Source: Escherichia phage ZH4 | Reading direction: 5' to 3' (one strand) | Length of the DNA stretch: 39,496 nt | Sequence record: OM355495.1 | Part shown: positions 1-39,496 of the stretch, piece after piece | Layout of the letters: the number at the start of each line of letters is the position of its first letter | Position numbering within the stretch: the stretch's first letter is position 1 | Position numbers and translations under genes: made by a program | The notes under the pieces: model-generated | Told to the model about the DNA's origin: nothing | Databases searched by the model: none | Seen by the model: only the letters and a program-made list of their open reading frames with translations

Positions 1-1544
1 ATGCCTTGTGTTTCCGATTCAAACCCTTCAAACGTTATTCCATTGCCACAGTTTGTAGCTATGACATTATCCACAACAATGTCAGCAACATAGCGTTTGA
101 ATCCCATAGCTCCATGAGCACAGTCCCGAAAAACAAGGTTAGACATAGCACAGTTACGACTTCCACCAGCTACACTAGAAGACAGGTAAATGCCCAAGTC
201 TCTTACGTTTTCTACGTATAAACCATTTACCCAACAGTTCTTCGTAGTAGCAAACATCAGCCCTGAGTCTGGGGCATTAACCAGAGACACGTTGGTCAGT
301 GAGCATCTATTACCACCAAAGGTGAGAATATCAGCGACCCCGAACTGGGTGTTTTTTGCTTGGTTCCCGTCAATATGTAAGTCCTTGATGTGTACATCAT
401 CAGCACCCATGTTGTGTACTAGGTAATAAGCCTTAGCGTTATCTATGCAGATATTGTCAGCAAATTTTAGCCAACCACCAGCACCCACAAGGATTGTTTT
501 ATTTTTTATCGATAAGCCTGTGAAAATCCACGGATCTCCATTCTTGTTCTTAGGCGTGATCTTAATCGCACAGTAACCTGGAACAGAACCAGCATAATCA
601 AGAGCAGCCTGCAAAGTCTGTTGATCGTTTTTGCTACCGAACATAAAAGAACGAACATCAACAAAATCGTCAACCTGTAGTTCAAGTTGCCTGCCGTCTG
701 CACGGTCAACAATAACAACACCGTCCCCAGTAGAACCCGTATTAGGAACTACGGCATACTTGTTGTAAATACCTGATGCGGTCTTAGTAGCTACTAACCG
801 TCCTTCTTCTGTGGTATTAGTTCCTAGGTTAGCAAAGGTATCCAACTCTACTGCTATACCACCAATTAAAGATGCCCCACCTGACTCCTTTAATTCTGTT
901 CTCAAGGCAGCGTCACCCACACTAACCCACGCACCTAATCCAATCCCACCGGAAGTTTCAGGAGTTGAACCAGCAGGGACGTTCTTTGGAAGCGTGCCAT
1001 CCCAGCGGTAATAATCACCATCCTCTTCCCATAGCAGTACCTCGTTCCATGTTATAACGTTGAAGCCTTTCTCGAAGGATCGACGGGTAATATAGCCAAT
1101 TAGACCGGATGCCTTGATGCTCTCAGCGATTCGTCGTGCTTCGTCCTCGCTATCCTTAGCGTTGCCAGCAGAGCTGCTAGCAGCATCGGCATATTCCTTC
1201 GCTAAGTCAACCGTTTGGTCTCGACCTTCTTCTGCAATATGGATAGCCTGAAGCTCTGCATTGGTCAGGTCACTAGCTGTCAACACTGAGCCATTCCTGA
1301 AGTCTACCACTAAGTCAGTTCCAGTCTGACGGTGAATACGAACGATGTCGAAACCTGATTGGTCAACCAACATCTCAATCATCGTTGGATTAAGGAAGCG
1401 GTAATCGCTACCAACTTCCAGTACACGGTTCAGGGTAGGGTTAGAGCTATTCACCAGCGTAACAACAACAAACGTTCTGGCTAGGTAGTCGAACTCAATC
1501 CTGTACTGAGTGTTTCCTGAAGGGAATTGTGTAATCGTGGACAT
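1..1544 (-). CDS. Tail fiber / tailspike (T7 gene 17 homolog), N-terminal part; ATG at 1544, ORF runs off the window start and continues at 39369 across the circular junction (whole gene about 751 aa)
   Basis: Own translation of minus strand from ATG at 1544 (RBS AGGAGG upstream) gives [33 protein letters not shown]..., matching the T7 gp17 N-terminal region (FEYLARKFVVVTL). Reading frame is continuous with track ORF 38658..39476 via the 127-bp overlap. Absent from the ORF track only because there is no stop inside the window. Confidence 0.85.
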
Positions 1545-1591
1545 TATGCCTCCTTTGTGATTTTAAATGGAGACCTATGGTAGCGCCTCCA

Positions 1592-1614
1592 GTTTCCTAT
1601 AGTGATAGTTTAGT
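1592..1614 (-). promoter_or_regulatory. Phage RNAP promoter (phi17-like), minus sense CTAAACTATCACTATAGGAAA, predicted +1 near 1597
   Basis: Match to the 11-copy phage promoter family in this window; sits just upstream of the gene 17 start and overlaps the gp16 stop. Confidence 0.8.
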
Positions 1615-4600
1615 CCTTGATGTGGATACCTTGCTCCTCAAACGTTCCCAGTAGCAACTTCTGGGTAATCGGGTCGTTCGGAACCAGTTCACGGAACGTA
1701 TTATACATCCCGGTCATGTAGTCACGCTCGTTGACACGAGTATCGGACTTGAGGTAGCCAGCCAAGTTGTAAGCCGAAGCGCCAACGTTAGCAGCATATC
1801 CGAAAGCTGGAACCTGCTCCAAGAAGTTACCAACAATATTCATCACAGGGTCACTTGTAGCCGCACCATACGCGATGGCACGTTCAGGCTTCTCTGTAGG
1901 CGAACGAGGTAGGATAGACGAACGGAGCAGCTTAGTGTCCTCGTACCCAGCGATACCACCCAGAATGTTAGCTACCCCAAGTGGTCCACCGAGATGTGAA
2001 CTACGTGATAGAGCCGCATATCCAATCATCGTCGGGTCCAGAGCTTGCTTGAGGTAGTCACGGTCTCGACCATCCTGCATAGCGTAGGCCTTGACATGCG
2101 CCTGAGCCATGTAGTAGATGCCAGCAAGACCCATAGAGATCACAGTTGACAGAGCAGCGTCCATCGCTCGGTTGTTCTTCGTGGCGTTATAGAAGGTTCG
2201 CATGGTACGTCCATTGATAGACTTGATGACGAAGTTCTTAAACTGGAGGACAGTCTTAGCGAGAGGACCGTAAGCCTTGGCGTCCATGTTTGACAGCTTA
2301 TGAGGCCGGAGTAACGTTTCGTCAGCGATGGTGTCACCCATACGCCACAAGTCCATAGCCCTTGGGTCCTGACTGAACGCCTTCTTATCCTTGATCGTGT
2401 ACTTCCCGTCTGGACCACGCGTCACTGACTCACGGATTAGGGACTTAATACCCTTCCACTGCTCGTCAGAGATACCAGCGGTCTTCAGCCAGCGGTCATC
2501 GAACTTACGCTTACTGCCAGTCAGACTATGCTCCACGATGTCAGACAGGAAGCCTTGACGCCCAGCATCTAACAGGTAGTTTGTCGTACCGTTGAGGACT
2601 TTAGTGAACGGAGAGCGTACTGCAAGTTCACCAGTGTAATACTTGGCAGAGCCTAAAGCCGTAGCCGTAGGTTTACTCAGGGAGCTGTAAGCTCGGAGGC
2701 GGTCTATAACATCCTGTTTAGACGGACGGATTGAGTCATCCAGTTCCTTACCGAAGATAACATTGTGCAGGTCCTTAATCTCTGAGGCCCCGACCTTCTT
2801 GTTACGGAAGGCTAGGTCACGGAAAATCGGGACTCCATGTAGCAGTGCACGAACGTTACCACGAGCCAGCATACCACCAATCTCCGTTAAGTTCTGAACA
2901 CCCATGTAGGCATTCTTAGCGAAGAACGATAGGTCTGTCATTGTGCGCATAACTGTAGCGAAGGCTGCATCGTCAGCACCATCACGTCGAGCACGACCAG
3001 TGAGAATTTTCAAGGTGTCACGTAAGGTAGATACCTCACCTTTCAACTTGCCGTCATCACCAGCCTTGTTCATCATGGTCTCAACCAAATCCTTCATGTC
3101 CTTCGTTGTCTTGCCTGTACCAGCCATGATAGCAATGTCACCATTAACTCGACGGTTGTAGGCCGGGACAATCTTGTCCATGTCCCACTCACGTAGACTA
3201 TTTACGCTGAAAGCCTTACCATTAGGCAGGATTATTTCCATGTCGTTATCGAACAGGTTGCGAGCCTCAAGGAAGTTATTGTTCTCCAGACCGACCAGAC
3301 CGTTGATGTTTTCTTCCATTACGGATGAACGCTCAAACTGCTCTGTATGGGAGATACCATAAGCCTTATCATTAGCATACTTCTCTACCATATCCATAGT
3401 CACCTCTGGTGCTGCTTGAGATGCGTTACCAGATGTAGTTTCACCAGCAGTAGGGGCCTGATCATCTACAGCAGTCTTCTGCCCTTTGGCAGCTGCCGCA
3501 GCCGCTTCAGCTTCAGTTGTTGCTTTGGTGATTCTGTCTCGGACCTTATCAGCCTGTCCTTTCATGTAGTCGAGACGCTCGGTGTTAATACGGACGTGAG
3601 ACTTCTGGGTCTCAATCATCTGCTTCCGACTCTCAATCTTAACAGGAATGGTCTTGCTCTTAGGCTTAGCAGCTAGCTTTTCTTCCAACTCCTTCAGCTT
3701 AGCTTCATGAGAAGCCAGTCGGTCCTTGGAGTTCTGGAGTTTCTTTTCACGGTCTGCAACTCGCTTCTCAGCGTTGGTAAGTACGTCTTTGAGCTCAGCT
3801 ACCTTATCAATTGCCTGTGTAGCAGCATCGTCCAGTTTCATCTGGTCACGGGCTGTGTTTACAGAAGAACGAGGATTTGGTGCAGTACCCACAGTCTTAC
3901 CTGCTGCTGGTTGAGATGACCGTAACTGCTCTGCTAACATCTCGTCCACTCGCGCCTTGACTTCAGGTCTTGACGCATAGCTTGTCAGCCATGACTTCTT
4001 GATTGCCTCCTGTAATGCCTCTGGGCTTCCAAGCTCCTTGATATAAAGCTGCTTCATCTGAGAACTATAGACTACAGGAACGTAGGTCCCCTTGAATCTA
4101 CTACCCGGAAAGATAGACTGAGCGTCTGTACGGCCAAACATCGCTGGGTTCTCCATCATCTCGCGCTTTGCATCAAACTGGTTCTTCAGCAGGTCATAGA
4201 CTTTCAGTTCCCCCGGAGTAAGTTCAGTCTTCAGGTTTCCGCTACCATCTTCAATCGCCAAAGCTACGCGCTTATAAACATCCTCACGCAGAGCTGAGTT
4301 ATCTCGCCAGAATGCTGTCTGGAAGTATGGGTCCTTGAGCGCCTCAGTAACCGCATCGTCGATGTCGTTGTAGAACCGATGGTCCACAGCACGAAGTCTC
4401 TCGAATACGTCTGACGCAGTGGTCCCGATTTTACCTGAGGCCCCTGACTGCATACCAGTCGGTGAACGCACTAAGTCAGCAGCGACTCCACGAATCTCAG
4501 GGTTCTCAGACCGAAGCAGCTTCAGGCCAATCTCAGTCAGGCCGCCAAGGTTAACACCAGCAGCGGCACGTTCAGGCTCAATCACTTCGTCAAAGACCTG

Positions 4601-5998
4601 ACGTGTCCTAGGATTCAGAGGGTTCTCACCAATCAGGATTGAACCATCTTCGAGTCGTACACTACCCGGCTCGTTCGGAACGTCAGCGAACCTAACTCCT
4701 TGATGACTAAAGGTCTGCTCACCTTCCTGAATAGGGAGACGAGACAGGTCCTGACCGTCAACGTTACGGGCTGTCTCGCGAGCTTCCAGACGTGTAGCTG
4801 GACCAGCGAACTCGTTAGTGTTACGACCTAAGGCTCTGCCTAAGCCATCAGCGATAGCAGTCATACCACCACCGAAGAGAGCACCACCAAGGATAGCTTC
4901 AGCCACATGAGCGTCACCACCAGCCACTGAGGTACGGGCCATCTCAGACACACCAGCCAGTGCTCCAGTTTGAGCAGCCACGGTGAACATCTTGTTTACC
5001 AGCTTACCCCCTTTACCAACCTGTCCAGCGATAGGAACGTAGGTCAGAGGGTCTACACCAGCACCAATCACACCAGCAGCTAACTGGGCACCAGTCCCAG
5101 CCTTGGCCTTCTCTTGGTCCAACTTCTGGTTCTCAAGAGCCAAGTTAATAAGCTCGGTCAGGTTCTGAGGAGACCCGCCAGTAAGGACCCCATAATACTG
5201 AGGCAGAACCCCAGCGTTACGAATCTGGTCCAGCTCCTCGCGAGTCCACTTATGGTTGTTCCATCTGGTAGGGTTAAACACATCGCCAATGACATCCAGT
5301 GAGTCCTCGGTCTGACCAGCGCGGATAGCCACGCCGACCATAGAGTTCTTCACTTCAGCTTCTGTAGCCGAACCGAAACCGAACCATGTAGAGCGGTCCT
5401 CTCGTTCCTGCATGGTATCGCCGGTAGCCTTATAGAACATCTCACCGAACGATTCGTTGGGAGCTTCAGGTGCTTGACCCTCAATATTCAGACCAGCAGC
5501 GGTCGGAAGGTTCTCACCCAGAGCTACTTTAGGTTTAGCCTTGAGTCCTTCCGTGAGTGCGTCAAATACGTTAGCGCTTACTGGTGGAGTCTTTGGGCTA
5601 ATGCCATTGAGTGCTCGTGCGACTCCCTTCTGATAGACTTCAGGGTCGTACCGGGAGCCTGTCTCATGGAAGCTGATAGCTTGAGCCAGAGAAGACAGGG
5701 TGTCAGGGTCCGAAAGGTCGAGACTCTGGGTAGCTGGAATACCAGTTGCAGCCACCACTGAGTCAATATAAGCCTTAGTGTCGTTCTCGTTAGGAGGCGC
5801 CCATCGGTTGATAATCTTCTCGATGGAGTCATAGCCTTGGCGACCGTAACTTAATAAGTTCTTACCCAAGGCCCGCACACCAGACTCTGGGCTATCAAAT
5901 ATTACAAACTCCCCATCATCGCCAATAGCTCCTTCCCATTGGTCCTTAGACTTACGGATATTTCCGGGGTTCGAATTTCTTATACCACGTGTTGCCAT
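1610..5998 (-). CDS. Internal virion protein D (T7 gp16 homolog), 1462 aa, with non-T7 N-terminal domain
   Basis: Track ORF; central and C-terminal regions align with T7 gp16 (e.g. MENPAMFG...SIFPGSRFKGTYVPVVY, NAYMGVQNLTEIGGM). RBS GGAG upstream of ATG. N-terminus (MATRGIRNSNPGNIR...) does not resemble the T7 SLT domain. Confidence 0.9.
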   Translation of the reverse strand: MATRGIRNSNPGNIRKSKDQWEGAIGDDGEFVIFDSPESGVRALGKNLLSYGRQGYDSIEKIINRWAPPNENDTKAYIDSVVAATGIPATQSLDLSDPDTLSSLAQAISFHETGSRYDPEVYQKGVARALNGISPKTPPVSANVFDALTEGLKAKPKVALGENLPTAAGLNIEGQAPEAPNESFGEMFYKATGDTMQEREDRSTWFGFGSATEAEVKNSMVGVAIRAGQTEDSLDVIGDVFNPTRWNNHKWTREELDQIRNAGVLPQYYGVLTGGSPQNLTELINLALENQKLDQEKAKAGTGAQLAAGVIGAGVDPLTYVPIAGQVGKGGKLVNKMFTVAAQTGALAGVSEMARTSVAGGDAHVAEAILGGALFGGGMTAIADGLGRALGRNTNEFAGPATRLEARETARNVDGQDLSRLPIQEGEQTFSHQGVRFADVPNEPGSVRLEDGSILIGENPLNPRTRQVFDEVIEPERAAAGVNLGGLTEIGLKLLRSENPEIRGVAADLVRSPTGMQSGASGKIGTTASDVFERLRAVDHRFYNDIDDAVTEALKDPYFQTAFWRDNSALREDVYKRVALAIEDGSGNLKTELTPGELKVYDLLKNQFDAKREMMENPAMFGRTDAQSIFPGSRFKGTYVPVVYSSQMKQLYIKELGSPEALQEAIKKSWLTSYASRPEVKARVDEMLAEQLRSSQPAAGKTVGTAPNPRSSVNTARDQMKLDDAATQAIDKVAELKDVLTNAEKRVADREKKLQNSKDRLASHEAKLKELEEKLAAKPKSKTIPVKIESRKQMIETQKSHVRINTERLDYMKGQADKVRDRITKATTEAEAAAAAAKGQKTAVDDQAPTAGETTSGNASQAAPEVTMDMVEKYANDKAYGISHTEQFERSSVMEENINGLVGLENNNFLEARNLFDNDMEIILPNGKAFSVNSLREWDMDKIVPAYNRRVNGDIAIMAGTGKTTKDMKDLVETMMNKAGDDGKLKGEVSTLRDTLKILTGRARRDGADDAAFATVMRTMTDLSFFAKNAYMGVQNLTEIGGMLARGNVRALLHGVPIFRDLAFRNKKVGASEIKDLHNVIFGKELDDSIRPSKQDVIDRLRAYSSLSKPTATALGSAKYYTGELAVRSPFTKVLNGTTNYLLDAGRQGFLSDIVEHSLTGSKRKFDDRWLKTAGISDEQWKGIKSLIRESVTRGPDGKYTIKDKKAFSQDPRAMDLWRMGDTIADETLLRPHKLSNMDAKAYGPLAKTVLQFKNFVIKSINGRTMRTFYNATKNNRAMDAALSTVISMGLAGIYYMAQAHVKAYAMQDGRDRDYLKQALDPTMIGYAALSRSSHLGGPLGVANILGGIAGYEDTKLLRSSILPRSPTEKPERAIAYGAATSDPVMNIVGNFLEQVPAFGYAANVGASAYNLAGYLKSDTRVNERDYMTGMYNTFRELVPNDPITQKLLLGTFEEQGIHIKD

Positions 5999-6429
5999 GT
6001 CTTTCTCCTTAAGATATTTCTAATAGAAACCGTACTCACTCCATAGGAACTAGCTAGGAATGAAACCTTTAGGCCGCTAGACCGTATGTTCTTCACATCA
6101 GTCTCTGTCAATTTGGATACTCCTATTGAGCTTCCAGACGCTTGACGACCTCTTTCCACCTTGTCTTTAATGTTGTCAGCCTGAGTTCCAGCCTCAAGAT
6201 GGTCAGGGTTTATGCAGGACGGATTGTCGCACTTATGGCGTACAACATACCCTTCAGGTATAGGACCACTGGCAAGCTCATAAGCTAGTCGATGTGCTCT
6301 ATACTTAACTCTGTTAATCATTATCGTACCATAACCGTCAGAATCTACGGTCCCAGTGAATCGGATACAGCCAGAGCTTTCAGCTACTGACAATTCTGCC
6401 AGTCTCTCACTGGCTGTCCCGTTCTTCAT
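5980..6429 (-). CDS. HNH homing endonuclease (intact), 149 aa
   Basis: HNH motif VVRHKCDNPSCINPDHLEAG plus a C-terminal DNA-binding-like segment KLTETDVKNIR...STVSIRNILRRKTW; RBS GGAG upstream; inserted between gp15 and gp16. Confidence 0.85.
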   Translation of the reverse strand: MKNGTASERLAELSVAESSGCIRFTGTVDSDGYGTIMINRVKYRAHRLAYELASGPIPEGYVVRHKCDNPSCINPDHLEAGTQADNIKDKVERGRQASGSSIGVSKLTETDVKNIRSSGLKVSFLASSYGVSTVSIRNILRRKTWQHVV

Positions 6430-6433
6430 TATG

Positions 6434-8716
6434 TTACTCCTTACCGATTAGTACGTTTGCGATACCCTCCAATGAGACGTCATTATACATCCCTCCGCGC
6501 TTCTCGATGTTGGCCTCTCGGTCAGCTCGACGTTTATCACCAGCAGCTTTAGTCCCGACGATACGCGCTCGCTTGTTAGCGTCACGTTCTGCCTGAGCGT
6601 ATGCGGCATCTTGTGCCTTCTGCTGTTGTTCGCGGTAGAGTTTGCCTACAAGTTCTTTATCGTAGCGAATACGAATAGTCCCTGTAGCGTCTTGGAGGAA
6701 GATAGAGCCGTTCTGTTCAACAACGGACAACTGAGAGTTCACTACCCAACGGTTGGCCTTAATGAGCTGCTTACGAGCGGTTTCGATAATGTCTCGACCT
6801 ACCTGCCACGACTCTGGGTTATCCCCTACCATAAGCTGGTGCTTTGACACCATGCCGATGGACTTACCGTCAGAGCCTTCAGACTGGAACGTTACGGTAT
6901 TTTCATTCAGCCAGCGTTGAGTCTGCTGAGTTGCAGCGTCAGCGTTACCTGTACGATAGTACCATGAGTCCCAGACCTTACGAGCACTTGCGTCAAGAGA
7001 CGTAGGAAGACGCGAAAGGTCCTTATTCCGAGAGTCGTTCTTCAACTCCTGCCACGCCTTGTCTGACTCCATGCGCATCTCACGGCTTTGACTTGCAGCT
7101 TGCTTATCAGCTTCAATCATCGTCTGAGGGTCCAGACCCATCTTGTCCATCTGGTCGAACGTAGAGAACAGCTGAGCTTGGTCAGGATACAGAGCGGCGA
7201 AACTTGAAGGGTCCTGAGTGTAGGCACGCCGAAGAGACTCGAAGCGTTTCATCTTGTCTGGGTCGTACTGTCCACGGATGACAGCAGCTTGCCACTCACC
7301 AGCAGCGTCCTGAGTCAGCGTCTGGAAGGCATTACGGAACGGACCGTTGTTAGTGTCAGCTCTTAACAATGCCACCTTCTGAGCGTCCTTAGCAGCCTCA
7401 GGGATGTCCATCTGGTCAATCTGCTGTAGCTTGGCAGACGCATAGTTGTTCATGTCCGAACGTTTGAACTCGCCTGTAGCATCTGAGACCGGAAGGTCCT
7501 CATAGTTGGTGGACACGTTGTCACCAGCCAGCCGTCTCTGATACACTTGGTCGATGACCAGTTGCTTGTTCTGGGTCTGGATTAACTTAGTGTTCTCCTT
7601 CGCCTGTTCAGCAGACTTACGCTTGACCGCTTCCAGTAAGCTGGCTTCGGCATTAATAAGCATCTGACGCTGAGGCGTTAGTTCTTCACCAGGCTGAAGC
7701 AGGTTGTTCTGCTCCTTGAGTTTCTGAATCTGGGCAAGACCAATGGTTGGGTCATCCTGAAGAATTGCAGACTGAACGCCTAACGCCAAGTCTTCCTGAT
7801 ACTTAGCCACCAGTTTATACTCAGTACCTTGGGCCTCAACCATAGCAGCATTGAAGACGTCAGGTCCTACAATCTCTTCGATGGTAGCGTCAACACCGTT
7901 AAGGGTGATACGCTCGCCACGGACTTGCTGTAGGAAGTTTGAGCCTCCTGACTTCTGGATTGCGTCACGGACCGTCTGGGTTATGACCTCTCGTGCTCTC
8001 TGGTCCGAAGGTATAGCAGCAGTCGTCAGTCCATCCCGAAGGTAGGCCATGAATGTCTTTCCAGACTCAGGCGAACGCATCAGGTCCCCATCGTTAAGGA
8101 ACGAGTTCATCTCAATGCGAGTGTTCAACATTGCTGTCTCTTCAGACTGCTTGCTGAAATACTTATTGAATGACCCGTATATAGCGATGTTTCGGTCCGT
8201 GATGTTATCGTTGAATCCACGCTGGAAGAACTCGTCTGTAGGGTTAATACCCGCCTCTTCAGCATAGGACTTAGCGGCATCCTGAAGTCGCTGGTGGCGA
8301 TACTCTTCCATGTCCTGACGTGTACGGAACTCACCGTTCTGAATCTTAACGTTAATCTCGTCATCCACCGCAAAGGCAGCGTTACGGCCAGTCTTTACTC
8401 GAAGTGCTTCCATAGCGTAAGGGTCATCCTGATATAGCAGTGTGCCGTTCTGGATAGCCTCACGTCTTTGCTGAGGTGTCAGCTTACGGATAATCTCGTT
8501 AGACCGCTCGTCAGCTCTGGTCTTATCCTCGTCCTTGAACTGCTTGTACAATCCTGTCCCAGACTCAACGAAGTTAGTTAATGCACGAGCCAGCCCGGAG
8601 TCCCCAGTCGGAGCCTGAACGTTGGCTGCTTGATAGTTGACGGTGATAGTTTTACCAGGCGCTCTGCCGCGACCCATAGTCCGATTAGCCAGAGCTGATT
8701 CAATATTACTAGCCAT
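6434..8716 (-). CDS. Internal virion protein C (T7 gp15 homolog), 760 aa
   Basis: Strong similarity to T7 gp15 (ADERSNEIIRKLTPQQRREAIQNGTLLYQDDPYAMEALRVKTGRNAA); RBS AGGAGG. Confidence 0.9.
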   Translation of the reverse strand: MASNIESALANRTMGRGRAPGKTITVNYQAANVQAPTGDSGLARALTNFVESGTGLYKQFKDEDKTRADERSNEIIRKLTPQQRREAIQNGTLLYQDDPYAMEALRVKTGRNAAFAVDDEINVKIQNGEFRTRQDMEEYRHQRLQDAAKSYAEEAGINPTDEFFQRGFNDNITDRNIAIYGSFNKYFSKQSEETAMLNTRIEMNSFLNDGDLMRSPESGKTFMAYLRDGLTTAAIPSDQRAREVITQTVRDAIQKSGGSNFLQQVRGERITLNGVDATIEEIVGPDVFNAAMVEAQGTEYKLVAKYQEDLALGVQSAILQDDPTIGLAQIQKLKEQNNLLQPGEELTPQRQMLINAEASLLEAVKRKSAEQAKENTKLIQTQNKQLVIDQVYQRRLAGDNVSTNYEDLPVSDATGEFKRSDMNNYASAKLQQIDQMDIPEAAKDAQKVALLRADTNNGPFRNAFQTLTQDAAGEWQAAVIRGQYDPDKMKRFESLRRAYTQDPSSFAALYPDQAQLFSTFDQMDKMGLDPQTMIEADKQAASQSREMRMESDKAWQELKNDSRNKDLSRLPTSLDASARKVWDSWYYRTGNADAATQQTQRWLNENTVTFQSEGSDGKSIGMVSKHQLMVGDNPESWQVGRDIIETARKQLIKANRWVVNSQLSVVEQNGSIFLQDATGTIRIRYDKELVGKLYREQQQKAQDAAYAQAERDANKRARIVGTKAAGDKRRADREANIEKRGGMYNDVSLEGIANVLIGKE

Positions 8717-8727
8717 TAGTCCTCCTC

Positions 8728-9315
8728 TTAGCTATGACCTGTAGGTGTGCCTTTAGCAGCACTAATTGGTGCAGAACCACCAGAGCTGGACTCTCCAGAG
8801 ATTGACTTACCAGCGGCGTAGCCTTGCATCCCGGCGTTAGCAACATTAAGTGCATGAGCCAGTGGGCTGGTCTTGATGATTTTACCTTGACCACGGATAG
8901 CTGACTTGGTATTCTCAATGTTGGCGATACGGTTCCCGAAGATAGCCGCATAGTCGCGGTTGTAACTTTCGGTAATCCCTGCTCGCTCCTTGACTGTATC
9001 TCCTGCGACCTGACGTTCAATCCTGTCCATAGAGTTACCTTCCAGACCTGACTCAGCCACCGCAGCTCGTACCATACCCTGATTGCGGATACCGTTGAGT
9101 GTGGTCTCTGTCAGTTCAGCCATCTGCTGCTCCTTAAGGTCTCGCTCCTGCATCTTCAGGTTGGCGTCAGAGTAGTTCATCTGCTTAACCATTTCCTGAG
9201 CCTGTCGGTTCTGAGCGTCAATTGCTGCACCTTCGGCCTTGGCCTGCTGGGATGCGGACATAGTGGCCCCGGCTACAGCCATGATACCCATGCCGATACT
9301 TACGGGTTCGCACAT
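8728..9315 (-). CDS. Internal virion protein B (T7 gp14 homolog), 195 aa
   Basis: Starts MCEP... like T7 gp14 (MCWAA...); conserved LEGNSMDRIERQ / RDYAAIF motifs; RBS AGGAGG. Confidence 0.85.
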   Translation of the reverse strand: MCEPVSIGMGIMAVAGATMSASQQAKAEGAAIDAQNRQAQEMVKQMNYSDANLKMQERDLKEQQMAELTETTLNGIRNQGMVRAAVAESGLEGNSMDRIERQVAGDTVKERAGITESYNRDYAAIFGNRIANIENTKSAIRGQGKIIKTSPLAHALNVANAGMQGYAAGKSISGESSSGGSAPISAAKGTPTGHS

Positions 9316-9770
9316 ACGTCCTCCTTAGAGATAGTGAATAGTTGAAAACGCTCACCAGTTACCGGGCTTACAGTCCAATCATCATGGAATTTAGCGCCAA
9401 GCAACTTCAAGAATTTAATGTGAGACTTATTGCCTGACCACACGTAGTTCCAGATGGTCCCGTATTGGTCTAACATTAAGTCCCTGTACTCAGAGATACG
9501 ATTTATGAACTCTCGCTTCTCTTTAGGTCTCAGCTTGTGGACCAGACCGGAAGTCAAGAACCATACGTTATCCCCTTGGTTTCCGCCATAGGCAAACACT
9601 TCGCCTACACCGTTCGTTAAAACCACAGATGACTGGGGTAAATGCTTAAGCAGTCTTTCAGATAGACCCACGGTTGACCCGTAGTTTGCTTTGCACTCAT
9701 TAACATCATCTGCTGAAAGATGCCACAGAAAGTAGTGGACATCTGGTTCCGTAGCCTTGCGAATATACAT
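9300..9770 (-). CDS. Internal virion protein A (T7 gp13-position homolog), 156 aa
   Basis: Track ORF with good RBS between genes 12 and 14, preceded by a phage promoter as in T7 (phi13). Assignment is mainly positional. Confidence 0.65.
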   Translation of the reverse strand: MYIRKATEPDVHYFLWHLSADDVNECKANYGSTVGLSERLLKHLPQSSVVLTNGVGEVFAYGGNQGDNVWFLTSGLVHKLRPKEKREFINRISEYRDLMLDQYGTIWNYVWSGNKSHIKFLKLLGAKFHDDWTVSPVTGERFQLFTISKEDVCANP

Positions 9771-9799
9771 AAAGTCTCCTTATAACCTTAAGGGCCTAT

Positions 9800-9822
9800 A
9801 GTCCCTATAGTGATAGTTAAGG
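9800..9822 (-). promoter_or_regulatory. Phage RNAP promoter (phi13-like), minus sense CCTTAACTATCACTATAGGGAC, +1 near 9805
   Basis: Consensus match in the intergenic region between gene 12 stop (9847) and gene 13 start (9770). Confidence 0.8.
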
Positions 9823-9846
9823 TAAATCTATAGGCCATTCAATAAG

Positions 9847-12204
9847 TTAGACGGAACGAGCTTTCTTAGCGTATGACGCCTCCCAGCCACACCCAACGAT
9901 TGACACTGGGGTAGGATAGTCGGACTCTAAGGTTAGACTCGTGGTTAATGCGTTACCATTCATAGCGAAGCGATACTGCCCGTCACCAATGTTTGTAGTC
10001 CCGATGGTTTGCTGACCAAGGGTGTACCCATTAAAGGTGTTCACGAACTCCCGCTCACCGTTTCTGACAATTAGTCTCAGAGCACCAGTGTCCTTGTAGT
10101 TGACCCAAGCCCGACGAAGCTGTAGGCGACCAGTGTCTTCGGACTGAGTTCCACTATCATCTTCAATCTTAATCAGGAACCGTGAAAACTTGTAGGACAT
10201 CAGATAAGGCCGCCCGATGAACACTGTGCGTCCTGACCAATCGCCGTTGAGGATAACCACAGAAGAGATACTGGTCAAGTACCCAAGGTCAACATAGGCA
10301 CCCTGACTGTCAATCAGATAGTACCTACCGGGAGACGGAGCGTTGCCACCATAAGCAGCACCAATGTCAACCGTAGTCTTATAGGTGTCAGCATTATATG
10401 AGCCAATTGGAATTACCATAGACACCTTGGAGTCAATGTGTAGTCTATATGGCTCTGACGGGAAGTCAGTTGCCTCCTTGATGAACTTAAGGTGCTCAAG
10501 GTCCACTCCGCCTTGGTGCTGACGAACGATGAACATGGTAGAGCCGATAGAAGCAGACGCCAGAATCTTATCATCTTTAGGGAACTCCCAGTGTGACCAA
10601 GATGCTTGAAGCTGTACGCCATCCTTAAACAAGAACTTATAGATGTAGATTCGGTTGTATGCACCTGTAGAGTTGACGCAGATGTAGTTCTCAGTACCTG
10701 TACCTTGAATATCGAACACCCCGTTAGGGATGTAGGACAGTACGTGACCAGTTGTATCATCGGCATCCTTCACATCAGACACATCGGCTACAGCGAAGTA
10801 TCGCTTAATGCTGGTGAATGACCCCCGAGGAGCTGAGAAGAAGACTGAGCGTCCTACAGCGAACGGTCTGGCATTCTCGCCTAAGGCAAACTCTGAGCCT
10901 ACATCGAGCTGGATAGACTTCGAGGTAAGGATCCCAGAGCTCGTCATCACGAACTGAACCTCATCCGACCAAAGTAGTAGCTGCTCACTAAACGGAACGG
11001 CATACTTAAGGATTGAGATTCGAGGGTGACTTACAGCTACATCAATAGGGTCATCATCACTCAGTGTCGCCACACTCTTAGGGAAGAACGCAAAGTAGCT
11101 TGCTGAACGGCTCATTATTACGTTCTCGCCAGACAAGAACCCAAGTCTGTTCCTGTAGAAGAACACATCATTAATCGCAGCATCCACGAAGCTAGGCATA
11201 GGGTTTGTGTCATCGTTACCAGCACCACGTTTTGACCAATCCAGAGTCTTAAACTCAAAGGATCCATCAGGCTGTCTGACCAGAGCATGTGGCATTGTGG
11301 TGACATCAAAACCAGTGACAACTCCCGGCTCCACTGTCTCCTTCCACGTCTTAGTGTTGGAGTCATACATCACGTAGTATTCATCGGAGCTACTGTTTGT
11401 CTCACCTTGAATCTTAATGATATACCCATTAGGAGCGGCAAGAGGTAGTTTAGAGATTGTCTGCACAGTGTCTAGGACTGGGCTTATTAGCTGGTTAGCG
11501 TATCCATCCTCCGTCTCCACTGAGTTAATATCGGTCCCTGAAGGAGCTGTGATTAGCAGGAAGCCAGACCCAAGGTCAAACGTGAAGTCAGGATAGGCAG
11601 CAACAAGAAGGTCTCTCAGAGCTGAACCAATGGCTTGAGCGTCCACCTTAGGTGGGTCATTCTCGGCATCATTACCTGCTGGTAGCTTATGCGAGACCTT
11701 AACGCCACCGTTGATTCCCACCTTAAGGGTTCGACCATACTGTCCACCACGAAGGTTAATTAAAGCTCGTGATTTGCGGTTATAACCAGAGTGTGACTTC
11801 TCGCTTCCACCTTTGACGACAACCTTACGGTTAACGACGAACGTATAGTCTGCCACGGTAACGACACGGATGTCATCTCGTGGGTTGGAGGACTTAACGT
11901 AGTCTACCACACCAGACACTAAGTATTGCTTACCACTCAAGTCAACTACCTGAATGTTGTACCCGTTGAACACGATGTAATACTGCTCATGCTCGTCACG
12001 GTTAATCAGGTGGAACTTAGGGTTACTCCCAACGTCGATGTTAAGACGTCTCTTGAAGACTGTAGGTGGGCGCTTCTGTAGGCCATCACTCTCGGATGAC
12101 CAGCAGTTAACCTGTGCCTCGCCTTGGTCTGAGAACCTCAGTATGTCAGGCTGCTGGCTAATGCCACCTTTAAGATTTTTGATTGATTGAGTAATTAGTG
12201 GCAT
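9847..12204 (-). CDS. Tail tubular protein B (T7 gp12 homolog), 785 aa
   Basis: N-terminus MPLITQSIKNLKGGISQQPDILRFSDQG... versus T7 MALISQSIKNLKGGISQQPDILRYPDQG; conserved throughout (HLINRDEHEQYY, RLQLRRAWVNY, IVGCGWE). Confidence 0.95.
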   Translation of the reverse strand: MPLITQSIKNLKGGISQQPDILRFSDQGEAQVNCWSSESDGLQKRPPTVFKRRLNIDVGSNPKFHLINRDEHEQYYIVFNGYNIQVVDLSGKQYLVSGVVDYVKSSNPRDDIRVVTVADYTFVVNRKVVVKGGSEKSHSGYNRKSRALINLRGGQYGRTLKVGINGGVKVSHKLPAGNDAENDPPKVDAQAIGSALRDLLVAAYPDFTFDLGSGFLLITAPSGTDINSVETEDGYANQLISPVLDTVQTISKLPLAAPNGYIIKIQGETNSSSDEYYVMYDSNTKTWKETVEPGVVTGFDVTTMPHALVRQPDGSFEFKTLDWSKRGAGNDDTNPMPSFVDAAINDVFFYRNRLGFLSGENVIMSRSASYFAFFPKSVATLSDDDPIDVAVSHPRISILKYAVPFSEQLLLWSDEVQFVMTSSGILTSKSIQLDVGSEFALGENARPFAVGRSVFFSAPRGSFTSIKRYFAVADVSDVKDADDTTGHVLSYIPNGVFDIQGTGTENYICVNSTGAYNRIYIYKFLFKDGVQLQASWSHWEFPKDDKILASASIGSTMFIVRQHQGGVDLEHLKFIKEATDFPSEPYRLHIDSKVSMVIPIGSYNADTYKTTVDIGAAYGGNAPSPGRYYLIDSQGAYVDLGYLTSISSVVILNGDWSGRTVFIGRPYLMSYKFSRFLIKIEDDSGTQSEDTGRLQLRRAWVNYKDTGALRLIVRNGEREFVNTFNGYTLGQQTIGTTNIGDGQYRFAMNGNALTTSLTLESDYPTPVSIVGCGWEASYAKKARSV

Positions 12205-12213
12205 AGGCCCTCC

Positions 12214-12441
12214 TTAAATCATACTCATTAGGACGTATCCTTCAGCGATGTCACCAACGTCAGCAATGTGGATAACCTTACGAGCTACCTGTTGTCCAGT
12301 ATACCCGTTGTCCCACTCATTCAGGATAAGCCAATCGCCAACCTTAAAGTCCCGGTCGTTAAGTCTCAGCTCTGCTGTCTTTAGACCTAGCTGTACCGGA
12401 CCAAAGTGCTTGCGGTGAATCTTCAGGTTGTGACTAGCCAT
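12214..12441 (-). CDS. DUF3850 / ASCH-PUA-like small protein (75 aa), inserted between genes 11 and 12
   Basis: Sequence LKIHRKHFGPVQLGLKTAELRLNDRDFKVGDWLILNEWD...GYTGQQ fits the DUF3850 pattern as I remember it; RBS GGAGG; start overlaps gp11 stop (TAATG). Confidence 0.65.
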   Translation of the reverse strand: MASHNLKIHRKHFGPVQLGLKTAELRLNDRDFKVGDWLILNEWDNGYTGQQVARKVIHIADVGDIAEGYVLMSMI

Positions 12442-13007
12442 TAGTCCCTCCCGATGTCAGACATCATGTTGTAGCGACCAGTGTCCATCTCGTACTCCAT
12501 AACCTGCTGATAGAGTTCTGCTTCCTGCTCACGAAGGTATAGCTCTGACTCTGGGCTACCGAAGAACTTAGCGTTGAACTCTCGGCTAGCTTTAGTGACG
12601 ATGTAGTCCCTGAAGACCACAGGCATCTCGGAGAATGGCTTCATCTCCACAAGCTCTACCGTGATAGGGTCGGTGAAAGTGGTTGACTGAGTGGACAGGT
12701 CGTACAGGTATCCACCCATGTTGCTGTAGTAGCTGGTGGCCCCAGCAGTCATTATCCGAAGGTATGACGGAAGGAATCGAATCCTATTGTCTTGGACATC
12801 AGGTGTCAGGACAGCAGCTTCGTTGATGTTAAAGTTCCAGCCTTTAGCTTGGACCTGACGATTGACACGATGTAGGATACGTTGAGCGTTCGAGACGTCA
12901 GCGTTCCCCTCGTCAAGCTGTAGGACTGCTGGTTCACCGATAGCAGCTAACATATCGTTGATGGCATCTAAGTCATCGTTAGCATTCAGTGGAATGTATT
13001 GAGCCAT
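12441..13007 (-). CDS. Tail tubular protein A (T7 gp11 homolog), 188 aa
   Basis: Similarity to T7 gp11 (AIGEPAV..., NAQRILHRVNRQVQAKGWNFNI, YIVTKASREFN, MEYEMD.G.YNM); RBS AGGAG. Confidence 0.9.
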   Translation of the reverse strand: MAQYIPLNANDDLDAINDMLAAIGEPAVLQLDEGNADVSNAQRILHRVNRQVQAKGWNFNINEAAVLTPDVQDNRIRFLPSYLRIMTAGATSYYSNMGGYLYDLSTQSTTFTDPITVELVEMKPFSEMPVVFRDYIVTKASREFNAKFFGSPESELYLREQEAELYQQVMEYEMDTGRYNMMSDIGRD

Positions 13008-13026
13008 AAGTCTCCTCTCACTTTAA

Positions 13027-13068
13027 GCAAAAAACCCCTCAAGCACCCGAAGGCACCCAAGGGGTTTC
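13027..13068 (-). terminator. T-phi-like intrinsic terminator after gene 10 (minus sense AACCCCTTGGGTGCCTTCGGGTGCTTGAGGGGTTTTTTG)
   Basis: GC-rich hairpin with UUCG loop followed by a U6 run, immediately after the predicted 10B stop; closely resembles T7 T-phi (CCCCTTGGGGCCTCTAAACGGGTCTTGAGGGGTTTTTTG). Confidence 0.85.
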
Positions 13069-13070
13069 AA

Positions 13071-14245
13071 TTAGTTGTTGGACTCAGCCAGTTTAGCGGC
13101 CCTGTTCGCAGCACGAGTACGCGCAGCTTTCTGTTGGGGAGTTAGAGTCTCCTCTTCAGGTGCAGCCGCTACTGTAGCGACGTTAGGTTGGCTAAAGGTG
13201 CTTACGCCGCTGGGCTGAAAACCAGTGCGCCAGCCGCTTCAGGACGCAGACCACCGTGACCCATAGCGTACTTACCAACAATCAGGTCGCCCTGAGCATC
13301 TACGTCACGGTCACGTTCCAGCGCCAAGTCACGCAGCTTCACAGTACCCACAGCAGAACGGTGAGAGAACAGACCAACAACGTTGTCCAGAGCAACTTTA
13401 ACGTCACCAGTAGCAGTAGCCGGGAATGCATGCTTCTGACCAGTCGCAATAGTGATACCATCATCACCACGAGTTTCACCAGCACCACCCTGAGTCAAGT
13501 GTGGAACTTCAACAACAACGAAGCCCATCACGTTACGGATGTTACCAGTCTCTGGGTCAATCAGCGCAGCATAGTTAGCAGCGTTCGGCATCAGAGCCGC
13601 GAGGATTGCAGAGTAGTTGTCCGGCGTGGTGTAGAAGTAACGGTCGCCAGCAGGAACGTAGTTGGAGGTCAGCTTCGCACGAGCAATGGTCAGTTGACCG
13701 ATGATTGCTTCACCCAGTTTAGCCGGGGTGTCGAGATCAGCTTTCTTACCAACTTCCAGTACGGACGCAGTACCCAGACCAGCGATGTTCTCGTTGGATG
13801 CAGCCGGTAGGTTACACAGGATAGCCATTTCAGCCAGCACCGCACCATCAGCAGCGATAGCCAGAGCTTCACCCAACTGGTTGGAATACTCGCCAGCCAC
13901 GTCATAGTGGTTCATCGCGTCTTCAATGTCGAAAATCATCACATCGGCAGTCAGCAGACCATCAATGGTAATCACTTTCTCGGTATGTTTGATACCTTTA
14001 CGCTTATCGGACAGTCGCTCACCCGGAGCCAGATACACACCAGAGGTGCGACCCATGACCGGGAACTGAGCAGACTTACCGTTCTGAATGGTACGGACAA
14101 TATGCTTGTCAGCAGTTACAGAGCGGCGAGTGAATGCGGTCAGGACTTCACCAGCAAATACCTTCAGGAACAACGCAAGAGCGTCGGAGCTGGATTTGCC
14201 TTTACCTTGGTCTGTACCAATTTTCTGACCCGGAACGTTTGCCAT
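13071..14245 (-). CDS. Minor capsid protein 10B, predicted by -1 frameshift near the end of 10A (about 395 aa)
   Basis: Slippery GGTTTTC at 13217..13223, five codons before the 10A stop. The -1 frame stays open for 52 codons (QPSGVSTFSQPNVATVAAAPEEETLTPQQKAARTRAANRAAKLAESNN) to TAA at 13071..13073, just before the terminator. Mirrors T7 10A/10B. Confidence 0.7.
13202..14245 (-). CDS. Major capsid protein 10A (T7 gp10A homolog), 347 aa
   Basis: Very strong similarity to T7 gp10A (GKSAQFPV.GRT, HTEKVITIDGLLTADV, AALMPNAANYAALIDPE, HRSAVGTVKLRDLALER, KYAMGHGGLRPEAAGA); RBS GGAG. Confidence 0.97.
   Translation of the reverse strand: MANVPGQKIGTDQGKGKSSSDALALFLKVFAGEVLTAFTRRSVTADKHIVRTIQNGKSAQFPVMGRTSGVYLAPGERLSDKRKGIKHTEKVITIDGLLTADVMIFDIEDAMNHYDVAGEYSNQLGEALAIAADGAVLAEMAILCNLPAASNENIAGLGTASVLEVGKKADLDTPAKLGEAIIGQLTIARAKLTSNYVPAGDRYFYTTPDNYSAILAALMPNAANYAALIDPETGNIRNVMGFVVVEVPHLTQGGAGETRGDDGITIATGQKHAFPATATGDVKVALDNVVGLFSHRSAVGTVKLRDLALERDRDVDAQGDLIVGKYAMGHGGLRPEAAGALVFSPAA
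13217..13223 (-). other. Putative -1 programmed ribosomal frameshift site (GGTTTTC) for capsid 10B
   Basis: Heptamer in codons CTG GTT TTC, same position and sequence class as the T7 gene 10 frameshift site. Confidence 0.65.
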
Positions 14246-14347
14246 ATGATAATTCTCCTATTCAATTGAAAGATAAAGTTTATTACTTACTGTATGCCCA
14301 ATCCGTATGGACTGAAGTAATAGGGAAACCTTTAGTCTGTCTATTGG

Positions 14348-14370
14348 TCTCCCTATAGTGATAGTTTAGT
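14348..14370 (-). promoter_or_regulatory. Phage RNAP promoter (phi10-like), minus sense CTAAACTATCACTATAGGGAGA, +1 near 14353
   Basis: Perfect consensus copy upstream of the major capsid gene. Confidence 0.85.
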
Positions 14371-14371
14371 C

Positions 14372-15256
14372 CTACAGGCTTGAGGCAGCTACCTTAGCGC
14401 GAACTTCCATCGTGTACTTAGTGTCACGCAGGTATCGCGGGTCACTCATAGCCTTAATCATGTCAGCCTTGGAGCTGAATGCTTCGGTCTGAGGAGCCTT
14501 AGGTGCGACCACAGGTTTAGCCTGAGTGGTGATGGTACGCTGAGGTTTAACACCCACAGCTTTACCCAGAGTCTTGCCAGCCAGATTCAGCAGAGCTTTG
14601 GTAGTAGCAATGTCCTTACGAACGATAGCAGCTTCAAGTGCTTCACGAGTCGACGGGTCATTGGACTCAAGGTGAGACAGGATGCGATTAAACTGTTCAG
14701 CACCACCAGCGTAGCGAACCACACCAGCAGCATACTGTTCAGCCAGTGCTTCCTGACCACGGACAAACGAATCTACGAAACGCTTGGTGTAGCCTGCTTC
14801 CTGCAACTTAGCGTAGGATGCGTCAGACAGCTTACCGTCCTTGGCGTATTCAGCCTTGATAGCGGTAATTTCATCAGCAGTGACCTTGCCAGCTTCTACA
14901 GCAGAATACACCATGTCGTCGAATGCAGCTTCGTTTTCATCCAGAGCGGTGACACTTTCGGTCAGCTCTTTTGGTGCATCACCCAGTTCGATGAACTCAG
15001 ACTGCTCACCATCGGGCTCAGACTCTTCGTCATCTGACTCTTGGTCTTCTTCACCTTCAGTCTCTTCGACGTTTTCGTCTTCTTCGGTCGCCTCTTCGTT
15101 TTCGGCTTCCAGTTGCTTGAAGGTAATAGCGTCATCGCCATCGCGAACAGCTACGTCCTGTTCAAGCATAGACTTCTGGTGTTCGTTCAGGTCCTCAACG
15201 GAACCAGTGATTGCATTAGAGCTAACGCCGAACTCGGCATAAACTGATTGAGACAT
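14372..15256 (-). CDS. Capsid assembly / scaffolding protein (T7 gp9 homolog), 294 aa
   Basis: Highly acidic protein between portal and capsid genes; RBS GGAG; position and composition as T7 gp9. Confidence 0.85.
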   Translation of the reverse strand: MSQSVYAEFGVSSNAITGSVEDLNEHQKSMLEQDVAVRDGDDAITFKQLEAENEEATEEDENVEETEGEEDQESDDEESEPDGEQSEFIELGDAPKELTESVTALDENEAAFDDMVYSAVEAGKVTADEITAIKAEYAKDGKLSDASYAKLQEAGYTKRFVDSFVRGQEALAEQYAAGVVRYAGGAEQFNRILSHLESNDPSTREALEAAIVRKDIATTKALLNLAGKTLGKAVGVKPQRTITTQAKPVVAPKAPQTEAFSSKADMIKAMSDPRYLRDTKYTMEVRAKVAASSL

Positions 15257-15343
15257 TGAGTCATTCTCCTTTGGTAGTTAATAGGTGACGGGACAGAGTA
15301 TGGTAGCTCCCAGTGGCACACTCTCGGTGAATGTGTGTCCCGT

Positions 15344-15366
15344 TGTTCCTATAGTGATAGTTTAGG
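15344..15366 (-). promoter_or_regulatory. Phage RNAP promoter (phi9-like), minus sense CTAAACTATCACTATAGGAAC, +1 near 15349
   Basis: Consensus copy overlapping the portal gene stop, upstream of the scaffold gene. Confidence 0.8.
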
Positions 15367-16930
15367 CTTGCGCCATGTCCTCACCAGCTCCCTGACCTAC
15401 AGCAGCGCCCATGTTAGCACCAGCAGCAGACGCACCGTTGACCACAGCTCCTTGAGCGGATTGTTCAGCAATACGTTGCATCTTCTCGTCCTGAGTCAGC
15501 AGAAGACCAGCAGTGTCAATGCCTAAGGCATTCAGCAGTCGCAGCTTCAGGGTCGGCAAGTTGATGTCTGGATCCTGAGAGAGCTGCTGAAGACCAGTCA
15601 TCATGTTGACTGCCTGAGTCAGCTTCTCCAAGTCCTGGCCACGGCCCAGAGCTTCCAGACCAGTTGAGACCGTAGGCTCTACCGCTTCTTTCGGAAGGTC
15701 AGGAATCATGCCAGCAGACTGAAGCTGGTTCATCAACACACGGACGATAGGTAACTGAAGCTCTTGTGACTGTACTGAGTACACGCCACCTAAGGTCGCC
15801 TCCAGTTCGCCAGCAACATAACGAATCTCTTCAGCAGTGACTCGCTCAGCATTACGCTGAACAGCACTATTAAGAAGGAAGGCCCAGCCTAAACGTTGCT
15901 CGATAGCGTCAGCCACCGACTTGGCAATCGTAAAGTCCTGACCCTTCGTCAGTTGCAGGAAGTTGATGTCCTCAACGCGACCAGCCACGAACTCACCTGT
16001 AGCCGCCTTGTTCAGACGTCGAGGTTGCGTGATACCGTTCGGGTTAACGAGGCCCACCACCTTGGAGGCTACCTTAGCCATTTTGGTGATAGCTTCTGTA
16101 ATCGTCTCCAGCGAGTTCAGGTCTCCAAGATACTCCTCGCAGTAAGAACGACCATAGTCTTCACCATCCAGTCGAACCATTCGTACCGGGATGTACGGAC
16201 ATGCAGTCAGTGGATAAGAACCATCGGTCCCTGTTACCTCAATGCCTTCCACTTCCTCGTAGCGTAGATACTCGTCGTCCTGACGGTAGATGTGCGTATA
16301 CACTTCCAACTCGGTGTCAGGCTCATAGTCGTCTGCGTTGAGTTGAGACTTCACGTCTTCCGGTAGAGCACTAAACGCTACCTTGTCGAGAGTCACAATC
16401 TGCAAGATGTTACCGAAAGCATCACGTTGAACAACGTAGGACGTTAAGCGATACATACGCATCGGGCTGTAAGTTCCCTGTTCAGGCTCTGGAATGTAGA
16501 GAAGACAGTTACCGGAGACGATAAGCTGCTTCAGAGCTTCGAACAGTGGCACACGGAAACTGTTTGTCTCCATGTAGGCCATCAACACACGCTCGACCAT
16601 AGCCAACCCTTCGTCAACACGAGCAGCAGCCTCTGAGTCCTGACTCAAGGTCTTGGCCTCATATTCGGAGACTGTCAGTCGCATCCACGGTGACTGAGGA
16701 AATAATGCCAACATCAGCTTTGCAGCCAAGTTGTTCAAACAGCGAGCACCTACAGCTTGCCACGGAGTCGTGTATTCCGTAGACGAGTTGTCGGACTCCT
16801 TAGGAAATAGTGACGGGATAGTGACAGCAGCACAGTTCTGAGCTCGCGTCTCATATGGCTGTCTACCGTTCTTCAGTCGGTCATAGACCGCTTTGGCTCC
16901 TTCAGCAGCGAACCCTTCACGTTCAGCCAT
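15362..16930 (-). CDS. Portal (head-to-tail connector) protein (T7 gp8 homolog), 522 aa
   Basis: Strong similarity to T7 gp8 (YETRAQNCA, TPWQAVGAR.LNNLA.KLMLALFP, YRLSSYVVQRDAFGN, CPYIPVRMVRLDGE.YGRSY.EEYLGDL); RBS AGGAGG. Confidence 0.97.
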   Translation of the reverse strand: MAEREGFAAEGAKAVYDRLKNGRQPYETRAQNCAAVTIPSLFPKESDNSSTEYTTPWQAVGARCLNNLAAKLMLALFPQSPWMRLTVSEYEAKTLSQDSEAAARVDEGLAMVERVLMAYMETNSFRVPLFEALKQLIVSGNCLLYIPEPEQGTYSPMRMYRLTSYVVQRDAFGNILQIVTLDKVAFSALPEDVKSQLNADDYEPDTELEVYTHIYRQDDEYLRYEEVEGIEVTGTDGSYPLTACPYIPVRMVRLDGEDYGRSYCEEYLGDLNSLETITEAITKMAKVASKVVGLVNPNGITQPRRLNKAATGEFVAGRVEDINFLQLTKGQDFTIAKSVADAIEQRLGWAFLLNSAVQRNAERVTAEEIRYVAGELEATLGGVYSVQSQELQLPIVRVLMNQLQSAGMIPDLPKEAVEPTVSTGLEALGRGQDLEKLTQAVNMMTGLQQLSQDPDINLPTLKLRLLNALGIDTAGLLLTQDEKMQRIAEQSAQGAVVNGASAAGANMGAAVGQGAGEDMAQA

Positions 16931-16941
16931 TAGTCACCTCC

Positions 16942-17196
16942 TTAAATAGAAATACCGCCACCAGAAGTGCGAGAGACCTGAAGGCTACGCTTACCGGAAC
17001 GCTTCACTTTCTTCCCGTCAGATGCAGTCACTTCGGTATCCACATCTTCAACTTTTTCGGTCGGGACTTCCACTGGTGCTGCTGGTGCTGGGGTCTGAGC
17101 CTCAACAACCTTAGGTGCATCATTAGCTCCAAGACCAACGGTCCCTAGCGTACTTTTCACCACTTTCTTGAATGCCTTGCTGATTGATTTACCCAC
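16942..17196 (-). CDS. Tail protein (T7 gp7.3 homolog), 84 aa; probable GTG start
   Basis: MGKSISKAFKKV... and C-terminal SRTSGGGISI versus T7 gp7.3 (MGKKVKKAVKKV...ARSSGGGINI); RBS AGGAG. Confidence 0.8.
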   Translation of the reverse strand: MGKSISKAFKKVVKSTLGTVGLGANDAPKVVEAQTPAPAAPVEVPTEKVEDVDTEVTASDGKKVKRSGKRSLQVSRTSGGGISI

Positions 17197-17593
17197 GATT
17201 AATCTCCTTAATTGTTACGATGTCTACCGACCCTGAAACATGCTTGACACGAGAATACCAGCTAAGACCCCAACGCTTGCACTCTTCGTCTATGATGTGC
17301 CTGACAGTCTCAAGAACCTTGCGGGAGGACTGCGAGTCACGACGAATAGCGACGATTGAAAGGTCAATACCGGGAGTCGGTCGGTGCCAAGATGCGGTAG
17401 CCAGCATGTAGAGATACGCTACTGGTTGACCTGATACATCGTAGATTGTGTATTCTTCACCGTCGAACTCGTCAGCCATACGGTAGGTATGAGCCTTGAA
17501 GTCCTCGAATGACTTGAAGTTAGACTGCCCGTCTTCCCAGAGGCGACAAGCGCACATGTGGCGACCTTCGCGTGAGTTGAGATATGGTAGCAT
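17189..17593 (-). CDS. T7 gp7-position protein (virion/host-range protein), 134 aa
   Basis: Track ORF between genes 6.7 and 7.3; assignment is positional, with size similar to T7 gp7. Confidence 0.55.
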   Translation of the reverse strand: MLPYLNSREGRHMCACRLWEDGQSNFKSFEDFKAHTYRMADEFDGEEYTIYDVSGQPVAYLYMLATASWHRPTPGIDLSIVAIRRDSQSSRKVLETVRHIIDEECKRWGLSWYSRVKHVSGSVDIVTIKEINRG

Positions 17594-17597
17594 TGTC

Positions 17598-17822
17598 TTA
17601 CCCCATGTTGACGCCAGAGTTACGCATAGCGCGACTTACTGACGATTTATCTTTAGGTGCAGACTCCTTCTTGACCTTCAGGTCTTTGATACCTTTGGTC
17701 TCGTTGGTGTCCACATCCGATTCAGCCCCGATGTCAACTGACGCAACTTCCTCACTCAGAGGTGCTGGTTCAGGTGCTTGGACCGAAGGCTTCGGAGTGC
17801 TAATCTTTGGACTGAAACACAT
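17598..17822 (-). CDS. Virion protein gp6.7 homolog, 74 aa
   Basis: N-terminus MCFSPKISTPK... matches T7 gp6.7 (MCFSPKIKTPK); RBS AGGAGG. Confidence 0.8.
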   Translation of the reverse strand: MCFSPKISTPKPSVQAPEPAPLSEEVASVDIGAESDVDTNETKGIKDLKVKKESAPKDKSSVSRAMRNSGVNMG

Positions 17823-17836
17823 AGTCCCTCCTACAG

Positions 17837-18109
17837 TTAATCGAACTGAACGGTATCTTTCAGCTCACGACGCATAGCAATCGCAGAGTCGAGAGTGTCA
17901 GAGCAATACTGGAGACCCTTGATGAATCCGGCAATGAACGCATCGCTGTAGCCCTGCTGCTTGAGGAGACTGATAGCTCCCGTCTTCTCAGCGTAGCTTG
18001 CGTTGAATAGTACGTGCAGGAACTGGATGGCAGACTGGGAGATGTTCGGGACATCAAGTCTTTCTTCCTGTAACTGCTTAACAACGTTTTCAATAGCATT
18101 AATAGCCAT
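17837..18109 (-). CDS. gp6.5-position hypothetical protein, 90 aa
   Basis: Track ORF with RBS AGGAG directly downstream of a phage promoter, as for T7 gene 6.5; no recognisable motifs. Confidence 0.55.
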   Translation of the reverse strand: MAINAIENVVKQLQEERLDVPNISQSAIQFLHVLFNASYAEKTGAISLLKQQGYSDAFIAGFIKGLQYCSDTLDSAIAMRRELKDTVQFD

Positions 18110-18170
18110 CTTGAATCTCCTCTTTAAGTTAAGACTAAAGTCTATCTTATAGTCATATCTTAGGTCCTAA

Positions 18171-18193
18171 AGTCCCTATAGTGATAGTTTAGT
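18171..18193 (-). promoter_or_regulatory. Phage RNAP promoter (phi6.5-like), minus sense CTAAACTATCACTATAGGGACT, +1 near 18176
   Basis: Consensus copy between exonuclease stop and gene 6.5 start; likely start of late (class III) transcription. Confidence 0.85.
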
Positions 18194-18318
18194 GTTTCAC
18201 CTATGGATGACTGTGGATTGATAGGATATGACTATCGGCTAGACTCAGTGTTTAGGCCGGTTGTTCGACCCGAACCACTTGTACATGCAGTAAAGGGCCA
18301 GAAGTCCGACCCAGTAAA

Positions 18319-19188
18319 TTACATGGATGGTGTCCACAGGATGACCTCCTTGGACTTAGGGTCATAGTCGGAGGCTCGACAAATACGAGCGACCTGAGCT
18401 TGGACCAGAAGTTCCTCCTCGGTCATCCCAGCTTTAGCAGCCAGAGTCACCATACAGTCCCAAAGCGTCATGTCTTCACGCTTAGGATACTTCTTCCACT
18501 CAGTCTTAATCTGGCCTTTGTTCTTACCAGTCTTAAGCTCACGGCTCTCCTGCACGAAGTAGTACGGCTCGTCAAGGAACGCACGAGTGGTGTCCTCACC
18601 CATCCCCGGAATACCGCCGTAGCCATCTGTAGTGTCACCCTTGATGGTCTGCTCCATGTGCCAGTAGTCTGCCTCGGCAGTCGTATGACTCAGGATTTCA
18701 CCAGTGGTTAACCAGAAGAACTCACAGTTCGGGATGGTCTTGAAGTCCTTATCGCAGGACACCAGCACCGCATGGTCACATCCAACAATCTGAGGTCTGG
18801 TCCCGATGATACCCATACAGTCATCACCCTCAAGCGTAGGATGCAGGAAGCTGTTGAACCGTGGGTCAGCCATCACTTCGGCTACGAACTTCTTGTAACC
18901 TACAGGCTTTCGAGAACCTTTACGGTTGGCCTTATAGGTAGGAAGAACGTCCTTACGCCAGTTGTTATCATCAGTAAAGCACATCACAATCTTAGCGTCT
19001 TTCCACGCCTTGCGCTTCTTAACGATTTCAGCGATGGTGTTCTCAAGGATACGACGAGCCTTCTCATGATCGCAGATAAGGGTCCAGATGTCATCGCCCC
19101 AATCTGTCTCGTCCTCGGCAGCAGCCATAGAAGAGTAGACCAGATAGTCACCATCCAGAACCAGAGCTATCTTCTTATTCGAAGTCAT
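18319..19188 (-). CDS. 5'-3' exonuclease (T7 gp6 homolog), about 289 aa from ATG at 19188
   Basis: Similarity to T7 gp6 (CDHEKARRILE, ANRK..RKPVGY, LEGDD.MG, CDKDFKTIPNC, TIKGDTTDGYGGI, KSGKNKGQ, TLWDC, AKAGMTEE). RBS AGGAGG precedes MTSNKK; the track ORF begins upstream at a non-ATG codon. Confidence 0.93.
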   Translation of the reverse strand: MTSNKKIALVLDGDYLVYSSMAAAEDETDWGDDIWTLICDHEKARRILENTIAEIVKKRKAWKDAKIVMCFTDDNNWRKDVLPTYKANRKGSRKPVGYKKFVAEVMADPRFNSFLHPTLEGDDCMGIIGTRPQIVGCDHAVLVSCDKDFKTIPNCEFFWLTTGEILSHTTAEADYWHMEQTIKGDTTDGYGGIPGMGEDTTRAFLDEPYYFVQESRELKTGKNKGQIKTEWKKYPKREDMTLWDCMVTLAAKAGMTEEELLVQAQVARICRASDYDPKSKEVILWTPSM

Positions 19189-19411
19189 CGTCGTCCTCCT
19201 TGTAATATCCGCCTTCAGACAGTGACTCAGAGAACCCAGACCAGTTGTCCACCCCACCAGACTTCAAGCACTTCCGCCAGAGTCGATCATCAGCGGCACT
19301 GTCTAACTTAGCTGCTAGAGCCTCGCGGAACTCTTCGGCCATTGAGTTCTCTTCACCATTAAGGTGTGACATAAGCTCGTCAAACTTCTTAAGTAAATCC
19401 AGTTCACTCAT
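19175..19411 (-). CDS. Hypothetical acidic protein (T7 gp5.9 position), 78 aa from ATG at 19411
   Basis: RBS GGAGG precedes MSELDLLKK...; acidic C-terminus (YYKEDDDDFE). No clear similarity to T7 gp5.9; positional only. Confidence 0.55.
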   Translation of the reverse strand: MSELDLLKKFDELMSHLNGEENSMAEEFREALAAKLDSAADDRLWRKCLKSGGVDNWSGFSESLSEGGYYKEDDDDFE

Positions 19412-19617
19412 AAACAGCCTCCGTGTTGGTTCAGGAACTTGGTGCCAGCAGCCGTAATCTCCCACGCACCGTTGTTACGCCCATCCATAGACAGGCAGCT
19501 TAGATGTCCACGACTCGCAGCCTCAGCCACAAGTGCAGCGTTGTTGCGCACATAGTTGGACTGGAAGGTCTTCGGGCAGGACTTAAGGGCCGCTAGGACC
19601 CGTAAGTATTCACTCAT
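19408..19617 (-). CDS. gp5.7 homolog, 69 aa
   Basis: MSEYLRVLAALKSCPKTFQSNYVRNNAALVAEAASRGH... is near-identical to what I recall of T7 gp5.7. Confidence 0.8.
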   Translation of the reverse strand: MSEYLRVLAALKSCPKTFQSNYVRNNAALVAEAASRGHLSCLSMDGRNNGAWEITAAGTKFLNQHGGCL

Positions 19618-19898
19618 TGCTTGAACCCCACGCTGATATTAGAGATGGTGGCACCGTCTTCCGGCAGCTCATCTTTCAGCTTGGACGCCAGCACAGACTT
19701 CATGTGCAGCTCAATGGCTGCTTCTACCCCTTGCTCTACAGCAGTCTCTACCAGCTTACGGGTCAGGCCATCCTGCTTCTCCCCAGCGATATAACCCTTT
19801 GTCATCTCAACCAACTCCTGAGAGTATTCCTCTACATCATCTGCCGTAAAGACAATCTTCAGGTCGAACTTACAGGTCAGGCGTTTAGTAATAGCCAT
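19614..19898 (-). CDS. gp5.5-like protein, 94 aa from ATG at 19898
   Basis: RBS GGAG precedes MAITKRLTCKFDLK...; follows DNA polymerase as T7 5.3/5.5 do; TAATG overlap with DNAP stop. Confidence 0.6.
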   Translation of the reverse strand: MAITKRLTCKFDLKIVFTADDVEEYSQELVEMTKGYIAGEKQDGLTRKLVETAVEQGVEAAIELHMKSVLASKLKDELPEDGATISNISVGFKQ

Positions 19899-22069
19899 TA
19901 ATGACACTCCTTCCACGTTGGTCCAATCTTACCTTCGGTATCAAGGACACATTTAAAGTTATAGAACTCACCCACCTTGCGCATAGCAAGTTGAGCAATC
20001 TTGACGACTTCTTCGGCAATCTCCTGAGTACGACACGCAATCTGCAGCTCATCGTGAACCCAAGCCATGTACGCAAAGTCTCCTTCCCAGCCGTGAACAT
20101 ACCCGGCATCTTCGAGCATACGTTCAGTCTCGACAATCCAGTGCTTACAGACTACCGCACCATCCCCTTGAAGTAAGGCGTTAAGTGCTGAGTGCGGGGA
20201 CCGGATGTGGATACGGCGACCATCAAGTCCACGCAACCAACGGCGTTTCCACTTAACGATATTCTCACCGTCCACCCACTTAGAGTCTGATATTAACGTA
20301 TTACTCACAGCTTCCCTGAGGTCCTTGATGGCTGGTGTACCCTCAATGAATTTCTTCATGAGAGCTGAACCTTCCTTCTTACCACCGCCGACTATCAGTC
20401 CAATCTTAGCGGCCCCTGCACCATACAGGAACGCATAGATGAACGTCTTAGCGTTGTTACGGAAAGCCTCATGGTCGTGGTTAGACTTATCGCGTGGGAC
20501 GTTAGGTGCTAACCCAGCGTTTACTGCGTTGGCCCAGTGGATGTCACCTTCTACCACAGTCTTCGCATAGGCCCCACCATCAAACGGAGCCGCTCGGTTC
20601 CCAAGACAACGAAGCTCAAGACCTGAGGCATCCACACCAACTTGAATCCAAGGGTCTGGCTTACCGTCCTTCTTGTTCCACGCTGCACCAAAAGCACCAC
20701 GGCAAGTCTCACCATATGGAGCACCATTAGCCGGGACCTGAGCCATGTTTGGTGAACTATGGGTCGCACGTCCGGTCACTGCACCGCATGGATTGATTGA
20801 ACCGTGCATACGTCCGTCTGGACCTACAAGTTTCAACCATGCGTTCTTACCTTCAGCCGCCTGACCGATGCGCTTCTGGACTACCAGATACTCACGGACC
20901 AACTCTACGCAAGCCTGAGCCTCTGCGTCTGGTAACTTAACGTGCTCTAACGTCTCGTCATCGACTACAGGTTTACCGGTGTCAGTGAAGTCCACAGGCT
21001 CCCAGCCACGCTCCATCAGAACTTTCGCTAAGTGGTCTCCGCTTCCCGGATTAAACTCGACGTAAGTGATAGGTGTGAACGGTGCTCCATCCATCGTGTC
21101 TCGTGAGTCGAACTCGCAAGGCTCCAGACCTAAGCGTTGAGCTTTGTTCTTCGGCTTCTTGAATACTGACCCGACCTTAGGGTACACGACTCGTGGATAC
21201 TTCGGAAGGTCCTTGCCTGTCCGTGGATGCCTGAAGAACTCCTTTCCTCCCTTCGGTGCATACCAGCTACCGAAAGTCGAACGCAGCTTATCCAGCAGCT
21301 CTGCACGTTTGACGGTGAGTTCACGATATAAGCCTTCGACCATCTCGGTGTTCATCGGATAGCCGTTACGCTCCATCTTCGCACAGGTCCACGCAGCATC
21401 ATGTTCCAGACGCAACGCATAAATCTGGTCGAAAGCGAACTGTTCAGACTGGAAGTAATACTTGTCAGTCAGGAACTTCTTGAACAATGCCAGTGTTACC
21501 ACAACGTCTTGAACGTTATAGTCCAGCATCTCCTGAGACGGGAACAGCCATTCGTCCCCAGCCTTATATTCGATACCTTCAGCCTTGCACTTGGCAATGT
21601 AATCGTGTTTGTACTCACCTTTCATCTCACCGAGACGATAGCCCCAAGCCTCAAGAGATTGTCGTCCCATCATCTGAGGTGGCAGACGACCAGCTTTCAC
21701 CGCGCCCATGTCTGAGAACTTAATGTTTGGATACATCAAGCGGCCCAGCACCAAGGTATCAATCATCTTGTGTTTCGGGAAGTTAAAACGTTTCCCAAAG
21801 TACAGACGCTTCAGCTTGTCTATAGCCGGGACGTCATAGTTGATACCGTTGTGGAATACCAGCATACCATCAGGTGATGCGGCAATCTCTTCCACCTTCT
21901 GCACATACTCTTTGAAGCCACCGACGATACCGACCATCGGAGCTACCCCATACTTAAGGGTCTCATTCGACTCGGCGTTAATCAGGACCCCACAGTGAAA
22001 CTGGGATACTGTATCAAGGAGACCGTTGGTCTCGATGTCAGAACCCCAGATACTCTTAAGGTCAAACAT
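19898..22069 (-). CDS. DNA polymerase (T7 gp5 homolog), about 723 aa from ATG at 22069
   Basis: Strong similarity to T7 DNAP (DIETNGLLD..FHCGV, EAWGYRLGEMKGEYK, YNVQDVVVT, FGSWY.PKGG, NPCGAVTGRATH, GVDASGLELRC, NAKTFIYAFLYGAG, YMAWVHDE). RBS GGAGG is 7 nt before MFDLK; the track start at 22105 is probably too far upstream. Confidence 0.97.
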   Translation of the reverse strand: MFDLKSIWGSDIETNGLLDTVSQFHCGVLINAESNETLKYGVAPMVGIVGGFKEYVQKVEEIAASPDGMLVFHNGINYDVPAIDKLKRLYFGKRFNFPKHKMIDTLVLGRLMYPNIKFSDMGAVKAGRLPPQMMGRQSLEAWGYRLGEMKGEYKHDYIAKCKAEGIEYKAGDEWLFPSQEMLDYNVQDVVVTLALFKKFLTDKYYFQSEQFAFDQIYALRLEHDAAWTCAKMERNGYPMNTEMVEGLYRELTVKRAELLDKLRSTFGSWYAPKGGKEFFRHPRTGKDLPKYPRVVYPKVGSVFKKPKNKAQRLGLEPCEFDSRDTMDGAPFTPITYVEFNPGSGDHLAKVLMERGWEPVDFTDTGKPVVDDETLEHVKLPDAEAQACVELVREYLVVQKRIGQAAEGKNAWLKLVGPDGRMHGSINPCGAVTGRATHSSPNMAQVPANGAPYGETCRGAFGAAWNKKDGKPDPWIQVGVDASGLELRCLGNRAAPFDGGAYAKTVVEGDIHWANAVNAGLAPNVPRDKSNHDHEAFRNNAKTFIYAFLYGAGAAKIGLIVGGGKKEGSALMKKFIEGTPAIKDLREAVSNTLISDSKWVDGENIVKWKRRWLRGLDGRRIHIRSPHSALNALLQGDGAVVCKHWIVETERMLEDAGYVHGWEGDFAYMAWVHDELQIACRTQEIAEEVVKIAQLAMRKVGEFYNFKCVLDTEGKIGPTWKECH

Positions 22070-22089
22070 GGTTAATCCTCCGTTTAGTC

Positions 22090-22130
22090 TAATCATAAAG
22101 GCCACTCGATGTGAATGACCTTGAGTCTAG
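22090..22130 (-). repeat. Conserved 43-bp element copy 1 (plus sense TAATCATAAAGGCCAC...ATGACCTTGAGTCTA); putative RNase III processing hairpin upstream of gene 5
   Basis: One of three near-identical copies (also 29734..29776, 38021..38064). In RNA sense AAGGUCAU can pair with GUGGCCUU around a loop. Intergenic. Confidence 0.5.
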
Positions 22131-22132
22131 AC

Positions 22133-22333
22133 CTAGAAGTCTGTACGCAAGAAGTGATACATAAACTTCCGGTTAGCTTTCTTCCATGCCTTAGAGTCGA
22201 ACCTCTGGTCTCCCAGAATGTTGGACAGGCAGGTTGCTTCATCGCTCCACAATTTGTACATGAACCGATGGTAGCGAGCTTTAAGTTTCTTAAACACTAA
22301 TGGTGTCCTCCGTACGGTGACTTCCAGTCGCAC
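22133..22333 (-). CDS. Hypothetical protein, 66 aa (between primase/helicase and DNA polymerase)
   Basis: Track ORF filling the gene 4-5 intergenic gap (T7 has genes 4.3-4.7 here); basic protein; start codon uncertain. Confidence 0.45.
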   Translation of the reverse strand: MRLEVTVRRTPLVFKKLKARYHRFMYKLWSDEATCLSNILGDQRFDSKAWKKANRKFMYHFLRTDF

Positions 22334-22348
22334 TCAGGGCATTGACAT

Positions 22349-24052
<1,704 letters not shown>

Positions 24053-24099
24053 TCACTCCTTAATCACAAATGCGAACAAAGGGACAGGACTAATTGTCC

Positions 24100-24122
24100 A
24101 ATCCCTAAGGTGATAGTTTAGG
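24100..24122 (-). promoter_or_regulatory. Variant phage RNAP promoter upstream of gene 4 (minus sense CTAAACTATCACCTTAGGGAT)
   Basis: Matches the consensus except -3/-2 (CT instead of TA); located between the 71-aa ORF stop and the gene 4 start. Probably weaker. Confidence 0.55.
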
Positions 24123-24333
24123 CTTTGAAGAACTGAGCCAACTGTTCAGCTTTGGTGTCAGCTTGACGTGCTTTCATGCCAGCTTCCAGTGACGCGATGG
24201 TCAGCTTGTCAGCCAGAGCAGCAGCATCAGCCGCACCATCAGCAGTCTTCTTTTCTACCTTTCGCTCCAGTACCGCAGCACGACGATAACCACGAACCAC
24301 CAGACGACCAAGAAATTCGATAAGTTTAATCAT
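24118..24333 (-). CDS. Hypothetical protein, 71 aa (between genes 3.5 and 4)
   Basis: Track ORF; alanine/lysine-rich predicted helical protein; no confident homolog recognised. Confidence 0.5.
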   Translation of the reverse strand: MIKLIEFLGRLVVRGYRRAAVLERKVEKKTADGAADAAALADKLTIASLEAGMKARQADTKAEQLAQFFKA

Positions 24334-24357
24334 TGAGTTATTCTCCTTTGTAGTTTA

Positions 24358-24816
24358 TTAACCACGGTCGGAAGTGATCAGTTCATTGGTAGACAGCCAG
24401 CGTTGCAAGTCGAAACTTGGACACGCCTTTGGCGCTACGTCATGGTGCGCTTTGATTTCTGCCTGAGGGTACAGGACCTTCAGATCAGCCAGCTTGTTGC
24501 GCAGGGAGTTCATCTGGGCTGGAGTGAAGTTAGCTTCAAACTGACCCTTAGCGTTGATTCCACCTACAAGGCAGACGCCTACGGACCGGGAGTTCCAGTC
24601 CTTAACGTGTGACCCTACGACATTGACCGGGCGACCTTCTTCCACAGTGCCATCACGCTTGATGATAAAGTGGTAGCCAATTGCCAGCCAGCCCTGCTGC
24701 TTATGCCACATCTCAATGGTCTCACGACCAATGTCCATAGTCGGCGGGGTCGCTGAACAGTGGACGAAGATTGCGTCTGTTGACTTGCGTGGCATGAATT
24801 GTACTTTACTTCCCAT
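24358..24816 (-). CDS. N-acetylmuramoyl-L-alanine amidase / T7 lysozyme (gp3.5 homolog), about 152 aa from ATG at 24816
   Basis: STDAIFVHCSAT, WHKQQGWL.IGYHFIIKRDGTVEEGR, VGSH.K, GVCLVGGI, FTPAQM.SLR, HH.VAPKACPSFDL.RW all conserved with T7 gp3.5; RBS GGTGG before MGSKVQF. Confidence 0.95.
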   Translation of the reverse strand: MGSKVQFMPRKSTDAIFVHCSATPPTMDIGRETIEMWHKQQGWLAIGYHFIIKRDGTVEEGRPVNVVGSHVKDWNSRSVGVCLVGGINAKGQFEANFTPAQMNSLRNKLADLKVLYPQAEIKAHHDVAPKACPSFDLQRWLSTNELITSDRG

Positions 24817-24818
24817 TA

Positions 24819-25191
24819 TTATTTCCACCTCTTGTGGTTCCTGATTCGACTTATGGTTGTCTCACTTACTGAGTATTTTTCAGCCATAAACTTAAGGGTC
24901 TCGCTTGAGGTGCGAATATCCTTAACGTCATCTTCAGTTAGTTTTGAATTAAATGTCCTGCGTACTGAGCAGTCCATCATGTTTTCTGCCTGAGTCCCCC
25001 AACTCAAGGTGCTCAATGTTTACGCATGCACGGTTATCACACTTGTGTCTTACGACAAGACCTCCCGGTATAGCACCATTGGTCTCTATCCAAGCGGCTC
25101 TATGAGCACCCATAGATTGGCCACGGAATTTACGTCTACCATAGCCATCCTTATTGCGACTCTTAGCCCACTCGATGCAGTCACTTTCCAT
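24819..25191 (-). pseudogene. HNH homing endonuclease disrupted by +1 frameshift in a C5 (minus G5) homopolymer at 24996..25000
   Basis: Track ORF 24949..25200 carries the HNH motif (VVRHKCDNRACVNIEHLELG) and track ORF 24819..25016 carries the C-terminal segment (KLTEDDVKDIR...TISRIRNHKRWK). Removing one G from GGGGG restores ...HLELGTQAENMMD..., collinear with the intact paralog at 5980..6429. Confidence 0.75.
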
Positions 25192-25621
25192 TATAAACAA
25201 CGAGCTCTACTACGACCAGATTCAGATGTGACTGGAAGCGCTGTGCGTCAGTCGTGTGCATCTGGAGCAACTTATGGTTGAAGACGTGTGAGTTGCTGAT
25301 CTTCACGTAAACTTCTTCAGGCTTTCCGTGGACGATGAACGTCTGGCCTACACCAATCTTGTCGATGGTCAGGACTTCACGTTTAACGGTGACAGGAGGG
25401 ACGCTTGAGGCTGGCAGGACTTGTGGTTGACCGTCCTCTTTGATGGTATACAGCTGCTTCTGAAGGCTATTATTAACCCCTTCAAAGTAGGATAGCCCAA
25501 GGGTACACGTTTCACCATTTCCCCAGCGACCTGTGGTTCCATTAGTCTCAAACACTAGAGGGTCACTGACCGTTCCTGTAACTGTTACAGGGAACTTGTA
25601 ACCTTTTGCTTTCTGAGTCAT
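25181..25621 (-). CDS. Hypothetical protein, 146 aa (orphan ORF between endonuclease I and the HNH/lysozyme genes)
   Basis: Track ORF with RBS GGAG and ATGA overlap with the gene 3 stop; Thr/Val/Gly-rich; no T7 counterpart recognised. Confidence 0.6.
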   Translation of the reverse strand: MTQKAKGYKFPVTVTGTVSDPLVFETNGTTGRWGNGETCTLGLSYFEGVNNSLQKQLYTIKEDGQPQVLPASSVPPVTVKREVLTIDKIGVGQTFIVHGKPEEVYVKISNSHVFNHKLLQMHTTDAQRFQSHLNLVVVELVVYNGK

Positions 25622-26073
25622 TTATTAGCTCCTTTCTTCTTGGGGATGAGGATGCCGGAAGGAAGACGTACAGTCGCCTCTCGTAGCCACTCAACCGGGA
25701 TGAACTTATCGGCATACTTATAGCCATTCTTTTCGCACCATGCGCCATACGTGGTCGGAGACCCTTTGTATAACTTGGAGCGGGAACTTGAGAACACGAA
25801 CCGGATGTCTAACTCTGGATACTGTTCTCGTACCAGAAGGTGCTTCTTACGGTCATCACTATCGAAGATACCCTTGGTCTCCACGATGATACCGTTAGGA
25901 AGGATAAAGTCTGGTGTGTACTTGTGGTCGGAAGCCGGAATCACATAGTTGATATAATGGCTTTCGTACTCCGCTTTGACGCCGTTCTGTTCCAGCCACT
26001 GCTGGTTCTTGGCTTCAAGTCCAGAGCGGTAGGCACCCACAGAGTGCCCCCGTTTTGCAGACCATTGGGCCAT
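25618..26073 (-). CDS. Endonuclease I, Holliday-junction resolvase (T7 gp3 homolog), 151 aa
   Basis: AYRSGLE, YVIPASDHKYTPDFILPNGIIVETKG, SDDRKKHLLVREQYPELDIRFVFSSSRSKLYKGSPTTYG.WCEK closely match T7 gp3. Confidence 0.95.
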   Translation of the reverse strand: MAQWSAKRGHSVGAYRSGLEAKNQQWLEQNGVKAEYESHYINYVIPASDHKYTPDFILPNGIIVETKGIFDSDDRKKHLLVREQYPELDIRFVFSSSRSKLYKGSPTTYGAWCEKNGYKYADKFIPVEWLREATVRLPSGILIPKKKGANK

Positions 26074-26771
26074 TAGAAGTCGTAATCGCCACCAGAGTTG
26101 GAGTCATCACCACCTTCGGAACCATCGTCACCGAAGTCATCGTCACCGAAGTCACCATCGGTTGACGCTTTGTAGCCAGTACCGAGGTCTTCATCATCGC
26201 CCCAGCCACCATCGCCACCAGCACCATCACCTTTCCACTCCTTCAGTTCTACCAGAAGGCAGGACTCAAGCTGGAGCTTAACGCTTGCACCAGTCGCAGC
26301 GTTCCACTTGAACGGCAGGACTTTAAACTTGACCTTCAGTTTTGAGCCAGCACCAATATTCGGGACGTCACGGATGAGTTTAGCATCGGTGTCGTAGAAC
26401 CGTAATACGATAGGCTCTGACTTACCATCCTTCAGGTAAGACGCGAAGCATTTAAACTTCAGGGTAACAGTACCATCACCATTCTCAATCCACGGCATGT
26501 CGCCCTCTCGTGGTTCAATAGGCTTCTTGCCACGCTGAACCTGAGGCGGGTTCTTCTCGTGGTCTGCTAGTGCTTTCGCATACGCATCGTCGTGAATCTT
26601 CTGTAAGACATCAATCATCTTACGGACCTTCGGGTTGCTCAGGTCGAATGTCAGGTTAACCTTATGCTCACCACGCTCGTTGAACTTGGTGTCTGCTTTG
26701 TTCAGCCATGCGTAAGGCTCAACGATACCAGCTACCGGAGTGGTGAAAGTCTTCAGTTGCTCTTTAGCCAT
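26073..26771 (-). CDS. Single-stranded DNA-binding protein (T7 gp2.5 homolog), 232 aa
   Basis: EPYAW, NPPQVQRGKKP, EGDMP...NGDGT.T.KFKC.AS, GAGSKLKVKFKV.PFKWNAATGASVKLQLES, acidic C-tail ending DYDF; RBS AGGAG. Confidence 0.95.
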   Translation of the reverse strand: MAKEQLKTFTTPVAGIVEPYAWLNKADTKFNERGEHKVNLTFDLSNPKVRKMIDVLQKIHDDAYAKALADHEKNPPQVQRGKKPIEPREGDMPWIENGDGTVTLKFKCFASYLKDGKSEPIVLRFYDTDAKLIRDVPNIGAGSKLKVKFKVLPFKWNAATGASVKLQLESCLLVELKEWKGDGAGGDGGWGDDEDLGTGYKASTDGDFGDDDFGDDGSEGGDDSNSGGDYDF

Positions 26772-26811
26772 TGGTGTAAATCTCCTAATTTAAAAGTTAC
26801 GAACTGGACGT

Positions 26812-26834
26812 CTGTCCTACAGTGATAGTTTAGG
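26812..26834 (-). promoter_or_regulatory. Variant phage RNAP promoter (phi2.5-like), minus sense CTAAACTATCACTGTAGGACA
   Basis: Consensus with one change at -2 (G for A); overlaps the gp2 stop, upstream of SSB. Confidence 0.65.
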
Positions 26835-26988
26835 TCTCAGGACGGATACGTCCGACCACAAACCCAGCGTCCTCATACTCTTGGGACTTCAGGGTAGCCT
26901 CTTCAAGAGACTTTGCGTACACCGGAACCTCGAAGGACTGAACGCGACCCTCAAGCTCAACGATGTATTTCTTCTCAACCTCAGTCAT
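26830..26988 (-). CDS. Host RNA polymerase inhibitor (T7 gp2 homolog), 52 aa
   Basis: Own translation [52 protein letters not shown]; [14 protein letters not shown] matches T7 gp2 SFEVPIYAETLDEA; RBS GGAG. Below the track 60-aa cutoff. Confidence 0.75.
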
Positions 26989-27075
26989 AAACCGCGCTCC
27001 TTCCATAAGTTGTAGAGCTGAAGGTAATCTACGTTACCTGTCTCTTCAAATTTACGCTCGCACCATTCACTCGGT

Positions 27076-27249
27076 TTAAGCATCGTCATATTCAATCACC
27101 TCGTTACGTGAAAGATATACTTCTTCGTCATGCTTGTTCATGATCTTATAGAACTTACCGTCCCTTGTTCGCTCTGCAAAGAATATGTCATGGCGTTTAA
27201 CTAGTGCCATCATATCATCTTCACCCACATACTCGACCTTAATAATCAT
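27076..27249 (-). CDS. gp1.8-like small protein, 57 aa from ATG at 27249
   Basis: RBS AAGGA precedes MIIKVEYVGEDD...; directly follows gene 1.7 as in T7. Positional. Confidence 0.5.
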   Translation of the reverse strand: MIIKVEYVGEDDMMALVKRHDIFFAERTRDGKFYKIMNKHDEEVYLSRNEVIEYDDA

Positions 27250-27781
27250 AGCACTTGTCCTTATGTTTCTCATACAGTTCACCGTAGAACCCAGCTTTCG
27301 CCAGGTCCTTCTCCATAGTTGCCAGCTCTGACTTCTTACCCGCTCGTAGTCGATACTTCAGGACGTTACCCATGCAGAAACCACGGAACTCGCTGACAGT
27401 CATGGACCGGGCGATAATCTCAATGGATTCCACACCGTCAAAGACCTGATAATGGGACGGCTTGCGGACAGCGTCGATTGACTCAGTGGAAGGTTGGTCA
27501 TCTGTAGGAGTTACCTCCAGTTTATTCAAGTGAGGTTTACGAGGGTCCATCGCTCGGATTTCACCTAATGTAATGTGAGAATCGTATGTCATAGGGCACT
27601 CAGCGCAAGTCACTCCAGCGCAGTACAGACCGCAGCCATCCAAATAATCTGGGCGACCTGCGTTATTGTCTATCAACTTGATGATAATCTCTTGTTTACG
27701 TTCGGTCATATTATTAACTCCTTTGTTACAGGTGTGTGGGTAACGGCCGTCTTTCTCTAAGCAAGCTATGCAACCAGACAT
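27239..27781 (-). CDS. Nucleotide kinase (T7 gp1.7 homolog), 180 aa
   Basis: GCIACLEKDGRYPHTCNKG, MTERKQEIIIKLIDNN.GRPD, ITLGEIRAMDPRKPHLNK.EVTPTDDQPS, RSMTV..F.G.C.GN.LKYRLRAGKKSELA..EKDLAKA.FY.EL.EKHKDKCY nearly identical to T7 gp1.7; RBS AGGAGG. Confidence 0.95.
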   Translation of the reverse strand: MSGCIACLEKDGRYPHTCNKGVNNMTERKQEIIIKLIDNNAGRPDYLDGCGLYCAGVTCAECPMTYDSHITLGEIRAMDPRKPHLNKLEVTPTDDQPSTESIDAVRKPSHYQVFDGVESIEIIARSMTVSEFRGFCMGNVLKYRLRAGKKSELATMEKDLAKAGFYGELYEKHKDKCYDY

Positions 27782-28035
27782 CAGAACACCTCCTTCACGA
27801 ACTCAACGAACAGACGAACGCGAGGCCACTTAGTGTAGACCACAGGTACGTTGGTCTCACGCTTCTGGCGAGCCTCTTCAGCTTTGCTCGTAGTAATCAG
27901 AGCGTAGACTGTAGGTGACAGCTTAACGGCCTTCCCGAAGTAGCCCAGCTTCTCGTTGCGCTTAATGCAAGCGAACGGGTTGTTAGACAGGTGGAAGGTA
28001 TTGGAATAACGGTTGAACATTAAGTTCTTAAACAT
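27781..28035 (-). CDS. gp1.6-position hypothetical protein, 84 aa
   Basis: Track ORF with strong RBS AGGAGG, just downstream of a phage promoter; positional equivalent of T7 gene 1.6. Confidence 0.55.
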   Translation of the reverse strand: MFKNLMFNRYSNTFHLSNNPFACIKRNEKLGYFGKAVKLSPTVYALITTSKAEEARQKRETNVPVVYTKWPRVRLFVEFVKEVF

Positions 28036-28062
28036 GTCGGCCTCCTTAGGTCGAAGTTATGG

Positions 28063-28085
28063 TTGTCCTATAGTGATAGCTTAGG
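28063..28085 (-). promoter_or_regulatory. Phage RNAP promoter (phi1.5/1.6-like), minus sense CTAAGCTATCACTATAGGACA, +1 near 28068
   Basis: Consensus with a single change in the upstream part; located after the TE-like terminator, before gene 1.6. Confidence 0.75.
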
Positions 28086-28119
28086 GTCATGCTGGTCCCC
28101 AAACGATAGCTTGCTAGCA

Positions 28120-28157
28120 CAAAGCAAAGAAACCCAGCAGTCCGAAGACCACTGGGT
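28120..28157 (-). terminator. TE-like early intrinsic terminator after the ligase gene (RNA: CCCAGUGGUC-UUCG-GACUGCUGGG then UUUCUUUGCUUU)
   Basis: 10-bp stem (8 Watson-Crick plus 2 G-U) with UUCG tetraloop and a U-rich tail, 10 nt after the ligase stop; T7 has the host-RNAP terminator TE at the same place. Confidence 0.75.
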
Positions 28158-28167
28158 TGACGTTTAG

Positions 28168-29250
28168 TTAACTCTTAACTGTTGGGTTATCTTCCGTTCC
28201 ACGCCAGCACTTGAAGCTAGGGTGACGAAGGGAGCCATCCGGGAACCGCTCCATGAAGAGTACTTCACACTGCCAGCCTTCGTATGGGTTGTCGAAGCAT
28301 GGTTCGTTGCCTCCTATGCCATAAGGAGCGAAGATGCCGACCGCAGCCAGCGTATCCTCTTTAACCTTAGTAGTGAACTCTTCCTTCTGTCCTTCAGTCA
28401 GACCGCAAGCATTAACTACCATGCCATCCTCAAGTAGAACCTCGAAGCCAATCACCTTACCTTCGTTGGCCTTACCCGGAGTCCCCCACACGAGGCCACA
28501 CACGGTCCCGTCGATGGTCTCCTCAGGCTTCATCTTCCACATTCCTGACTTCTTGCCACGCTTGTATTTACCCAGCGGGTCCTTGACTACCAGACCCTCG
28601 TGTCCTTCCAGACGCTTCTCTTCGTACAGGGAGTTGAGCGACTCAAGGTCATAGACCGTGTGTGACTCAGACAGAACCCAGTCGATTTCAGGGAAGTATT
28701 TCTGGAGGAGAGGGACGATAGCTTCGGCCTTCAGGCGTGTGACGCTATGGATAGGACCTTCGGCTTTCGGGTCAGCAATGGTTGTCATGTCGATGACACC
28801 GTAGACCACAACCTTAAGTCGTGACCGGGCTACCCAGAACGGGACCTTATTTCCGCGTCCAGGATAACATTCAGCGTAGTGCTCATTGCTTGGCTTAAGC
28901 CACTTGGTTCGAATGAGACCTGAGGAGGTGTTGAAGTCCACACCTTTAACCATGACCTCGCCATCGATCATCAGGCCCACACCTTCGTATCCAGCTTGAC
29001 GCAGGAACCATCGCCAGTCAGCTTGGGTCCACGCATTACCTAGCTCAGAGTTCATCCACTCCAAGGCAGGAAGAGGTTTCGACTCACGGCTTAACCAATA
29101 TGTCTCACCTTCTCGCAGCACCGGAAGGTTCAACCTGACACCATCGTACTTCACTTCAGCTTCTAGAGACCCGGCAGCAGATAGTGCCTTCTTAATACCA
29201 GACTCAGAGTAATCTACAGCGCGGTGCGGGTTGGTTTTGATAGTTGTCAT
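28168..29250 (-). CDS. ATP-dependent DNA ligase (T7 gp1.3 homolog), about 360 aa from ATG at 29250
   Basis: KTNP..AV, EVKYDGVR, DGE.MVKGVDFNTSSGL.RTKW, EGHEGLVVKDP...YKRGKKSG.WKMKPE, GKVIGFEVLLE, SLRHPSF conserved with T7 ligase, including the active-site lysine motif. RBS GGAG before MTTIKTNP. Confidence 0.95.
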   Translation of the reverse strand: MTTIKTNPHRAVDYSESGIKKALSAAGSLEAEVKYDGVRLNLPVLREGETYWLSRESKPLPALEWMNSELGNAWTQADWRWFLRQAGYEGVGLMIDGEVMVKGVDFNTSSGLIRTKWLKPSNEHYAECYPGRGNKVPFWVARSRLKVVVYGVIDMTTIADPKAEGPIHSVTRLKAEAIVPLLQKYFPEIDWVLSESHTVYDLESLNSLYEEKRLEGHEGLVVKDPLGKYKRGKKSGMWKMKPEETIDGTVCGLVWGTPGKANEGKVIGFEVLLEDGMVVNACGLTEGQKEEFTTKVKEDTLAAVGIFAPYGIGGNEPCFDNPYEGWQCEVLFMERFPDGSLRHPSFKCWRGTEDNPTVKS

Positions 29251-29513
29251 TATGATTTGCTCCATGTGTCGAGTTGGTCAGCGAGACCGTTTAGGTAGTC
29301 TGTTGCAGTGTTGTACAGTACGTCTTCATCGTGGTGTGCGAATGTCTCAAGCGTGAAGATGTTACCAGCTCGGTCCTCGACCCTGAGTCTCATACACTCT
29401 TGGCGTGACACATGGTCTTGAAACTCCTGAGATATGACAGCGAAGTCTAACTGATAGAGCCTGTTACACGCTGCTTTGAAAGCGTTTAGGTTGCCACTAT
29501 AAAGTCGGCCCAT
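29250..29513 (-). CDS. gp1.2 homolog (inhibitor of host dGTP triphosphohydrolase), 87 aa
   Basis: MGRLYSGNLNAFKAACNRLYQLD...RLRVEDRAGN...HHDEDVLYN..TD.LN matches T7 gp1.2 (MGRLYSGNLAAFKAATNKLFQLD...). Confidence 0.9.
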   Translation of the reverse strand: MGRLYSGNLNAFKAACNRLYQLDFAVISQEFQDHVSRQECMRLRVEDRAGNIFTLETFAHHDEDVLYNTATDYLNGLADQLDTWSKS

Positions 29514-29517
29514 AGCG

Positions 29518-29697
29518 TTATGCTCCTACGAAGTATTTCTCTTGGTTGACCATAGAGTCTTTACCTTCAGCATTACGGAAAGCACCCTTGACACCACCGC
29601 CACGCTTGGTCTTGTTCAGCTTGCGGCCCTTCGGAATGTAATCTTCAGTCTGCTGACGTTCACGGATTCGCTCGAAGTTGATAGTGTTCTGATACAT
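29518..29697 (-). CDS. gp1.1 homolog, 59 aa
   Basis: Own translation MYQNTINFERIRERQQTEDYIPKGRKLNKTKRGGGVKGAFRNAEGKDSMVNQEKYFVGA; KGRKLNKTKR matches T7 gp1.1. Below the track 60-aa cutoff. Confidence 0.7.
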   Translation of the reverse strand: MYQNTINFERIRERQQTEDYIPKGRKLNKTKRGGGVKGAFRNAEGKDSMVNQEKYFVGA

Positions 29698-29733
29698 GTG
29701 GTTTAATCTCCAGTAGTTTACGTTATGTTAGGG

Positions 29734-29776
29734 TTAATCATGAAGGCCACGACTTTGAGTCATGACCTTGAGTCTA
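29734..29776 (-). repeat. Conserved 43-bp element copy 2 (putative RNase III site, R1.1 position) between the phi1.1 promoter and gene 1.1
   Basis: Plus sense TTAATCATGAAGGCCAC...ATGACCTTGAGTCTAA; lies in the 5' leader of the phi1.1 transcript, matching the T7 R1.1 location. Confidence 0.55.
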
Positions 29777-29797
29777 ATCCTATAGTGATAGTTTAGG
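29775..29797 (-). promoter_or_regulatory. Phage RNAP promoter (phi1.1-like), minus sense CTAAACTATCACTATAGGATTAG, +1 near 29780
   Basis: Consensus copy upstream of genes 1.1-1.3. Confidence 0.8.
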
Positions 29798-29872
29798 GTT
29801 AACCTCTTCTGCGTTGGATTAAAGTGAATACTGCTAGTGCTCCCAGCCAAAAGGCCAGTAACTGTAGGTCTG

Positions 29873-30073
29873 TCATTTGGTTGCCGCCTCTTTAAGGGCT
29901 TGCTCGTGCGTCTGCTCCACCTGCTTAACCAGCCACTTGAACGGGACGTTAAGCTGCTTTGACATCTCGGTAGGGATGACAGTGGTCTTCACCAGACCCT
30001 TGCCGTTGTGTTCTGTTACGGTCACGATTTGAGTACCACCCTTAACGCCAGTCTGCTTGTGTGCAAATTCCAT
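29873..30073 (-). CDS. Hypothetical protein, 66 aa, between RNA polymerase and the phi1.1 promoter
   Basis: Track ORF with ATG and RBS AGGAGAG; overlaps the RNAP stop by 13 nt; lysine/threonine-rich; no T7 counterpart recognised. Confidence 0.55.
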   Translation of the reverse strand: MEFAHKQTGVKGGTQIVTVTEHNGKGLVKTTVIPTEMSKQLNVPFKWLVKQVEQTHEQALKEAATK

Positions 30074-30085
30074 AACTCTCTCCTG

Positions 30086-32767
30086 TTAAGCGAATGCAAA
30101 GTCTGAAGACAAGATGTCTTCGATATTCAGTTTACCTTTCTTCGGAAGCTCAGGCAACTTGTCGCGCTGGCTCTCATGAAGCTGGTATTCGAACTGCTCG
30201 TAGAAGTCAAGCAGCACATCGTTGTCGCGGTAGGTCTCAACCATTGTCTCACGGACTCCACGGAACAGATACTCAGCGTCAGCCGGGATGGTCCCGAAGC
30301 TATCGTGAATCACTGCGAATGACATCACACCATACTTGCGGTGCGTGTGGACTACAGTCTTGCGGAGGTGGCTACCATCTTGTGAGTGGACGAAGTTCGG
30401 GCTGATGCCTGACTCCTGCTTGTGCTTGTCCAGCTCTTTCTTCGTGCCTTTGTTGACTGTAGGCTGAAGGTTGAACGACCCTAAGAACATCAGGTTCAGA
30501 CGAGTGGTATCCTTCTTGCGGTATTCCTGCCAGACCGGGAAACCATCAGGTGTGACCCAGTGTACCGGAAGGCAAGGCTTCAGGATTTCTCCAGTCTTCT
30601 TGTCTTTCACTTCAGCAGCCAGCAGCTTGGCAGCACCTTGAAGCCACTTCATCGCGTCAACCGCAGCAACTACGGTCACACTCACAGCTTCCCAAATCAT
30701 CTTAGCCATGAAGCGAGACGCTTGGCTTGGCTCGGTGAACATAGCGCCAGACCCTGAGTCAATCGCTGGCATCACGATGTCTTCGTACACTTGGTCTGCG
30801 AAGCCATACTCTTTCGACCCGTAGGCCAGAGTCATTACTGAACGCTTAGTGACCTTGCGTGACATACCGTAGGTCAGCCACTGACGGGCCAGCTCTCGTG
30901 TCCCCAGCTTGAGACGTTCGGTAATCTCACCAGTTTTCTTGTCCTCGTGAGTTACCATCTCGTTGTCCGTACCGTTAACCAGCATTACTTTAAGCTCCTC
31001 CTCGATGCGATCAGACACGATGCGGTAGATGTCTTGTACCTTCCCGGAAGGCGTCAGGTTTACTGCATGTCCACCGATGTGGTCACGAAGCATCGCGCTG
31101 AAGTGCTGAATCCCAGAGCATGACCCATCGAACGCTATCGGTAGCGAACAAGAGTAAGACAATCCGTGGTGCATTACTCCAGCATACTCGAAGCAGAACG
31201 CAAGGAAGCAGAAAGGAGAGTCTAGCTTGCCCCACCACTCAATGTTATCCATCGGTGCCTTAGCGGTAGCCATGATGTTGTCGTGATTGTCTTCCACCCA
31301 CTTGATGCGCTCCTCGAAGGTGACTTTATCGACGCCAGCACAGTTTGCACCATGGACCTTCAGCCATTTGAAACCATCAGCGCCAATAGGCTTGCCGACT
31401 GCAAGAGTCAGGAGACCCTTCTGCATGTCGTTACCCTGAGGGTTGAACATCGGGACAGCGTAGACACGACCCCGCCAGTCCATGTTGTACGGGAACCAGA
31501 TGGCCTTGAACTGAGAGAACTTGTTCGCTTGGTTAACGATAAAGCTCAGTGACAATCTGCGTGACTGTCTGGCCTTCTCGCGGCGATAGATACCAGCAGC
31601 AGCCTTCTTCCATGCCTTGAGTTCCTCCTCTGTCTCACCCGCATAGTCCTCAGGCTTCAGTGGTTCCATCTGAGGGATGTCGTCAATAGGCGTGTTGTTC
31701 AGCTTCTCGACCATGTTCACCACGTCCAGAACCTTCTTGTTCACTTTCCAAGGTGTATTCTGAATGATGTTCACAGCGTCATAGACTTCAGGCATGTACA
31801 CGTCTTCGTAACGTGCTACCGCAGACTTAGACCCTAAGCGAATCAATGGTAACGGTCTGCGACCTTTGGCCCAGTACCCACCGCCTACGACACCAGTCCA
31901 CGGCTTAGGTGGAACGACGCAAGGTTGATAGACTGGTGCGATACCCGCAAGGCTAAATCCACGTTGTGCCATCTTCTTTACCCAGAAGTCTGACAGGTGG
32001 ACCATCTCAACGTCAGCCGCTGCATTGCCAGCACCATAACGCTTAAGCTCGACCAGTTGAGTAGACTGGATGACAATCTCAAGCATCTTGATGCCAACGT
32101 GTACCGCCTCGGTCGGACTCCAAGTACCCCACGCATCTTCCAGTTGACCTTGCTCCAGCATGGAGGTCTCAACCGCTTGCATGTAGGCTTTCTTATAGGA
32201 TACCCCGGCTCGCTTGTTCAGGTTCTCAGCTATCGCCTTCTTGAAGTGCTCCTGCTCCTTGTCCCGAATGCGACCGAAGCGGATTTCATCTTCGAGTGTA
32301 CGGCCTATCGCTGAGGCCATCGGTGTAATCGGTATCCCTTCAGGCTTTACCAGCTTGGAGAGTATGACCTTCAGTATGATGACCGCAGCAGACTCGCAAG
32401 AGATACGCAGAGAGCGGTCCTTGACGGCCTTCCCTTCAGTGCTCAACATGGTGAACGCTACGCTAGGACGAGAGGTTGACAGCTTCCCGTCTGGGCCTTC
32501 GTGCCACTCCTTGACGGCTTGCGCAATCTTAGGGACCAGAGTCTGCATCAAAGGCTTGGCTACCTGATTGTCTGCCAGTTCTCCGCGCTCAGTCTGTCGC
32601 TCAAGGTTCTTAATGAAACGTCGCTCGCCTTCAGTGTATGCCTCATGCTCGAGCTGAAGTTGTTTTACTGCAAGGTCTTGCCCGTAGTGGTCGGCCAGCA
32701 GGTTAAACGGCTCAATAGCGTTCGACACATCAGAGAAGTCGTGTTTATCGATAGAGATGACGCTCAT
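30086..32767 (-). CDS. Single-subunit DNA-dependent RNA polymerase (T7 gp1 homolog), 893 aa
   Basis: Collinear with T7 RNAP over the whole length (DFSD...PFN.LADHYG, FQPCVVPPKPWTG..GGGYWA.GRRPL, WFPYNMDWRGRVYAV.MFNPQGNDM.KGLLTLA.GKPIG, DGSCSGIQHFSAMLRD, SVMTLAYGSKE.GF, HDSFGTIPADA, C-terminal FAFA). Specificity-loop region reads QPTVNKGTKK where T7 has QPTINTNKDS. Confidence 0.98.
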   Translation of the reverse strand: MSVISIDKHDFSDVSNAIEPFNLLADHYGQDLAVKQLQLEHEAYTEGERRFIKNLERQTERGELADNQVAKPLMQTLVPKIAQAVKEWHEGPDGKLSTSRPSVAFTMLSTEGKAVKDRSLRISCESAAVIILKVILSKLVKPEGIPITPMASAIGRTLEDEIRFGRIRDKEQEHFKKAIAENLNKRAGVSYKKAYMQAVETSMLEQGQLEDAWGTWSPTEAVHVGIKMLEIVIQSTQLVELKRYGAGNAAADVEMVHLSDFWVKKMAQRGFSLAGIAPVYQPCVVPPKPWTGVVGGGYWAKGRRPLPLIRLGSKSAVARYEDVYMPEVYDAVNIIQNTPWKVNKKVLDVVNMVEKLNNTPIDDIPQMEPLKPEDYAGETEEELKAWKKAAAGIYRREKARQSRRLSLSFIVNQANKFSQFKAIWFPYNMDWRGRVYAVPMFNPQGNDMQKGLLTLAVGKPIGADGFKWLKVHGANCAGVDKVTFEERIKWVEDNHDNIMATAKAPMDNIEWWGKLDSPFCFLAFCFEYAGVMHHGLSYSCSLPIAFDGSCSGIQHFSAMLRDHIGGHAVNLTPSGKVQDIYRIVSDRIEEELKVMLVNGTDNEMVTHEDKKTGEITERLKLGTRELARQWLTYGMSRKVTKRSVMTLAYGSKEYGFADQVYEDIVMPAIDSGSGAMFTEPSQASRFMAKMIWEAVSVTVVAAVDAMKWLQGAAKLLAAEVKDKKTGEILKPCLPVHWVTPDGFPVWQEYRKKDTTRLNLMFLGSFNLQPTVNKGTKKELDKHKQESGISPNFVHSQDGSHLRKTVVHTHRKYGVMSFAVIHDSFGTIPADAEYLFRGVRETMVETYRDNDVLLDFYEQFEYQLHESQRDKLPELPKKGKLNIEDILSSDFAFA

Positions 32768-32836
32768 ACTTAAAGTCCTTGTTATTAGTCTTTCACTTAA
32801 AGTCTCTTTGGTCTTTCACTTGGAGTCTTAGACCTT

Positions 32837-32859
32837 GAGTCCTATAGTGATAGTTAAGT
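32837..32859 (-). promoter_or_regulatory. Phage RNAP promoter directly upstream of the RNAP gene (minus sense CTTAACTATCACTATAGGACTC, +1 near 32842)
   Basis: Near-perfect consensus copy about 75 nt upstream of the gene 1 ATG; the leader contains tandem AAGUGAAAGAC repeats and an AAGGA RBS. Confidence 0.7.
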
Positions 32860-32864
32860 CAGAA

Positions 32865-33125
32865 TTACTTGAATATCAGCGGGTTAGCGTGAAGATGACT
32901 GAAGTCACCGTGAGTCGTGTGCTTGATTGTTGACCGTTGGTCTATCGCCTTCCAGCCTGAGACCAGAAGTTTACCATCGTCTGTGCTTGGTCGTCCACCA
33001 TACACCAGACACATCAGCTCGGACTTATGGCCCTCTGCTATCATGCGGCGCTGTAGGAACATATCGCGCTGTACTTGCTCCATGCGGCTACGGCTTGATG
33101 ATTTATTAGTGTATACGGTTTTCAT
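32865..33125 (-). CDS. Hypothetical early protein, 86 aa
   Basis: Track ORF in the early region between the Ocr and RNAP genes; no recognisable motifs; T7 has genes 0.4-0.7 here. Confidence 0.45.
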   Translation of the reverse strand: MKTVYTNKSSSRSRMEQVQRDMFLQRRMIAEGHKSELMCLVYGGRPSTDDGKLLVSGWKAIDQRSTIKHTTHGDFSHLHANPLIFK

Positions 33126-33328
33126 TACAGTTTACTCCCAAGTGTTGCTATATCCCAGACGTTCGCTAAGTTGCGCATGAATCGTCCATTAGGTTGACGC
33201 ACAGTCCAGCGACCCAGACGTGCATAGTTGAATTTATAGACTTTGCGTGCCTTGTTGATGTCTCTCACCAGCACGTAGGCGATAAGTCCATAGCCTATAA
33301 CTATCAATACTGCGATACCCATAGTCAT
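33125..33328 (-). CDS. Small membrane protein, 67 aa (early region)
   Basis: Track ORF; N-terminal hydrophobic helix GIAVLIVIGYGLIAYVLV followed by a basic segment; ATGA overlap with the preceding small ORF. Confidence 0.5.
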   Translation of the reverse strand: MTMGIAVLIVIGYGLIAYVLVRDINKARKVYKFNYARLGRWTVRQPNGRFMRNLANVWDIATLGSKL

Positions 33329-33429
33329 ATACCCCAGAACAGTTGAGTCAGGACCGGAAGTTTACCGACCAGCGTGAATACTCCCCACGCTACGAATCCA
33401 GATGCAGTCCAAATGATTGCAGTGCTCAT
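33325..33429 (-). CDS. Small hydrophobic peptide, 34 aa (early region)
   Basis: Own translation MSTAIIWTASGFVAWGVFTLVGKLPVLTQLFWGI with RBS AGGAG 6 nt upstream; translationally coupled to the next ORF. Below track cutoff. Confidence 0.35.
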   Translation of the reverse strand: MSTAIIWTASGFVAWGVFTLVGKLPVLTQLFWGI

Positions 33430-33496
33430 AGTTAGCTCCTATCAATTTAAGTGGTAATCTTTGAGGCCACCTATCATTTAGATGACCTCTCGTCTA

Positions 33497-33646
33497 TCAC
33501 TCAGTGTGCGAACTGTCGTACATGCTATTGCGGACCTCATAGACCACTTTCAAGAGACGCATAGCCGCATCGTGGTTTAACTGCCCAGTCTTGACCATAA
33601 TCCGGGCGTAGGTGACGTGGTGCTGGCAGAGACCATAAGTTACCAT
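33497..33646 (-). CDS. Small ORF, 49 aa, translationally coupled to Ocr (TAATG overlap)
   Basis: Own translation [49 protein letters not shown]; no RBS evaluated; low confidence. Confidence 0.3.
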   Translation of the reverse strand: MVTYGLCQHHVTYARIMVKTGQLNHDAAMRLLKVVYEVRNSMYDSSHTE

Positions 33647-34152
33647 TACTCGCAGTCCTCGTCAGCCGCAGGGTCGAACACTACGTTATCGTCGATGTCT
33701 TCGACTTTCAGGTGGCGACCTATCACATAGTGATCCTTGGCACATGCAGTAGCGACCTCAAGAGACACAGCTTGCTCAATGAGTACACCTGTCTTAGCGT
33801 CGACTACCCAATACTCATCCTCCTCGTCGCTCTCTTCAGCCTCAAACCATACCACATCCGAGCTATTAGACACGTCGTTATAAAGCGCCTCATAGATGCG
33901 AGCTTGCAGTATACGCGTTACGTCCTTGGTCTCAGGCATCAGCCCAGAGTCCTCAAACTCATGGTCTATACCATCAGCAGCCATCACCGTAAAAATCTCG
34001 TGGTAATAGTGCGGAACCTGACCGTCTACGACTTCATGCAGCGCATCGTGGTAGTCATCGCTTTCAGCTATTTCGTCGTACTGAATACGCTCGTTAAATG
34101 CTTTAACGGTTGCGGCCAGCAGCTCATAGTATGCGTTAGCGTTACGTTCCAT
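33646..34152 (-). CDS. ocr: Ocr-like DNA-mimic anti-restriction protein (T7 gp0.3 homolog) with a C-terminal extension, 168 aa
   Basis: [66 protein letters not shown] matches T7 Ocr ([66 protein letters not shown]). First gene after the host promoters. About 50 extra C-terminal residues beyond the acidic tail. Confidence 0.9.
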
Positions 34153-34345
34153 AGTTATATCCTCTCAAAGTTGTTTGTGTATGTTAGTGACTATCAGTCA
34201 GGGCCTTCAGATGTAGACTCAAAGACCCTGTAGTTAGTCGCTATCGGCGCACATTAAGAGTTTATCCAGATTATTAAAGAGCATTCGCGTTGGCTGTCGT
34301 CGCCGTGCTATCCCGTTTCAGTGTTGGGACTCACCGTTGTTTCGA

Positions 34346-34382
34346 TGTGGTACAGCTTACAGCTTTTAAAGGAGGCTGTCAA
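34346..34382 (-). promoter_or_regulatory. Host sigma70-type early promoter (T7 A3-like): -35 TTGACA, 17-nt spacer, -10 TAAGCT, then GTACCACATCGAAACAACGGTGAGTC
   Basis: Minus sense TTGACAgcctcctttaaaagctgTAAGCTgtaccacatcgaaacaacggtgagtccc; the downstream segment closely resembles the T7 A3 initial transcribed region (GTACCACATGAAACGACAGTGAGTCA). Confidence 0.65.
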
Positions 34383-34494
34383 CCTGTTATTCTTTTATGC
34401 GATGAGTGACCGAATTCGACTCATGGCTAGTGCCTTATCCTTGGCTGGTCTCGGGCAGGTTTCTCGGTTCCTATCCCTACGCCATCTTGCTACG

Positions 34495-34530
34495 TGGTAC
34501 ATATTACTTTAAGTCGGTACATCTTGTCAA
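34495..34530 (-). promoter_or_regulatory. Host sigma70-type early promoter: -35 TTGACA, 18-nt spacer, -10 TAATAT, followed by GTACCAC
   Basis: Minus sense TTGACAagatgtaccgacttaaagTAATATgtaccacg, about 350 nt upstream of the Ocr gene; near-consensus hexamers. Confidence 0.7.
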
Positions 34531-34779
34531 CTACTTTCTGTCATCTGCCTGTTTTTCGTATGACTTATCAGGCTGTCTACTTGACCGGGATGACCCGGCG
34601 TCTTCACTATCCGGTTGTTGCCGTGTCGTGTTGACGGAAGCTATTAAGCCACAATCTAGGACTGTAGTCAATAGTTAATTTGAAATAATATTGATTAAGC
34701 TATCGTCGGCCCATGGTGACTAAGATGATATAGTCTTTGACTAACATGTCTTTGACCTTAAGTCTATATCTTTATGTCT

Positions 34780-35270
34780 ATTAACTGTAGGTCTCTGACT
34801 GTAGGTAATGGCTTTACCGACGGTCTGTGACTGTAGGTTGTTGGACTGTAGGTTGTTGGACTTATGGTTATACAGATAAAGACTCGGAGACAGACCAATA
34901 GTCCCAACCTATCGTCTCCACCTCCACCGATAGTCATGACCTATCGTTGACAAAAGGTATTGACAGCCGGTCCAACCTTATGATATACTGAAGGTAGGGC
35001 CACCCTTGGTCTGGACTGAAAGAGGGCCTGCGGGGGAGACTTGAGGTTCTTGAACTATGAGATGTGGTCTCAAACTTTTGGTCCAAAACTCATCGTCACT
35101 ACTGCAGTCCACAGCCACTGTAGGTCAAGGACCGTAGGTCAGGCGACACTAGGATAGACCAATAAGTAGGATGACCCTAAGTGAGCTTCTATTAAGGTGT
35201 TACCTAAAGTCCTTGACTACAGTAGCTAAGGTCAGTAGAGTAGCGTCAGCTATGAACTGACCTTAGGTCT
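34780..35270. repeat. Repeat-rich non-coding region containing the predicted physical genome ends and collapsed terminal repeat (ACCTACAG / GACCTTAGGTC-type short repeats)
   Basis: No credible ORFs. Multiple CTGTAGGT/CCGTAGGT copies and GACCTTAAGTC-like palindromes. Lies between gene 19.5 (right end) and the early promoters (left end), analogous to the T7 terminal-repeat-proximal CCTAAAG arrays. Confidence 0.5.
34947..34990 (+). promoter_or_regulatory. Sigma70-like promoter on the opposite (plus) strand: tandem TTGACA boxes, 18-nt spacer, -10 TATACT
   Basis: Plus sense cgTTGACAaaaggtatTGACAgccggtccaaccttatgaTATACTg, inside the terminal region and pointing away from the early genes. No downstream ORF. 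Confidence 0.4.
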
Positions 35271-35299
35271 TCCGCTCATGAATCGTTACCATGATTGCG

Positions 35300-35458
35300 T
35301 TAATTACACTGAGACACCAGAGAACATACGAGAGTCTCGACCCACCCGACCCACTGACTTCCAGCAGTAACGCCAGCAGTAAGTAGAACAGCAGCAAGAA
35401 ACCTGTATGTAGCTCGATTGGTCGCCAGAGCTTTAAGTACAGCTTTGGTCTTTGCCAT
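35300..35458 (-). CDS. gp19.5-like small protein, 52 aa
   Basis: Own translation MAKTKAVLKALATNRATYRFLAAVLLTAGVTAGSQWVGWVETLVCSLVSQCN; the TYRFL.. hydrophobic core resembles what I recall of T7 gp19.5; lies downstream of the right-end promoter as in T7. Below track cutoff. Confidence 0.45.
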   Translation of the reverse strand: MAKTKAVLKALATNRATYRFLAAVLLTAGVTAGSQWVGWVETLVCSLVSQCN

Positions 35459-35639
35459 ATGCTACATACCTCCTGTATCTATGGTCGGTGACTATCTGTA
35501 TTGGAGGGATTATGATTAATATCACCCTCCTTCCATCGGTGCAAGCCTTAGGTAAGAACTCGGAGTCTGCCTCCTAAGGTCTTGCATAAAGTCTGCATAT
35601 GTATATTCACTACAGTAATACTATAAGTAACCGGGGGGT

Positions 35640-35662
35640 CTTCCCTATAGTGATAGTTAAGT
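35640..35662 (-). promoter_or_regulatory. Phage RNAP promoter (phiOR-like) downstream of terminase, minus sense CTTAACTATCACTATAGGGAAGA, +1 near 35645
   Basis: Consensus copy about 95 nt after the large terminase stop, preceding the 19.5-like ORF and the genome end region. Confidence 0.8.
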
Positions 35663-35756
35663 CCAAACTCCTTGTAAAACAGTAGGTTAGACTGGTAGTA
35701 ACTATAGGTTACTAACCGCGTATTCATGCAGCTTTCACCCATAGTTATTCATTCAG

Positions 35757-37520
35757 CTAGTGGAACGTAACGTAGGACCCTAGTCCCAGCTCGTCGTCTG
35801 TATCGTGAGTTACCCTGACCCCATTGTCCCAGAACTCAGTGTGTATTGACTCGAAGCCTTTCCGTGGGTTCTCCATCTGTTCCTCAAGCCACTCCTCAGT
35901 GACTTCACGTTCTCCTTTGTTGGCATCCTTAGCCATGGACTCAACGAAGAACTGTACACCGATAGCCAGCGCATCAAGTCGGTCATCATGTGCCAAGGCT
36001 CCACGTTCACGAGATATACGTGTCATCTGGTAGAAGAGAGAGTAGATAGGGTTACGAACACCATCCTTATCAGCGGCTGACTGGTAGTCTTGGACGATAG
36101 CAGCAGCGTTAACGATAAGTCTGTGAGACCCCATGATAGGCTCCAGAACGTCACAGATGCGGAGTTCTTTCTGACCCTTACTCTTCACTTCAGTTACAGC
36201 AGCAGGATGGATACGGGCCGCTACAGGCTTGAATAACTCAAGGTACATACCATCACCGAAGTTACCCTCAATGACGTATTCGTTGACCTTCCACTTACGA
36301 CCAATCTTAGCCAAGGCTTCCAGCGTAGAGTCTTCATAACCACCACGCATGCCACCAACTTCCATAGCGAAGATGTAGCCGTTGAGTTGATACAGTACCG
36401 CATAACCAGTTTCATCCTTACCACGACCACTAGGGTCAATGACCAGAATCTTCTGGGTGTATGAGCTGAACGCAGAACCTACAGTCTGATACGTGTGGTA
36501 CGAGTCACCCATGAGTCCAACGTTAGGAACGTCCTCACGCTTGTTCTGAGGGTTCGGCAACCATTGGTAGACCATTGGACTGGACGCTGGGTCCAAGTCT
36601 GCTACGATAAGGTCACGGAGCTTCAGAGGGTACTTCTCTGCATCACTCAGGTTCGGGTTAAGCATGAACTGTAGAGCGAAGCCAGCTTTACCGTAAGATA
36701 ACTCACGTTCCTTAAGGTCCGTATCATCGAAGCGTACTTCATCAGTCGGACGCCAGTAGAAGGACTCAGGGTCCTCTTCCAGCTCTGCTTGAAGCATAGG
36801 AGCCAGACGGTCGCCGTAAGACTGCCAGTCCTTCCTGTCGCGTGGATAACGAGCCGGCCAGATAGTAGTGGTATACCCACGACCTTCAAGCTCACGATAC
36901 AGGGTCATCTCGTTCTGAGGAGTACCCAGATAGATTATTGTACCTCCAGGCTTAAGGATAGCGTCGAACTCTTTCACAAGCTCTGACAGACGGTCTCGCG
37001 CAGCCTGAGTAGCAGAGTTGTTAGGAACCTCCACGTCATCGGCAATCAGGATGTCAGCACGACTACCAGTCAACTGACCAGTGATACCAACGGACTTAAC
37101 AGAAGGTGAGTGGTCTGGCTTGGCTGGCCCAACGTCGAAGCTAATAACCGCATCTCGCTGTCCCTGCTTAGGTTTGAGTTCCTGAAGCTGAGGCATTAGG
37201 TCGATGATTCGCTTGATGAAGATGGAGTTAGCATCAGCTCGTTCCTTTGAGGCCGACACAATCATGAACTTCAAGTCTGGGTTGTTCCATAGTTTCCAGA
37301 CCACGAAGGCACACGTAATGAAGGACTTCCCGATACCACGGAACGCCTGTAGGATGAAACGCCTGTTGTCCCCAGCGGAGAGCTTACGAGCCATATCTAT
37401 CTGGCATCTAGTCGGGACTGGTAGTGACAGAGCTTTCCACAGGACGAACAGGAAGAACACGAAGTCTGCCTTCATACGGGCAGTCATTAGCGCCTGACGC
37501 GCCACTAAGTCTTTACTCAA
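35757..37520 (-). CDS. Terminase large subunit / DNA maturase B (T7 gp19 homolog), 587 aa
   Basis: Near-identical blocks with T7 gp19 ([167 protein letters not shown]). Confidence 0.98.
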
Positions 37521-37966
37521 TGCGTCACCTCCTTATCTTGCTGCAAGGCTCTCACAGTGTCCTGAAGGGCCTTAATCCACTTGTCTCCTTTCAGTCCGAT
37601 GGCGATAAGACGTTTAGCATCTCGTTCGTCAAGTTCGGCGTAACCATCAATGACGCATCGACCGTCACTTTGCGTGGTTCCACTCGTTGGTTTGACTCGG
37701 ATGCGCAGCCGCTTATTGTCAGACTGAAGGTCAGCAATAATCCTATCAGTGCTACCTTCCAGCGAGGACATTTCGTCCTGAAACCGCTTGGACACTTTGC
37801 TGACTTCAGCTTGGACAGCAAGCCTTGTATCTTCCGATGCCTTAAGATTCGAGGTGTATTCTGCATTGACCTTAGCCTCCCACTTATTGTTAGCGGTGTG
37901 GTAGCCACCAGCAAACATCACTGCTGCAAGTAACCACGGAGCCGCTCTCTTTAAAAATTCGAGCAT
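37517..37966 (-). CDS. Rz-like i-spanin (T7 gp18.5 position), 149 aa
   Basis: N-terminal transmembrane segment ([15 protein letters not shown]) followed by a charged periplasmic segment; sits between small and large terminase as T7 18.5 does; contains an embedded out-of-frame ORF. Confidence 0.75.
37591..37866 (-). CDS. Putative Rz1-like o-spanin embedded in the +1 frame of the Rz-like gene; start codon uncertain
   Basis: Embedded frame encodes ...[18 protein letters not shown]..., a hydrophobic stretch ending in a lipobox-like ISGC, but the nearest in-frame ATG is about 50 codons upstream. Confidence 0.3.
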   Translation of the reverse strand: MQNTPRILRHRKIQGLLSKLKSAKCPSGFRTKCPRWKVALIGLLLTFSLTISGCASESNQRVEPRKVTVDASLMVTPNLTNEMLNVLSPSD

Positions 37967-38020
37967 AGTTGCCCTCCCGGTTTATCAGATTTCACGTAGA
38001 GTCTCCTCCACTAGTTAGTG

Positions 38021-38064
38021 TTAACCATAAAGGCCACTACACATAGTAATGACCTTGAGTCTAA
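38021..38064 (-). repeat. Conserved 43-bp element copy 3 (putative RNase III site, R18.5 position) between small terminase and the Rz-like gene
   Basis: Plus sense TTAACCATAAAGGCCAC...AATGACCTTGAGTCTAA; same element as 22090..22130 and 29734..29776. Confidence 0.55.
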
Positions 38065-38067
38065 CAC

Positions 38068-38331
38068 TTATTGAACGCCATACCCGGTGTCATTATCCTC
38101 AGTCGCTGAAAGCACCTTATCGTACTCTGCGTTCAGGGCCTCCATATCAGCGAGCGTCTTCTCGTCAACAGACACCTTGCTTAGCACGAAGTTGTGACGA
38201 GCCAGTAGCTTCTCAATGGCGTTGTAAAGCTGAGGTGAACGCTTAGAGTCATCCCGCAGGTCTTGCAGCATGAGTCGAGCACGTTCAGTATCTAGCATTA
38301 AGAGGAACTTCTCTAAGTCCATCTGCGTCAT
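38068..38331 (-). CDS. Terminase small subunit / DNA maturase A (T7 gp18 homolog), 87 aa
   Basis: LLMLDTERARLMLQDL...RSPQLYNAIEKLLARHNF is consistent with the T7 gp18 N-terminal region; position between holin and Rz. Confidence 0.8.
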   Translation of the reverse strand: MTQMDLEKFLLMLDTERARLMLQDLRDDSKRSPQLYNAIEKLLARHNFVLSKVSVDEKTLADMEALNAEYDKVLSATEDNDTGYGVQ

Positions 38332-38522
38332 GTTTTACCACCTCCTTTAATCGTTTTGTAGACCAGAACACCAATCTGGACAACGGTGTACGCGATAGCT
38401 GCAACGTAGAACCACTCGTTCAGTGTGAGTCCAAAGAAGAACCGACTGGCACCATCAGCCGCAGCGGTCCCGACGATAGGAGAGGCTTTAAGGACCTCAT
38501 TCTTGAAGTCTAACTCAATCAT
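38328..38522 (-). CDS. Class II holin (T7 gp17.5 homolog), 64 aa
   Basis: MIELDFKNEVLKASPIVGTAAADGASRFFFGLTLNEWFYVAAIAYTVVQIG versus T7 gp17.5 MLSLDFNNELIKAAPIVGTGVADVSARLFFGLSLNEWFYVAAIAYTVVQIG. Confidence 0.93.
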   Translation of the reverse strand: MIELDFKNEVLKASPIVGTAAADGASRFFFGLTLNEWFYVAAIAYTVVQIGVLVYKTIKGGGKT

Positions 38523-38657
38523 AAAACCTCCAGTTTAAAGCGGGTCGTCCGTGACCCAAAGTTGTTACCATACGTTGGTCAGCGTGTAGGTAGCCTCTAC
38601 CTCCACAACCTTCAATCCCTTCTAATGATAAAACTAACCCAGTCGAAGCGGGTTTTG

Positions 38658-39496
38658 TTAATTTGATATTTGTTTCCAGTCAGAACTAGTCAACCCGTGT
38701 GACTTCCACCATGAGTTAGCGCTGTCACTCCATACTTCTTGCCCTATAAAGCGAGGAATTACTGTAGCTACAGGAGTAGGGCCGGATACAACTTGATACC
38801 CATACTTAGCTGGTCCTATAGCATTGTTCAAGATAAAATCTTTAGTTATTCCTCTTGCGCCATTAAACCACTCTAGATCCGTACCGCTAATACCGCTAAT
38901 AAACTCAGGTGAAAACTTAGTGAAACTGCAGCCAGCGTTCACTCGTGCCCCGTTGTAAGCGCTATATCCACTAGCCTGCGTGTTGCTCCAGCGACCACCA
39001 ACCACACTACCGTTGCTGCAATTTAAGAAGTACGCAGCATATCTAGCGAAACCTTCCAGGTTAACGTTTACAAGCTCAAATCCTGATGCACCATTGCACT
39101 GGATGCCATCATTGTTCGGTACACCACTTGTTGCTATTTGTGGGTTAGAGGCATACCCAGTTAAATTTGCACCATTAATAAAAATGCCGGTATTGGTATT
39201 CGCACCAAAGTATATACCAACTCCAGAGCAGTTCTGAACACTCAGGTTATTGATACGAATACCACTGGCATAGTTGAAACTGATAGCTCGTTCAGCCGCA
39301 CGCACACTCCTGTACCCAAAACCAATATCACGAAGGCGTATGTTACTCATAGTGATGTTAGCTGGGTTCATGCCTTGTGTTTCCGATTCAAACCCTTCAA
39401 ACGTTATTCCATTGCCACAGTTTGTAGCTATGACATTATCCACAACAATGTCAGCAACATAGCGTTTGAATCCCATAGCTCCATGAGCACAGTCCC
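38658..39496 (-). CDS. Tail fiber / tailspike (gene 17), C-terminal part with right-handed beta-helix (pectate-lyase-like) domain; continues upstream across the window junction (39370..39496 duplicates 1..127)
   Basis: Track ORF 38658..39476 is in frame with the minus-strand ORF from 1544. Repeated beta-helix-like rungs ([48 protein letters not shown]) typical of phage tailspike depolymerases. Confidence 0.85.
   Translation of the reverse strand, partial: DCAHGAMGFKRYVADIVVDNVIATNCGNGITFEGFESETQGMNPANITMSNIRLRDIGFGYRSVRAAERAISFNYASGIRINNLSVQNCSGVGIYFGANTNTGIFINGANLTGYASNPQIATSGVPNNDGIQCNGASGFELVNVNLEGFARYAAYFLNCSNGSVVGGRWSNTQASGYSAYNGARVNAGCSFTKFSPEFISGISGTDLEWFNGARGITKDFILNNAIGPAKYGYQVVSGPTPVATVIPRFIGQEVWSDSANSWWKSHGLTSSDWKQISN
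39370..39496. repeat. 127-bp exact duplicate of window positions 1..127 (circular-assembly overlap, lies inside gene 17)
   Basis: Direct comparison of the window ends; ORF-track coordinates confirm an offset of 39,369. Confidence 0.9.

Follow-up and report, generated by a model that had tools for sequence, protein, structure and literature searches.

The intergenic gap ahead of gene 1 in Escherichia phage ZH4 probably contains a working promoter for the phage's own RNA polymerase (phi1), the first such promoter on the genome, with the consequence that polymerase synthesis would be primed by host transcription of gene 1 and would then reinforce itself. Membership of the site in the phage promoter family, its position, its conservation, and its co-variation with polymerase specificity are established by the analysis described here; positive feedback itself we infer from the sequences. 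The layout is already known, since it is annotated in the GenBank records of phages EcoDS1 and CR8. Judged from the genomes compared, a promoter before gene 1 is the standard arrangement in the genus Kayfunavirus, where it is universal, and it is also found in Caroctavirus, Jarilovirus, and one Ghunavirus. Two layouts can be recognized within the Studiervirinae, namely a left-end phiOL promoter (T7, T3, and K11) and a promoter directly before gene 1 (Kayfunavirus, Caroctavirus, Jarilovirus, and at least one Ghunavirus).

The phi1 site in the ZH4 genome

The window, that is, the whole stretch of 39,496 nucleotides analyzed (record OM355495.1), comprises an entire Kayfunavirus (K1F-like) genome in circularly permuted, reverse-oriented form. 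The minus strand carries all the long ORFs, which together make up the gene complement of a T7-like podovirus. When the window is aligned to the terminal repeat annotated in EcoDS1, the genome left end falls at ~35062 (minus strand) and the terminal repeat at ~35062..34880 (minus strand). The gene 1 product is a T7-type RNA polymerase that shares 99.4% identity with gp1 of Escherichia phage P762 and ~63% identity with T7 gp1. Window DNA around 32837-32859 has matches in 205 phage records, most of them from K1F-like (Kayfunavirus) phages of Escherichia and Salmonella.

The window contains 10 strong copies of a promoter motif with the consensus CTAAACTATCACTATAGGA and one weaker copy, every one of them on the minus strand and at positions corresponding to T7 promoters. 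Among them are copies that follow gene 1, the ligase gene, and the terminase gene, and others that precede the SSB gene and the scaffold and capsid genes. The initial annotation had reported a near-perfect copy of the phage promoter at 32837-32859, and this is borne out by scoring. The reverse complement of these 23 bp, ACTTAACTATCACTATAGGACTC, reaches 33.9 bits under a leave-one-out weight matrix, inside the span of 29-38 bits covered by the family. Outside the family the highest score on either strand is 13.5 bits (leaving out a weak 26-bit site near 24100-24122), a gap between phi1 and background of ~20 bits. The exact string TCACTATAGG occurs nine times in the window; when up to one mismatch is allowed, the two strands together give 11, against an expectation of 2.1 +/- 1.4, and for the promoter motif zero matches are expected in shuffled sequence.

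The site is located in the 97-nt gap between the stop codon of the gp0.38-like gene (32865), which lies 5 nt ahead of it, and the gene 1 ATG (32767), on the transcribed strand and directed into gene 1. The predicted +1 at 32842 gives a leader of 75 nt, in agreement with the distance of about 75 nt from the ATG originally proposed. A search of the transcribed (minus) strand over 29500-36000, which includes the paths from phi1 and from the early promoters to gene 1, found no terminator-like site. The initially transcribed sequence of phi1 is GGACUC and that of the capsid-gene promoter is GGGAGA. In T7, starts of the GGACUC kind rather than the GGGAGA kind go with the weaker class II promoters, which by analogy suggests that phi1 is a promoter of this weaker kind. 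The features discussed here and below are collected in Table 1.

Table 1. Features of the ZH4 window bearing on gene 1 transcription, in order along the transcribed strand from the phiOR-like promoter.
Feature	Position	Strand	Basis
phiOR-like phage promoter, past the terminase gene and before the genome end (~35062)	35640..35662	-	PWM
Candidate host sigma-70-type early promoter, TTGACT..., -10 poorly defined	34636..34671	-	similar to first EcoDS1 host promoter
Host sigma-70-type early promoter, TTGACA-18-TAATAT	34501..34530	-	syntenic with annotated EcoDS1 host RNA polymerase promoter
Candidate host sigma-70-type early promoter, TTGACA-17-TAAGCT	34354..34382	-	same relative position as third EcoDS1 host promoter
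Last early ORF, gp0.38-like, 86 aa	32865..33125	-	PHROG 7066; K1F and EcoDS1 annotation
Phage RNA polymerase promoter phi1 (-17 to +6), ACTTAACTATCACTATAGGACTC	32837..32859	-	leave-one-out PWM 33.9 bits; identical 23-mer annotated in EcoDS1
Predicted irregular hairpin, 58 nt, in read-through (host-made) RNA only; 5' arm is promoter core -8 to +5	32793..32850	-	MFE -16.4 kcal/mol
Predicted transcription start, +1 G (first G of GG)	32842	-	register with T7-type core CACTATA|GG
Gene 1 leader, 75 nt, 63% A+T, six GAC triplets	32768..32842	-	sequence
First AAGTGAAAGAC copy	32811..32821	-	exact match
Second AAGTGAAAGAC copy, part of the predicted hairpin 3' arm	32788..32798	-	exact match
Shine-Dalgarno AAGGA, 8 nt ahead of ATG	32776..32780	-	sequence; AAGGACTTTAAGTATG invariant in 12 of 12 aligned leaders
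Gene 1, single-subunit RNA polymerase, 893 aa	30086..32767	-	Pfam RNA_pol and RPOL_N; PHROG 414
Next phage promoter, phi1.1-like, then R1.1-type hairpin starting GACUCAAGGUC as the phi1 leader does	29775..29797	-	PWM
Early terminator candidate (TE-like), just past the ligase gene	28131..28158	-	12-bp stem and T-run; same position as T3 TE
gp2-like host RNA polymerase inhibitor	26830..27006	-	Pfam RNA_pol_inhib, 2.3e-20
gp3.5-like amidase (T7 lysozyme family)	24358..24828	-	Pfam Amidase_2, 7e-16

Conservation and match with polymerase specificity

The same promoter and leader precede gene 1 in K1F, and the EcoDS1 record annotates a promoter "phi" (EU734172, 2244-2266) that is the identical 23-mer, followed by an identical leader (95 nt for promoter and leader together) and lying 70 nt before gene 1 (2336); the window shows no difference of substance from EcoDS1 and represents another member of the same genus. 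The 95-nt promoter and leader segment is present in 218 GenBank phage records, in 109 of them at 99% identity or more, whereas in these phages identity over the 1 kb on either side reaches only ~90%. A site equivalent to phi1 was found in all 21 IMG/VR contigs that encode a close relative of the polymerase, with the +1 at -75, -76, or -81 relative to the ATG. In 17 K1F-type genomes the mean pairwise identity from -100 to -1 is 0.95-1.00, as high as in the gene 1 coding sequence, and it drops to 0.45-0.7 farther upstream in the early region. The features conserved in all 12 aligned leaders are the promoter, the initial twelve bases of the transcript, and AAGGACTTTAAGTATG around the ribosome-binding site. 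Between Ocr and gene 1 (32865-34152, minus strand) the window carries no gp0.7-type protein kinase gene, and vB_EclP_26, CR8, and Jarilo each have one; the content of the early region is therefore mosaic, while the promoter and leader are constant.

The strongest evidence for phi1 function is the co-variation of the site with the specificity of the polymerase encoded next to it. The specificity region (-8 to -12) is ACTAT in the window, ACCCT in Ro103C3lw, and GGTAC in Citrobacter phage CR8. All promoters of the window are AACTATCACTATAGG, and the window and vB_EclP_26 have AACTATCAC in the specificity region of every promoter, together with a polymerase loop bearing N and N at the equivalents of T7 N748 and R756. 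In Ro103C3lw, whose polymerase is 89% identical, 11 of 11 promoters, the gene 1 site included, are AACCCTCACTATAGG with the specificity region AACCCTCAC, and the loop has D and R at these two positions, as in T3. CR8 (Caroctavirus, polymerase 79% identical) has yet another loop sequence, and its promoters, the gene 1 site among them, are GAAGGTACACTATAGG with the specificity region GAAGGTACAC. A promoter of the phage's own type also lies just before gene 1 in Pectobacterium phage Jarilo and in a gh-1-like Pseudomonas phage (Ghunavirus). Because the recognition bases change in step with the polymerase, selection is acting on phi1 as a promoter. The promoter-to-gene 1 comparison leaves out Vibrio phage JSF24, and in about ten loci with left-end tandem repeats promoters were located by a core-pattern scan; in an Erwinia locus, where only 117 nt are available upstream of gene 1, no promoter was found.

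Two sublineages carry a gene 1 promoter that departs from their own consensus, with the core CACTAAAGG (-2A) in vB_EclP_26 and the contigs L018-L023 and the core CACTTTAGG (-3T) in ASO2B. In all of these genomes the off-consensus base at -2 or -3 is confined to the gene 1 promoter, ~75-81 nt before gene 1, and the other promoters keep TATA. A strong promoter would thus not be required at gene 1, and any feedback may be modest.

The proposed circuit and the T7 layout

The suggestion that the polymerase could transcribe its own gene holds up well. It is very likely that it does so, given that the site has the right orientation and a terminator-free path into gene 1, is conserved, and tracks the polymerase specificity loop. 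In the proposed sequence of events, gene 1 would first be read by the host RNA polymerase from three sigma-70-type promoters ~1.6-1.9 kb upstream, which are syntenic with the three host promoters annotated in EcoDS1. Once present, the phage polymerase would initiate at 32842 and produce a gene 1 mRNA with a 75-nt leader that continues into genes 1.1-1.3, and polymerase synthesis would from then on be self-reinforcing and independent of the host enzyme. By analogy with T7, the gp2 homolog is expected to shut off the host polymerase, leaving phi1 as the only source of gene 1 mRNA, and the gp3.5-like amidase, a candidate negative regulator of the phage polymerase, may later damp the loop. The start at 32842, the size of the feedback, and the shut-off steps assigned to gp2 and the amidase are those that we infer for this circuit.

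Individual parts of this scheme have precedents in other systems. The K1F polymerase and its cognate promoter function as an orthogonal pair in vivo (PMC12218169; PMC11880802), and the engineered T7 autogene, which has the same layout of a polymerase gene behind its own promoter, is autocatalytic, albeit artificial (PMC1500874). In the Pseudomonas phage LUZ100, ONT-cappable-seq identified a phage-specific promoter, also named phi1, directly upstream of the polymerase gene, and its authors proposed that priming by the host polymerase leads to a positive feedback loop; unlike the phage studied here, LUZ100 is a distant relative with temperate features and its proposed loop is gated by a MarR-like repressor (PMC10134795). 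In Vibrio phage phiA318, the phage promoter phi-A8 lies immediately upstream of the kinase and polymerase genes and was interpreted as autoregulatory (PMC4099482), although the site is only a prediction and belongs to an SP6/K1E-like phage. Nothing relevant turned up when the literature was searched for transcript mapping in K1F. CR8 has a predicted promoter (HG818824, 3356-3378) that resembles phi1 in being cognate, in lying between gp0.38 and gene 1, and in preceding a leader with ACTTTAAGT motifs, and differs from the window in its specificity region, its polymerase loop, and its 87-nt leader.

The contrast with T7 drawn in the initial annotation requires amendment. It is correct that T7, T3, and K11 have no promoter immediately before gene 1, but the first T7 phage promoter does not lie downstream of that gene, as had been stated: phiOL is annotated upstream of the early genes, and in the T7, T3, and K11 records alike it is found to the left of the host early promoters. 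Like phi1, phiOL is upstream of gene 1 and could in principle allow the phage polymerase to read its own gene; unlike phi1, it is 2-3.4 kb upstream and left of the host early promoters. In 58 T7-, T3-, Berlin-, and K11-like loci, gene 1 is typically separated by 2-3.4 kb from the nearest phage promoter upstream of it; no such promoter lies within 600 nt, the closest being at -638. The place directly before gene 1 is occupied in T7 and T3 by C, a minor host promoter, to which the T3 record adds the RNase III site R1. In the window no PWM hit above 8 bits marks a phiOL-type promoter between the left end (~35062) and 32861, and Ro103C3lw, with annotated ends, is likewise devoid of a phiOL-type left-end promoter. 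The K1F-like phages are in this respect the reverse of T7, being without phiOL and having a promoter immediately before gene 1. Some T3- and K11-like IMG/VR loci (L073, L066, L077, and L092) possess an extra cognate promoter 640-1400 nt ahead of gene 1, within the early region, so that the K1F group is not alone in having promoters upstream of this gene.

The absence of any phage promoter from the left end to phi1, where T7, T3, and K11 have phiOL, also lends itself to a different reading, namely that phi1 works but was selected as a replacement for phiOL, serving as the first entry point of the phage polymerase to boost genes 1.1-1.3 or to prime DNA replication as at the T7 and T3 origins, rather than for feedback on gene 1. 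An origin role would be in keeping with a leader that is 63% A+T and rich in GAC (GTC on the other strand), a content of six GAC triplets being reached in only 7 of 20,000 shuffles. GTC is the core of T7 primase recognition sites. In the T3 record, moreover, the primary origin adjoins a promoter flanking gene 1. Transcripts from phi1 must nevertheless cross gene 1 first, so that feedback would follow whatever the selected role, and the promoter is held 75-102 nt before gene 1 in four genera despite their differing upstream gene content, a constancy of spacing that points to a link with gene 1 itself. On balance, selection purely for a phiOL-like role is considered unlikely, and self-reinforcing transcription of gene 1 is preferred as the function of phi1.

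A part for phi1 in transcription-driven genome entry is also unlikely, since phi1.1 (29775-29797), although further along, would be equally inside the cell by the time that polymerase exists.

If self-reinforcing transcription from phi1 operates as proposed, the K1F-like phages depart from the textbook T7 rule of a polymerase gene transcribed purely by the host. Their supply of polymerase would probably be self-driven after host transcription has been shut off, with consequences for kinetic models of infection and for how K1F-based expression systems are designed, and a natural autogene would result if gene 1 were cloned together with the sequence that natively precedes it. The practical value is modest; phages of the K1F type serve in therapy and in engineering.

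Leader, predicted hairpin, and other elements

The leader had been described as carrying tandem repeats. Two exact copies of the 11-mer AAGTGAAAGAC are indeed present, but they are not tandem: they are 23 nt apart with 12 nt between them rather than head-to-tail, and Tandem Repeats Finder reported nothing for them. When the leader was shuffled by mononucleotides, 24 of 20,000 trials gave an exact repeat of at least 11 nt. In Ro103C3lw and the contig L025 the first copy is diverged (AGTTAAAGAC), one exact copy is left in L018-L023 and vB_EclP_26, and the repeats are conserved only within the K1F-type lineage. A near-palindromic element, ACTTTAAGT, recurs abutting the ATG in gene 1 leaders of different lineages (window 32768-32842, minus strand; CR8, 3373-3459), and bears an apparent resemblance to part of the T7 gene 10 leader enhancer sequence.

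The phi1 leader starts with GGACUCAAGGUC, resembling the start of the clear R1.1-type hairpin that follows the next promoter of the window. This start is shared with the T7-type combination of a class II promoter and an RNase III hairpin (phi1.1/R1.1), and in the window phi1.1 is followed by GACUCAAGGUCAUGACUCAAAGUCGUGGCCUU, which forms a clear hairpin. Phi1 and phi1.1 look like paralogs. The two differ in that the hairpin following phi1 in the phage-made transcript is short and interrupted (5+3 bp).

In read-through RNA made by the host polymerase, GAGACUUUAAGUGA, a segment containing the second copy of the repeat, can pair with promoter positions -8 to +5. Equivalent irregular hairpins of 60-66 nt are predicted for every lineage tested, with energies of -15 to -18 kcal/mol. 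The off-consensus bases of the two sublineages raise predicted pairing with the 3' arm, by -3.3 kcal/mol for -2A and by -0.5 to -1.1 kcal/mol for -3T. These predictions raise the possibility that the promoter is dual-coded, acting as phi1 in DNA and as the 5' arm of an R1-like processing hairpin in RNA, with the second AAGTGAAAGAC in the 3' arm. In that case, gene 1 mRNA made by the host polymerase would differ from that made by the phage enzyme in its 5' structure, its processing, or its translation, and -2A and -3T would be compensatory, keeping the hairpin at a cost in promoter strength. This proposal is put forward tentatively and is rather unlikely to hold. The evidence for the hairpin is suggestive but weak: as a single sequence the leader folds no differently from shuffled ones (z-scores of -0.60 and, for the phage-made transcript, +0.95), and pairing of the promoter core with downstream sequence has p ~0.06 against shuffles. 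RNAalifold applied to 12 leaders did not recover the hairpin and gave no compensatory pairs, returning only a weak 9-bp helix between +3..+12 and the ribosome-binding region without covariation, and an Rfam scan of 32000-36000 gave no match. A possible overlap of the promoter with an RNA processing hairpin is nonetheless the sole part of the arrangement that might be new.

Taken to its limit, the same pairing could mean that an RNA hairpin in host-made early transcripts, equivalent to the RNase III site R1, which in T7 and T3 lies shortly ahead of gene 1, is the main selected feature and that the promoter likeness of its 5' arm is secondary. A stem-loop R1 is annotated 20 nt before gene 1 in T3, every lineage is predicted to form the hairpin whose 5' arm consists of promoter positions -8 to +5, both off-consensus changes increase pairing with the 3' arm, and the whole leader is conserved as strongly as coding sequence. 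This reading is improbable, in that the fold energies described above do not differ from those of shuffled sequence, the searches for conserved structure did not return the hairpin, and the bases from -9 to -12 fall outside the predicted hairpin yet switch with the polymerase, which a hairpin cannot explain; their lineage-specific identity indicates that they are kept for polymerase recognition. That the site might be a chance match or a decaying relic without function is scarcely credible and already contradicted by the comparative data, considering that zero matches are expected in shuffles, that ~20 bits separate it from background, and that it is found in every relative with its type switching along with the polymerase.

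Several further elements of the genome may be recorded alongside phi1 as a promoter. The class II region includes a 180-aa ORF (27239-27781, minus strand) that matches PHROG 2585, a family of phage nucleotide kinases. Short tandem repeats of the ACCTACAGTC type lie at 34795-34875 (minus strand), a little inside the left end; similar arrays provide the commonest k-mers in many relatives, and CR8 annotates comparable repeats. The weak eleventh promoter-like site (24100-24122, minus strand; CTAAACTATCACCTTAGGGA, 26 bits) precedes the primase/helicase gene, and because vB_EclP_26 shares its off-consensus CACCTTAGG at the corresponding position, its weakness as a promoter is probably deliberate. 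Finally, an inverted near-copy of the promoter core (CTGTAGTGA) is located ~35 nt downstream of the phiOR-like promoter (both within 35590-35662, minus strand), the predicted duplex between the two having an energy of -12.4 kcal/mol that is matched by ~1% of shuffles, and a weaker version of this arrangement accompanies the phi10-like capsid-gene promoter at 14348-14370.

Follow-up and report, generated by a model that had tools for sequence, protein, structure and literature searches.

Early promoters A2 and A3, their GTACCAC discriminators and a conserved leader hairpin in a K1F/SH3-like Kayfunavirus

Two TTGACA-type sites precede the first early gene of Escherichia phage ZH4 (OM355495.1), a K1F/SH3-like Kayfunavirus genome of 39,496 nucleotides that is referred to in its entirety as the window, and both are followed by the same seven bases, GTACCAC. 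The locus raises the question of whether these sites are host promoters, why the 7-mer recurs after both of them, and whether the conserved sequence further downstream has a function of its own, as the original prediction had proposed. The overall explanation favored here, with moderate confidence, is that the sites are A2 and A3 of a three-promoter T7-group early region, in which GTACCAC would be both the discriminator and a recombination joint and the leader RNA would act in a boxB-boxA-like manner in antitermination. Promoter structure and homology, the presence of the cassette, covariation in the hairpin and the similarity to boxA are directly supported by the data described below. As a promoter call the result is routine, with the predicted starts of Kayfunavirus early transcription where T7 biology would put them.

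Host-type promoters of the early region

The early region lies on the minus strand of the window and has three sigma-70 promoters, A1, A2 and A3, all located upstream of an ORF for a 168-aa Ocr-like anti-restriction protein (33646..34152, read from 34152 to 33646) whose homologues carry ocr-like annotations. The gene for the RNA polymerase follows further along. This arrangement, in which the promoters precede gene 0.3 at the left end of the genome and face the early genes, is that of T7, T3, EcoDS1 and BA14. The expectation of host-type early promoters upstream of an Ocr-like first gene is borne out by the homology of the two sites to A2 and A3 of T7 and T3, and GTACCAC does follow both of them as it follows T7 A3, in the order TTGACA-18-TAATAT-GTACCAC (34530..34494) and TTGACA-17-TAAGCT-GTACCAC (34382..34347). 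A2 (34493..34530, minus strand) consists of a TTGACA -35 element (34530-34525), an 18-nt spacer, a TAATAT -10 element (34506-34501) and the GTACCAC discriminator (34500-34494), with a predicted +1 G at 34493; its homologue is the annotated EcoDS1 promoter at 609-647, and T3 A2 shares the TAAGAT-GTACCAC arrangement. A3 (34346..34382, minus strand) consists of TTGACA (34382-34377), a 17-nt spacer, TAAGCT (34359-34354) and GTACCAC (34353-34347), with a predicted +1 A at 34346. The same promoter, 37 nt long, is annotated as a "host RNAP promoter" (834-870) in phage BA14, and its discriminator and start align with those of T7 A3, for which the start is annotated at 750.

The two sites had been described as a tandem pair; both stand, but there are in fact three promoters, the A1 homologue at 34671..34635 having been missed. 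A1 (minus strand) has a TTGACT -35 element (34671-34666), a 17-nt spacer and a CTTAAT -10 element (34648-34643), the exact hexamer being uncertain because the usual A at position 2 is missing. Its discriminator is AGCTTCC rather than GTACCAC and its predicted +1 is the G at 34635. Its counterparts in both position and sequence are the annotated "host RNAP promoter" at 469-505 of EcoDS1 and the A1 promoters of T7 and T3. Immediately upstream is an A+T-rich tract, TCAATATTATTTCAAATTAACTA (34672..34692, minus strand), which may function as an UP element. The interval between A1 and A2 contains a highly conserved non-coding block, AAGTAGACAGCCTGATAAGTCATACGAAAAACAGGCA (34546..34582, minus strand), upstream of the A2 -35 element, and this block is near-identical across T7, T3 and Kayfunavirus while the surrounding sequence diverges.

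The identification of these sites as promoters rests on homology, position and expert annotation of homologues, and the A1, A2 and A3 start sites are likewise predicted by homology. The hexamers could in principle be chance matches at sites that are not promoters: A2 scores 10/12 against the consensus and A3 9/12, with only three of six positions matching in its -10 TAAGCT, and a consensus scan, which did not list A3, found nine sites in the region compared with 8.7 +/- 3.2 by chance. The composite pattern TTGACA-N16-18-TAnnnT-GTACCA, on the other hand, occurs twice in the window against an expectation of 0.00 (100 shuffles), the -35, -10 and GTACCAC elements are kept across dozens of genomes, and the sites have homologues, in both sequence and position, among the mapped promoters of T7 and the annotated ones of T3, EcoDS1 and BA14, all of which makes a coincidence extremely improbable. 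The bare GTACCAC 7-mer is not over-represented in the window (4 copies against 5.4 expected). The further description of the promoters as strong goes beyond what the hexamers tell, with a half-matching A3 -10 element and a scan at chance level.

Like T7 and T3, the window has a tandem set of three sigma-70 promoters that point rightward and occupy the stretch from the left end to gene 0.3, with A2 and A3 made of TTGACA, a TAnnnT -10 element and a 17-18-nt spacer; GTACCAC follows T7 A3 and T3 A2 (T3 A3 has GTACCAT), and the leader that follows shares its hairpin, boxA and RNase III site with theirs. The spacers show no relation in sequence to their T7 counterparts, and GTACCAC is present at both A2 and A3 of the window whereas T7 A2 lacks it. 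The A3 -10 element is weaker (TAAGCT) than in T7 and T3, and the hairpin stem is GUCCC/GGGAU in place of the UCACC/GGUGA of T7. The Kayfunavirus EcoDS1 (EU734172) has three annotated promoters at homologous positions, but its A2 and A3 are without GTACCAC and its A2-A3 interval differs. Host promoters are not discussed in the SH3 genome paper.

The GTACCAC discriminator and the 147-bp cassette

By alignment with T7, GTACCAC is predicted to be an untranscribed 7-bp discriminator (-7 to -1), with C at -1 and a purine at +1. It is placed outside the transcript because the annotated T7 A3 start is the A at 750, directly after GTACCAC. The reported resemblance of the downstream sequence to the transcribed start of T7 A3 is real in that the sequence after the A3 -10 element, ATCGAAACAACGGTGAGTC, and T7 743-768, GTACCACATGAAACGACAGTGAGTC, are identical in 23 of 26 columns (one indel and two mismatches, counted by hand), but the 7-mer itself is not part of the transcribed start.

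Among 44 distinct T7-group leaders, chosen solely by the hairpin loop and boxA, exact GTACCAC follows the -10 element in 30, and eight more carry it with one or two changes. The 7-mer joins at least five unrelated upstream halves (spacer classes) to at least ten different leaders, and A2 and A3 of the window have only the hexamers and GTACCAC in common. GTACCAC is the hallmark of the A2/A3 promoter family and is probably maintained by selection on initiation, although its constancy could instead be a by-product of recombination at this point. It is also dispensable for a T7-group early promoter, being absent from A1 in all cases, from T7 A2 (ACAAATC) and from A2 (GATTCAC) and A3 (ATACGGC) of EcoDS1. 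Nothing specific on GTACCAC and the T7 A3 discriminator was found in the literature searched.

The original prediction overlooked that A3 belongs to an insertion/deletion unit. A distance of 147 bp separates the two GTACCAC copies, and the unit consists of one copy plus a 140-nt core (34354..34493, minus strand) that contains the A2 leader and the whole upstream half of A3. Exactly this 147-bp unit is absent from the close relatives PE3-1 and Peacock, which have one hybrid promoter instead, as well as from T7 and T3. The core is present in just 45 of 50,697 phage records, from three genera, at 93-98% identity; where it sits in Teseptimavirus and Berlinvirus backgrounds, it is 92-96% identical in three genera compared with 40-70% for the flanks. 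The Berlinvirus BA14 (EU734171) has four promoters, the fourth of which (annotated at 834-870) corresponds to the A3 cassette promoter of the window, and its cassette is flanked by the imperfect copies GTACGAC and GTACCGG. The A3 of the window either came in with a 147-bp cassette that has a GTACCAC copy at each boundary or can disappear together with it. Upstream and downstream promoter modules are found in many combinations, and GTACCAC also appears to provide the short stretch of homology for recombination between promoter halves and leaders.

A similar principle is known from the PeSLs of T4-type phages, in which short conserved early-promoter motifs mark the boundaries of insertions, deletions and replacements between related genomes and have been proposed to mediate modular shuffling by recombination (PMC2839356, PMC4122927). 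The ZH4 cassette is like a PeSL in having a conserved promoter motif at its boundaries and in being present or absent exactly between the GTACCAC copies. PeSLs, however, pair their promoter with a terminator-like stem-loop and lie on either side of gene cassettes, whereas the unit in the window is a 140-nt promoter-plus-leader segment that carries no gene and no terminator-like hairpin with a U-run, and its joint is a 7-bp discriminator.

The 7-mer and the T7 A3 match might reflect pure descent or hitch-hiking, that is, common A2/A3 ancestry and recent recombination without further function. The cassette has clearly moved horizontally, hybrid promoters reveal recombination at the 7-mer so that every recombinant carries it by construction, and early promoters are functional without GTACCAC. 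Against this, the flanking spacers (at least five classes) and the initial transcribed sequences (at least ten) have diverged beyond recognition while the 7-mer is exact in 30 of 44 leaders, and the downstream stem has kept its pairing through double changes with an invariant loop and GUGA, a pattern not expected from neutral descent; descent without function is accordingly considered rather unlikely. Far less probable still is that a site-specific factor, for instance a recombinase, a nuclease or a repressor, recognizes GTACCAC and either mobilizes the cassette or silences the promoters. The direct copies flanking the cassette superficially resemble a target-site duplication, but the cassette has no terminal inverted repeats, as read from the sequence, which also excludes a transposon or MITE, 140 nt is too small for an enzyme gene, and the flanking 7-mers of BA14 are imperfect. 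Moreover, about half of the 110 distinct matches to the GTACCAC promoter pattern are in unrelated contigs with no common flanks, and these matches outside the T7 group are regarded as what a 16-base pattern yields by chance in so large a collection (chance level estimated). Gp5.7, the known T7 repressor of A1-A3, is excluded as a reader of GTACCAC by its binding around the -35 element and not the discriminator (PMC5569994).

The A3 leader: hairpins and boxA

At the start of the A3 transcript, the 12 nt AUCGAAACAACG (34335..34346, minus strand) are lineage-specific and not conserved as a unit, because sequence and length differ among T7-group leaders (at least ten types). They are followed by an invariant GUGA (34334-34331, minus strand) and by a hairpin, HP1 (34310..34330, minus strand), made of a 5' arm GUCCC (34330-34326), the loop AACACUGAAAC (34325-34315) and a 3' arm GGGAU (34314-34310). 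In 35 distinct T7-group leaders there is no variation in GTGA, in the CA-TGAAA positions of the loop or in the loop motif CACUGAAA, while the region from +1 to about +12 varies in sequence and length. Changes on both sides are seen in five of the six stem pairs tested for covariation across these leaders; the observed covariation score is reached by none of 500 shuffles, and slid controls drop from 90% to 24-36% paired. RNAalifold recovers HP1 independently and the hairpin is also part of the minimum-energy fold of the window. An Rfam scan of 33500-35500 with E up to 10 assigned HP1 to no family and returned only two irrelevant matches at chance level. By comparison, the A2 leader of the window has no significant fold (z=-0.55) and no rrn similarity. 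The proposal of a conserved downstream sequence with its own function is thus sustained insofar as the conserved part exceeds a plain promoter, but there is no single conserved block, and because only GUGA and the hairpin are conserved, a separate function is likely to reside in the leader RNA (hairpin and boxA) and not in the promoter start region.

HP1 is followed by a second, small hairpin, HP2 (GGC-GACGACA-GCC, 34292..34304, minus strand), which is present in the computed fold between HP1 and boxA. At the same position, as judged by eye, one relative has CCC-GACGACA-GGG, and T7 and Berlinvirus have hairpins with GGUC/GACC and GUGC/GCAC stems. A boxA-like element, TGCTCTTTAATAA followed by TCTGG (34271..34283, minus strand), begins 26 nt after HP1 and matches the E. 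coli rrn boxA, TGCTCTTTAACAA, in 12 of 13 positions, the exception being a C-to-T change that gives AATAA for AACAA. The boxA GCTCTTTAACAAT is located at the same position in nearly all related early leaders, with relatives that match the rrn boxA exactly, and in more distant T7-like leaders, too, boxA is directly preceded by a short hairpin with a GNRA loop. A clear counterpart of the G/U-rich boxC (E. coli UGUGUGGG) is lacking, as TCTGGATAAACTC after the window boxA has only CTG in common with the rrn CTGTGTGGG. Further downstream, a long hairpin in the computed fold at approximately 34185..34243 (minus strand), just upstream of the first gene, aligns with the T3 region annotated as "RNase III recognition site R0.3" and is a probable processing hairpin homologous to R0.3.

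HP1 and boxA together resemble a boxB-boxA-like antitermination leader. No experimental report of boxA function or Nus dependence in T7-group phages was found in the literature searched, and to our knowledge the role of the T7 boxA has never been settled; boxB is reportedly dispensable in rrn operons. The leader also recalls a lambdoid nut site in combining a boxA-like sequence with a hairpin loop that contains CUGAAA, the lambda boxB being GCCCUGAAAAAGGGC. It is not a lambdoid nut site, however, as the hairpin lies upstream of boxA, in the rrn order and the reverse of the lambdoid one, and the phage loop is 9-11 nt (11 in the window) and not a 5-nt GNRA-like loop.

Likeness to rRNA operons and meaning of the leader

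The early region has several features of E. coli rrn operons, including tandem promoters about 120-150 bp apart with an A+T-rich UP tract on the first, a leader hairpin followed by boxA (GCTCTTTAACAA), and discriminators that end in CCAC (GCGCCAC in rrnB P1, ACGCCAC in rrnH P2 and GTACCAC in the phage). The best window-wide blastn-short match is between rrnB 23-123 and window 34692-34584 in the A1 region (E=0.004), with the UP tract in register, and the UP tract of a close relative is identical to the rrnB P1 UP element at 20 of 24 positions. Two sequences of the rrnH/D P2-boxB leader, CGACAGTGAG and CTGAAAG(CCGC), recur in the A3 leaders of T3 and T7 (p<0.0005; p=0.0035), and the A3 leader of the window itself is weakly similar to the rrnH leader (p=0.033 before correction for 24 tests). 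In a blastn search of 5,426 E. coli genomes, the T3 A3 leader gave short boxA-type matches only (E about 1), which carry no information in a database of this size. Differences from E. coli rrn are the less G+C-rich phage discriminator, the second hairpin between HP1 and boxA, and the 8-nt insertion and CACUGAAA loop of the phage hairpin. This loop was not found beside an rrn-type boxA in 185,579 bacterial genomes: a search for CACTGAAA followed by such a boxA at a distance of 5-35 nt gave one unrelated match, in a Lachnospiraceae genome, so that no known rrn leader was found to have the phage loop.

Two other functions can be considered for the conserved sequence after A3. The transcript start could act at the level of DNA and initiation, through abortive cycling, promoter escape or start-site choice, instead of as a folded RNA; escape at phage promoters is known to be affected by initial transcribed sequences (PMC12464699), and the discriminator and start region of a close relative resemble rrnB P1 in 23 of 28 columns. 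This is unlikely, given that the first 11-26 nt vary in sequence and length between lineages with the same promoter and hairpin, and that the conserved part starts at GUGA, at least 13 nt downstream, with covariation of the RNA type. Slightly less unlikely, though still improbable, is that HP1 is a real RNA element unrelated to boxA and Nus factors, and is instead bound by a protein of the phage or the host, serves as a stability or processing signal, or forms part of a pseudoknot. The invariant loop and GUGA suggest sequence-specific recognition or tertiary pairing, the loop is absent from the bacterial rrn leaders scanned, and a candidate pseudoknot helix between an upstream CNGUG and the loop CACUG is 95% paired in the 35 leaders. 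The loop is invariant, however, and the helix shows no double changes; a scan allowing variation found a single loop variant, from C to U, with the pairing retained as G-U. HP1 moreover precedes boxA by 20-50 nt in every leader sampled (the spacing being part of the search pattern), and the two exact blocks that T3 and T7 share with rrnH/D lie in the boxB region.

In the favored antitermination reading, an E. coli-type sigma-70 RNA polymerase would start at A1-A2-A3 once the leading genome end enters the cell and would transcribe rightward (the window minus strand) across Ocr as far as the gene for the phage RNA polymerase. The transcript would matter mostly as RNA, passing from the variable 12 nt through GUGA, HP1 and the second hairpin to boxA, and the leader may load NusB/NusE and partner factors onto the host polymerase. 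Such Nus loading would keep early transcription from being stopped by Rho in the untranslated leader of about 200-480 nt, and transcription-driven genome entry, which has been described for T7, would be protected from Rho likewise. A wider possibility, put forward tentatively and with considerable doubt, is that T7-group early control is pieced together from modules that were either copied from rrn operons or came to resemble them by convergence, with A1 resembling P1 (UP tract and first 50 transcribed bases), the A3 leader resembling the P2 leader with boxB and boxA, and GTACCAC as an rrn-type "...CCAC" discriminator. The polymerase that pulls in the genome might thereby elongate in a fast, Rho-resistant rrn style, and the 7-bp joint might spread the 147-bp cassette across genera.

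Taken together, an exact 7-bp discriminator shared across unrelated promoter halves appears as the seam of a small cassette that moves between genera, and would represent a minimal form of regulatory-module shuffling. The covarying, invariant-loop hairpin by an rrn-type boxA in the early leader, and the partial resemblance to the rrn P1 and P2 leaders, are testable points. If boxA and the hairpin do recruit Nus factors, this would explain how T7-like phages protect their long untranslated leader and the entry of their genome from Rho.

Three early promoters and their discriminator

The genome is a complete one of the T7 group (39,496 bp) in permuted and reverse orientation, with genes for terminase, RNA polymerase and an Ocr-like first protein (33646-34152) on the minus strand and an early region 94-97% identical to that of Kayfunavirus phages including Citrobacter phage SH3, ST31 and IMEP24. 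The Ocr-like protein (168 aa) has a full-length match in SH3-like phages only, most related loci aligning to residues 1 to about 103-117 only, and its extra C-terminal segment of ~50-60 aa is very acidic at its start. Upstream of this gene, both sites of the original prediction are present on the minus strand, each followed by GTACCAC: TTGACA-18-TAATAT-GTACCAC at 34530-34494 and TTGACA-17-TAAGCT-GTACCAC at 34382-34347. They belong to a known kind, being the early promoters A2 and A3 of a T7-group phage. The count of two tandem promoters falls short, as A1 (TTGACT-17-CTTAAT, 34671-34635, minus) lies upstream of both and is the homologue of the first of three annotated host RNAP promoters in EcoDS1. 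All three promoter-like sites are homologous to mapped or annotated promoters, and this homology puts the predicted starts at G 34635 (A1), G 34493 (A2) and A 34346 (A3).

The composite of promoter and 7-mer occurs twice in the window against none expected, and bare GTACCAC stands at chance level (4 observed, 5.4 expected). Calling the two promoters strong has no basis in their hexamers: a consensus promoter scan returns 9 sites against 8.7 expected, thus no excess, and A3 is not among them; its -10 hexamer (TAAGCT) agrees with the consensus at only three of six positions. The likeness to T7 A3 after the second site is real, with 23 of 26 positions identical to T7 743-768, but the motif itself is not transcribed; because the annotated T7 A3 start (750) is the A directly 3′ of GTACCAC, the 7-mer is a discriminator spanning -7 to -1. 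The observation was correct and its interpretation partly right: a function of the downstream sequence fits best with the leader hairpin, the boxA and a dual role of GTACCAC, and not with the first transcribed bases.

As leaders were gathered from viral contigs by a pattern of downstream hairpin loop and boxA only, the sample is unbiased as to promoter. Exact GTACCAC follows the -10 hexamer in 30 of 44 distinct T7-group leaders, and eight more carry one or two changes (GTACGAC, GTACCAT, GAACCAC, GTACCGG and GTACCCAC, with one inserted base); an unrelated 7-mer is confined to the EcoDS1 type (ATACGGC, ACACGGC) and one other leader. The motif is also found at T3 A2 and is absent from T7 A2 and all A1 promoters, so that it is dispensable for some early promoters. 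On its upstream side stand at least five unrelated spacer/-10 modules and on its downstream side at least ten different initial transcribed sequences, combined in many ways, and the motif forms an island of identity between flanks diverged beyond recognition. Such identity points to selection on the motif or to a role as crossover point, and probably to both; the conserved discriminator doubles as a recombination seam. Gp5.7, the T7 repressor of A1-A3, is ruled out as an explanation of the discriminator because it binds near the -35 element (PMC5569994). The A3 region of the T7-like phage L105 (IMGVR_UViG_3300045988_000100), the sole sampled leader with an altered hairpin loop (CAUUGAAA), has an 18-nt insertion directly 3′ of GTACCAC with the hairpin GCUACC-ACG-GGUAGC, a further rearrangement at this joint.

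A mobile 147-bp promoter unit

The two GTACCAC copies in the window are spaced 147 bp apart, and exactly this unit is missing in close relatives such as PE3-1 and Peacock, where a single hybrid promoter runs from the upstream half of A2 through GTACCAC into the A3 leader. The 140-nt core of this unit (34354-34493), consisting of the A2 leader and the entire A3 upstream half, shows 92-96% identity to its counterparts in Teseptimavirus (L039) and Berlinvirus-type (L055) backgrounds, where the 200 nt on each side reach 40-70% identity only. Only 45 of 50,697 phage records contain the core (93-98% identity), distributed among Kayfunavirus, Teseptimavirus and Berlinvirus, and BA14 has the cassette promoter as the fourth of its annotated host RNAP promoters. 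The unit is mobile. Its sequence has no terminal inverted repeats and no gene. Most simply, phages would exchange it during co-infection, recombining at the conserved short stretch of -10 hexamer and discriminator; T7 is known to recombine and delete between short direct repeats. Among described systems, the PeSL promoter cassettes of T4-type phages come closest (PMC2839356).

The cassette also contains ATGAGT...ACTCAT (34395-34424, minus), an imperfect inverted repeat that surrounds an EcoRI site (GAATTC, 34417-34412) and is also readable as a nine-codon mini-ORF (MSRIRSLIA) with AAGG 8 nt upstream; BA14 has GTG for ATG here, which would keep an RNA hairpin paired (G-U) and could equally act as an alternative start codon. 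Between A1 and A2, the block AAGTAGACAGCCTGATAAGTCATACGAAAAACAGGCA (34546-34582, minus) hardly differs among T7, T3 and Kayfunavirus within divergent non-coding sequence, and might assist A2 as an upstream element or act as a signal in RNA transcribed from A1.

Leader RNA and its likeness to rrn operons

When 35 distinct leaders are aligned without gaps, the beginning of the transcript is variable in sequence and length, and no leader departs from GTGA (34334-34331) or from CA-TGAAA in the loop. The loop belongs to HP1, a hairpin on the minus strand with 5′ arm 34330-34326, loop AACACUGAAAC and 3′ arm 34314-34310, whose stem differs between lineages (UCACC/GGUGA in T7, GGCGG/CCGCU in T3, AGCCU/AGGCU or GACC/GGUC in others). 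Two-sided changes keep pairing in five of six tested pairs, the covariation score is reached by none of 500 shuffles, and sliding the partner by one to three columns lowers pairing from 90% to 24-36%. HP1 is the sole consensus structure recovered by RNAalifold, is contained in the minimum-energy fold of the window leader and matches no Rfam family. A possible pseudoknot of upstream CNGUG with loop CACUG is 95% paired, the loop being without variation. Downstream, a second small hairpin, HP2 (GGC-GACGACA-GCC, 34304-34292, minus), precedes the boxA TGCTCTTTAATAA (34283-34271, minus), which has 12 of its 13 positions in common with rrn boxA; the leader combines a covarying, invariant-loop hairpin with a boxA. 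A long hairpin 5′ of the first gene is the probable homologue of the T3 R0.3 RNase III site.

HP2 has counterparts in one relative (CCC-GACGACA-GGG), T7 and T3 (GGUC/GACC) and Berlinvirus (GUGC/GCAC), and by eye its stems seem to covary with loops kept within lineages. Nearly all relatives have the exact boxA GCTCTTTAACAAT; that of the window has T in place of the C (AACAA) of the consensus, a variant recurring in a few other phage leaders (L010, with an additional canonical boxA further downstream, L021 and L027). More distant T7-like leaders have a short GNRA-loop hairpin directly 5′ of each boxA. Many of these early regions (L019-L037) hold two to three boxA copies, several following a TTGACA promoter and a short GNRA-type-loop hairpin such as GCC-GAGA-GGC or GACG-GCGA-CGUC. 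The order promoter, small hairpin, boxA apparently recurs as a building block far outside the T7, T3 and K1F lineages.

The likeness to rrn operons was assessed against the seven MG1655 rrn leaders. Across the whole window, the top match to an rrnB P1-to-boxA query is A1, from its A+T-rich UP tract to about +50 (34692-34584, minus; 110 columns, 64.5% identity, E=0.004), and the discriminator and transcribed part alone score z=7.2 (p<0.001, 1,000 shuffles). Pieces common to both include GACACGG, AACAAC and GCCGGGTCA. Similarities seen by eye between T7 A1 and the start of rrnH/E P1 (ATCGA...GACACGGCG), and between Berlinvirus-type A1 and rrnD P1 (GTTGAGA), gave a weak and a non-significant result in the shuffle test (p=0.03 and p=0.14). 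With the rrnH/D P2-boxB leader, the T3 A3 leader (L005 713-760) has CGACAGTGAG and CTGAAAGCCGC in common (z=6.6, p<0.0005); CGACAGTGAG and CTGAAAG(CCGC) are exact blocks of the rrnH/D boxB region in both the T3 and the T7 A3 leader (L004 756-781; p=0.0035 for T7). An insertion of 8 nt, specific to the phages, splits the blocks and provides the 5′ arm of their hairpin. The likeness is judged real in the case of A1 and of the A3 leaders of T3 and T7, and suggestive for the A3 leader of the window (p=0.033 before correction for 24 comparisons); A2 leaders show no similarity to rrn leaders in shuffle tests. The rrn discriminators share the ending of the phage motif (rrnB P1 GCGCCAC, rrnH P2 ACGCCAC), a resemblance rather than a test. 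The likeness may reflect capture or convergence, and there is no sign of a direct donor, since none of 185,579 bacterial genomes scanned has the phage loop CACTGAAA 5′ of an rrn-type boxA.

Proposed role in early transcription

Three concrete features open to testing, namely the cassette, the hairpin with its invariant loop and the likeness to rrn, appear as far as we found to be undescribed, and a literature search on boxA function in T7-group phages found no experimental paper. As the leading DNA end enters, host sigma-70 polymerase would start right away at the three predicted bases, with GTACCAC tuning initiation and fixing where it begins (C at -1, purine at +1). The hairpin or hairpins and boxA could then recruit NusB/NusE and partner factors, rendering transcription Rho-resistant through the ~200-480-nt untranslated leader and the early genes. 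Genome entry has been described as transcription-driven in T7, and such entry would likewise resist Rho.

Follow-up and report, generated by a model that had tools for sequence, protein, structure and literature searches.

Probable genome ends and a single-copy terminal repeat at the concatemer junction of a K1F-like Kayfunavirus

The span between the last gene and the early promoters of this phage is very probably the concatemer-junction region of a K1F-like phage, in which a circular assembly shows the direct terminal repeat once (probability about 0.88, with processing presumably of the T7/T3 type). BLAST comparison of the window (the whole stretch of DNA analysed, 39,496 nt) with deposited phages revealed a complete Kayfunavirus genome (K1F-like, T7 family, Studiervirinae) in minus-strand orientation. 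Most of its sequence matches phages PH1061 and ST31 at about 94-95% identity, and over the full length of the junction region the identity to deposited records reaches 92%. On the phage strand (window minus), gene 19 is followed by a phiOR-type promoter, 19.5, and 237 bp of non-coding DNA ending in ...GAGACCACA. Then come the predicted left end (TCTCATAG... at 35062), a repeat of about 185 bp reaching to about 34878, ATCTGTA, a ACCTACAG array, the A1-A3 promoters, and gene 0.3 (Table 1). Gene 19 is the last large gene before the genome right end, and the junction sits between 19.5, which lies after this terminase gene, and the early host promoters with gene 0.3, as in the T7 group.

Table 1. 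Features of the junction region and of the genes and promoters that border it (window coordinates)
Feature	Position	Strand	Basis or description
Gene 19, terminase large subunit	35757..37520	minus	587-aa ORF; Pfam Terminase-T7_RNaseH-like, E = 6e-38
Candidate phage-RNAP promoter in phiOR position	35640..35660	minus	TTAACTATCACTATAGGGAAG; transcribes towards junction
gp19.5-like ORF, last gene of genome	35300..35458	minus	52 aa; homologous ORFs annotated gp19.5 in PE3-1 and CR44b
Right-end unique non-coding region, analogous to T7 SRR zone	35063..35299	minus	150/237 columns invariant, 15 genomes
Hairpin	35226..35266	minus	Inverted repeat; perfect 11-bp stem CTAAGGTCAGT / ACTGACCTTAG; DNA fold -11.2 kcal/mol, z = -4.6
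Long imperfect inverted repeat	35117..35222	minus	About 20 pairs; arms 35201-35222 and 35117-35139; DNA fold
Terminal repeat, single copy, about 185 bp (predicted)	34878..35062	minus	Mapped from SH3, EPr2, and T3; boundaries kept in 6 relatives and T7
Sigma-70-type promoter inside repeat, A0-like	34960..34989	plus	TTGACA-18-TATACT with upstream TG, 11/12; leftward on phage map
ATCTGTA, counterpart of T7/T3 class II RNAP pause signal ATCTGTT	34871..34877	minus	Directly after repeat
Post-repeat array, analogous to T7 SRL	34715..34870	minus	4 exact ACCTACAG and about 6 degenerate units, period about 14-15 nt
A1-like host promoter (putative)	34643..34671	minus	TTGACT-17-CTTAAT; start of conserved leader block
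A2-like host promoter	34501..34530	minus	TTGACA-18-TAATAT; the early promoter at 34530 of the initial annotation
A3-like host promoter	34354..34382	minus	TTGACA-17-TAAGCT; aligns to T7 A3 region
Gene 0.3, Ocr DNA mimic, first gene of genome	33646..34152	minus	ORF; Pfam ocr, E = 1e-31

Genome ends and the terminal repeat

By homology, the genome left end is placed at 35062 on the minus strand, reading TCTCATAGTTCAAG..., and the right end at about 34878 (...GAGTCTTT), with an uncertainty of about 4 bp. The ends of phage SH3 were measured by run-off Sanger sequencing of phage DNA (PMC4925675), and the 184-bp SH3 repeat maps end to end onto 35062->34874 with 90.5% identity. The 179-bp repeat of EPr2, taken from a PhageTerm-style, read-based annotation, maps to 35062->34878. 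At the left terminus of T3, base 1 aligns to 35062 and the first 18 nt are identical, with bases 1-70 corresponding to 35062-34993. The deposited ends of K1F, IMEP24, yong1, and CR44b are likewise found at homologous positions. A scan of viral contigs with the cut-site 17-mer returned 21 loci, from which L020, L032, L033, and L035 were discarded as chance matches inside unrelated coding DNA. Six relatives, together with further IMG/VR contigs, stop 179-196 nt past the conserved left-end site; over eight such contigs the distance is 179-223 nt.

Repeats could be recovered from the two ends of the records themselves for SH3 (184 bp), CR44b and yong1 (183 bp), K1F (178 bp), IMEP24 (184 bp), and T7 (160 bp), and all of them begin TCTCAC... 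For K1F a length of 179 bp is also given as a second-hand figure (PMC4925675). Deposited repeat lengths in the genus span 178-190 bp with boundary registers that differ by 2-4 bp, and the right-boundary register is not the same in SH3, in EPr2 and T7, and in K1F. The terminus motif TCTCA(C/T)AG is found at the left end of the window (TCTCATAGTTCAAG) as well as in T7, T3, K1F, SH3, IMEP24, yong1, and EPr2. In the Kayfunavirus relatives the right-hand repeat copy is preceded by ...TTTGAGACCACA, and the repeat end, ...GAGTCT(C/T)T, adjoins ATCTGTA. The T7 and T3 repeats end in ...GTGTCCCT, followed by ATCTGTT.

A search of the whole window found the repeat once. Window positions 1-127 are identical to 39370-39496, leaving 39,369 bp of unique sequence; this 127-nt identity is a k-mer-sized circularisation overlap produced by the assembler, and the contig start is arbitrary, falling inside a gene. 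Since the repeat occurs once and the contig closes on itself through this overlap, the repeat is a single, collapsed copy. A single copy is also the natural state of a replicative concatemer junction. The initial annotation had proposed that the genome ends lie within 34700-35300 and that the terminal repeat is collapsed in the assembly; both proposals are supported, the former by the homology mapping of the relatives' termini to 35062 and about 34878. An annotator should open the genome at 35062 on the minus strand, trim the 127-nt assembly overlap, and append a second repeat copy of about 185 bp to the right end, which brings the true virion length to about 39,369 + 185 = 39,554 bp.

Conservation along the junction was assessed in an alignment of 15 genomes. 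Within the repeat, 44/55 columns are invariant over the first 55 nt and 28/47 over the last 47 nt, compared with 16/83 in the middle, where indels are numerous. Overall, the right-end region and the repeat edges are invariant, and the repeat interior and the array are variable. At position 6 of the genome (35057, minus strand) the window carries T, reading TCTCATAG as in T3, where the relatives carry C; 14/14 Kayfunavirus relatives read TCTCACAG or TCTCACAC at this left end. Near the left end the window also has CCCCCGCAGG in place of the relatives' CCCCATAGG. The EPr2 record (OM256482.1) contains the repeat at 837-1015 and at 1337-1515, one copy being internal in a normal junction context and the other at the record end. 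The sequence preceding the second copy is unlike the conserved ...GAGACCACA, which suggests that the record had been re-linearised at an incorrect position before a second copy of the repeat was added.

The span was described in the initial annotation as free of credible ORFs, and comparison with 14 relatives bears this out. None of the small ORFs in the junction span is conserved among them, and four ORFs of 38-57 aa within 34764-35157 are interrupted by frameshifts or early stops in most of the 14. The 38-aa ORF at 35041-35157 (plus strand), which straddles the cut site, keeps the same stop in 8/14 relatives; this is explained by the near-invariant DNA, and the ORF was rejected. An Rfam scan of 34000-35800 at E <= 1 gave zero matches, and a scan for intrinsic terminators found none. 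The stated size of the span, roughly 1.1 kb between the 19.5 stop (35300) and the promoter at 34530, has to be corrected to 770 bp; a distance of 1,147 bp is reached only at the start of gene 0.3 (34152).

Sequence elements on either side of the repeat

The 237-bp region between 19.5 and the repeat has GACCTAAGG, GACCTACGG, and GACCTACAG units dispersed along it, and its last bases before the left-end cut site are ...TTTGAGACCACA. It is probably the terminase recognition (pac-like) region, for which it is the best candidate; the ground for assigning recognition to it is the pacB-type recognition of T3 and T7. Two secondary structures are predicted here. The stem of the hairpin is invariant among relatives and its loop occurs in two alternative versions, and both arms of the long inverted repeat are essentially invariant in the 15 genomes, the downstream arm (35117-35139) carrying ACCTACGG and ACCTACAG units. 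As the stems never vary, no covariation is seen. Another palindrome, TTTTGGACCAAAA (35076-35088), located before the cut site, was rejected as a hairpin, being no more stable than shuffled sequences (z = -0.26). The GACCTTAAGTC-like palindromes that had been reported from the first inspection are present at three sites, though imperfect: GACCTTAAGTC at 34754-34764, GACCGTAGGTC at 35130-35140, and GACCTTAGGTC at 35259-35269.

The short repeats that the same inspection had placed around 34790..34850 and 35118..35140 were found there and are significantly enriched. On the plus strand CTGTAGGT, which is ACCTACAG on the minus strand, lies at 34785-34792, 34799-34806, 34831-34838, 34846-34853, and 35118-35125, and CCGTAGGT lies at 35132-35139. 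In the whole window ACCTACAG has 13 exact copies against 1.78 +/- 1.24 expected, a number reached by 0/100 shuffles. Between 34715 and 34877 there are four exact copies on one strand, packed into 69 bp (34785-34853), where the frequency in the rest of the genome predicts 0.019 (Poisson P = 5e-9). When one mismatch is allowed (<=1), 34715-35299 holds 7 copies compared with 0.54 expected (P = 1.7e-6). Degenerate units of the post-repeat array include ACCATAAG, ACATAAAG, and ACTTAAGG. Across the 15 genomes this array measures 149-328 bp and is composed of 2-7 exact ACCTACAG copies together with ACCATA(A/G)G variants, with a unit of about 15 nt.

Short-repeat arrays are therefore present on both sides of the repeat, as in the T7 group. 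They flank the genome ends and do not contain them, and are not the cut sites. The variation in array length is what replication slippage would produce, and a change in copy number would be tolerated. The ACCTACAG arrays may be spacers or weak protein-binding sites; to our knowledge, the role of such arrays is unproven even in T7. Outside the terminal region, eight further ACCTACAG copies are scattered over both strands (8739, 12060, 15395, 16748, 18898, 27909, 29862, and 36477), compared with about 1.7 expected for the whole window. This excess may reflect codon or oligonucleotide bias, or the copies may be scattered relics.

At the right edge of the repeat, ATCTGTA is invariant in 15/15 Kayfunavirus genomes, and T7 and T3 have ATCTGTT at the same place. 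The class II signal ATCTGTT is located at the T7 concatemer junction; ATCTGTA matches it at 6/7 positions, and its location and orientation are those of the class II signal at the repeat right edge. The PE3-1 record labels CTATCTGT as 'concatemeric junction'. For T7 RNAP, any base change in the signal was reported to abolish class II termination; the polymerase of this phage is K1F-type, not T7 RNAP. On the sense strand ATCTGTA occurs once, at the junction only, against about three expected, which is not a significant avoidance, and a depletion test for ATCTGTW on the sense strand was also not significant. ATCTGTT itself is found twice on the transcribed strand inside genes (23841-23847 and 30264-30270, minus); recognition of this sequence by the K1F-type polymerase would make them internal pause sites.

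The TTAACTATCACTATAGGGAAG promoter that points at the junction has four more copies at <=3 mismatches elsewhere on the minus strand, compared with 0 expected, and the T7 and T3 records place phiOR in the same interval, between genes 19 and 19.5. No other site in the region matches the sigma-70 consensus as well as the promoter at 34960-34989 (plus). A consensus phiOL was not found at <=3 mismatches in the interval from the array to the first host promoter (34640-34690, minus). A degenerate phiOL look-alike, TTAACTATTGACTACAG, overlaps the -35 box of the A1-like promoter, and relatives read ...CTATTGACTATAGG there.

The non-coding block at 34535-34714 (minus), 180 bp lying between the array and the A2-like promoter, has 115/180 invariant columns in the 15 genomes. 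The identity of its leader core (34546-34588) is 95% with T3 and 88% with T7 (AAGTAGACAGCCTGATAAGTC..ACGAAAAACAGG), and the leader downstream of the A1-like promoter (34546-34596) is homologous to the A1-A2 interval of T7 and T3. A 46-aa TTG-start ORF (34531-34671) overlaps the block and is full length in 11/14 relatives. Since this ORF begins in the putative -35 box and is without synonymous-type variation, the constraint appears to act at the DNA or RNA level. Further downstream, a boxA-like GCTCTTTAATAA(TCTGG) at 34271-34282 (minus), upstream of gene 0.3, aligns with GCTCTTTAACAATCTGG of the T7/T3 early leader.

Proposed processing of the junction and alternative readings

The presence of a phiOR-type promoter aimed at the junction, together with ATCTGTA at the repeat right edge in every genome of the genus, led to the proposal of the T7/T3 route. 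The literature describes RNAP, together with lysozyme, as pausing at the junction and interacting with gp18/gp19. It also describes repeats as made by extension at staggered nicks and as showing twofold coverage, and assemblers as setting the first base arbitrarily. By analogy with T7 and T3, replication would yield concatemers in which genomes follow head to tail and share one repeat copy at each joint. The phage polymerase, arriving from phiOR, would pause at ATCTGT where the repeat ends on the right, and would help to recruit terminase (gp18/gp19), which would recognise the conserved right-end region and cut at the repeat right edge (about 34878). A nick at the left edge (35062) followed by DNA synthesis would then duplicate the repeat, placing it at both ends of every packaged genome. 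That the repeat must be duplicated during packaging, and that variable arrays adjoin the left repeat, has been described (PMC5923468), and published duplication models include a hairpin intermediate. A more elaborate version of this scheme is conceivable, although we regard it as doubtful. In it K1F-like phages use the genus-specific ATCTGTA, read by their own RNA polymerase, the hairpin at 35226-35266 and the inverted repeat at 35117-35222 serve terminase or replication in hairpin-primed duplication of the repeat, and the ACCTACAG array is a dispensable buffer.

Headful packaging of circularly permuted DNA without fixed ends, which would make the region merely an intergenic regulatory or origin sequence, is extremely improbable. 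The self-closure of the contig through 127 nt, taken alone, fits permutation and a terminal repeat equally well. However, the terminase is T7-type, and the span shares 86-95% identity with regions of relatives that were deposited with the repeat at both ends of the record; the records of the six relatives and the IMG/VR contigs do begin or end at the conserved positions, and in SH3 fixed ends were measured. If the ends are fixed, they could still lie within the region but off the homologous positions, the repeat being shorter or reaching into the ACCTACAG array so that the arrays hold the cleavage site. The spread of repeat lengths and boundary registers in the genus leaves some room for this, as does position 6, where the window differs from 14/14 relatives (TCTCATAG vs TCTCACAG). 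We nevertheless consider it quite improbable, given that both boundary motifs (GAGACCACA joined to TCTCA, and GAGTCTTT joined to ATCTGTA) are present and conserved in the window, that TCTCATAG is also found at the known terminus of T3, and that array length is free to vary among relatives while the boundaries are fixed.

A different question is raised by the arrays, which could be required as sites that a packaging or ejection protein (for example, the small terminase) binds specifically, forming a functional core rather than a tolerated spacer. Their units are strand-specific, spaced by about 14-15 nt, and maintained beside the repeat in T7, T3-like, and K1F-like phages despite sequence turnover; on the right side they do not vary and make up inverted repeats. 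On the left side, however, arrays of close relatives differ in length (149-328 bp), in the number of exact copies (2-7), and in their variants, which argues against a precise requirement. An experimental function for the arrays was not found in the literature searched, where a search on 'CCTAAAG' gave nothing relevant. A required role is thus rather unlikely, and the preferred reading remains that of a concatemer junction whose ends lie at the homologous positions, flanked by arrays that tolerate changes in copy number.

Comparison with Kayfunavirus, T7, and T3-like junctions

The closest counterparts are the direct terminal repeats of other Kayfunaviruses (K1F, 178-179 bp; SH3, 183-184 bp; CR44b; EPr2, 179 bp), which are orthologous, with 86-95% identity across the junction. 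They share with the window the start TCTCAC/TAG, the end GAGTCTYT followed by ATCTGTA, the conserved right-end flank, and a ACCTACAG array. The window's repeat differs in being about 185 bp long, in having indels of its own within the variable middle, and in having T rather than C at position 6. The window's array has 4 exact ACCTACAG copies where other Kayfunaviruses have 2-7, and the window shows the repeat once owing to the circular assembly.

The T7 junction has the same order of elements. In the T7 sequence the 19.5 stop is followed by 239 bp with dispersed CCTA(A/T)AG, the 160-bp repeat, ATCTGTT, and twelve C(C/A/T)TAAAG units about 14 nt apart, which confirms the earlier statement that CCTAAAG-type arrays lie on both sides of the T7 repeat. 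The distance from 19.5 to the repeat is thus 239 bp in T7 and 237 bp in the window, and both phages have the start TCTCA.AG, ATCTGT directly after the repeat, and then an array whose units recur about every 14 nt. They differ in the unit (CCTAAAG in T7, ACCTACAG in the window), in the signal (ATCTGTT and ATCTGTA, respectively), and in that the window is without a consensus phiOL between the array and A1. BLAST alignments between T7 and the window cover the A1-A2 leader (T7 539-586 with 34596-34548) and the A3/boxA region (T7 712-871 with 34384-34225), and no similarity was returned within the repeat interior or the arrays. Therefore the resemblance of the ends lies in their layout and end motifs and not in alignable homology.

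T3, with a 231-bp repeat, is identical over the first 18 nt and aligns at 79% over bases 1-70. Its record contains a leftward A0 inside the repeat, which shares AGGTATTGAC with the window's promoter at 34960-34989, and a 43-nt leader block is 95% identical to the window. T3 differs in its longer repeat, in ATCTGTT, in flanking units of CCTAAAG/CTTAAAG, and in having an annotated phiOL. In the T3-like Yersinia fPS phages, 11-34 repeats were found between the left repeat and the first promoter, with near-identical phages differing in copy number and hence in how far the first promoter lies from the repeat (PMC5923468). Array length varies likewise across Kayfunaviruses, although the unit sequence and the genus differ. 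Taken together, the junction is the standard, already described end architecture of the T7 group, and characterised relatives share about 90-95% identity with this phage; the only mildly new points are an ATCTGTA variant common to the whole genus and a 237-bp right-end non-coding region that is very strongly conserved.

Follow-up and report, generated by a model that had tools for sequence, protein, structure and literature searches.

The terminal repeat of Escherichia phage ZH4 probably carries a genuine promoter for the host RNA polymerase, of the A0 type annotated in phages of the T7 group, and one that is probably non-essential. Judged by its sequence, the element would be a sigma70 promoter of the extended -10 class that lies inside the direct terminal repeat (DTR) and faces outward. 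In particular, E. coli sigma70 holoenzyme would recognise TTGACA, an 18-nt spacer and TGaTATACT, initiation would occur at about position 34996 of the window (the whole stretch of DNA that was analysed, 39,496 nt), and after 67 nt the polymerase would run off the end of the DNA, yielding a short non-coding RNA. In T7-family phages the left end of the genome enters the cell first, so of all binding sites for RNA polymerase this one would arrive first. Transcription from copies of the promoter at the right-hand end and at concatemer junctions would enter genes 19.5 and 19 in the antisense direction. The block would have been inherited with a K1F-type terminal repeat, and a few private A/T substitutions would have brought it near to consensus in this genome. 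We infer initiation by the polymerase at this site, its exact start and its lack of function; the element most likely has little or no essential role.

The probable promoter and its place in the genome

The features on which the analysis turns are listed here by their positions in the window.

~34383-34355, - strand: a further early promoter
34501-34530, - strand: rightward early host promoter, TTGACA-18-TAATAT followed by GTACCAC, homologous to the early-promoter region of T7 and K1F
34872-34878, - strand: TATCTGT junction element, directly after the repeat
34879-35062, no strand: DTR of ~184 bp, present as a single copy in the collapsed assembly and delimited by alignment with K1F
34947-34952, + strand: upstream TTGACA box, beginning 13 nt ahead of the first base of the -35 hexamer
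34960-34965, + strand: -35 hexamer TTGACA, matching the consensus at 6/6 positions
34966-34983, + strand: spacer of 18 nt, containing TG at 34981-34982
34981-34989, + strand: extended -10 element, TG, A and TATACT, with TATACT at 34984-34989
34996-35062, + strand: predicted run-off RNA of the left-end copy, 67 nt, its start placed by the spacing from the -10 element and its end by the K1F alignment
Ending at 35063, - strand: unique right end, ...GAGACCACA, placed by the K1F alignment
35300-35458, - strand: 52-aa ORF at the gene 19.5 position, with homologous 159-nt coding sequences annotated in relatives
35757-37520, - strand: gene 19

The + strand of the window reads TTGACAAAAGGTATTGACAGCCGGTCCAACCTTATGATATACTG at positions 34947-34990. 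Within it the sequence TATACT matches TATAAT at five of six positions, with T-12, A-11 and T-7 all present, and in a scan against the sigma70 consensus the site as a whole scored 11/12 with the TG of an extended -10. The -35, the -10, a spacer of 17 +/- 1 nt and the TGn motif that characterize the extended -10 subclass of sigma70 promoters are all found here. (Note that a spacer of 18 nt is suboptimal.) These findings bear out the original prediction of a near-consensus sigma70 promoter with tandem TTGACA boxes, an 18-nt spacer and TATACT. From the spacing to the -10, the predicted start is A34996 or G34997. The AAAA tract at 34952-34955, which continues from the upstream TTGACA box, would occupy roughly -44 to -41 and is similar to a proximal UP subsite. 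(We also considered the upstream TTGACA box, at 34947-34952, as a separate promoter and rejected it, as it has no -10 element at 16-18 nt.)

A scan of both strands of the whole window identified this site as the only one scoring at least 11/12. When the window was shuffled with dinucleotide composition preserved (n = 200), the mean number of sites scoring at least 11/12 was 0.295, and 25% of the shuffles contained one or more; the mean for sites that also carried the TG was 0.05. Chance occurrence somewhere in the genome is moderately unlikely, and the place of the site in the small non-coding end region (~1.2 kb) makes it still less likely.

The window is from a T7-family phage with all of its long genes on the - strand, and its end region is ~92% identical to that of Kayfunavirus (K1F-like) phages. 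Alignment with K1F (NC_007456) puts the physical left end at position 35062 read on the - strand (TCTCATAG...), which corresponds to the first base of K1F (TCTCACAG...), and the unique right end of K1F (...GAGACCACA) corresponds to the window from 35063 upward. In the K1F record itself, a prefix-equals-suffix match gives a DTR of 178 bp followed by TATCTGT. Moreover, the records of many relatives start or end exactly at the homologous stretch and hold two copies of it, and in EcoDS1, SH5 and Ro45lw this stretch is annotated as a terminal repeat; roughly 230 Kayfunavirus repeats were located. The TATCTGT element has homologues in EcoDS1, BA14 and 13a, where they carry the annotation "concatemeric junction", and another in ATCTGTT of T7. 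As a Kayfunavirus assembly, the window is circularly permuted, and it holds both copies of the repeat collapsed into a single concatemer-junction-like copy; what appears as a "terminal region" in the window is that collapsed junction.

The promoter is located entirely within the DTR, with its -35 hexamer 98-103 nt and A34996 67 nt from the left end. Because it is inside the DTR, there should be two copies of it in virion DNA and one per concatemer junction. The right-hand copy, and the copy in concatemers, faces the 19.5 ORF and then gene 19. (Note that the label 19.5 is given by position; no gene of that name occurs in the relatives' records examined.) The original prediction had placed the site in a terminal region, opposite to all genes and pointing toward the genome end. 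Its orientation stands, since the K1F alignment puts the real left end at 35062; what it missed, as the same alignment makes clear, is that the site lies in the DTR and that the right-hand copy faces genes 19.5 and 19. On the - strand, the site at 34501-34530 is the putative gene-sense counterpart, one that would serve early transcription.

Variation of the block among relatives

Terminal repeats were collected from IMG/VR, from metagenomes and from phages in GenBank, giving 29 distinct sequences, 24 of them of a type that we call A. Type A is found in K1F, EcoDS1, SH3, CR44b, yong1, Monomax and the window, and type B in Ro45lw, SH5, ST1, PRF-SP1 and P7124. Repeats of type A (K1F, EcoDS1, SH3, CR44b, ZG49 and others) carry a homologous block, TTGAC(C/A)-18-TGaTAGACT, at the same position as in the window, with the -35 ~98 nt from the end. 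At the extended -10 these relatives read TGATAGACT; at the -35, TTGACC is the commonest hexamer and TTGACA also occurs; and at the position of the upstream box they read TTGACT or TTGACC. Their sites score 9-10/12 as compared with 11/12 for the window, whose form, TTGACA with TGATATACT, is the stronger. (Note that the block is not annotated as a promoter in the records of K1F and EcoDS1; the host promoters given in the expert annotation of EcoDS1 number three and are all rightward.)

The block is not uniformly maintained. TTGAC(C/A)-18-TGnTAGACT is intact in 16 of the 24 distinct type-A repeats; the window, with TATACT, likewise has both elements and brings the number to 17. In the other seven of the 24, the -35 or the -10 is degraded, or the -10 is deleted. 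Weakened or lost -35 hexamers comprise TTTACA (twice), TCGACC, TTAACC, TCTACC and CCCACC (once each) and CTGACC, the last in Mt1B1_P3, which also has a T-12-to-C change in its -10; in vB_Aba_01KA, TTGACC is kept and CCTTATGATAGACTG is cleanly deleted, with loss of the -10. The type-B Kayfunavirus repeats have no such site and carry a TAGACC-GAA-GGTCTA hairpin instead. The relatives that lack a -10 or a -35 appear to argue against any essential role for the element, and the deletion in vB_Aba_01KA in particular argues against an absolute requirement for it in packaging.

Against this background, the near-consensus TATACT of the window appears to be a private allele of a block that is family-wide. 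The G-to-T difference at 34986, which turns TAGACT into TATACT, is private to the window. At 34952-34954 the window has AAA where the nearest repeats (yong1, Monomax, SH3 and L026) have TTG or CTG, and it is this AAA that creates both the upstream TTGACA box and the A-tract; at 34991-34992 the window has AA where the nearest repeats have G or GG, making the discriminator richer in A. All of these private changes in the promoter region (34952-34954, 34986 and 34991-34992) are toward A/T and toward consensus. They do not cluster in the promoter to a significant extent, given that they account for six of ~11 private positions but represent only ~3 mutational events. (A few further private changes occur elsewhere in the window's repeat.) A megablast search of positions 34935-35015 against 50,697 phage records returned nothing above 87.7% identity, and when IMG/VR was scanned for an exact 15-mer, the 32 matches were due to chance and unrelated, with no K1F-like repeat carrying CCTTATGATATACTG among them.

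Conservation within the repeats gave no sign of purifying selection on the hexamers. Across the 29 distinct repeats, mean column identity was 0.76 for the -35, 0.86 for the -10, 0.81 for the spacer and 0.95 for the downstream 65 nt, a rough comparison given that five of the repeats are not of type A and that the downstream segment holds the 19-mer used to fetch most of the loci. By this measure (29 repeats, 24 of type A) the hexamers showed no excess of conservation over their flanks. Thus no purifying selection is visible on the element as a promoter, which would seem to be dispensable in some viable phages.

These observations bear on whether the block works as a promoter at all. The promoter look could be a by-product of repeat motifs, with no meaningful transcription in vivo. 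The sequence would then be kept for functions of the repeat (concatemer processing, terminase recognition or end formation), and its TTGAC/GTCAAC boxes, together with TA-containing units of the (T)GACnnTAGG type, would read as -35 and -10 elements only in the leftward direction. Hexamers no better conserved than their flanks, and several viable phages without a -35 or a -10, are what such a reading would lead one to expect. Moreover, a 14-nt block, CCTTATGATAGACT, which includes non-promoter bases, showed no difference among the first 18 type-A repeats other than the G-to-T change in the window, and in the larger set only four of the 24 type-A repeats depart from it. TTGAC/GTCAAC boxes ~11-13 nt apart also recur in T7, in T3 and in type-B repeats, where they have other orientations and form no promoter; at the adjacent spot, type-B repeats, T7 and T3 have a C(UUCG)G hairpin, the 3' arm of which, with the bases that follow (GGTCTAGGGGTAGGGCC), aligns with type-A TAGACTGGGGTAGGGCC. 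In most genomes, too, shuffles of the end region yield leftward sites more often than rightward ones. Against a purely incidental resemblance stands the strength of the site in the window: a score of 11/12 with the TG, the upstream A-tract and the spacing of T7 A2 make binding and opening by sigma70 holoenzyme in vitro almost certain by prediction from general promoter rules, regardless of what the sequence was selected for. Furthermore, A0 of T7 is annotated as an E. coli promoter with a score of just 8/12, and the private changes of the window in and around the promoter run toward A/T and toward consensus without exception. We therefore consider incidental resemblance rather unlikely, though deserving of serious consideration, and continue to favor a genuine host promoter.

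The predicted transcript and roles proposed for it

No credible ORF follows the promoter on the + strand, as had been claimed from the sequence. The ORFs on the + strand downstream of it are all of 38 aa or fewer and spurious (one of them spans the physical end), and a hidden downstream ORF was rejected as a candidate product. The original prediction also entertained a small RNA and a role in priming replication, and neither idea fared well. A search of Rfam over positions 34300-35800 gave no match at E-values up to 1, and neither the 67-nt run-off transcript (z = +0.40) nor a 145-nt read-through transcript (z = -0.66) folded better than its shuffles; on the basis of this null result and of fold energies at the level of shuffles, a small or structured RNA was rejected. 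With respect to replication, the secondary origins of T7 (phiOL and phiOR) consist of a promoter for the phage RNA polymerase followed by an AT-rich stretch. The core of the phage promoter, TCACTATAGGGA, was absent from positions 34879-35062 when up to two mismatches were allowed, its nearest occurrence being at 35642-35653 on the - strand, and the 67 nt downstream of the start are not AT-rich. None of the special roles proposed, replication priming, packaging or a small RNA, is supported; with respect to packaging, what the sequence shows is the position of the element, within the repeat and 83-112 nt from TATCTGT.

A regulatory role might still be sought in the other copies of the promoter. 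Transcription from the right-hand copy, or from concatemers, could tune late expression by producing a small structured RNA or an RNA antisense to 19.5 and 19. No intrinsic terminator was predicted on the + strand between 34997 and ~37800 in the joined configuration, so that transcription, once begun, would cross the 19.5 ORF and gene 19. In T7, however, the right end is the last to enter the cell and concatemers are formed later than the shut-off of the host polymerase, and this timing argues against such an RNA, as do the want of an Rfam match or of excess structure and the dispensability of the promoter in relatives. We regard regulation by an antisense or structured RNA as highly improbable. 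If the site is an A0-type host promoter, as we favor, little antisense transcription of 19.5 and 19 is to be expected, since the right-end and concatemer copies arise while the host polymerase is being shut off by gp0.7 and gp2 (PMC3709561).

Outward promoters in the T7 group

Eleven genomes were surveyed over their leftmost 300 nt. Leftward sites scoring at least 9/12 were present in T3, phiYeO3-12, K1F, EcoDS1, yong1, BA14 and the window, and rightward sites with such a score were found in none of the 11. Among shuffles of the same 300 nt, 9-31% had at least one leftward site and 4-32% at least one rightward site at this threshold. The site in BA14 (a Berlinvirus) is an unannotated leftward TTGACA-17-TACCAT within the repeat, 97 nt from the end.

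Such recurrence raises the possibility that the host polymerase does something useful when it occupies an outward promoter in the repeat. In one version of this idea, the polymerase would cap or occupy the leading end until the anti-RecBCD and anti-restriction proteins have been made. In another, it would form a head-on roadblock at concatemer junctions, such that phage polymerase coming from phiOR would pause near the junction element and the terminase would be recruited. A leftward host-type promoter in or near the left repeat occurs in at least four divergent lineages (T7/13a, T3/phiYeO3-12, Kayfunavirus of type A, and BA14), with rightward promoters absent from the leftmost 300 nt, and the distance from the -35 to the end is 97 nt in BA14 and 98 nt in K1F-type repeats even though the sequences are unrelated. 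For the roadblock version there is the proximity of the TATCTGT element, ~80-120 nt from the promoter, and gp18 and gp19 are believed to be recruited when the host polymerase makes T7 RNA polymerase pause (PMC3709561). Nonetheless, the argument is purely inferential: the lineages are few and not independent, with a chance rate of 0.1-0.3 per genome; several viable relatives have lost the element or have it in degraded form, and type-B repeats lack it; and the host polymerase is inhibited late, at the time of packaging. We consider a function of this sort quite improbable. That the outward promoter is a selected, recurrent module of the T7 group, of which the product is polymerase occupancy rather than RNA and of which the window has a strong allele, we regard as a long shot; in that event occupancy could shield the first-entering end from exonucleases and end sensors, or could serve as the roadblock at the junction. 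Were outward end promoters of the T7 group under selection, the purpose of A0 would become testable, and this genome would offer a naturally strong allele for experiments on end protection and packaging.

An ordinary A0-type host promoter, the reading that we prefer, has several annotated precedents. The original prediction was unsure of any T7 equivalent, a doubt that the records dispel: a leftward A0 is annotated in T7, 13a, T3 and phiYeO3-12. In T7 (NC_001604), "E. coli promoter A0 (leftward)" is at nt 224, outside the terminal repeat, and in 13a (NC_011045) "A0" is at 249-284 on the minus strand, again outside the terminal repeat (1-170). In T3 (NC_003298), "E. coli promoter A0 (leftward)" has its -35 at 145-150, inside the repeat (1-231), and the "putative host promoter A0" of phiYeO3-12 (NC_001271) is in the same place as in T3 and inside the repeat (1-232).

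The sites of T7 and 13a resemble that of the window in being of sigma70 type, in lying near the left end opposite to all genes and facing the end of the DNA, and in being upstream of phiOL and A1-A3 with no gene downstream. The window site likewise has the layout of A0, in that it faces the left end from the non-coding strand and lies between this end and phiOL/A1. Unlike the window site, A0 of T7 and of 13a is outside the repeat, among short CCTAAAG-type repeats, with the -35 ~259 and 284 nt from the end, respectively. Each is also weaker: A0 of T7 is TTGACT-17-TAGGCT and that of 13a TTGACT-18-TAGTCT, each scoring 8/12 without a TG, as compared with 11/12 and a TG in the window. No alignable homology of the window site with A0 of T7 or 13a was found, and a six-genome MAFFT alignment did not place the window hexamers on those of T7 or T3. 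The relation of the window site to the annotated A0 promoters may, on sequence grounds, be one of analogy rather than orthology. (Note that the T7 and 13a annotations record no function for A0, and that a search of full-text literature turned up no study of what A0 does, nor any that maps transcription start sites in T7 or K1F.) A0 of T7 is said to have been mapped in vitro by Dunn and Studier in 1983; to our knowledge its purpose has never been explained.

The sites of T3 and phiYeO3-12 are closer to the window site in placement, being leftward and inside the DTR and hence at both genome ends. The sole sequence that they share with it is the -35 context, GGTATTGAC. The hexamers annotated as A0 are 13 nt apart in T3 and 20 nt apart in phiYeO3-12, and given these spacings the annotations are only putative; both phages can also be read as GGTATTGACT-18-TATCCT, with the 18-nt spacing of the window and a score of 9/12 at best, versus 11/12 with a TG. 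Their -35 is 145-150 nt from the end as compared with 98-103 nt in the window, and T3 has, between the promoter and a conserved GGGTAGGGCC block, a C(UUCG)G hairpin that the window lacks.

Promoters A1-A3 of the T7 group are of the same class as the window site, and A2 of T7, an established strong promoter that reads GGTATTGACA-18 nt-TAAGAT, has the same upstream context and spacer length. Unlike the window site, A1-A3 are rightward and face genes; they drive early expression and power genome entry, whereas the window site faces the opposite way onto 67 nt of template. The value of these findings is mainly for annotation: they point to a probable leftward host promoter of the A0 type within the terminal repeat of K1F-like phages, a feature that the K1F and EcoDS1 records omit. 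Host-type promoters that face outward from within the left repeat, or from beside it, recur in the T7 group and have been annotated there before, and the element in the window is the Kayfunavirus representative of this known A0 kind, ordinary rather than new.

Sigma70-like sites in the window

Sigma70-like sites scoring at least 10/12 were fewer than expected across the whole window (2 observed; dinucleotide shuffles averaged 4.9), and both of them are located in the non-coding end region. A second leftward site and two rightward early host promoters of the window are as follows:

35213-35241, plus strand: second leftward promoter-like site, TTGACT-17-TAGAGT (9/12)
34530-34501, minus strand: rightward early host promoter, TTGACA-18-TAATAT, followed by GTACCAC
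about 34383-34355, minus strand: rightward early host promoter, TTGACA-17-TAAGCT, followed by GTACCAC

The TTGACT-17-TAGAGT site lies within the unique right-end region, with the 19.5 ORF on one side and the terminal repeat on the other, and its sequence is also present at the right end of K1F. With respect to the early promoters, K1F (about 590-620) differs from the window in that a deletion of ~150 nt merges the two into one.

Hairpin and repeated elements of the terminal repeats

The terminal repeats of T7, T3, phiYeO3-12, type-B Kayfunavirus (one of two classes of repeat in this genus) and Bas105 have in common a hairpin on the gene-sense strand, with a C(UUCG)G-type loop and with stems that differ between these phages in a mutually compensating manner:

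T7, 66-82, gene-sense strand: GTCAACCTTCGGTTGAC
T3 (about 78-94) and phiYeO3-12, gene-sense strand: TTAACCTTCGGTTAA
Type-B Kayfunavirus (Ro45lw), terminal repeat, gene-sense strand: TAGACCTTCGGTCTA
Bas105, terminal repeat, gene-sense strand: TAGACCTTTGGTCTA

The C(UUCG)G-type hairpin is absent from the type-A repeats, including that of the window (34879-35062); the TGaTAGACT block of type-A repeats adjoins the spot where the other repeats carry it.

Three further elements lie within or beside the window's terminal repeat:

34872-34878, minus strand: TATCTGT, directly after the terminal repeat
34894-34947, plus strand: 22-nt unit (ACCAATAGTCCCAACCTATCGT / ACCGATAGTCATGACCTATCGT), repeated every 32 nt within the terminal repeat
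34781-34869, plus strand: short GACTGTAGGT(TGTTG)-type repeats forming an array, just inward of the terminal repeat

TATCTGT matches the ATCTGTT of T7 (nt 161-167) as well as the sequence that the EcoDS1, BA14 and 13a records label 'concatemeric junction'. The GACTGTAGGT(TGTTG)-type array is the counterpart of the short T7 repeats that come after the left repeat. Because some relatives have three copies of the 22-nt unit, terminal-repeat length varies with copy number.

Leftward sites in other phages

The hexamers annotated as A0, the leftward E. coli promoter near the left end, are TTGACT and TAGGCT separated by 13 nt in T3 (NC_003298, 126-150), and TTGACT and TCCTAT separated by 20 nt in phiYeO3-12 (119-150). 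In both phages TATCCT, which lies between the annotated hexamers, is a better-spaced -10 (18 nt). Two leftward sigma70-like sites are missing from the expert annotation of BA14 and EcoDS1, one in each genome:

BA14, inside the terminal repeat, about 68-97 nt from the left end: TTGACA-17-TACCAT
EcoDS1, about nt 229-257, just outside the terminal repeat: TTGACT-17-TAGGCT

The BA14 site is at the same distance from the genome end as the K1F-type site, and that of EcoDS1 is identical to T7 A0 in hexamers and spacing.

Follow-up and report, generated by a model that had tools for sequence, protein, structure and literature searches.

The lambda gene Rz1 lies wholly in the +1 frame of Rz and encodes a small outer-membrane lipoprotein with a mature length of about 40 aa. 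Its signal peptide is short and conventional (~19-20 aa), and the protein has periplasmic Cys residues for disulfide-linked dimers. Rz1 acts with Rz as a two-component spanin, and the spanin model has such complexes disrupt the outer membrane after murein degradation (PMC6139136). In phage T7, gene 18.7 occupies the +1 frame inside the Rz-like gene 18.5, between the genes for the two terminase subunits. Its product has a long leader, with the lipobox Cys at residue 49, and the T7 RefSeq record notes an interaction between gp18.5 and gp18.7; according to a citation within PMC3276506, it is the C-terminus of gp18.7 (last 10 residues) that binds gp18.5.

For K1F, a phage of the same genus as the one described here, SpaninDB flags gp18.7 with "Too long signal sequence" (Kongari et al., 2018; PMC6139136, Table S1), and its curators moved the start downstream to obtain a good LipoP hit both in K1F and in phage 13a (PMC6139136). 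The K1F RefSeq record leaves the gene unannotated. The gene and its odd leader are already known; what we add is comparative evidence favouring an upstream ATG as the start.

The spanin locus of Escherichia phage ZH4

The window analysed is the whole 39,496-nt sequence of Escherichia phage ZH4 (OM355495.1), a Kayfunavirus genome (K1F-like, T7 family, Studiervirinae) in which the spanin locus and all genes surrounding it lie on the minus strand. Neighbours were assigned by Pfam and comprise a T7-family class II holin gene (38328-38522; PF10746, E 2e-22), the small terminase subunit gene, TerS (38068-38331; PF11123), and the large terminase subunit gene, TerL (35757-37520; PF22530). The order holin, TerS, Rz/Rz1, TerL matches T7 genes 17.5, 18, 18.5/18.7 and 19. 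Across the 551 bases surrounding the Rz-like gene, identity to many Escherichia Kayfunavirus phages is 98-99%, and 184 phage records match.

The Rz-like gene itself (37517-37966, minus strand; 149 codons, 149 aa) is the equivalent of gene 18.5. Its product matches PHROG 1327 ("Rz-like spanin", E 2.9e-60) and shares 56% identity with T7 gp18.5, while the Pfam family Phage_lysis is hit at 23 bits, slightly below its cut-off of 25.4. A hydrophobic anchor is visible in the translation at residues 8-22, near the N-terminus. Family match, identity to T7 gp18.5 and this anchor together identify the protein as an i-spanin partner with a predicted N-terminal anchor and periplasmic domain, and in relatives the gene is annotated as i-spanin or Rz-like. 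No NCBIfam model matches either the Rz-like protein or the embedded product.

The first-pass annotation had pointed to a hydrophobic segment ending in ISGC, encoded in the +1 frame inside this gene, as a candidate Rz1-type o-spanin, and both parts of that proposal are borne out. The +1-frame ORF is open from 37914 to a stop at 37593-37591 and gives 91 aa when read from the ATG at 37866, so delimited as an o-spanin gene at 37591-37866 (minus strand) that begins 100 nt after the Rz start and ends 74 nt before the Rz stop. The encoded protein scores 88.6 bits with Pfam PF17531 (O_Spanin_T7; cut-off 25, E 2.6e-25), covering profile positions 3-58 of 59, and it matches PHROG 4306 ("Rz-like spanin") with E 6.4e-36, residues 2-88 aligning to profile positions 1-83 of 84. 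Together with the surrounding holin, TerS, Rz/Rz1 and TerL genes, these matches place it in the T7 gp18.7 family, and we consider it almost certain that the embedded gene encodes the gp18.7-type o-spanin of Kayfunavirus.

Read from the ATG, the precursor begins with a long basic n-region of 36 residues after Met (37756-37863) that contains no acidic residues and carries a charge of about +11 by manual count (+10 up to the final WK). It is followed by an uncharged hydrophobic core of 16 residues (37708-37755), lying within the PF17531 match, whose last three residues are the lipobox I-S-G, and then by a mature lipoprotein of 38 aa (37594-37707). The pattern of a lipoprotein signal is present, with a positively charged n-region, an uncharged core exceeding the customary minimum of about 10 residues, and small residues ahead of the Cys, Ser at -2 and Gly at -1. 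The Cys codon occupies 37707-37705; lipidation is predicted at this Cys, which is Cys70 when numbered from the TTG at 37914 and residue 54 from the ATG. Lol sorting sends lipoproteins to the outer membrane when position +2 is not Asp, and the Ala found there in the ZH4 protein makes outer-membrane sorting the expected outcome. Core and lipobox fit the consensus [LVI][ASTVI][GAS]C quoted in PMC6139136.

The mature part has no Cys besides the lipidated one. A VDASLMV..N.T..L..LS block in it is conserved in all relatives, and its C-terminal block aligns with TEMLNVFSQ of T7. From its translation, the mature 38-residue lipoprotein would be identical whichever start operates, and the question of the start thus bears on expression and export and not on the final protein.

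Relative to T7 gp18.7, the ZH4 protein shares the PRWK-ALIGL core, the TISGC lipobox, the CASES mature start and the VD.SLMV.PNLT.EMLNV C-terminus. It differs in a leader that has 5 extra residues and whose sequence, past the first few positions and up to PRWK, is unrelated, in lacking the in-frame ATG at -31 and TTG at -21 (codons relative to Cys) found in T7, and in a mature part of 38 aa as opposed to 35 aa. K1F gp18.7 is nearly identical in sequence, with the same leader type, a TISG lipobox and a 38-aa mature protein. The likeness to lambda Rz1 is one of gene arrangement and size; the Pfam family matched by the ZH4 protein is T7-specific.

Among relatives that are 98-99% identical, the gene is annotated as o-spanin or Rz1-like where it was called, and most of those listed omit it. 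Gene callers seldom report embedded genes, and a protein database search accordingly returned only 7 clusters; their annotated lengths of 57, 74, 84, 90, 91 and 142 aa do not settle the start, and the 91-aa cluster carries the name "Rz1-like spanin outer membrane subunit". Two 57-aa entries of the same name (P0004 and P0007) have their first residue right at the hydrophobic core (MKGWKAALIG...), which adds a third start to those annotated. Their source contigs, of 232 and 368 bp, bear the labels Micrococcus luteus and Staphylococcus argensis, and contamination of these Gram-positive assemblies by T7-like phage appears to be the origin.

Several other features of the locus were recorded. Between the small terminase and Rz-like genes lies a stable 11-bp hairpin, AAGGUCAUUAC-UAUGU-GUAGUGGCCUU (38030-38056, minus strand), within a 116-nt intergenic RNA whose folding z-score is -4.25. 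T7 and two other clades have the hairpin at the corresponding position, with both stem arms varying and pairing kept; its position is presumably that of the T7 RNase III site R18.5. A 24-nt stretch upstream of Rz was considered as a phage promoter and rejected, as a search for further copies returned the query alone. A scan for sigma-70 promoters and terminators around the locus gave nothing above shuffle expectation bearing on the o-spanin, and Rfam had no match at gathering thresholds anywhere in the window. At 37520 the first codon of the TerL ORF, a TTG, shares bases with the Rz stop (TTGA, 37517-37520, minus strand), and the start is annotated in this way in Peacock, Pipis and MopsHU1; the K1F RefSeq record (locus L064) places it 33 nt further downstream, at 37030 in K1F coordinates, so the TerL start is also annotated inconsistently within Kayfunavirus.

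Two database records deserve comment. MT350292.1, "Enterococcus phage EFA-1" with Enterococcus faecalis as stated host, is 98.5% identical to the E. coli phage ZH4 across this Gram-negative-specific spanin locus, and its host label looks doubtful. In PP766721.1 (Baskent_phicoli_1, L004), the spanin region matches in two pieces over 715 bp, compared to 551 bp in the query, and an additional 171-nt "hypothetical protein" CDS separates the Rz-like gene, here slightly shortened, from the terminase gene, which suggests an insertion directly after the spanin genes.

Start signals in ZH4 and its relatives

The ATG at 37864-37866 is the sole ATG in the open frame. It stands exactly 53 codons before the Cys, in agreement with the signal peptide of about 53 aa that had been estimated for the nearest ATG, and combines bases 2 and 3 of Rz codon 34 (AAT, Asn) with base 1 of codon 35. 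The sequence before it, TAAGTGGGAGGCTAAGGTCA, places a GGGAGG Shine-Dalgarno 9 nt upstream (37876-37881, minus strand), which in the Rz frame reads TGG GAG G (Trp-Glu). The duplex of this element with the 16S rRNA 3' end is predicted at -10.2 kcal/mol, the strongest among the in-frame candidate starts. Those others are TTG 37914 and GTG 37908 (-69 and -67 codons from Cys, after the last upstream stop), TTG 37821 (37819-37821, -38 codons) with only GGAAG as a weak Shine-Dalgarno (-3.5 kcal/mol), and TTG 37737 (-10), which falls inside the hydrophobic core. No canonical start lies in frame between 11 and 37 codons before the Cys, the range for a typical lipoprotein signal peptide. The first-pass statement that no ATG, GTG or TTG occurs at a suitable distance holds for that interval, but TTG 37821, one codon beyond it, had been missed.

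Rules of the PROSITE PS51257 type look for the lipidated Cys among roughly the first 15-35 precursor residues. In ZH4, counting from the ATG puts the Cys at residue 54 and counting from TTG 37821 puts it at residue 39, and T7 gp18.7, with its Cys at 49, is likewise outside this range. The rule is a convention of prediction programs and not a proven limit of the export machinery.

To place the start in a family context we assembled 58 related IMG/VR loci together with T7 and four relatives from GenBank, which reduced to 56 distinct Rz-like genes with 41-99% protein identity to the ZH4 Rz-like protein; these share ancestry, so that a count of 56/56 does not stand for 56 independent events. An ATG is present 48-53 codons before the lipobox Cys in 56/56, T7 gene 18.7 included, and always at the same or an adjacent codon within a KW..(E/K)V.N block. 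In T7 it falls one codon downstream in the alignment and is again preceded by a strong Shine-Dalgarno, so that start codon and ribosome-binding site both correspond to those of gene 18.7. The anti-Shine-Dalgarno duplex of this ATG is the strongest in each of the 56 relatives (-10.2 to -13.9 kcal/mol); the majority of the remaining in-frame starts do not reach -4 kcal/mol, and none is shared between clades.

The Rz codons that contain these signals are fixed at synonymous positions. At the ATG, the Rz Asn/Asp codon ends in T in 56/56 (AAT or GAT), compared to 440 T and 469 C at the other Asn/Asp codons of the same genes; in ZH4 TerL, AAT:AAC is 1:19. Similarly, the Glu codon within the Shine-Dalgarno is GAG in 56/56, while elsewhere in Rz there are 214 GAG and 368 GAA (37% GAG). 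Fixation of this kind at Rz-synonymous positions is expected under selection for a start signal. The ATG is moreover kept through different Rz codon pairs (AAT-GCA, AAT-GAG, GAT-GAG and AAT-GAT-GAG), each time from the last two bases of Asn/Asp and the following G. Its retention across differing codon contexts, despite shared ancestry, argues for selection.

The 29-34 codons that separate the ATG from the hydrophobic core are free of +1-frame stops in 56/56; read in the +2 frame, this segment is interrupted in every relative (open in 0/56). When Rz codons were re-drawn synonymously from phage codon usage, the chance of an open +1 frame averaged 0.24 per sequence (range 0.10-0.54). For the ATG-proximal half it was 0.49 per sequence, and multiplying across 11 clade representatives gives 0.003, a figure that is optimistic in treating clades as independent. 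Upstream of the ATG, stops occur in about 50 of the 56 relatives by manual count from the per-locus listing, and in about a dozen (L013, L015-L019, L022-L025, L044 and L061) a stop lies within one codon of the ATG, so that the boundary of the ORF coincides with it.

Further starts downstream of the ATG differ by clade, with a TTG at -38 in K1F-type loci, an ATG at -31 in most T7-type loci and a TTG at -21 in T7-type loci; initiation at more than one site is possible on this pattern. The Rz Glu codon just upstream of TTG 37821 (37819-37836, minus strand) is GAA in ZH4 and GAG in 6 K1F-type relatives (L003, L007 and L011-L014). This Rz-silent difference converts GGAAG before the TTG into GGAGG at 9 nt, from -3.5 to -9.5 kcal/mol, and the predicted strength of the second possible start is thus polymorphic within the genus. 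We found no direct protein or ribosome-profiling evidence in the literature for the N-terminus or initiation site of any gp18.7. As judged from these comparisons, translation probably starts mainly at ATG 37866.

Constraint on the embedded frame and alternative readings

Third positions of Rz codons are second positions of the o-spanin frame, and nucleotide diversity at these sites was compared by region. It is 0.47 in the Rz-only N-terminal part, 0.52 in the Rz-only C-terminal part and 0.44 over the leader, in contrast to 0.225 over the hydrophobic core and lipobox, the lowest value of the gene, and 0.29 over the mature o-spanin. By this measure selection acts in the embedded frame on the core, on the lipobox and on the mature protein. 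The leader amino-acid sequence gives no sign of purifying selection. Selection for its basic charge was also considered and rejected: the observed mean of +8.6 compares with +7.3 for synonymous shuffles, and no clade representative has a leader charge significantly above its own shuffles. Translation through the leader is supported, at the level of sequence, solely by the lack of stops and the conserved start signals. Most simply, the leader can be read as a spacer and an apparent by-product of the overlap, and its length, judged across the relatives, is a family-wide trait and not a defect of the ZH4 locus.

A lipobox arising by coincidence, in a frame that is not expressed and with the Rz-like protein acting alone, had been left open by the first-pass annotation. 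The reduced Rz-synonymous diversity rules out the coincidence, since the sites are constrained exactly over the core and mature region; the Pfam match (E 2.6e-25) and the conservation of the Cys, the core and the C-terminal block in every relative examined argue in the same direction. That most GenBank relatives among the matches listed annotate the Rz-like gene only, and that NCBIfam lacks a model for the embedded product, would fit a solitary Rz-like protein, but gene callers have a known bias against embedded o-spanins (PMC6139136), and T7 gp18.7 is recorded as the partner of gp18.5. Given a conserved embedded gene there is no reason to think that the Rz-like protein works alone, and we give this reading hardly any credence. 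Scarcely more probable is the non-canonical initiation that had been suggested for a gene thought to be without a canonical start codon, for instance at a CTG or ATA near the hydrophobic core, which would yield a signal peptide of normal length. The empty interval of 11-37 codons before the Cys invites such a reading, and near-cognate codons exist there (CTG 37749 at -14, ATA 37746 at -13). Both, however, are downstream of the only nearby basic residues (R51 and K53), leaving a product with no positive n-region, and a start near the core is not family-wide, the TTG at -21 of T7-type loci being TGT in ZH4. A strong canonical start conserved in 56/56 relatives and in T7 gene 18.7 is already available upstream.

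The competition is closer for a reading that keeps the same o-spanin and takes TTG 37821 as the main start, with a 38-residue signal peptide and the ATG unused. Existing annotations are divided on this point: the TTG is annotated in the Peacock record and its equivalent was chosen by the SpaninDB curators for K1F, where it gives a good LipoP hit, whereas Pipis (from the same group as Peacock) and MopsHU1 use the ATG, as does EcoDS1, whose gp18.7 is annotated at 91 aa, the ATG length. A TTG at -38 is found in every locus with a K1F-type leader, and 6 of these have the GGAGG form of its Shine-Dalgarno at -9.5 kcal/mol, but in ZH4 the duplex is weak (-3.5 vs. -10.2 kcal/mol for the ATG), and no start occurs at this position outside K1F-type loci, while the ATG and its Shine-Dalgarno are universal. 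The +1 frame is moreover free of stops from the ATG to this position in 56/56 relatives, and a 38-residue leader would still be atypically long. A point against the ATG is the position of the Cys at residue 54, well beyond the usual 15-35. Our comparison favours the upstream ATG over the choice made for K1F, and we regard the TTG as an unlikely main start.

Proposed export pathway and implications

The account that we consider very likely is that of a gene-18.7-type o-spanin in the +1 frame of the Rz-like i-spanin gene, translated most likely from the canonical ATG 37866 with its GGGAGG. The choice of start comes from the comparisons, and the steps of export and lysis are inferred from established lipoprotein and spanin biology. 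The start signal would have been placed where the Rz motif KW(E/K).(E/K)V.(N/D) can encode both a Shine-Dalgarno and an ATG, and the stretch between it and the hydrophobic core would need only freedom from stop codons. The resulting 91-aa precursor would carry a 53-residue signal peptide, composed of a basic n-region of ~37 residues and the 16-residue core ending in the lipobox ISG|C. On insertion of the precursor and Sec export, the n-region would stay in the cytoplasm; lipidation by Lgt and cleavage by Lsp at ISG|C would then yield the 38-residue lipoprotein, which, with Ala at +2, the Lol pathway would carry to the outer membrane. There its conserved C-terminal segment may bind the periplasmic C-terminus of the i-spanin, by analogy with T7, and once endolysin has removed the murein the spanin complex would disrupt or fuse the outer membrane.

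A different role for the leader can be imagined, in which T7-family o-spanins are truly made with signal peptides of 48-53 residues and the highly basic leader of ~35 residues performs a separate function. Sec targeting could be slowed or timed by it to give late maturation of the spanin, or the membrane could be a target of the peptide that Lsp releases; we consider such a role quite improbable, and retain the reading of the leader as a spacer.

The biological weight of the start assignment is small, as this is a well-known lysis gene whose mature protein is unchanged by the choice. Its consequences are for annotation. In SpaninDB the start was moved downstream just to satisfy a signal-peptide predictor, and length cut-offs in lipoprotein predictors will miss the whole gp18.7 family. 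The conserved ATG and Shine-Dalgarno, the fixed Rz-synonymous sites and the open frame provide a principled reason to annotate the ATG.

Follow-up and report, generated by a model that had tools for sequence, protein, structure and literature searches.

The 127-nucleotide end overlap of a Kayfunavirus genome sequence is almost certainly an assembler artefact, with the direct terminal repeat predicted elsewhere

Introduction

The genome sequence of Escherichia phage ZH4 (record OM355495.1), which was analysed at its full length of 39,496 nucleotides and is called the window below, begins and ends with the same 127 nucleotides, and these lie within the coding sequence of a tail gene. Are these identical ends the direct terminal repeat of a T7-like phage, or are they a product of the software that assembled the genome? 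And in the latter case, where are the ends of the DNA that the phage actually packages? An earlier inspection of the letters themselves (the sequence-only reading) had opted for an artefact. The analysis reported here leads to the same answer and adds a position for the ends: we consider it very probable that the overlap is an assembler k-mer artefact (k = 127) on a complete, non-redundant K1F-like genome, in which the real repeat is found at 35062..~34878. The assembler and the value of k are inferred from the length of the overlap alone, and the exact boundaries of the repeat from homology.

Results and discussion

An exact overlap between the ends of the window

Direct comparison of window positions 1..127 with 39370..39496 shows identity at 127 of 127 bases, the chance of which is negligible. 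When exact end overlaps of 100-399 nt were scanned, only the length of 127 fitted, and there is no longer exact overlap. The identity of the two segments asserted in the sequence-only reading is thus borne out base for base, and a self-repeat scan of the whole window agrees: the end pair (family D2, spacing 39369) is the sole long repeat, all remaining repeat families being at most 51 nt long and consisting mostly of phage promoters. The two copies are as follows.

1..127, no strand assigned: overlap copy 1; tailspike residues ~473-515 are encoded here on the minus strand
39370..39496, no strand assigned: overlap copy 2, redundant; its length equals the SPAdes maximum k, and trimming it leaves a 39,369-bp unit

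Gene 17 is continuous across the junction

Once one copy of the overlap is removed, gene 17 can be followed on the minus strand from an ATG at 1544, which is preceded by AAAGGAGG, down to window position 1 and onwards from 39369 to a stop codon at 38658-38660, for a total of 751 aa, with the junction splitting codon M515 between AT and G. The window therefore carries this gene in two parts.

1..1544, minus strand: 5' part of gene 17 (tailspike), codons 1-514 and two bases of codon 515
38658..39369, minus strand: 3' part of gene 17, from the third base of codon 515 to the stop codon

In Pfam, the product matches Phage_T7_tail (PF03906, the T7 gp17 N-terminal adaptor) over aa 10-120, Tail_spike_N over 155-211 and Beta_helix, a right-handed beta-helix, over 387-507. 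The match to K1F gp17, at 92% identity, is limited to residues 1-226. Further downstream, aa 217-751 are 80% identical to aa 430-964 of the MK13_00101 tailspike of Shigella phage MK-13, in an alignment that contains just two single-residue gaps, both distant from the junction; over residues 456-575, which comprise the repeated stretch (~aa 473-515) as well as the junction, there are no gaps at all. At the DNA level, the match to phage ChubbyThor is a single piece that spans the junction. Given the ungapped alignment with MK-13 and the unbroken match to ChubbyThor, the circle was closed correctly, and the comparison with these homologues shows that nothing was lost in the closed circle and nothing was added except the 127 nt. 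The continuity of the tail-fiber frame across the junction, as previously proposed, accordingly holds: the 751-aa ORF is restored, the MK-13 homologue is ungapped at this point, and the coordinates given earlier for the overlap, the ATG (1544) and the stop codon (38658..38660) are all right. The position of the overlap is arbitrary relative to the genes, and it is the closure of the circle that restores a continuous gene 17.

False circularisation via a repeat internal to gene 17 was also considered and was rejected, given the ungapped MK-13 alignment across the junction and the fact that the window has no long repeat besides the end pair.

The window as a complete K1F-like genome in reverse

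What genome, then, is closed at this junction? A megablast search against 50,697 phage records showed 92-95% identity over ~90% of the first 25 kb of the window to members of Kayfunavirus, such as PH1061, ST31 and SD6, with all Kayfunavirus matches of this part in reverse orientation; the rest of the window likewise matches Kayfunavirus, over ~80% of the remainder. For comparison at the protein level, the 39,369-bp unit was reverse-complemented and restarted at window position 35062, and tblastn on this rotated unit recovered K1F proteins in the K1F order (39 of 41), from gene 0.3 (ocr) to a small ORF after gene 19. The minus strand carries all genes of the window, in an arrangement colinear with that of K1F between genes 0.3 and 19.5, and identities to the K1F proteins include 98.8% (single-subunit RNA polymerase), 98.5% (portal) and 98.3% (major capsid protein). 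The phage promoter AACTATCACTATAGGRA has 11 matches, where 0.02 would be expected by chance, and all of them are on the minus strand. Scans of the window for tRNA genes and for Rfam families returned no tRNA genes and no matches, respectively. The genes most relevant to packaging and to the ends of the genome are the following.

33646..34152, minus strand: gene 0.3, which encodes the ocr DNA mimic and comes first after the left end; Pfam ocr E = 1.2e-31, 84% identity to K1F gp0.3
35300..35458, minus strand: 52-aa ORF at the gene 19.5 position, the last gene before the right end; from reading of the sequence
35760..37487, minus strand: gene 19, terminase large subunit; 99.3% identity to K1F gp19 over 575 aa
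38071..38331, minus strand: gene 18, terminase small subunit; 100% identity to K1F gp18

An ORF of the same 159-nt size as the 52-aa ORF sits at the gene 19.5 position in SH3 and ST31.

Taken together, the ~94% nucleotide identity to Kayfunavirus, the colinearity with K1F and the minus-strand location of the promoters identify the window, as judged by homology, as a complete Kayfunavirus genome (K1F-like, Studiervirinae, T7 family) that is reversed in the record and opened at an arbitrary point inside gene 17. The earlier recognition of a whole T7-like genome is hence upheld by the nucleotide identity and by the ordered set of K1F proteins. The best matches of the first 25 kb have ~94-95% identity over ~92-94% of that length, so that, under the usual 95% rule, the phage probably represents a separate, undescribed Kayfunavirus species; among the phage records compared with the whole genome (INPHARED, August 2025), none exceeds ~95% identity. 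Kayfunavirus is a well-sampled genus, and the genome is unremarkable within it.

Several genes merit separate mention. An ORF for an HNH homing endonuclease (149 aa, 5980..6429, minus strand; Pfam HNH_3 E = 1.8e-16) is located between genes 15 and 16; it is absent from K1F and present at the same place in one related metagenomic contig. The DNA polymerase gene (19898..22105, minus strand) is uninterrupted, whereas the K1F record annotates gene 5 as two pieces, joined across an inserted HNH endonuclease. The internal virion protein gp16, which contains a transglycosylase domain (1610..5998, minus strand), consists of 1462 aa, as in ST31, compared to 1295 aa in K1F.

The predicted biological terminal repeat and the likely true ends

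So where are the ends of the packaged DNA likely to be? In the linear K1F record, the first and last 178 bp are an exact repeat, and when both ends were compared to the window by BLAST, left-end positions 1-604 aligned from window 35062 downward and the last 387 bp of the right end aligned at 35272..34880, the two matches overlapping only over the repeat. The ends of SH3, which were mapped experimentally by run-off sequencing from phage DNA (PMC4925675), provide a second point of reference: the annotated SH3 repeat of 184 bp aligns to the same single window copy as the 178-bp K1F repeat. The SH3 study itself gives a repeat length of 183 bp for SH3 and cites 179 bp for K1F (PMC4925675). In an alignment of both ends of K1F, SH3 and IMEP24, the repeats all begin at one column, which corresponds to window 35062 and reads TCTCACAG in these three phages and TCTCATAG here, and all the right-end sequences are almost the same over the 38 bases that precede the repeat. 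The K1F record puts the inner boundary at window 34879, IMEP24 at 34878 and SH3 at 34874; window 34878 is followed by ATCTGT, as is the T7 repeat. The region can be divided as follows.

35063..35299, minus strand: right-end unique non-coding flank; 90.6% identity to the K1F right end, with the TTTTGGACCAAAA palindrome and ACCTACGGT / ACCTACAGT repeats
34878..35062, minus strand: predicted direct terminal repeat, one collapsed copy; from homology to the K1F, SH3 and IMEP24 ends and T7 boundary motifs
34153..34877, minus strand: left-end unique non-coding flank; K1F left-end positions 1-604 and beyond align here

The window thus presents right-end unique sequence, one copy of the repeat and left-end unique sequence in succession. 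Judged by homology to the ends of relatives, such an order is that expected at a concatemer junction, or where an assembler has merged both copies of the repeat. Our best estimate places the repeat at 35062..34878 on the minus strand, with a length of 185 bp and an uncertainty of ~5 bp at the inner end; the left end of the genome is predicted at 35062, and a duplication of the repeat at the virion ends is predicted from the single copy together with both unique flanks.

These assignments refine the sequence-only reading. The real ends had been expected in the non-coding region 34780..35270, and the repeat mapped by homology does lie inside that interval, although the non-coding region itself is wider and extends over 35299..34153, from after the 52-aa ORF (35458..35300) to before ocr. 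The proposed unit of about 39,369 bp is correct for the non-redundant concatemer unit, but the mature virion DNA would be ~185 bp longer, given that the true repeat of this length appears collapsed to one copy in the assembly; it should measure ~39,369 + 185 = 39,554 bp, a length consistent with those of K1F (39,704 bp) and SH3 (39,444 bp). Finally, the description 'circularly permuted' is apt for the record but not for the phage, as T7-like phages have fixed ends.

The flanks of the predicted repeat contain some further sequence elements. In the left flank, CCTACAGT occurs four times (34852..34784), and sites resembling host-type early promoters precede gene 0.3. The whole genome contains nine CCTACAGT octamers, of which five are grouped around the predicted repeat, within ~300 bp to either side (34784..34852 and 35117..35124, minus strand). 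A perfect palindrome, TTTTGGACCAAAA (35076..35088, minus strand), precedes the predicted right-end repeat by 14 bp and is identical in the right ends of K1F, SH3 and IMEP24; speculatively, it may have a role in concatemer processing. Inside the predicted repeat there is a promoter-like site on the plus strand (34960..34989), with TTGACA, a spacing of 18 nt, TATACT and an upstream TG (11 of 12 consensus matches), that is directed leftward, away from the genes. By consensus match only, this site recalls A0, the leftward promoter that T7 annotation places close to the left end; the K1F version is weaker, with TTGACC and TAGACT.

Origin of the 127-nucleotide overlap

The largest k-mer of SPAdes is 127, and other common assemblers have different default values of k. 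A published workflow for phage genomes describes artificial overlaps of 127 bp at the ends of SPAdes contigs (PMC5923482), and in another phage announcement the same 127 bp were trimmed from a SPAdes contig (PMC8104045). A simple chain of events would produce such an overlap. The mature DNA would be linear, with a direct terminal repeat of ~180 bp, both copies of which a short-read de Bruijn assembly would merge, as is expected when the repeat is longer than k (~185 bp vs 127). The collapsed repeat would then join the right end to the left end, turning the graph into a cycle, and when the cycle is printed as a linear contig, its last k bases would repeat the first k, with k = 127. The terminase gp18/gp19 would cut concatemers not in gene 17 but at the real repeat, 35062..~34878.

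Thus, the 127-nt overlap is almost certainly software output devoid of biological meaning. A biological repeat is recognised by a conserved packaging site and by homology to the repeats of relatives, neither of which is found in the overlap, a piece of gene 17 coding sequence. The verdict of the sequence-only reading that this is an artefact and not a biological repeat is, accordingly, supported on each count: the overlap lies inside gene 17, MK-13 is ungapped across it, and the homologue of the K1F and SH3 repeats is located elsewhere in a single copy.

Three other explanations deserve attention. The one that fares best, although it is improbable, is that the overlap is an artefact of a different source than SPAdes with k = 127, such as another assembler, a circularisation tool or a database convention. 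The sequence itself names no software, and other tools leave end overlaps too. An exact 47-nt pattern from the tailspike gene matched nothing in viral, metagenome and genome collections, the RNA polymerase and gp16 had no identical entries on record, and the exact capsid protein led only to related contigs of 17-41 kb, one of which has a name with the prefix 'k141_'. On the other hand, the maximum k of SPAdes is precisely 127, and overlaps of 127 bp are documented for this assembler (PMC5923482). Another tool in its place would leave the conclusion unchanged.

Headful packaging, under which the virion DNA would be circularly permuted in the biological sense and devoid of fixed ends, appears highly unlikely. 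Permuted genomes likewise assemble as circles with a k-mer overlap, and the report on phage U136B took its 127-bp repeats that way. Yet, in close relatives the ends are fixed and carry short terminal repeats, as determined for SH3 by run-off sequencing (PMC4925675) and as recorded for K1F in the exact 178-bp repeat, and this phage shares conserved packaging genes and a conserved repeat region with them, the terminase large subunit being 99.3% identical to K1F gp19.

Least credible of all, and to be given hardly any weight, is a true direct terminal repeat of 127 nt with a packaging site inside gene 17, for which exact direct repeats at both ends have the right look, but which would have to reside inside the coding sequence of a beta-helix domain uninterrupted in homologues, would have to be cut by terminases close to those of K1F (99.3% for the large subunit, 100% for the small one) despite an intact homologue of the K1F/SH3 repeat, with the conserved TCTCA(C/T)AG end, between genes 19.5 and 0.3, and would leave no virion DNA with an intact tailspike gene, neither end holding the whole ORF.

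A chimeric tailspike

The product of gene 17 is chimeric, with residues 1 to ~215 corresponding to the Kayfunavirus gp17 anchor plus Tail_spike_N and residues 217-751 forming a beta-helix module. Two Agtrevirus phages that infect Shigella boydii type 1, MK-13 and ChubbyThor, have tailspikes 80% identical to this module, and its identity is 85% with a metagenomic protein and ~67% with tailspikes of E. coli P22-type prophages, which have a P22-type head-binding domain. IMG/VR, when searched for T7-like backbones with this tailspike, yielded none; what matched was only the N-terminal anchor (aa 1 to ~230). A protein of this composition is a case of the familiar exchange, or shuffling, of receptor-binding modules, and from the module's relatives the host likely carries the corresponding O-antigen.

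The chances appear about even for the combined proposition that this phage is a new Kayfunavirus species and that its tailspike joins a K1F-type gp17 anchor to a beta-helix module whose nearest counterparts in the phage records searched are those of Agtrevirus phages of Shigella boydii type 1. If true, this would suggest that podovirus and Ackermannviridae lineages have recently exchanged a receptor module, and that the host has that O-antigen.

Consequences for the record

The overlap is a documented artefact, not a biological feature, and nothing biologically new is attached to it, so the value of recognising it is practical and touches no open biological question. Left untrimmed, the overlap inflates the genome length and splits gene 17 into two partial calls, and automated tools may label the 127 nt as a terminal repeat. 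For the record, it is best to cut the length to 39,369 bp, take the reverse complement and set the start at window position 35062, with the second copy of the ~185-bp repeat to be added only once the ends are confirmed.

Comparison with known systems

The end overlap is indistinguishable in sequence from the 127-bp overlaps left by SPAdes: it has the same exactness, the same length of 127 and a position that is arbitrary with respect to genes, and trimming restores both the circle and the ORF. The genome itself has the gene order of K1F (NC_007456) and other Kayfunavirus members, from 0.3 to 19.5, with a homologous terminal-repeat region; it differs from K1F in the C-terminal domain of gp17, which is an endosialidase in K1F and a beta-helix tailspike here. 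Compared to T7, whose repeat begins with TCTCACAG as do those of K1F, SH3 and IMEP24, the predicted repeat shares the start, TCTCA(C/T)AG, the ATCTGT that follows the repeat and the location between gene 19.5 and the early promoters, and in both phages short oligonucleotide repeats flank the terminal repeat, CCTAAAG in T7 and CCTACAGT here. The T7 repeat differs in that it is 160 bp long, whereas the one predicted here spans ~185 bp and is represented by one copy in the window, since the assembly would have collapsed two. Lastly, the C-terminal 535 aa of the tailspike resemble those of MK13_00101 from Shigella phage MK-13 (Agtrevirus, Ackermannviridae) at 80% identity, and the two proteins differ at the N-terminal anchor, which is an Ackermannviridae tailspike N-terminus in MK-13 and a T7 gp17-type adaptor here.
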